A stretch of DNA of 25,369 bases from Bacteroidia bacterium. Its GTDB lineage: Bacteria; Bacteroidota; Bacteroidia; Bacteroidales; VadinHA17. The stretch covers positions 1 to 25,369 of the forward strand of contig JAPLDX010000033.1 in NCBI GenBank assembly GCA_026391215.1, read 5' to 3'. Below, piece by piece: positions 1-25,369 of the stretch. The notes under the pieces are model-generated. The model did not search any database and was not told the origin of the DNA. It saw nothing but the letters and a program-made list of their open reading frames with translations. A program made the position numbers and the translations under genes. Positions within the stretch are counted from its first letter, which is position 1. Each line of letters starts with the position of its first letter.

Positions 1-1
1 A

Positions 2-3000
2 GAGTTTATCGTAGGGACAGCGACAGGGAACTCTACGGTAGCGATAACGGGGGATGTAGCTGTAGATGAGACAGGGGATGCACAGATACAGCCGAGTGTG
101 GTAACGACATCAGAGATATTGGATGAGACGATATTGAATGATGATATAGATCCGGCAGCAGGGATAGAGTTTTCGAAGTTAGAGAGTCTGGCGAGTGCTA
201 ATATTATCCTGGGTAGTGCTGGAGCTGTACCAACGGCAACAGCGGTAAGCGGGGATGCAACGATAAACAACACGGGAGTGGTAACAGTAGGAAGGATCAA
301 CGGGACGCCTCTGGGAAGTACGGCAGCGACGAACAGCAATATACTGGTAGCAGACGGTACACAGTGGAACTCAGTAGATATGGAGGGAGATGCTACGATA
401 GATAATGCGGGGACGCTTACGCTGGCTATTACAGGGGTAACGGCAGCGATATACGGAGATGCCACTCATGTAGGGCAGTTCACGGTAGATGATAAGGGGA
501 GGCTAACCAATGCGATAGATGTATTGATCACAGGAGTATCGCCGGTAGGGTCATCGCTTGGTAGTGGTAACATATGGGTAGGGGATGCCGGTAATCTGGC
601 AGAAGAGGTCTCGATGAGCGGAGATGTACATATAGATAATACGGGATTAACGACGATCCAGGACAATTCGGTAGCAGTAACGAACCTTGAGGCCCTGGCG
701 GACGGGGAGTTTATAGTAGGGACAGATGGGACAGCAGCAGGGAATACGAAGGTTACCATAGGCGGAGATGTAGTAATAGACAACACGGGGGATGCACAGA
801 TACAGGCGGGAGTAGTAACGGCTACGGAGATAGCGACGGATGCAGTAGGGGGTGATGAGATAGTATCAGGAGCAGTAACGACATCTGAGATAGCCGATGG
901 TTCTATTATGAACATAGATGTGAATGCAGCAGCAGCGATAGAAGGGACGAAGATCAGTCCTGATTTTGGTAATCAGACAGTAACGATAGGGACGGGAACA
1001 GGAGCAACAGCAGGGACGATAGTATTGCATGATGCAGCAGCCGGGAGCAGTTTTACAACGACGATACAGTCGAATGCAACAGTACTGGCAAACTTCACAT
1101 TGACGTTGCCGGCAGATGATGGGACAGCAAACCAGTTGTTACAGACAAATGGCAGCGGAGCATTGAGCTGGATATCACCGTCGGCACTTGATCCGGACAT
1201 GTCGTTAGCAGACCTGAACAATGTAGGGAGCGATTTAGCGACAAGCGGACGTATGCTTATAGCAGACGGGGACAGCTGGGAGAGCCAGGCAATCAGCGGG
1301 GATGTATTAATAGACGCAACAGGGGTAACGGCGATCCAGGACGGGAGTGTATCAGTAACGAACCTTGAGGCCCTGGCAGACGGGGAGTTTATAGTAGGGA
1401 CAGATGGGACAGCAGCAGGGAATACGAAGGTTACCATAGGCGGAGATGTAGTAGTAAGCAACACCGGGGATGCACAGATACAGGCGGGAGTAGTGACAGC
1501 TACGGAGATAGCGACGGATGCAGTAACGAGTGCAGAGATACTTTCAGGAGCAGTTGCAAGTGATGAGATATCAGACGGAACGATCATGAATGTAGATGTA
1601 AATGCAGCAGCAGCTATAGCAGGGACGAAGATCAATCCGAATTTTGGTGATCAAACGGTAACTATAGGAACAGGGACAGGAGCGACAGCTGGTAAAATAG
1701 TATTAAATGATGCTACCGGAGGTACAACTAATACAGCCAACATACAGGCACCTACGAATGTAACCACAACATATGCACTCACTTTACCTTCAGATGCAGG
1801 ATCAGTTAATCAGGTTCTTACAAACACAGGTTCGGGTAATTTGAGTTGGACGACACCGACAACCGGAACAGTAACCAGTTTTTCGGCAGGAGATTTATCG
1901 CCATTATTTACTACTATTGAAACTAATCCGACAACCACACCGGCACTGTCTTTCACTCTTTCAAATGCAGGAGCCTATACTGTTTTTGGAAATAATACAG
2001 CTGCCTCTGCGACTCCTGCATATTTTACCCCCGTTCTTGCTTCTGCTTTGTTCCAGAACCAGGGAGCAACAACTAGTGTTCTACATGGTAATGCAACCGG
2101 TAATCCTTCATGGGGTCAGATTGTCAATAATGATATTACCAATGGAACCATTGATCTGACTGCAAAAGTAGCAGGTATTCTACCTTCTGCAAACGGTGGA
2201 ACGGGGAATGGCTTTACGAAATTCACAGGTCCAACTACTTCTGAAAAGACATTTACGTTACCCGATGCATCTGGGACCATTGCTTTGACAAACACCGCAT
2301 GGATGATCGGAGGTAATGCTCCTGGTGGTACTAGAATACTAGGTACTACTGATAATAGCGGAATCAATATACAATCAGGAACAGGTACGATAAACCTCGG
2401 AGCTGATGCTTTTGCCAAAACAATAAATATTGGTAATGCAACAGGAACAACTGCTGTAAATATAAACACAGGAACAGGTGCTTCTACTTTTGTAACAACC
2501 GGCACGGGTACATTAGTTATTGGAGGAGCTGCTTCAACTGGTGCTTTGACTTTTGGTTCCTCTTCCAATGCCCAGACAGTAAATATCGGAACTGGTAATG
2601 TTACTGGCACCGGTATTGTAAACGTTGGTACCGGTACTGCAACAGGTTCAAAGACAGTAAATATAGCAACAGACGCAATTTCCACTGTATCAATTAGTAG
2701 TGGTGCTTTTGCTTCAACAGTTAATATTGGGAATAATTCTACTGGCGCAGATGCAATCGCGATAGGATCAGCTAACGCTTCATCAACTTTGAATTTGGAA
2801 GGAGGAACAGCAACAAATGCAATTCAAATTGGCAATGGAGCAACAGCTCATGGGATACAAATAGGTTCAGGTGCTGCAGTAAATACTTTGGTATTGGGTT
2901 CTACAAATACAACAAGTACTACCACAATTAATTCCGGTACAGGTGGTCTTAATTTAAGTACCGGTGCTGCAACGCCTGCAACCACGACTCTTGGTACAAC

Positions 3001-4093
3001 AGGGTCACAGGTTTTTGCATCTTCTACTCCAAGCTCAGACATGATAGCTATTAAGCCACAATCAACTACTGCTACCGGCGCATTTACCGGAACCATTACT
3101 ACCAATAATCTTACAGCAGCAAGGACGTATACTTTCCCTGATGTAACAGGAACGGTAGCTTTAACTAATACAGCCTGGGCGATCACCGGCAATGCAGGTA
3201 CCAATCCGGCTTCAAACTTTGTTGGAACTACCGATGATAATGATCTGGTATTTAAAGCAAATAGTACCGAAAGAGCCCGGATTGTATCCAGTACAGGAGA
3301 TATTAAAATCGGAGATGCTAATACAGGAACACTTAGAGCAACAAAAGAGCTTGTGTTAAGGCAGGATGGAGATATTTATGGTACTTCTCTTCTAAGGCTC
3401 AGAAGCAGAACTGGGGAGAATGGAGCTATTTTTGAAACCACACACGCAACAGCTTGGGTAACCGATTTCATTTTTAAAACTGCTGTCAATCAAAGGAATT
3501 TCAGATACGAGGCACGTGTGGCATATGCCAGAGCCGAAGATCCTTCTTTCCATATAGGCGGTAGCAGCCCGGACAGTCCTACTTTGTCAATTGGAGATAA
3601 TTATTCTGTATTTAGAGGCGCACTCAGGGTTGGGGATAATAGTACATATCCTACTCTTCCTCTTACTCCTACTGCCTGGCTTCATCTATCCGCAGGAACT
3701 GCAGCAGCCAGTACGGCTCCACTTAAATTTACTACTGGCGCTTTTTTGACAACACCTGAGGCCGGAGCTGTAGAGTATAATGGAACCAACTTTTTTGTCA
3801 CGAATGGCACTGCCAACCGATATACGCTTGCCAAAACTTTAACCGCAACATTGACCTATGATCTCCTGCCGACTGCGTCTATGACTAGTCAGGATTTCCC
3901 CATAACAGTCACTGGAGCAGCTATTGGTGATGTTGTAGCATTAGGAATTCCAAATACTTCAAATGATCCTAATTCAAGTTACTCAGCATGGGTTAGCGCT
4001 GCAAATACTGTCATAGTACGATTTAATAATTATAGTGCCGCCGCAATTGATCCTGCTGATGGGACGTACCGGGTTAGCGTTTTAAAATATTAA
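2..4093 (+). CDS. Large repetitive T/G/A-rich fibre-like (phage tail-fibre-like) surface protein, 5'-truncated by the window edge
   Basis: The frame is open from nt 2 (EFIVGTATGNSTVAITGDVAVDETGDAQIQPS) into the tracked ORF at 98, so the true start lies upstream. Recurrent motifs: ISGDVxIDNTG, LTLPxDxGxxNQxLxxxGSGxLSW (x2), TxPDxxGTxALTNTAW (x2) and WAITGNAGTNPASNFVGTTD. The C-terminal domain (ITVTGAAIGDVVALG...AWVSAANTVIVRFNN...IDPADGTYRVSVLKY) is not a T9SS CTD. Confidence 0.75.
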   Translation, partial: EFIVGTATGNSTVAITGDVAVDETGDAQIQPSVVTTSEILDETILNDDIDPAAGIEFSKLESLASANIILGSAGAVPTATAVSGDATINNTGVVTVGRINGTPLGSTAATNSNILVADGTQWNSVDMEGDATIDNAGTLTLAITGVTAAIYGDATHVGQFTVDDKGRLTNAIDVLITGVSPVGSSLGSGNIWVGDAGNLAEEVSMSGDVHIDNTGLTTIQDNSVAVTNLEALADGEFIVGTDGTAAGNTKVTIGGDVVIDNTGDAQIQAGVVTATEIATDAVGGDEIVSGAVTTSEIADGSIMNIDVNAAAAIEGTKISPDFGNQTVTIGTGTGATAGTIVLHDAAAGSSFTTTIQSNATVLANFTLTLPADDGTANQLLQTNGSGALSWISPSALDPDMSLADLNNVGSDLATSGRMLIADGDSWESQAISGDVLIDATGVTAIQDGSVSVTNLEALADGEFIVGTDGTAAGNTKVTIGGDVVVSNTGDAQIQAGVVTATEIATDAVTSAEILSGAVASDEISDGTIMNVDVNAAAAIAGTKINPNFGDQTVTIGTGTGATAGKIVLNDATGGTTNTANIQAPTNVTTTYALTLPSDAGSVNQVLTNTGSGNLSWTTPTTGTVTSFSAGDLSPLFTTIETNPTTTPALSFTLSNAGAYTVFGNNTAASATPAYFTPVLASALFQNQGATTSVLHGNATGNPSWGQIVNNDITNGTIDLTAKVAGILPSANGGTGNGFTKFTGPTTSEKTFTLPDASGTIALTNTAWMIGGNAPGGTRILGTTDNSGINIQSGTGTINLGADAFAKTINIGNATGTTAVNINTGTGASTFVTTGTGTLVIGGAASTGALTFGSSSNAQTVNIGTGNVTGTGIVNVGTGTATGSKTVNIATDAISTVSISSGAFASTVNIGNNSTGADAIAIGSANASSTLNLEGGTATNAIQIGNGATAHGIQIGSGAAVNTLVLGSTNTTSTTTINSGTGGLNLSTGAATPATTTLGTTGSQVFASSTPSSDMIAIKPQSTTATGAFTGTITTNNLTAARTYTFPDVTGTVALTNTAWAITGNAGTNPASNFVGTTDDNDLVFKANSTERARIVSSTGDIKIGDANTGTLRATKELVLRQDGDIYGTSLLRLRSRTGENGAIFETTHATAWVTDFIFKTAVNQRNFRYEARVAYARAEDPSFHIGGSSPDSPTLSIGDNYSVFRGALRVGDNSTYPTLPLTPTAWLHLSAGTAAASTAPLKFTTGAFLTTPEAGAVEYNGTNFFVTNGTANRYTLAKTLTATLTYDLLPTASMTSQDFPITVTGAAIGDVVALGIPNTSNDPNSSYSAWVSAANTVIVRFNNYSAAAIDPADGTYRVSVLKY
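675..1525 (+). repeat. Intragenic direct repeat: 675-847 and 1353-1525, 678 bp (226 codons) apart
   Basis: Manual alignment gives 7 mismatches in 173 bp. Weaker similarity continues to about 1030 and 1710. A more diverged copy starts at nt 2. Confidence 0.9.
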
Positions 4094-4124
4094 TTCAAGA
4101 TAAAAGTAAAAAGTACAAAGTAAA

Positions 4125-4838
4125 ATGAAACACAACAAGATTATAATCTTAACATTCACGGCATTGTTGCTGACTATCAGCATGAATGCCCAGCAGCCAG
4201 CTCAAAAACCCGCTGCCACATCAACCCCTGCCCAGGAGCAGATTAAGCTCGCCTCCTCAGCCGACTCCTCCCAGTATATCCTTGGGGCATACCTGGGACA
4301 ATACCTTATTGCAAACGGACTGGCAATAACAAATGCCAACCTGTTCATAAAAGGTATGGATGATGTGCTGGCAAATAAACCACTACTGGTAACCGCCGAC
4401 AGCATACCAAAGAAGATGAACGAATACCTCGTCAAAATGACCAGGGAACGTAACCAGCTTCTTGAAACACAGCTGTTCGAAAAAGTCAAGAGTCAACCAG
4501 GCGTAGGAACACTTCCGAACGGTGTTTGCTATATAATCGCCAAACCCGGCACAGGACAACGTCCTCAGGCAGGCGATTCCGTGCAGATCCATATTAAAGG
4601 ATATCTGCCTACAGGTACTCTGTTTGAAGATACCTATGCGAGGAACAAACCTCTGAGAACAACCCCGGCAACACTTATCCCGGGAATGAAGGAGCCTCTG
4701 CAGATAATGCCCGCCGGCTCAGTGTGGAGGATCTTCATACCATCATCACTGGCCTACGGAGAAAAGGGTGTTCAGAATATTATACCGCCATACTCAGCGG
4801 TGGTGTTTGATGTAGAGCTATTAAGCGTATATAAATAA
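4125..4838 (+). CDS. FKBP-type peptidyl-prolyl cis-trans isomerase family protein (FKBP_N + FKBP_C), secreted
   Basis: Signal peptide ending MNA-QQ. N-domain SQYILGAYLG...FIKGMDDVL; C-domain PGTGQRP...DSVQIHIKG...IPSSLAYGEKG...IPPYSAVVFDVELL. Confidence 0.9.
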   Translation: MKHNKIIILTFTALLLTISMNAQQPAQKPAATSTPAQEQIKLASSADSSQYILGAYLGQYLIANGLAITNANLFIKGMDDVLANKPLLVTADSIPKKMNEYLVKMTRERNQLLETQLFEKVKSQPGVGTLPNGVCYIIAKPGTGQRPQAGDSVQIHIKGYLPTGTLFEDTYARNKPLRTTPATLIPGMKEPLQIMPAGSVWRIFIPSSLAYGEKGVQNIIPPYSAVVFDVELLSVYK

Positions 4839-4871
4839 TTCAAAATTCAAAATTCAAAATTCAAAATTAAA
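4837..4871. repeat. Heptamer tandem repeat (AATTCAA)x4 + AATTAAA
   Basis: Read directly; it begins within the TAA stop codon of the FKBP gene. Confidence 0.95.
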
Positions 4872-4881
4872 AGAAGTGAGA

Positions 4882-5010
4882 GACTGCACGACTGCACGAC
4901 TGCATGACTGCACGACTGCAAGACCTGCAAGACTGCAAGACCTGCAAGACTGCAAGACCTGCAAGACTGCAAGACCTGCACGACTGCAAGACCTGCAAGA
5001 CCTGCAAGAC
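4882..5010. repeat. Tandem array of 15 units of GACTGCA(C/T/A) (8 bp) and GACCTGCA(A/C) (9 bp)
   Basis: Read directly: five 8-mers, then alternating 9/8-mers, ending in two 9-mers plus GAC. Confidence 0.95.
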
Positions 5011-5046
5011 AAAAACCAATAGTTGAAAAGTAAAGCAGAACATATA

Positions 5047-8000
5047 ATGCATCTTAATCGCAGGAAGACCGGTAGCCCTGTAATGGTCTTCCTGTCTCTG
5101 GCATTTTTATTTCTGCTTAATTGCGAGTCTTACTCCCAGGTCATCAACAACTACGGCGCTGCAATCTCACTGACAAACAATGTCTTTATGTCGTCCCGGC
5201 ATTTCTATAACATCGCCGGTGGAGACATATTCAACAATGGAACAATAAACCTCTCAGGAGACTATTCAAGCACTTCAACAACCGGCGGTAACGGCACTTT
5301 CACACTTATGGGAAACTGGACCCATAGTGCCGGACTTTTTACACCCGGAGCAAGCACTGTTCTCTTTAACGGCGCCGATAATCAGCTGATAACCCATCCG
5401 GGTGAAACGTTCTTTAACCTTTCAGTAAGTAACACCGGGGCAGCTGCGGCTAAAAAAGTGACAATAGCTAACAATATTACTGTTCAGGGCACATTGTCAA
5501 TGTCCCTTGGAAATATTGAAGCCGGTACTTTTATTCTATATCTGTCTAATCCGCTTGCAAATTCGCTTAACTATACATCTACAACCGGAAGCAGGATTTT
5601 CGGAAAATTTGAAAGACAGGTAGGCGAAACAGGTAATTACCTTTTCCCGCTGGGTGCATCTTATTATAATCCTGCAAATCTAAGAACCAATACTGCTCCT
5701 TCGGCCGGGACAATCCTCTCGGAATTTTTTAATATCGCTCCAACCGGAGGTGTCTTCCCGATAAAGGATCCGCCAGTTGAAATATCAAGGCCATTCACTT
5801 ACGGATATTGGAACCTGACAGCCAGAAGCGGATTCGCTTCCGGGAATTTCAATGTTAACCTCCGGGCATCAGGATTCATTGATTCAATTCATGATGATAC
5901 CCGCGTGATAAAGAGGATCACCGGGGGTAATTGGGAAGTGGATGGTACACACGTCAATGCTGATACCGTAAACAGTATTGTCTACAGGAATAACCTGACA
6001 GACGGTATTTCCGGACTTGGAACCCAGTTTGCCCTTGGTCGTGCAAGACCTCTGATCATTAAACATCCTCGTGATACTACTGTGTGCGAAGACGCTTTTC
6101 CTTTCTTTAAAGTCATTGCGACAGGAACACCGGCTTTAAAATACAAATGGTATAAAGTATCCACTCCAGCAGATATTGAAATCACAAATGGTGCTCATTA
6201 CGCAGGTGCCAGGACAGACTCTCTTACAATCAGAGGCGCCGTCCTTGCAGATACCGGCTATTACTACGCTATCGTGACTGACCGGCATAAGAATTTTACC
6301 AGGACAGATTCAGCACACCTGACAGTCCAGAAGATACCTCGTGCCGCAATAGTATTGAATGTTGACCAGAATCATGAATGTTCCAATATTAATTTCGATC
6401 CTATCACTCCGGGACTGACCTACTGGGATAATGTCACAACTTACCTCTGGACACGGAACAATCCTTCCGGAATTACTTCCTCTATGCCAATGAGCGGAAG
6501 CAATCTGAATTTCGGTGATGTAATAACCGGATCATTTACGAATCTCACGGATGCCCCGATAAAAGTCACTTTCCTCATAACACCTGTCGGACCAACTCCC
6601 AGATATTGCGTCGGAAATCCTGTTCCTGCAACTGTAACTGTCAACCCGACACCTCGCGTCATACCAATAAATGTTAAACCGGCAATATGTAACAACGGAT
6701 CAACAGAGATCACGCTGACCACGCCAACCTCAATGACCAAGGGTGCAATATTATTTGACTATACTGTCAGTCTTACAGGAGGTGGTACCCTCACAGGTGA
6801 AACAACAGCAAGGACGAATCTGAATCCGGGATATAAGATTGTTCTGCCATACGTGAACTCATCGGATACAATACAATCTGTGTACTATACAGTTACACCA
6901 AAAGCCAGCGACGGCACCCTGGGTTGTGTATACGACAGCATAAGGATACCTCAGGTAAGAGTACATCCAAGACCGCTTCAGGATTTCTATATTTCAACGC
7001 CATTCCTTTGCGAGGGCGCATCTGATGGGGCTCTTACTGCTGAATTGTCAAAAGGATCCAAGCCCGATATTATCAAGTGGGAGAGACCATGGCTTGGAGA
7101 AACCACGTACACCACAACTGCAAATACAGATATCCTGCCTGTCAGGTATGTTGGTAATTACAGAGTGACGGTTCGCGATGAACTAGGATGTTCCAGCGTA
7201 AGCAGTTATATACTGGTTTCCGGAGCTATTCTCGATTCTTATATGTACGTGAAAGAGAAAACAAATACTTTTGGAACAACCTGTCCGGAATCCAGCGATG
7301 GCGAATTGTGGATCAAGGAAACCAGCGGATCAACAGGTATTGCTCCGTTTGTGTACTCACTGATTTACAATGGAACAGATACAATAGTTGAATCAGATAC
7401 TCTCCTTACCAAAGAATCATTTAATTATTACTATAACCTTAGATCGGGATATTACAGGTTATACCTTCAGGATGCGAATGGATGCTATAATGTCAGCTAT
7501 CCTGGTGTTGAAATAATTCCGCCTCAGGTTATCACTGTAGAATTTGAGAAATATGAATATCCGGGAACCGGGAATTATAATATATCATGCCTTGCTTATA
7601 GCGACGGTTCTGTAAGGATAGATTCTATTTCCGGAGGAAGCGGTGGTTATAAATACAAGTGGACAACCATAAGCGGAACTATTACCGGAGCAGATACTTT
7701 AGATCACCTTGATAATATTACTGCAGGTAAATATTATCTTACAACTACAGATCTGATGGGTTGTGTAAAGGTTGACAGCGTTACTCTGACAGAACCTGTC
7801 GGAATGATCTTATCCGATACTCTGATCTCGAATAGTGCGGATGGCAATTATAATATATCATGCAATGGAGGCAATGACGGCTTCATTAACCTGACCATCA
7901 CCGGCGGATCTGGAAATTATCTTTATTCCTGGACCGGGCCGGGCGGTTATACGGCAACAACAGAGGATATTTCAGGACTGAAAGCCGGAACTTATACCTG

Positions 8001-9561
8001 CATCGTCACAGATGTCAATGGCTGTATACTTACCCCGAATCTGTCGTTTGACCTGACTGAACCTGCGGCGCTGAATATAACTTCTGTCCCATCGCTGGCA
8101 CCAGATGGATCTAATAATATTAATTGTTACGGCGGGACCGGATCAGTTGATATTACAATAACTGGCGGCAGTGCAGGCAATCCATATAAATATACCTGGA
8201 GCACAACTAATGGATCAGGACTGGTTGATGGATCGGATGATCAGACAGCGCTTTCCGCAGGAACCTACCATCTTGTTGTCACTGATCTGAATAATTGTGT
8301 CGCAACAACAGATATAACCCTTGCACAGCCGACAGCTCTTGGAATTACTCTTGTCCCGACACATATTACCTGTGTTACACCAGGTTTTGCTAACGGATCC
8401 ATTGATGCAACAGTAACAGGAGGAGTATTACCGTATAACTATACTTGGTCAAACGGAGCTTCCGGTGAAGATATTTCAGGACTGACCAGTGGGTATTACA
8501 ATGTCATGGTCACCGATGTCAACGGATGCCAGATACCCGATACGGCATTGATCAATATGCCGCCGGATGTATTATTTAACAAGGTTCTGTCTGACTTTGA
8601 CGGCTATAATGCAAGCTGTTACGGATCGTCAGATGCAACAATAAATATCAACATGACAAGCGGATTGGCTCCATTCTCATTCAGCTGGGCAGGTCCTGGC
8701 GGATATTCTTCTACGGATCAATATATTACCGGACTTGCAGCAGGGCCATATACATTGCTGATCACTGATGCCAATGCATGTACGGCAACAGAAGTAATAA
8801 CTGTTACACGACCCGGAAGGCTCAGTATGAATATTACATTATCAGAACAGGGAGGTTATAATATTAATTGTGCAGGCGACAGTACTGGCACCATCGGGAT
8901 CGTACCGGTTAATAATGTTGGGAATGTACGATATCTGTGGTCTGACGGATTAACTTCAACATCGAGATCTGGTCTTCCTGCAGGAGACTACGGCATGATC
9001 ATCACCGATTCAAATGGCTGTCTTGCTGATACAACGATTACGCTTACCCAGCCTGATACTATAAAAATAACACACGAAACAACACTGCCATTGTGTCCTG
9101 ATAAGCCGGATGGAGAAATAAGACTGACCGTTACCGGTGGTGTGGTTGGCACGGATTATACTTACAGATGGTCCGATAATTCAACAACAGCGACTATCAG
9201 CGATCTTTACAGTGGTTTGTACTCAGTGACTGTATCCGACATGAATGGATGCCTGGTTACAGATACTATTAACCTTGAGCCGGTTAAGGAAGCTTGTCTT
9301 GAGATACCAAATGCCATATCACCAAACGGTGACCTGATAAATGATTACTGGAACATAGGACAGATAGACATATATCCTGAGGCAGAAATAAAAGTCTTTA
9401 ACAGGTGGGGTGAAATCATCTGGAGATCAGAGAAAGGATATCCTCAGCCATGGGACGGAAGAACCAATGGAAGGCTGCTGCCTGTAGACTCATATCATTA
9501 TGTAATTGACCTGCATAACGGATCAAAACCGATTGTTGGGAACATAACTATTGTAAGGTAA
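5047..9561 (+). CDS. T9SS type-B CTD (gliding motility-associated C-terminal domain, CHU_C) protein with Ig-like, PKD-like and SprB repeats
   Basis: C-terminus IPNAISPNGDLINDYWNI...KVFNRWGEIIW...WDG...YHYVI...GNITIVR. Multiple SprB-type repeats (ISCNGGNDGFINLTITGGSGNYLYSWTG...GLKAGTYTCIVTDVNGC). Signal peptide ending SYS-Q. Start uncertain (TTG 5023, ATG 5047 or ATG 5083). Confidence 0.92.
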   Translation: MHLNRRKTGSPVMVFLSLAFLFLLNCESYSQVINNYGAAISLTNNVFMSSRHFYNIAGGDIFNNGTINLSGDYSSTSTTGGNGTFTLMGNWTHSAGLFTPGASTVLFNGADNQLITHPGETFFNLSVSNTGAAAAKKVTIANNITVQGTLSMSLGNIEAGTFILYLSNPLANSLNYTSTTGSRIFGKFERQVGETGNYLFPLGASYYNPANLRTNTAPSAGTILSEFFNIAPTGGVFPIKDPPVEISRPFTYGYWNLTARSGFASGNFNVNLRASGFIDSIHDDTRVIKRITGGNWEVDGTHVNADTVNSIVYRNNLTDGISGLGTQFALGRARPLIIKHPRDTTVCEDAFPFFKVIATGTPALKYKWYKVSTPADIEITNGAHYAGARTDSLTIRGAVLADTGYYYAIVTDRHKNFTRTDSAHLTVQKIPRAAIVLNVDQNHECSNINFDPITPGLTYWDNVTTYLWTRNNPSGITSSMPMSGSNLNFGDVITGSFTNLTDAPIKVTFLITPVGPTPRYCVGNPVPATVTVNPTPRVIPINVKPAICNNGSTEITLTTPTSMTKGAILFDYTVSLTGGGTLTGETTARTNLNPGYKIVLPYVNSSDTIQSVYYTVTPKASDGTLGCVYDSIRIPQVRVHPRPLQDFYISTPFLCEGASDGALTAELSKGSKPDIIKWERPWLGETTYTTTANTDILPVRYVGNYRVTVRDELGCSSVSSYILVSGAILDSYMYVKEKTNTFGTTCPESSDGELWIKETSGSTGIAPFVYSLIYNGTDTIVESDTLLTKESFNYYYNLRSGYYRLYLQDANGCYNVSYPGVEIIPPQVITVEFEKYEYPGTGNYNISCLAYSDGSVRIDSISGGSGGYKYKWTTISGTITGADTLDHLDNITAGKYYLTTTDLMGCVKVDSVTLTEPVGMILSDTLISNSADGNYNISCNGGNDGFINLTITGGSGNYLYSWTGPGGYTATTEDISGLKAGTYTCIVTDVNGCILTPNLSFDLTEPAALNITSVPSLAPDGSNNINCYGGTGSVDITITGGSAGNPYKYTWSTTNGSGLVDGSDDQTALSAGTYHLVVTDLNNCVATTDITLAQPTALGITLVPTHITCVTPGFANGSIDATVTGGVLPYNYTWSNGASGEDISGLTSGYYNVMVTDVNGCQIPDTALINMPPDVLFNKVLSDFDGYNASCYGSSDATININMTSGLAPFSFSWAGPGGYSSTDQYITGLAAGPYTLLITDANACTATEVITVTRPGRLSMNITLSEQGGYNINCAGDSTGTIGIVPVNNVGNVRYLWSDGLTSTSRSGLPAGDYGMIITDSNGCLADTTITLTQPDTIKITHETTLPLCPDKPDGEIRLTVTGGVVGTDYTYRWSDNSTTATISDLYSGLYSVTVSDMNGCLVTDTINLEPVKEACLEIPNAISPNGDLINDYWNIGQIDIYPEAEIKVFNRWGEIIWRSEKGYPQPWDGRTNGRLLPVDSYHYVIDLHNGSKPIVGNITIVR

Positions 9562-9583
9562 AATGTAATAACTTTAAGTACCT

Positions 9584-10561
9584 GTGAAACGATTTATATA
9601 CATACTGATATTCATGATGGCCGGCAGCATGGCTTATAGTCAGCAGCTCCCTGTATATAGTCAGTACCTGTACAACAAGTTTCTTATTAACCCCGCTGTA
9701 GCAGGGAGCGATGGTTATACCAGCATCAATCTCACAGCAAGGGAACAGTGGGTAGGTTATTACGGAGCGCCCCGCACCTATTCATTCAGCTTTCAGACCA
9801 GGATGCTGAAACGAAGCTATATCTTAAAGCGGACCATCGTAAAGCGGCAGGTTTACCGGCCGAAAAAAGATGGGAAAGTTGGTTTGGGAGGTTATGTTTT
9901 CAGCGATAAGAACGGAATAATCCACAGAACAGGTTTCCAGGTTTCTTACTCGTACCATATGTGGCTGCATCAGTCTACGCAACTTTCGATGGGACTGGCT
10001 TTTACAGGATATCACTATAAAATCGATGAAAGGGAAATAAACTTTGAAGATCCCAATGAGCCATTGTTGTACAGTAATTTGCGCCGCGGGATGTTTGTCT
10101 CTGATGCTTCTTTCGGCGTCTATCTTCTGAATGCAAAGTACAGTGTAGGATTTTCTGCTGAACAGTTATTCGAAGCAGCTGCAAAGATCAGTAATGGTGC
10201 TTATAAAAATATTAAAGTTGAAAGACAGTATTATCTGTTCGGAAATTACACTTTTGCTTTAAATACTTACACAGAGCTTGAACCGTCGGTTCTATTTATG
10301 ATGTCGGAACAGCTTAAACCCCAGGCAGATATCGGATTAACATATATTTACAACCAGGCATTCCAGGCAGGACTGGCTTACAGAACCAGCGGAGCTTTGA
10401 TAGCAACAACAGGTTTTAAGTATTTAAATCTCTGGTTTGGCTATTCTTTCGATTTTACCCTCTCGGAAATACAGCGCGTTACTTACGGGACTCACGAAAT
10501 TACGGTAGCCCTGAAATTCGGAGACAAAGCCCGCAAATACCGTTGGCTGGATCGGTACTAA
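9584..10561 (+). CDS. Type IX secretion system membrane protein, PorP/SprF family
   Basis: QQLPVYSQYLYNKFLINPAVAG...AREQWVG...GAPRT N-terminus and FGYSFDFTLSEI...GTHEI C-terminus; lies directly after a type-B CTD gene. Confidence 0.93.
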   Translation: MKRFIYILIFMMAGSMAYSQQLPVYSQYLYNKFLINPAVAGSDGYTSINLTAREQWVGYYGAPRTYSFSFQTRMLKRSYILKRTIVKRQVYRPKKDGKVGLGGYVFSDKNGIIHRTGFQVSYSYHMWLHQSTQLSMGLAFTGYHYKIDEREINFEDPNEPLLYSNLRRGMFVSDASFGVYLLNAKYSVGFSAEQLFEAAAKISNGAYKNIKVERQYYLFGNYTFALNTYTELEPSVLFMMSEQLKPQADIGLTYIYNQAFQAGLAYRTSGALIATTGFKYLNLWFGYSFDFTLSEIQRVTYGTHEITVALKFGDKARKYRWLDRY

Positions 10562-10566
10562 AAGAC

Positions 10567-10652
10567 CACATGTACCCACCCCCCAAGCCCCCCCTCCTTG
10601 GATCACATGTACCCACCCCCCCCAGCCCCCTCCCTGCTTCGCAAGGAGGGGG
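10567..10652. repeat. Left REP-like repeats: truncated unit 10567-10600 plus full unit 10604-10652 with hairpin CCCCCTCCCTGC-TTC-GCAAGGAGGGGG
   Basis: Both units begin CACATGTACCCACCCCCC. The stem is read directly and has one mismatch. Confidence 0.9.
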
Positions 10653-10680
10653 AGCTAATATGTTAAATAATAATAGTTGC

Positions 10681-10688
10681 TACCTTTG
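10681..10688 (+). promoter_or_regulatory. Bacteroidota sigma-70 -7 box (TACCTTTG) for the DUF559 gene
   Basis: Perfect TAnnTTTG match ending 23 nt before ATG 10712. No clear -33 TTTG. Confidence 0.6.
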
Positions 10689-10711
10689 ATCAGGTAGTGG
10701 AAGTTAATAGG

Positions 10712-11101
10712 ATGTCAAAATTTCAGAAGTTTGATTTCAGAGGAATAAAGAAGCAGGCTCAGGAATTGAGAAACAATATGACTGAGTCTGAAAAACTTTT
10801 ATGAAGGGAAATAAGAGGGAAGAAACTTTCAGGATTCAGGTTTTTAAGGCAACATCCCATATTATATAAGGGTAATCTGATAAGAAATAATTATTTCATA
10901 GCTGATTTCTACTGTGACGAAAAGAAAGCAGTAATAGAAATTGATGGCCCGATCCATGAAGGATCAGAAGAATATGACGATTACAGAGATTCTGAATTGA
11001 AAGAACTGGGAATGCATATTCTGAGAATTAAGAATGAAGAGCTTAAAAATATGCAGGAAGTACTCATCAGGATAAATACATTCCTCACCCAAATAAACTA
11101 A
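10712..11101 (+). pseudogene. DUF559 / Vsr-like endonuclease domain protein with in-frame TGA at codon 31
   Basis: Manual translation: MSKFQKFDFRGIKKQAQELRNNMTESEKLL*REIRGKKLSGFRFLRQHPILYKGNLIRNNYFIADFYCDEKKAVIEIDGPIHEGSEEYDDYRDSELKELGMHILRIKNEELKNMQEVLIRINTFLTQIN. It matches the DUF559 motifs LRxxxTxxExxLW, FxRQ, ADFYC, IExDGxxH and RD..L..G..ILR.xN. The TGA (10802-10804) replaces the conserved Trp. Confidence 0.88.
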
Positions 11102-11128
11102 TAATCAGCAACATACACAAAGTCATTT

Positions 11129-11177
11129 CCCCCTCCTTGCGAAGCAGGGAGGGGGATCAAGGGGGAGGGTACGTGTG
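11129..11177. repeat. Right REP-like repeat, inverted relative to 10604-10652
   Basis: CCCCCTCCTTGCGAAGCAGGGAGGGGG is the exact reverse complement of the left hairpin. It is followed by ATCAAGGGGGAGGGTACGTGTG. Confidence 0.9.
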
Positions 11178-11199
11178 ATAAAAGCCAGGAGAGGAGGGA

Positions 11200-12102
11200 T
11201 TAATGTGCTGACGGGATGGCACGTAGTATATATATCACCGAACTACTTCCTTTCTTTCGAAGCATTGACCTGAATGCGAACCAACATCCTTTTACCATTC
11301 CCGAAATGAACGGCATGTTTGTCCCCAAGTGTCTTTCACTCAGGATTGAAATGTAAAAAACATCTGCAGGCAGGCTTTTAATGCCAATAATCTCAAAACC
11401 ATTCTTTTCAGCAAGGGTCCTGAAAGTATCAGGTGAAAAATGCCATAAGTGCCTTGGTACATCCCAGGCTGCCCAAAACTGCCTGTAGTGTTGTGCATCA
11501 AAAGAACTGCAGTTAGGCATGGCTGCAATACATATTCCTCCCGGCTTAAGCAACCGCTTGATCAAAACCATATACTTCACTGGATCATGGAAATGCTCAA
11601 ATACATGCCACAATGTTATGCAGTCAAAGTGATTATCCTCAATTTTTTCAAGATCATTATCTTCCAGTACTTCAAGGTTGAATTTTGATGATGCAAATTT
11701 TCCGGCTCCTTCATTTTTTTCAAGTCCTGTAACTTTCCAGCCGGCTTGTTTCATAAGTCCGGCAAAATATCCGGTGCCGCATCCCATATCAAGAAGTGTC
11801 CCAGTTTTCAGTCCTGTAGAATGACTGATAATGTATTTTTTGCGGGAAAGCATCACCCTGCGAACAAAATGATAAAGGAAATTTGTCAATCCTCTTTTTG
11901 TATCACTATGAGAAATATAGTCGCCGGCAGCATAATATTTCCCGATCTCATCTTCAGAAGGTGGATTGGCGGTAAACAGAAAGCTGCAGCTTTTACAGGT
12001 GTAAATATCAAAATTATCTCCCCCGGTCAGATGATCTTTGCAATCCAGGTTGAATTCAATATTGTTACTGCCGCAGACGAGACACTTATTCTCCAGTGCC
12101 AT
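11200..12102 (-). CDS. Class I SAM-dependent methyltransferase with N-terminal CxxC...CxxC motif
   Basis: LLDMGCGTGYF motif I, FDCITLWHVFEH, LLKPGG, DVPRHLWHFS; CLVC...CKSC. Confidence 0.9.
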   Translation of the reverse strand: MALENKCLVCGSNNIEFNLDCKDHLTGGDNFDIYTCKSCSFLFTANPPSEDEIGKYYAAGDYISHSDTKRGLTNFLYHFVRRVMLSRKKYIISHSTGLKTGTLLDMGCGTGYFAGLMKQAGWKVTGLEKNEGAGKFASSKFNLEVLEDNDLEKIEDNHFDCITLWHVFEHFHDPVKYMVLIKRLLKPGGICIAAMPNCSSFDAQHYRQFWAAWDVPRHLWHFSPDTFRTLAEKNGFEIIGIKSLPADVFYISILSERHLGTNMPFISGMVKGCWFAFRSMLRKKGSSSVIYILRAIPSAH

Positions 12103-14599
12103 CGGATTCGATTGTTGTTATTTTCTTCCTCACAACCATGAATAATGAACCTGCACACAGAAGGATCAGTAATAATGAGCTCGCAAATGATATCCTTGTT
12201 CCGGTGCGGTAGGATTCCGGTTCGAACCTGAAGATAACCTCATGATCTCCTGCCGGTACTTCCAGTCCTCTTAATACATAATCTGCCTTGAAATGAGGCA
12301 CTTCTTTTCCGTCAATATATGATTTCCAGCCCGCAGGATAATAAATCTCAGAAAAGACTGCCAGGGCATCAGAAGCAGAACTGTAACTGTATTTCAGTTC
12401 ATTCGGCTTGTATGAAGTGAGTGTAATCCTGGCTGAAGGATCAGACTGATAGTTCTCTTTTGAAAGATACTCCTTGAAACGTTTATCAATTAATGCTTCC
12501 TGTGAAGGATTGAAGCTGCTTAATAAGCTTATCTCCTCATCAGCATTTTCTGCAAATCTTACTGTCCCGACAAACCAGGCATTTCCAAGAGCGTTCCTGT
12601 TGGTAAACGGTATTGCGTCAGGATGAACAATTATATACTTTGTATTGAGCATGTTAAGTGAATTTGCATTTGACATGCTGGCTTCCAGCGTTGCCGGCAG
12701 CTTTTCCGGATCAGTATTATTCTGGTAAGCGGATATAAAATTATTTATCTCTCCGGTAAGGCTGTATTCAATTAATTCACTGTAGATCTGAAGTTTGGCG
12801 CCATGATACCCTCCAATGGATTTATGATAGTTTGAGGTTGAGGCATCATTGAATGGTGAAACAGTCAGGTTCAGGACTCTGTATTCAGGAGATTTATCCT
12901 GGAGTATGGCCTTATCCGCAGCTGTCATCGGGTAGGGTTCTGTTTTTGATGTGATTCTTTCGAAATTATCATTGTTCAGGAATCTTTTGCTGACCGGCCA
13001 CATATCAGCCAGGAAAAGCACTGCAAGAATCCCGGCAGCAAGCTTCATCCCGATCTTCTTATTATAATATGTAAACAGGAGAATAGCAGCCAGGACGATG
13101 AAGATCAGGGATCTGAAAGCATCATCCTGAAGCATCTTCTGACGATCAAATGTCAATGCAGATTCTAATGTGGATTGTATATCGGGGGTGATCCTTAACT
13201 GTGTAAAAATATCATTATCGACAGGAGAGATAAAACTACCTCCGATACGCGGCAGGACAGTAAATAGCAGACACACTGCTCCCGTTATCCCCGCGGACCA
13301 GATCAGGGATCTGTTGAATTTCTTTTTTTCAATTGTATTCTGAAAAACATTTCTAAGGGCGAGCGCCGCCATTAATGGTATTGTAAAACCTGAAATTACA
13401 AGAATAGTCGATACTGCCCGGAATTTATTGTAACCGGGGAAATAATCCAGGAAGAGATCAGTAAGCGGCATGAAATTCCTTCCCCATGAAAGAAGGATAG
13501 ATAATACTGTTGCTGCCAGGAGCCACCATTTTTCACGGCCTTCAACAAGAAAAAGCCCTAATACGAACAGGAATATCACAATGGCCCCTGCATAAACTGA
13601 GGATGTGCTTGGCTGATCACCGCGGTATTTGCTGAAAACAGAGGCTAATTGAGTTGCGTTATATTTCTGGAGTGTTTTGTAAGTATCTGTTTCACGGTCA
13701 AAATGGATACCGCTGCCTCCTCCCATAAAACCCGGAATAAGCAGGGTCAGGGTCTCATTGATGCCTATGCTCCATCCTGTGGCATAAGCCTTGTCAAGTC
13801 CTAAGGTGTTTTCATCCTTGCTCAGATTCGACCCGCCTCTTGTCGTATATTTTGTATATTCCTTCGTCGTATTAAGAAGCGTGAAATTGGTGCCGGCAGC
13901 AAGTATTACTGCAATTATCAAAACACCAAGCGACTTCATGAGATCAGGTATCTTTCGGTCTTTTATTGCAAAAACCAGTTCGGAAATGCCATATATAATT
14001 ACTATTATAAGAGCATAATAAGTTACCTGCAGATGATTGGATATCAGCTCAAACGCAAGACAGATGCCTGCAAGCGCTGCTCCCGCCAGCCTGTTCTTTC
14101 TCATTGCCAGGATGATCCCTGCCAGCATCGGGGCAACATAGGCAATGGCATAAGCTTTTGTGTAATGTCCCGCTGCAACAATTATGAAATTATATGAGCA
14201 GAATGCAAATGCAATTGATCCGGGGATGGCAAGCCATGGATTTACACCATAAACGATCAGCAGGATATAAAAGCCCAGGAGAGCGAGAAACAGGGCAGCA
14301 ACAGGAACCCTGAAGCTCTGGAGGAAATACATTATCGGCCTCACCAGGTTACCTTTATATTTAACCGAGATCTGGTATGCAGGCATACCCCCGAACATTG
14401 AATTGGTCCATAAAGGCTCTTCCTTATATTTTTCGCGGTATTCAATGATCTCTCTGGCTGATGCCCTGTATACATTGTTATCATTGGTTACCAGCCTTTT
14501 ACCTTCCAGAACAGGTGAATAATATATGTATGAGATTGCAGTAAAAACAAGAACAGCAATGATATGGACCAGGTATCCCGACAGTTTTATTTTCTTCAT
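12086..14599 (-). CDS. YfhO family multi-pass membrane protein (GT-C-like)
   Basis: PLWTNSMFGGMPAYQI, NHLQVTYY, HKSIGGYHGAKL, AVFSEIYYPAGWKSYIDG...ADYVLRGLEVPAGDHEVIFRFEP; many TM segments. ATG 14599 is preferred over TTG 14638, which overlaps the -7 box. Confidence 0.88.
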   Translation of the reverse strand: MKKIKLSGYLVHIIAVLVFTAISYIYYSPVLEGKRLVTNDNNVYRASAREIIEYREKYKEEPLWTNSMFGGMPAYQISVKYKGNLVRPIMYFLQSFRVPVAALFLALLGFYILLIVYGVNPWLAIPGSIAFAFCSYNFIIVAAGHYTKAYAIAYVAPMLAGIILAMRKNRLAGAALAGICLAFELISNHLQVTYYALIIVIIYGISELVFAIKDRKIPDLMKSLGVLIIAVILAAGTNFTLLNTTKEYTKYTTRGGSNLSKDENTLGLDKAYATGWSIGINETLTLLIPGFMGGGSGIHFDRETDTYKTLQKYNATQLASVFSKYRGDQPSTSSVYAGAIVIFLFVLGLFLVEGREKWWLLAATVLSILLSWGRNFMPLTDLFLDYFPGYNKFRAVSTILVISGFTIPLMAALALRNVFQNTIEKKKFNRSLIWSAGITGAVCLLFTVLPRIGGSFISPVDNDIFTQLRITPDIQSTLESALTFDRQKMLQDDAFRSLIFIVLAAILLFTYYNKKIGMKLAAGILAVLFLADMWPVSKRFLNNDNFERITSKTEPYPMTAADKAILQDKSPEYRVLNLTVSPFNDASTSNYHKSIGGYHGAKLQIYSELIEYSLTGEINNFISAYQNNTDPEKLPATLEASMSNANSLNMLNTKYIIVHPDAIPFTNRNALGNAWFVGTVRFAENADEEISLLSSFNPSQEALIDKRFKEYLSKENYQSDPSARITLTSYKPNELKYSYSSASDALAVFSEIYYPAGWKSYIDGKEVPHFKADYVLRGLEVPAGDHEVIFRFEPESYRTGTRISFASSLLLILLCAGSLFMVVRKKITTIESDGTGE

Positions 14600-14635
14600 T
14601 CTATGGTTATAAATACTACTGAAAAAAAGATAAAA

Positions 14636-14653
14636 CAAAAATAGTTATTTTTG
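14636..14653. promoter_or_regulatory. Back-to-back divergent -7 boxes (CAAAAATA-GT-TATTTTTG)
   Basis: TATTTTTG matches TAnnTTTG on both strands (14646-14653 +; 14636-14643 -), between divergent genes. Confidence 0.7.
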
Positions 14654-14675
14654 CATACGTTAACTGCCCGGGAAA

Positions 14676-15605
14676 ATGAAAAAAATCGCCGTTACAGCTC
14701 CATATTTGCAGATCGAGTGGGATCAATATAAAGATCAGCTTGCCGGTTTTGATGTGATAGTCCCGAAGGTAGCTGAGAGATTCGAGGAAGACGAAATGAT
14801 AAAGATACTCTCTGAAGGTGTTGAAGGAATTATATGCGGCGACGACAGAATAACAAAAAGAGTCATTGATTCGGCGCCCGGGCTTAAGCTGATTGTAAAA
14901 TGGGGTACAGGCATTGATTCAATTGATAAAGCTTACGCTGAATCAAAGGGGATCAAAGTCCTTAATACTCCAAATGCATTTACTATACCTGTTTCAGAAA
15001 GCACCATCGGTCTTATGCTTGCCATCCTCCGGAGAATTGAGGAAAACAACAGGCTGATGCACAACGGGCAATGGTTCAAGCCAAAAGGATATACGCTTAA
15101 TGAGCTTACGATAGGTATTATCGGATATGGCAATATCGGATCAGAAGTTGCCAGAAAATTATCGGTGTTCTGTGATAATGTATTATGGCATGATATCAAA
15201 AGTGATGAAGAGCTTCGAAAGCTGAACAGAAAATTCTATGGAAAGAGGGTGGACCTGAAAACATTGCTTGTTCTTTCTGATGTGATTACCGTGCACTGCG
15301 ATCTTAACATTACGAGCCATCACCTTGTAGATAGCTCACTTATCAACGGAATGAAAGACGGGGTCATAATACTAAATACAGCACGGGGGCCTATTGTTAA
15401 AGAAGATGATCTTACTAACGCCCTGGTGAACAAAAAGGTAAGTTATGTTGGTCTTGATGTCTATGAAAAAGAACCTCTCCCGTCCGGCTCAATGCTGAGA
15501 AAAATGGATAACTGCGTCCTTCTCAGCCATAATACAAATTCAAGCCACATTGCGTGGAAAAATGTACATTTGAATTCAATATTGATGCTTAAATCAAATA
15601 TTTAA
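14676..15605 (+). CDS. D-isomer-specific 2-hydroxyacid dehydrogenase (phosphoglycerate dehydrogenase-like, no ACT domain)
   Basis: WGTGIDSID, IGIIGYGNIG, LNTARG, LDVYEKEP, LLSHN (Arg/Glu/His catalytic residues). Confidence 0.9.
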   Translation: MKKIAVTAPYLQIEWDQYKDQLAGFDVIVPKVAERFEEDEMIKILSEGVEGIICGDDRITKRVIDSAPGLKLIVKWGTGIDSIDKAYAESKGIKVLNTPNAFTIPVSESTIGLMLAILRRIEENNRLMHNGQWFKPKGYTLNELTIGIIGYGNIGSEVARKLSVFCDNVLWHDIKSDEELRKLNRKFYGKRVDLKTLLVLSDVITVHCDLNITSHHLVDSSLINGMKDGVIILNTARGPIVKEDDLTNALVNKKVSYVGLDVYEKEPLPSGSMLRKMDNCVLLSHNTNSSHIAWKNVHLNSILMLKSNI

Positions 15606-15606
15606 A

Positions 15607-16338
15607 ATGTTCTATATGAAAAAGAAAGTTATTTTGATTACCGGATGCCTTGGAGGAATAGGAAGCGCCATGGTTGATTTCTTTAAGGAAGAAGGATGGT
15701 TTGTCATCGGAACTGACAAAAGAGAATCATTTTCCAACGCAGATATTAAGATTACAACAGATCTGAGCGAAGTTGAAAACGCTGTCAAAACAATAGAAAC
15801 GACTGTAAAAAAAGCAGGATTGACCAAAATAGACGCTCTGATAAATAATGCCGCTGTCCAGATAAAGAAGAAATTCACTGATTTTACCTATGACGACTGG
15901 CTTGAAAGTGTCAATGTAAATATTATCGCAGGCTGTCTGCTTGTACAGAAACTGCAAAAATACCTTAAGGGGGGAAGTGTGGTATTTATCGGAAGCATCC
16001 ATGCCAAGCAGAGCAAGAAGGAATTTACCATCTATGCCACAACAAAAGGTGCCATCAGAACACTCACCCAGAGTCTGTCGCTTGAACTTGCCCCCGATAT
16101 CATGGTAAACTGCGTTGCTCCCGCAGCTATTGACACGCCCATGCTGAAAGCAGGACTGACAAAAGCTGAATATGAACAGCTGAAAAAATACCATCCGGCT
16201 GATATGATAGGAAGTCCGAAGGAATTATCAAAGCTTATTCTGACACTATGCGAAAGAAACGTCTTCCTTACGGGAGCATATATAGAATATGACGGTGGGA
16301 TATCCAAGCTTCTTCACGATCCCGGAAGCAATCAGTAA
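15607..16338 (+). CDS. SDR family oxidoreductase
   Basis: TGCLGGIG, INNAA, YATTK, VNCVAP. The start may be ATG 15616. Confidence 0.92.
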   Translation: MFYMKKKVILITGCLGGIGSAMVDFFKEEGWFVIGTDKRESFSNADIKITTDLSEVENAVKTIETTVKKAGLTKIDALINNAAVQIKKKFTDFTYDDWLESVNVNIIAGCLLVQKLQKYLKGGSVVFIGSIHAKQSKKEFTIYATTKGAIRTLTQSLSLELAPDIMVNCVAPAAIDTPMLKAGLTKAEYEQLKKYHPADMIGSPKELSKLILTLCERNVFLTGAYIEYDGGISKLLHDPGSNQ

Positions 16339-16349
16339 AAATATTAATT

Positions 16350-17036
16350 ATGAAGGTTGTCTGTTTCCTGCCATGCCGGGCAGGCAGTGAAAGAGTGAAG
16401 AACAAAAATACCAGGCAGTTTGCAGGTGTTGAAGGAGGATTATTAGAAATCAAACTCGATCAGCTTTGCAGGTGCAACATTATTGATAAAATAGTGCTGA
16501 GCACTGACGATCAGAAGGTTATAGATATTTCAAAACAATTTGGAAGCAGGATAAGGATTGATAACCGGCCTCCTGAACTGGCTTCATCCGATGCCAGCAC
16601 TGATGATCTGATAAGGTATACCGGCAAAATTATCAGCGATCCCCATATCCTGTGGACACATGTAACATCACCATTTACCGGTGAAGAAGTTTATAACAGG
16701 GCTATTAATGATTACTTTAAGTTTATAAAGACCGGCAAATATGATTCACTGATGTCCGTAACTCCGATCAGAGTGCATGTCTGGAACAAAAAGGGAGAGC
16801 CCGTAAATTACAAAAGGGGGGAAGTCAGATGGCCAAGATCACAGCAGGTCGATCCTATGTTTGAGGTGAACAGCGCAATATTCATAAACAGCAGGGAAAA
16901 CTATATCAGGCTTGAGGACCGTATCGGGCTTCATCCTTTTTTATTTGAAATGGACAGGACAGAATCCATCGATATTGATTATGAAGATGATTTCCTGCTG
17001 GCAGAATCAATTTACAGGTTTAAACAATTCCGGTAA
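16350..17036 (+). CDS. Acylneuraminate cytidylyltransferase family protein (NeuA-like CMP-ulosonate synthetase)
   Basis: LPCRAGSERVKNKN, VLSTDD, RPPELASSDAS, HVTSPF, SIDIDYEDDF. Confidence 0.88.
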   Translation: MKVVCFLPCRAGSERVKNKNTRQFAGVEGGLLEIKLDQLCRCNIIDKIVLSTDDQKVIDISKQFGSRIRIDNRPPELASSDASTDDLIRYTGKIISDPHILWTHVTSPFTGEEVYNRAINDYFKFIKTGKYDSLMSVTPIRVHVWNKKGEPVNYKRGEVRWPRSQQVDPMFEVNSAIFINSRENYIRLEDRIGLHPFLFEMDRTESIDIDYEDDFLLAESIYRFKQFR

Positions 17037-18299
17037 AACCTTTCTGAACTTTTGAACAATACTTATAAGGAAGGGCCGGTAAAAAATCAGATGCAGAAGA
17101 TCTGAAAAGCTGAATTTTACATTGCTGAAATTATTTTCCGAAAGCAGATAGTTTATTGTGGAAACGGGTTTTGTCTCAGCCGGAAGACAATGCTCATTAA
17201 GGTATGATTCAAGATCGTTTCCTGATATATCCTTTTTGTACAGCATAGCAGAATATTCTTTCAGGCTGTTTTTCTCCCTGGCGATCATCAAAAACTTCTG
17301 GTCAAAATCAAAATCATAATGCATGCTTTCATTATGAGGATTGTAATAGACCACAGGCACTCCCCGGATAAGGCTTTCATGGATCAGGCTGCTGAAGCGG
17401 GTAATCAGTAAGCCTGCCTTCCCAAGCTGTTCATCCAATCCTGTACTCGATGATTTTATCACATTTTTATATTTGGCCAGATCTCCGTTATCTCTCGGGT
17501 GCTGTGAAATAAGATAATTGATCCCTGCCTCATCCAGTGCAGAGGTTACGTCATCAAGCCATCCTGTACGGATCTCTTCAAGAATATTATATGTGAAATT
17601 GCAGTTTATTAGTGCATATTCAGCGGTCCTGTTGGTACTTACGAAATGTGAATATCTCGGATTGCCTGTCAGGAAGAAATGGTTTCGGGGTAATATTGCA
17701 GCTGATCTTACCCCCTGGATCATCACCTCATCAGCGTGCTGCATCCTCCTGAAAGAATCCCCGAAATCAATTATCGATTCCTGTATGCAAACAACAGGTA
17801 TTCCTAGTAAATGGCAGTGTGCGATTATTCTTATTGCTGCCTTTGTCCAGTCATTATATAGCACCAGGACATCCGGTTGTGATCCTTTAAGATGCCGGTA
17901 AGAATATCTGTGATAAGGAATATTCTTTTGTGCAAAGAAATGATCTGCATTTTCTGCCTTTCCTGCCGGGACGTAATTAATATACTTAAAGTCAGGATTT
18001 TCAGAGGTCAGGCAATATGTATTATTCGCGAGAGTATCACTCTGGGAATAAAAGGCAATAAGCCTTTCTTTCCTTCCGGGAGATAGTTTCACGGGATTAA
18101 AAAAGCTTTTTTTCGGATCTGTATCACCTCTAAAATATTTTTTGAAAACAACTTCTATTTGCAGTGTGATATCCGGATCATAATTCTTCCTGAGAAACTC
18201 TGCAGTGTGCACAATATCCCATGACAACGGGCACCAGATGATCTTGTCAAATGATCCCGCTTCACTGTTGCCAAATGAATTGTAAAGGCAAATTCTCAT
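17007..18299 (-). CDS. Putative GT-B glycosyltransferase (CMP-ulosonate or CDP-polyol-phosphate transferase-like)
   Basis: LTGNPRY, SQHPRD (HP motif), ITRFSSLIHESLIRGVPVVYY. Overlaps the convergent NeuA-like gene by 30 bp. Confidence 0.55.
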   Translation of the reverse strand: MRICLYNSFGNSEAGSFDKIIWCPLSWDIVHTAEFLRKNYDPDITLQIEVVFKKYFRGDTDPKKSFFNPVKLSPGRKERLIAFYSQSDTLANNTYCLTSENPDFKYINYVPAGKAENADHFFAQKNIPYHRYSYRHLKGSQPDVLVLYNDWTKAAIRIIAHCHLLGIPVVCIQESIIDFGDSFRRMQHADEVMIQGVRSAAILPRNHFFLTGNPRYSHFVSTNRTAEYALINCNFTYNILEEIRTGWLDDVTSALDEAGINYLISQHPRDNGDLAKYKNVIKSSSTGLDEQLGKAGLLITRFSSLIHESLIRGVPVVYYNPHNESMHYDFDFDQKFLMIAREKNSLKEYSAMLYKKDISGNDLESYLNEHCLPAETKPVSTINYLLSENNFSNVKFSFSDLLHLIFYRPFLISIVQKFRKVLPELFKPVN

Positions 18300-18300
18300 C

Positions 18301-19311
18301 TTATTCTGAAAAAATCTTCGATAATATGGTTTTCCAGACTTCGTACTGGTTATATTTTTCCCTGATCAGCCGGAGAGCGTATTCTATATAAGGTTTTTGC
18401 ATGGCAGGATTCTTCATATAATAAAGGCTCTTGTCAATATACTCTTCGGGTGTCAGAGCAAGGACAACCTCCTTCTCATCATAAAAGCTGAGGATGCCTT
18501 CGTTATCCGTTACTCCAAACCTGCCAAGTGAAAATACTGTCCAGAACCTGTCCATGATGCCTTTCTCAACTTTCCAGGATGTTGCGTGAATTATGGGACA
18601 TAATGCTGCCAGCTTCAGGGCTTCAACATGTTCACTGACTGATACAGGACCCTTCCTGGTTCCGCGGCCTGCAATATAGCTTTTGCCTGTAGCATCAATA
18701 AGCGGCTGCAGGTATGTATCCCATTCAGAGATATTCCCCCTGTAAAGTGAACCCCACCGGGAACCGACAAAAGCCAGATCATACCTGAAATTGCTGATAA
18801 TCGGATTGCTTTTCATTATATCATCATGTGAAACAGTCATTGTTCCCCATGGGATCCAGAATATCCGATCCTTATATTTATCAGTAATTTTCTTTTTTTC
18901 AGGGAAGCTCTCTGTATCAGTTCTGGCTCCGAAAGCATAGAAACGGTAGCCTGTAGCGTTCAGCAGATCAAGCTTCTGGTACTGCGGCCAGTGCCATCCT
19001 TTAAAAAAATTAACCGGATCTGATGTCCATTCCCTGTTGCGGCTTTCAGGACTTGCATCGAAGCTTGTAAGCTTCTGTATCATTATGCTGTCTTTGTGAG
19101 GCTTATATTTATTTATAAGCTCAATGGTATCAGGATTGTTCCAGCAGATGTATAAACAGGGTTTCTTATGATCGATTTTATTTACATTGATATGATATGC
19201 ATTGTATCCGAGCAGCCTGAAAGTCTCTGCAAGATAGCTCCATGGCCAGAAGTTGGTATGCTTGCTGCTGAAGAAATATTTCGGGATATATCCGACAAGA
19301 TAAATATTCAT
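18301..19311 (-). CDS. Putative glycosyltransferase (CgeB/Glyco_trans_1_2-like C-terminal domain)
   Basis: YDLAFVGS, IMDRFWTVFSLGRFGVTDN, FYDEKEVV...EEYIDKSLYYMKNP; located in the glycan locus. Confidence 0.6.
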   Translation of the reverse strand: MNIYLVGYIPKYFFSSKHTNFWPWSYLAETFRLLGYNAYHINVNKIDHKKPCLYICWNNPDTIELINKYKPHKDSIMIQKLTSFDASPESRNREWTSDPVNFFKGWHWPQYQKLDLLNATGYRFYAFGARTDTESFPEKKKITDKYKDRIFWIPWGTMTVSHDDIMKSNPIISNFRYDLAFVGSRWGSLYRGNISEWDTYLQPLIDATGKSYIAGRGTRKGPVSVSEHVEALKLAALCPIIHATSWKVEKGIMDRFWTVFSLGRFGVTDNEGILSFYDEKEVVLALTPEEYIDKSLYYMKNPAMQKPYIEYALRLIREKYNQYEVWKTILSKIFSE

Positions 19312-19312
19312 A

Positions 19313-20812
19313 TCAGGTGTTATTTATTTTGAAAAATGATCGCAATCTGCCAATAATGGTGGTCTTAATACCGTCAACATCCTTTGAAACCTTAAGGAGG
19401 ATGATCAGTGATCCGAATACAATTGTCATCATGGCGCTTCTTACGAAAATATCAAGAATAAAATTTGAAAGCTCGGGGATGAGAAGACTAAAAAGATAGG
19501 TTATTACTATAACAATTAAAACAATTAATATTCTTTTATCATATGGGAACAATTTATACTTTACATACAGGAATACAAACTGCATCAGGTTGTAAATCAG
19601 GCTGGAAATCAATGAAGCCAGTGCTGCACCGACTATTCCCAGTACCGGTATGAGGACGAGGTTTGTGACAACAACCAGCAGTCCGAAGGCACATGTAAAA
19701 TAAGCATTATACCTGTAATCCTTAGACAGATTAATTATTGAACTGCTGACTCCGGTTGACATTGTAATAAATGTACTTAATCCGAAAAAGAAAATAACAT
19801 ATTTACCGCTTAAATATTCAGGCGATAATATGTGAAATACATTGGAAATATTTGCCCATATCCCTGCAAAAACGAGGCCCCCGATGATAGCCTGGTTCAG
19901 GCAGCTTTTATAATAAACCTGACTGATGGTATCAATATCATTAATTTTCCAGGCATCGGAAATTACCGATGTAGATATTCTGTTAATCGAACGCGACGGG
20001 AGCGAAACGATACTTCCGAACAGGAGAGATATTGAATAAATGCCTGTAGCGCTAAGATCTATCATAGAGTTGATCATTATAGTATCAACTCTCTGAATGA
20101 TTATATTGCTGAAGCCGATAACGATTCCAAACATGCTGACATATATTATCTCCTTTTTCAGATTCCTGTCAATGTAACTGAACTCAGATCTCATGAAGGT
20201 CTGTTTCTTCAGTATCAGGGGATAAAAGATGAGTATTCCCGGAATACATAATGCGGATATGTACAGAAGAACAAATGAATGAAAGCTGAGCAGGCTGATA
20301 ATAAACAATACGGTCAATAACAATATGGCACAACGCTGAACTACTTCAGTCAGGAATGTACCGTAAGTGGCATTGAATAAAGCCCGGTTGTATGAATCAA
20401 AAATAGTGTAAAGAAGCAGAAATAGTATCAGCGGCGGAATAAGGTGAAGATAAGTTACAAACAGCGGCGATTGCTCAATACTGTCCTTGATTATCAATGG
20501 CTTAAGCAGCAGAAACAATAAAATGGATAATAAACAGCCAATAGCGGTTACTGCAGCGGTAAGGAAAAAGAAACCATGATGTTGTTTGGTCTCATCCCTG
20601 AAATAAGGGAACAGCCTTATTACAACGCTGGTAAATCCAAGGCTGGCAAAAACGGAAAATAATGTTGAATAGCTGGCAAGAAGGGTAAGCAGGCCGATCT
20701 GCTCGGTTGACAGGAATCTCGGGAAAAGCAATCCGGCAGTAATAAAACCAATTACTGTACCGATATATGAATAGATCGTGCCCTTTATCGATTGTCTTTT
20801 TATTACTCCCAA
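19313..20812 (-). CDS. wzx: Oligosaccharide flippase (Wzx/MOP family)
   Basis: MGVIKRQSIKGTIYSYIG N-terminus, many TM segments, DTIMI...TGIYSI, NLVLIPVLGIVGAALAS. TTG start. Confidence 0.88.
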   Translation of the reverse strand: MGVIKRQSIKGTIYSYIGTVIGFITAGLLFPRFLSTEQIGLLTLLASYSTLFSVFASLGFTSVVIRLFPYFRDETKQHHGFFFLTAAVTAIGCLLSILLFLLLKPLIIKDSIEQSPLFVTYLHLIPPLILFLLLYTIFDSYNRALFNATYGTFLTEVVQRCAILLLTVLFIISLLSFHSFVLLYISALCIPGILIFYPLILKKQTFMRSEFSYIDRNLKKEIIYVSMFGIVIGFSNIIIQRVDTIMINSMIDLSATGIYSISLLFGSIVSLPSRSINRISTSVISDAWKINDIDTISQVYYKSCLNQAIIGGLVFAGIWANISNVFHILSPEYLSGKYVIFFFGLSTFITMSTGVSSSIINLSKDYRYNAYFTCAFGLLVVVTNLVLIPVLGIVGAALASLISSLIYNLMQFVFLYVKYKLFPYDKRILIVLIVIVITYLFSLLIPELSNFILDIFVRSAMMTIVFGSLIILLKVSKDVDGIKTTIIGRLRSFFKINNT

Positions 20813-20852
20813 GGCCTCAAATAATTATCTAAAGTTACAATTTGTATAAAAC

Positions 20853-21767
20853 TCAAACCAGATCGTCTGAATATGTGTTGAGATGCCTGAATTTCCCATG
20901 AAACAGCGGATCGGATCTTCGGATCTTCCTGTACAGGTTTATCAGCCTTGCCAAAAGTTTTAATGGTCTCAGAGGCTTAAGTACATGAGTCACCGTCATG
21001 GCTTCAGGAGCACAATCAGCATATCTCGATGAATGTACATGATGATCATTATAATAAAGTATTTTGCTTTCATTCGTACTGATCTTTCTGACAGGCAGAT
21101 CATTAAGATTGTCATGGATCAGGACATTGATCCCGTTCCACCAGCCTTCCCTGGCTTCTTCTTTTGCTTCAGGAGTCATGTTATGCGGATGGGCTCCGGT
21201 ATACCTTTCAAAGGCAAGCTTAAATGAAGGATCAGCAGAGAGGAAATCATCATTTGCTTGCCTTACATGCCTGTAGTTGCTATCATCAATTACAATTACC
21301 GCATTTTCGCTTAAGTAAGGCTTTACCAAAAGAAGGCACATCAGCTGACTCCGGTAGTCATGAGGACCATCAATAAAACAGAGGCCTGCTTTTATGCCAC
21401 CGGTGTAATCCTGCAGATTCTTTAATGCAGCCTCCATATCACAGTTTATAAGATTTGCATTTTCAATGCCAAGCCTCAAACAATGCTCCTTTATTAGATT
21501 ATAGTTTTTTCTTTCCGGATCAAACTGCGAGAAGTTATCTATTCCATAAGCCTTGCCATTAAAAACCTTAGACACAGATATTAACGACATCCCCTGGAAA
21601 ACGCCTATTTCCAGGTACGCCTCTTTCTGAGGATCAAGACACCCGACAAGGTTTTGCAGCAGGGCAATGATCTTTTTTCCTGAAAATCCCGTAAGCAAAG
21701 GATCCGTGAACAGATACTCTTGGCTGTCGGGTGATTGAATTATGGATCTTACCTTATCGGTATTCAT
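20853..21767 (-). CDS. Class I SAM-dependent methyltransferase (Methyltransf_24-like)
   Basis: YLEIGVFQGMS, GIDNF, FIDGPHDY, VIVIDD. Confidence 0.85.
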   Translation of the reverse strand: MNTDKVRSIIQSPDSQEYLFTDPLLTGFSGKKIIALLQNLVGCLDPQKEAYLEIGVFQGMSLISVSKVFNGKAYGIDNFSQFDPERKNYNLIKEHCLRLGIENANLINCDMEAALKNLQDYTGGIKAGLCFIDGPHDYRSQLMCLLLVKPYLSENAVIVIDDSNYRHVRQANDDFLSADPSFKLAFERYTGAHPHNMTPEAKEEAREGWWNGINVLIHDNLNDLPVRKISTNESKILYYNDHHVHSSRYADCAPEAMTVTHVLKPLRPLKLLARLINLYRKIRRSDPLFHGKFRHLNTYSDDLV

Positions 21768-21784
21768 TTTATGGCCGGATTTAT

Positions 21785-22516
21785 TTAATATTTCCTGACT
21801 ATCTCCTCAAAGTCTCCCTCAGAGAACAAGGATGAAAGCCTTGATCCCGGACTACATAGGATAATATCTACCTTTTTCTTTTTCATCCTTTTAGCAATGA
21901 ATTCCCATCCCTTATAATGATTCCCCTGCTGAGGCTTGCTGTATTCCGTGCCTTTTCCGAAATAATCAGCCCTGAAATGATTCGGATCATGATCGCCTGA
22001 CGATTTATATACTATCCTTCTGCCGCTTTTATCTTCAGGATTATATTCAATATCAACATTTTTAATATTTGACTCAACATAATTGCAGTCAGTACCGAGG
22101 ATTATGAAGTTCTTGTATCCGAGGATCTTAAGCACAGGAACACAGGTTGCTCCAACATTGGCAATAATGCTCAGCCTGTCAAAATTATTTCCCCATATTC
22201 TCCTGTTGAGGAACCATGAACCCCTGAGATTCAGATAACATATCTTATTATTGTTTCCGAAATATTCCCGGGACCATTCCGGGAGAAAAAACTTTTCAAT
22301 AGGCGATGTCTCAATGAGTTCCTTTACCTTTTCCTTAATATTTTCAAGGACAATAGCATCAACTGTCATATAATACTTCGGGTAAAATCCCCAGTCGCTA
22401 TAAGCAATATATGCCCTGTTGAATGAAATTGTGTCTTTACCTTTAAGCTTGCTCAGATCTATTCTATTCAGACTTGGTCCGTTGCCGATAATATATATTG
22501 AATTACTTTTTGTCAT
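21785..22516 (-). CDS. DUF115/Maf/GT42-like putative ulosonic-acid transferase
   Basis: IIGNGPSLNRID...ISFNRAY, LGYKNFIILGTDCNY, DPNHF..DYFG; resembles the GNGPSL motif of the CstII and Maf families. Confidence 0.65.
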   Translation of the reverse strand: MTKSNSIYIIGNGPSLNRIDLSKLKGKDTISFNRAYIAYSDWGFYPKYYMTVDAIVLENIKEKVKELIETSPIEKFFLPEWSREYFGNNNKICYLNLRGSWFLNRRIWGNNFDRLSIIANVGATCVPVLKILGYKNFIILGTDCNYVESNIKNVDIEYNPEDKSGRRIVYKSSGDHDPNHFRADYFGKGTEYSKPQQGNHYKGWEFIAKRMKKKKVDIILCSPGSRLSSLFSEGDFEEIVRKY

Positions 22517-22562
22517 CAGGCAATCTATTTGATCCTTCTTCTTAACCTCATCACATGCAAAT

Positions 22563-23462
22563 TTACGACATTAACAGCGCCATACTCACCCAATATCGGA
22601 ACCTGATGATCATGATTCCCTTCCGGAACCTGAACGTAATGAAATAAAACAGTGAAATAAATATTGAGGCAGCCCATTTGAGATCTTCTGACATTAAGGT
22701 TTTTATCAATGAAGAAGTACCTTCAATTTGTGCCTGGATTCTCTTGCCTCTTCCTGTCCCGATAGCCTGTTCCCTGATAAAATCAACAGTTGTCCGTTCC
22801 TCCGGAACAAGGTGATATACGACAGCGTCAGCAATATACCAAAGTTGAATCCCATTATTTTTAAGCCTGTAAAACAGCTCCTTTTCTTCACCTCCGGTTA
22901 AGACATTGCCAAACCTTCCCAGCCTTGTATCGAATGGTTCGAAAGTATCGAAAAGTAATTTACGGAAGGTCATATTTGAGCCCCTGAAATAGTTGTGTTT
23001 AAAAAGCCTGGTCCTGTCACCATAGTTAAAATAACCAAGCAGTGGTGACAGGAATCTGTTGTACCAGTCTGGCTTCCTGTCCATGAACTGAAGAAGTATC
23101 TTACCTCCTGCGGCACCTGCTTCCGGGTGTTCATCGAAGAATAAAACTGTCTTTTCAAGGAAATCCTCTGCAGGCAGTGCATCATCATCAATAAATGTAA
23201 CCAGTTCATGAACAGCCTCTTTAATACCTCTGTTCCTTGCATAAGATAATCCCTGGTTTGTTTCTGTAAAATACCGGACATTAATTTTTTCGCTGTTATC
23301 CGCAAATTCCCTGGATAAAAATTCAGTTTCATCAATCGAATTATTATTAATGATCAGTATCTCAAACTGGTCAGGCGGCAATGTCTGGCCCTTCAGTGAA
23401 TCAAATAATCCGGGAAGAAATCGCGCCCTGTTATAGGTCGATATGATCGCAGAGATTTTCAA
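22563..23462 (-). CDS. Glycosyltransferase family 2
   Basis: ISAIISTYNR, INNNSID, GLSYARNRG, FIDDDA, GGEEKEL. TTG start. Confidence 0.93.
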   Translation of the reverse strand: MKISAIISTYNRARFLPGLFDSLKGQTLPPDQFEILIINNNSIDETEFLSREFADNSEKINVRYFTETNQGLSYARNRGIKEAVHELVTFIDDDALPAEDFLEKTVLFFDEHPEAGAAGGKILLQFMDRKPDWYNRFLSPLLGYFNYGDRTRLFKHNYFRGSNMTFRKLLFDTFEPFDTRLGRFGNVLTGGEEKELFYRLKNNGIQLWYIADAVVYHLVPEERTTVDFIREQAIGTGRGKRIQAQIEGTSSLIKTLMSEDLKWAASIFISLFYFITFRFRKGIMIIRFRYWVSMALLMS

Positions 23463-23473
23463 ATATGCGGTTA

Positions 23474-25024
23474 CTAAATCTTTTTTAAAGCTTCTTTTAC
23501 CGATACCAGGTCCTTTATTGTGTTCCTGAGCATTTCTGTTGACACTCTTTCCTGCTTCATTGAATCGCGGTACCTAATTGTAATGGTATTATCTTCAATC
23601 GTCTGGTGATCAATGGTAATGCAATATGGCGTTCCTATTGCATCCTGCCTGCGGTACCTTCTGCCGATGGAATCCTTGTCATCATACTGGCAGTTAAAAT
23701 CAAACTTCAGGTCATCGACAATTTTTTCTGCTATTTCAGGAAGGCCGTCCTTTTTGACAAGCGGCATAACAGCAAGCTTGACAGGGGCAAGGAATGACGG
23801 TAGTCTTAAGACTACGCGTGTATCCGTGCTTCCGTCCTCTTTCTTAAGCTCTTCTTCAAGGTATGCTGCCGAGATGACATGAAGGAACATCCTGTCAACC
23901 CCTATGGATGTCTCAATTACATATGGAATATAGGATTCTCCCTTCTCAGGATCGAAGTATTGCATCTTTTTGCCGCTGTATTCCTGGTGCTGTTTCAGAT
24001 CGAAATCAGTCCGGGAATGGATCCCTTCAACCTCCTTAAATCCAAACGGGAATTTATATTCTATGTCAGTGGCGGCATTTGCATAATGAGCTAGCTTGGT
24101 ATGATCGTGGAAACGATAGTTCTCATCCCCGAAACCGAGAGCCCTGAACCACTTCATTCTTATGTCCTTCCAGTATCTGAACCACTCCATTTCAGTTCCC
24201 GGTTGAATGAAATACTGCATTTCCATCTGTTCAAATTCTCTCATCCTAAAGATGAACTGCCGTGCAACTATCTCATTGCGGAAAGCCTTGCCTATCTGTG
24301 CAATGCCGAACGGTATCTTCATTCGCCCGGTCTTCTGGACATTGAGAAAATTGACAAAGATACCCTGTGCGGTTTCAGGACGCAGGTAGACCTTGCTGGC
24401 TCCTTCCGAGGTCGATCCCATTTCTGTTGCAAACATGAGGTTAAACTGCCTTACGTCTGTCCAGTTCCTGGTGCCTGATACCGGGCATACTATCTCATTA
24501 TCTATGATTATCTGTCGAAGCTCATTCAGGTCCGTGGCATTCATAGCCTTTGTGTACCGGGCATTTATCTCATCTAACTTTGTCTGGTTCGCAATTACCC
24601 TTTGATTTGTCTCCCTGAACTTTTTCTCATCAAATGCAGCTCCGAACTTTTCACGGGCTTTTTCAACTTCCTTATTGATCTTTTCTTCAAATTTTGCCAG
24701 ATGCTCTTCTATCAGCACATCGGCACGATACCTTTTCTTTGAATCTTTATTGTCAATAAGCGGGTCATTAAAAGCATCAACATGTCCCGAAGCTTTCCAA
24801 ATCGTGGGATGCATAAAAATGGCAGAGTCAATGCCTACAACATTTTCATGGAGCAGCACCATGCTGTCCCACCAGTATTTTTTAATATTGTTTTTAAGCT
24901 CAACGCCGTACTGTCCATAATCATAAACTGCGCTTAAACCGTCGTAAATTTCACTTGACGGGAAAACATAACCATACTCCTTGCAGTGAGAAACCAGCTT
25001 CTTGAAAATATCTTCCTGGGCCAT
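23474..25024 (-). CDS. glyQS: Glycine--tRNA ligase (homodimeric alpha2 type)
   Basis: SSEIYDG, WKASGHVDAFNDP, YLRPETAQGIF, FRNEI, MREFEQMEMQ, SIGRRYRRQDAIGTPYC. Start assigned to MAQEDIFK (ATG 25024). Confidence 0.97.
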   Translation of the reverse strand: MAQEDIFKKLVSHCKEYGYVFPSSEIYDGLSAVYDYGQYGVELKNNIKKYWWDSMVLLHENVVGIDSAIFMHPTIWKASGHVDAFNDPLIDNKDSKKRYRADVLIEEHLAKFEEKINKEVEKAREKFGAAFDEKKFRETNQRVIANQTKLDEINARYTKAMNATDLNELRQIIIDNEIVCPVSGTRNWTDVRQFNLMFATEMGSTSEGASKVYLRPETAQGIFVNFLNVQKTGRMKIPFGIAQIGKAFRNEIVARQFIFRMREFEQMEMQYFIQPGTEMEWFRYWKDIRMKWFRALGFGDENYRFHDHTKLAHYANAATDIEYKFPFGFKEVEGIHSRTDFDLKQHQEYSGKKMQYFDPEKGESYIPYVIETSIGVDRMFLHVISAAYLEEELKKEDGSTDTRVVLRLPSFLAPVKLAVMPLVKKDGLPEIAEKIVDDLKFDFNCQYDDKDSIGRRYRRQDAIGTPYCITIDHQTIEDNTITIRYRDSMKQERVSTEMLRNTIKDLVSVKEALKKI

Positions 25025-25051
25025 AAATAGTTCATTTGTGTTTGCGGACGG

Positions 25052-25059
25052 TAAAAGTA
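25052..25059 (-). promoter_or_regulatory. Candidate -7 box (TACTTTTA) for the glyS-led operon
   Basis: One mismatch to TAnnTTTG, about 27 nt before the ATG, with TTG about 20 nt upstream. Confidence 0.4.
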
Positions 25060-25127
25060 ACTCAAAATCTTTGGTTTTACAACCAAAATTGGCCTCAACT
25101 CCTCCCGTCCGCATATCTGCTTTTAAT

Positions 25128-25291
25128 CACATGTACTCACCCCTCATTTAATAATTTCACGTACCCTTCCCCTTAACCCTCCCGACCTGCTGTATAGTCA
25201 GCACGTACCCTCCCCCTTGATCCCCCTCCCTGCTATATAGTCAACATGTACCCTCCCCCTTGATCCCCCTCCCTGCTTCGCAAGGAGGGGG
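25128..25291. repeat. Tandem array of four REP-like units, progressively degenerate outward
   Basis: GTAC cores at 25133, 25161, 25205 and 25248. Only the innermost unit keeps the full hairpin. Confidence 0.88.
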
Positions 25292-25318
25292 AAATGACTT
25301 TGTGTATGTTGCTGATTA

Positions 25319-25369
25319 TTAGTTTATTTGGGTGAGGAATGTATTTATCCTGATGAGTACTTCCTGCAT
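25319..25369 (-). CDS. 3' end of a second DUF559 gene (…MQEVLIRINTFLTQIN*), partial
   Basis: Identical to 11051-11101. Whether the full gene is intact cannot be seen. Confidence 0.8.
   Translation of the reverse strand: MQEVLIRINTFLTQIN

Follow-up and report, generated by a model that had tools for sequence, protein, structure and literature searches.

A DUF559 nuclease gene bracketed by inverted hairpin modules as a candidate transposase-free, REPIN-like element in a Bacteroidia bacterium

In the genome of a Bacteroidia bacterium, a small gene for a DUF559 nuclease lies between two inverted copies of a hairpin-forming repeat module, and modules of the same family are dispersed through the genome, mostly as inverted doublets. 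This arrangement suggests a selfish family of repeats served by a nuclease instead of a transposase. With fair probability, we take the unit to be a REPIN-like element that has no transposase and for which the DUF559 nuclease is the cognate enzyme. The nuclease is favoured in this role because it is the only gene tied to the modules; the link between the two is a correlation, from which we infer both the action on the modules and the route of copying. What would be new here is a REPIN-like repeat system with a different class of enzyme. DUF559 is a very common bacterial domain for which we know of no established role, and a literature search (supplementary files lay outside its reach) found no description of DUF559-in-repeat cassettes.

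In REP/RAYT systems, short GC-rich palindromes occupy intergenic positions, mostly at gene ends, and form inverted doublets in tens per genome. A few of the repeat copies bracket a small enzyme gene, and each enzyme lineage is matched to its own type of repeat.

Arrangement of the Unit

The window, by which we mean the whole stretch of 25,369 nt that was analysed, comprises all of one contig (C29) of a 3.39-Mb genome (G000; 135 contigs, 41% G+C). Four public runs (X1–X4) were compared with it; the runs containing the stretch are freshwater-sediment metagenomes, and their contigs drop rare variants.

The unit is situated between a PorP/SprF gene on the plus strand (9584–10561; PF11751, E = 1.5e-69; stop codon at 10559–10561) and a convergent gene for a Class I SAM methyltransferase on the minus strand (11200–12102; PF13489, E = 7.9e-30). 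The two stop codons are separated by 638 nt, almost all of which is occupied by the unit. A truncated outer module (10567–10600, plus strand), which has a ACATGTAC end, C-runs and the left hairpin arm only, stands first; it is broken in the loop, lies 4 nt ahead of the full left module, and is 80% identical to 10601–10635 (direct repeat D4). The left module itself (10605–10653, plus strand; nhmmer E = 1.9e-12) carries the ACATGTAC end, the C-run and a 12-bp hairpin with a C·A mismatch, and is followed on the same strand by a 58-nt leader (10654–10711) with a TACCTTTG box at 10681–10688, by the DUF559 nuclease frame of 129 codons (10712–11102; PF04480, Vsr-like, EDxHD-type) and by a 3′ tail of 25 nt (11103–11127). 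The right module is inverted (11128–11176, minus strand; nhmmer E = 2.3e-12). The frame starts 151 nt past the PorP/SprF stop and ends 98 nt short of the methyltransferase stop at 11200, and the proposed mobile element has a length of ~570–590 bp.

The earlier note had described this interval as a small DUF559 gene bracketed by inverted palindromes, and both parts of the description were recovered, since beside the frame at 10712–11102 the inverted arms (10597–10653 and 11128–11184; 57 nt) are 86% complementary. Each arm is predicted to fold into a hairpin rich in G and C (z −2.3 to −3.6 as DNA), with −11 kcal/mol (z −2.5) for the left module and −13.2 kcal/mol (z −3.5) for the right one. The term “REP-like hairpin” used in that note is correct as far as the hairpin goes, but the sequence quoted for it covers no more than the interior of a ~50-nt module.

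The same note had pointed to a TAnnTTTG box as evidence of the gene’s own promoter. Within the window such boxes occur at chance level (21 found vs 21.9 expected), while in relatives the position of the TAnnTTTN box is fixed: at 68 loci, 50 of its 86 occurrences lie 23–27 nt upstream of the ATG. This clustering supports an own promoter more than the window’s single box does. No intrinsic terminator was found at the unit, and a sigma-70 scan was likewise uninformative. An Rfam scan of 10400–11400 returned no family, its lone match to mir-29 being at chance level (E = 0.36).

Structure and Covariation of the Modules

The module of ~50 nt begins with a ACATGTAC end and a C-run, followed by a 12-bp GC hairpin. 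The 12 stem pairs are Watson–Crick in 89–100 of ~100 modules except at a single position, where 94 of 100 modules have C·A (G·T on the other strand). Three sets of columns covary: columns (8,28,41) read CCG in 53 and TTA in 42 of the 102 modules, columns (11,25,44) read CCG in 71, TTA in 17 and TTG in 8, and columns (31,38) read GC in 72 and AT in 23. The sets combine freely and therefore do not represent simple subfamily linkage. In two of them the outer C-run base changes together with the stem pair, in parallel register to the purine arm; because Watson–Crick pairing cannot explain a parallel-register triple covariation, we infer a third strand. The pattern is as would be expected of a pyrimidine third strand (C+·G-C, T·A-T), for which covariation makes the C-run of the left module a candidate. 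Among 146 distinct modules from other species the triples are TTA in 113 and CCG in 11 for one set and CCG in 112 and TTA in 11 for the other, and the C·A mismatch is changed to a C-G pair in 13 of 135 modules. Taken as a sequence pattern, the three-way covariation points to an intrastrand triplex of the BoxC/PIT type.

Repeats of the BoxC/PIT type have been known since the 1990s, and for BoxC, PIT and TMECO we know of neither an origin nor an enzyme. According to the accessible part of Holder et al. 2015 (PMC4666352), these repeats and our modules have in common the order of blocks (C-stem, loop, G-stem, loop, mirror G-stem) and the dispersal of GC-rich repeats at variable loci without a nearby transposase or integrase. 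The hairpin analysed here differs from them in being longer (12 bp) and in having a conserved mismatch and a ACATGTAC tip; also, when compared by eye, the module consensus misfits the TMECO pattern given in the available text, CCCTCNCCC N3-6 GGGNGAGGG N3 GGGNGAGGG. In the same portion of their paper, Holder et al. found no transposase or integrase near triplex motifs, and the words “nuclease” and “endonuclease” have 0 occurrences in it.

The DUF559 Gene and Its Product

When TGA is read as tryptophan, the frame matches PF04480 at 99.6 bits (gathering cut-off 20.6; E = 1.2e-28) over profile positions 3–108 of 109, and the HMM search suggested in the earlier note thus bears out its family assignment. 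In the window, a TGA at 10802–10804 occupies codon 31, the place of Trp31, a residue that all 16 compared proteins of the clade share; no plus-strand ORF of at least 60 aa was listed at the DUF559 frame because of this in-frame TGA. The copy on contig C3, described below, has TGG at codon 31, and position 10804 is G, not A, in the run contigs (depth 17.5/17.5 in X1, 23.5/23.5 in X2, 15/15 in X3 and 6.29/6.3 in X4). The window’s TGA may represent a dead copy, a rare or minority allele or an assembly error. Stops occur in 2 of the ~20 same-clade genes of G000 and the genus loci, namely in the window’s gene and in that of G058.

Residues E76, D78, H82, D89 and D93 do not vary among the 16 sequences, and the conserved E/D/H/D residues are equated with the catalytic residues of Vsr on the basis of the available part of PMC3239194. 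Profile matches to solved structures were obtained for 3hrl (4e-17) and for the catalytic domain of I-Bth0305I (3r3p; 3e-5). A Foldseek search with the AlphaFold2 model (pLDDT 85.6) retrieved 3hrl (TM 0.87, E = 1.8e-6), 3r3p (TM 0.70) and, weakly, 1vsr (TM 0.40). By profile and predicted fold, the protein is a Vsr-like PD-(D/E)xK nuclease of the EDxHD type. It shares the catalytic fold and the conserved E, D, H and D with 3hrl and with the EDxHD homing endonucleases (I-Bth0305I, 3r3p), and both occur in selfish-gene settings, as far as these are treated in the accessible text of PMC3239194. Unlike the homing endonucleases, the 129-aa protein has no NUMOD/HTH DNA-binding domain and its gene no intron or intein, and the gene is placed within a multi-copy palindromic repeat, not within one conserved host gene. 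The dN/dS ratio is 0.07–0.27 in the 30 of 78 gene pairs with computable dS, to which the estimate is confined because dS is saturated in the other 48; judged by these pairs, the gene is under purifying selection.

Modules and Doublets in the Genome

Iterated nhmmer search of the genome collected 102 modules, 88 of which form 44 convergent (inverted) doublets, and 4 elements with the gene, which provides the count of full and solo copies proposed in the earlier note. The spacers of the doublets are at most 30 nt long in 31 cases, 43–51 nt in 7 and 84–155 nt in 3; three doublets with a spacer of 472–474 nt contain DUF559 (C29, C16 and C111), and the fourth gene-bearing element is the copy split across the ends of contigs C3 and C29. 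The gene-less doublets are therefore 41 vs 4 DUF559-bearing elements.

The 31 doublets with short, AT-rich spacers make up elements of 117–129 bp. They look like internal-deletion derivatives, because their 25-nt spacer resembles the first 25 nt of the gene-bearing leader and because forms of intermediate length (C77, C100 and C117) keep the 3′ tail (80–81% to unit positions 531–615). As such, the ~120-bp gene-less doublets look comparable to MITEs or REPINs. The likeness to MITEs consists in terminal inverted repeats, ~120-bp non-coding derivatives and a longer gene-bearing parent; the difference is that the parent encodes only DUF559 and no transposase, and that no target-site duplication was seen in the flanks of the 44 doublets.

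An ORF of at least 100 aa spans only one of the 44 doublets and none of the other 43, and many doublets lie 2–10 nt from a neighbouring ORF. Their junctions are convergent in 16 cases, tandem in 19 and divergent in 5, with 3 at a contig edge, and 1 belongs to the doublet with the spanning ORF. Truncated modules broken in the loop border both of the window’s copies on the outside, and similar ones accompany the C16 copy, the C8 and C38 doublets and the gene-bearing loci L064, L067 and L069 of relatives. This handful of cases suggests that the loops of older modules may serve as break or entry points. A genome-wide search for orphan left hairpin arms mostly picked up coding sequence or misses of the search pattern, and such arms were rejected as a class; the genuine truncated modules among the hits are few and adjoin full ones.

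Coupling of Nuclease Lineages with Module Types

Nine PF04480 loci are present in the genome, four of this clade and five others (C125, C38, C109, C64 and C88). All nine have C-run/hairpin sequence alongside, which differs between gene lineages: eight are flanked on both sides by inverted modules of the C-run/C-run/loop/G-run kind, and the ninth (C38) has a hairpin pair of its own, arranged as a direct repeat. The type flanking the C88 gene numbers 63 modules, many of them in doublets, and the C109/C64 type numbers 17.

The comparison was extended to 60 other genomes of the genus, where 17 loci with a same-clade gene (52–70% identity) were found. The module stands beside the gene in 17 of 17; at 13 loci it flanks the gene on both sides and at 4 on one only (two of these at contig ends), and it was found at 0 of the 12 genus loci with more distant DUF559 genes. 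At 80 loci in species-representative genomes, modules occur on both sides in 48, on one side in 20 and on neither in 12, the last being the most distant loci. A flank-to-flank inverted-repeat score of at least 20 was reached at 44 of 68 loci vs 0 of 257 shifted controls. At the level of sequence, gene and module are thereby shown to be coupled by clade. Modules were detected in 11 of the 43 genus genomes in which no same-clade gene was found vs 10 of the 17 with one, using a 64-nt BLAST query that is too insensitive (19 matches in G000 vs 102 modules by nhmmer).

The Second Copy and Contig C3

The window ends within a second, inverted copy (25244–25369, minus strand; inverted repeat I1, 126 nt), which comprises the right module (25244–25292), the 3′ tail and the end of DUF559, namely its last 23 codons and the stop codon, where the contig end cuts it. 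The earlier note had reported a copy of full identity upstream of glyS; this copy is real and recent, but the identity is 99% over 126 nt, not 100% (25244–25369 as the reverse complement of 11051–11176). The remaining half lies at the end of contig C3 (5992–6298) and is 89% identical to unit positions 5–324, with the differences concentrated in the leader. The C3 and C29 ends abut, as follows from the terminal C3 gene being the divergent neighbour of the glycyl-tRNA-synthetase-like gene in 5 of 5 relatives. In addition, a contig of run X2 has a C3-type leader (12-nt deletion at 10657) joined to the DUF559 gene.

The two recent copies are mosaic, with the leader 89% and the gene and tail 99–100% identical. 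They are near-identical from tip to tip, their identity ends at the ACATGTAC tips of the modules, and their flanks differ on both sides; the stop at the tips therefore marks the extent of the copied unit. Upstream of the tRNA-synthetase gene, the second copy adjoins a stack of truncated modules (25126–25243, plus strand; 25126–25143, 25158–25200 and 25202–25236), each broken in the hairpin loop (direct repeats D4, D10 and D14). The second copy and its presumed other half both lie at contig ends, as an assembly artefact might, but the flanks unlike those of the first copy on both sides, the conserved neighbourhood of the terminal C3 gene in 5 of 5 relatives and the X2 contig make an artefact hardly credible.

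Occupied and Empty Sites

Among 22 gene-bearing loci, flanking genes are common to only three groups (of 2, 3 and 2 loci; 7 loci in all). The earlier note had proposed a search for empty sites, and at the porP–methyltransferase site the element is absent from 11 of 11 relatives within the genus. The junction measures 4–53 nt in 10 of them, and in the eleventh it is 221 nt long and has a different repeat inside. Upstream of glyS, no module of the window’s family is present in 5 of 5 relatives, and in 2 of the 5 this region holds two other module families.

Metagenome contigs with both porP and the methyltransferase number 58, with a gap of at most 56 nt in 35. Most of these porP junctions are empty; others are module-only, gene-decayed or gene-intact. 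Loci L173/L174 have an intact DUF559 element in opposite orientation, ~100 nt after the porP stop vs 6 nt in the window, with a protein 70.6% identical to that of the window. A decayed DUF559 gene lies between modules in L181, while L180, L176 and L210 have modules only. Since L180 retains the start of the inner sequence of L181 and lacks the gene, its sequence suggests that the doublet was formed from a gene-bearing form by deletion in place. L181 and L180 are surrounded by relatives with an empty site (~91% porP nucleotide identity), and the empty L177 falls within the clade of G000, L173 and L176. Because empty, module-only and gene-bearing forms are intermixed in this way, the porP site has been gained or lost several times.

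The methyltransferase of the nearest relative at the porP site is 70% identical, that is, as diverged as the nuclease (70.6%), a level of divergence that long vertical inheritance at the site would explain as well as repeated insertion would. The recent duplication proposed in the earlier note holds for the second copy, and the copy at the porP site may be old in the lineage or the result of a repeated hit. No same-species strain was present among the metagenome contigs searched (best PorP match 84.6%), and the run contigs X1–X4 did not bridge the porP–methyltransferase junction, either empty or occupied. A joint in run X3 (10662 to 11125) was considered as an empty allele and rejected, as 14 other letters lie between its sides; these letters match the spacer of the C85 doublet, and the joint is therefore from another doublet.

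Proposed Mechanism and Alternatives

The parallel with REP/RAYT units drawn in the earlier note stands, inasmuch as the layout does resemble inverted repeats around an enzyme gene. What is shared with REPs and REPINs is the dispersal of intergenic palindromic modules in inverted doublets, few of them around an enzyme gene. The differences are that the flanked gene encodes a PD-(D/E)xK Vsr-like nuclease and not an HUH/Y1 transposase, that the module has an extra C-run covarying as a third strand and a conserved mismatch, and that Y1 genes, which this genome also has, stand at other places and beside different repeats.

For the element in which the nuclease is the cognate enzyme, we suppose that the nuclease would recognise its own kind of module when this is extruded or single-stranded, and would nick or cut it, with the loop and the G·T mismatch as possible points of attack. 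The element would then be copied, through break repair or replication by the host, either into an existing module or doublet, in a homing-like manner, or into a new intergenic site. Because nucleases of the PD-(D/E)xK kind are unable to ligate DNA, movement to a new site depends on functions supplied by the host. Recognition by a Vsr-like enzyme might rest on the conserved G·T mismatch, a hypothesis built on the activity of Vsr as described in the available parts of PMC3239194 and PMC12907096.

The alternative that survives best, though we think it rather unlikely, is that the DUF559 gene is a homing-type parasite that cuts gene-less doublets and is copied into them by repair, the doublets themselves spreading otherwise, via host replication or recombination at structured DNA or with an unseen enzyme. 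Among the relatives of the nuclease family is a true homing endonuclease, I-Bth0305I, and the family includes free-standing genes according to the accessible text of PMC3239194; the DUF559 gene always lies exactly between two modules; the mosaic of the recent copies suggests conversion; gene-less doublets outnumber gene-bearing ones by 41 to 4; and modules are present in genomes where no same-clade gene was found. However, the duplicate is near-identical over both whole modules, including the variable C-run spacers, and since this identity does not extend beyond the tips, it is the element as a whole, and not its core, that looks copied. Further, gene-less doublets arise in place from gene-bearing ones, as L181 and L180 illustrate, and so need not be independent, and no other candidate enzyme is linked to the modules.

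It is improbable that there is no enzymatic link at all, so that the modules would be structural or regulatory intergenic DNA or RNA (insulators, mRNA stabilisers or recombination hot spots) and DUF559 a host repair nuclease residing in hot spots. Such an explanation agrees with the accumulation of different module families by species at intergenic junctions (upstream of glyS, in 2 of 5 relatives), with the Vsr-like repair or damage behaviour of a Caulobacter DUF559 protein in the accessible part of PMC12907096, and with the connection that Holder et al. 2015 make in the available text of PMC4666352 between triplex motifs and genomic instability, with no adjacent mobility genes. It is opposed by such flanks at 9 of 9 DUF559 genes of the genome, by the clade-specific match (17 of 17 vs 0 of 12), by the shifted controls (0 of 257), by the lack of any intrinsic terminator or Rfam family found at the unit, and by the occurrence of the DUF559 gene at many different sites.

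More improbable still is mobilisation of the modules in trans by an HUH (Y1) transposase, as in REP/RAYT, with DUF559 as a passenger: the genome does have 7 PF01797 hits (IS200-type in part, the others with scores for REP-associated tyrosine transposase that stay below the cut-off of that family), and the doublet layout and intergenic position do resemble REPINs (16 convergent, 19 tandem, 5 divergent), but 0 of the 7 Y1 loci adjoin this module family, the four examined carry unrelated inverted repeats of their own, which also gives no support to the helper in trans envisaged in the earlier note, and the own module type of each DUF559 lineage would be left unexplained.

Significance

A broader proposal, which we put forward tentatively as a possibility short of even chances, is that DUF559 nucleases are the missing partner enzymes of BoxC/PIT-type triplex-hairpin repeats, each lineage reading its own module. 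Under it the extruded module would be recognised, possibly via the G·T mismatch, and nicked, and repair would copy the module pair. In the accessible part of PMC9881135, a survey of programmed inversions, DUF559 proteins are listed, without comment, as overrepresented close to inverted repeats (odds ratio 14.3). In E. coli, 3378 of 5426 complete genomes carry ycjD, and a BoxC-like motif lies ~150 nt downstream of this gene; ycjD and BoxC may therefore offer a model system. E. coli O157:H7 TW14359 was considered as an empty ycjD site and rejected, because the gene set upstream of fabI differs and the site is not a clean one.

If the proposal is true, the DUF559 modules would make up a third class of REP-like systems, one in which a nuclease takes the place of the transposase as the driving enzyme, and there would be a function for the large DUF559 family together with an origin for the BoxC/PIT-type repeats. 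A consistent lineage-specific pairing would add a nuclease-based route by which small repeats colonise bacterial genomes.

Repeat families and their DUF559 genes

Two further module families are present in the genome under study (for example on contigs C88, 11222-11832; C9, 20671-20769; and C31, 10042-10140). The second has the layout C6-N2-3-C6, a TGAA or TAAA loop and G6, and counts 63 copies, many of them in the form of ~100-bp doublets; one copy brackets a different DUF559 gene. Copies of the third, CCTCTCCCC-AAA-CCCCTCCCCC...GGGAGGGG, number 17, and this family flanks a pair of DUF559 genes, one on C109 and one on C64. Some modules of this genome carry a mini-hairpin of ~20 nt (e.g. TTCGCTACGCTCAGG) between their two C-runs, as at C111:62279-62345, C74:34490-34559, C128:9210-9276 and C133:58121-58191. 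A sequence of related appearance lies in the 221-nt porP-methyltransferase spacer (L051) of the congeneric genome G010.

The DUF559 gene on C125 (18692-19003, locus L029) sits at the 3' end of an adjoining ORF, and a repeat of ~40-60 nt from the end of that ORF occurs on both sides of the cassette. The N-terminus of the encoded protein, PPNPPEGG, is translated from the module.

Related copies in other genomes

A decayed DUF559 copy of the same clade as that of the window was found in the congeneric genome G058 (L061, C1:1333977-1334360), where a TGA at codon 54 is accompanied by replacement of the catalytic His82 by Tyr; this is another route of decay than that taken by the other such copy. 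A same-clade DUF559 fragment with 58% identity, adjoined by a module of the window element's family, lies on a contig labelled as a Chloroflexota MAG (L155), a location which could reflect either mis-binning or horizontal transfer.

At the porP site, relatives carry a tandem 8-nt tract of the GGTGCAAA / GGCGCAAC type directly 3' of the porP stop codon (L173, 2980-3050; L177, 935-975; L210, 2980-3020; and, after the porP stop, L182 and L185), and compared with these loci the genome under study lacks such a tract in this position.

In E. coli the DUF559 gene is ycjD, which 3378 of 5426 complete genomes of the species carry. In K-12 its region (L087, 8041-8830) contains a BoxC/TMECO-like motif ~150 nt downstream of the gene and a duplicated 3' end of ycjD itself, and the 41-nt motif also has matches at other places in the complete E. 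coli genomes.

Other repeats and Y1 transposase loci

Positions 4882-5018 of the window form a tandem array of at least 11 units of 8-9 nt (CTGCAAGAC-like), immediately upstream of a 1512-aa ORF (5023-9561). A 300-nt direct repeat of 84% identity (614-913 versus 1292-1591) and additional shorter repeats fall within a 1363-aa open frame (2-4093), which lies upstream of PorP/SprF and appears to encode a repetitive protein.

Three of the four examined Y1 (IS200/RAYT-like) transposase loci, on C31, C101 and C100 (L038, L039 and L041), each have a distinct inverted repeat of their own on either side, which indicates that this genome has classical REP/RAYT-like units alongside the DUF559 units.
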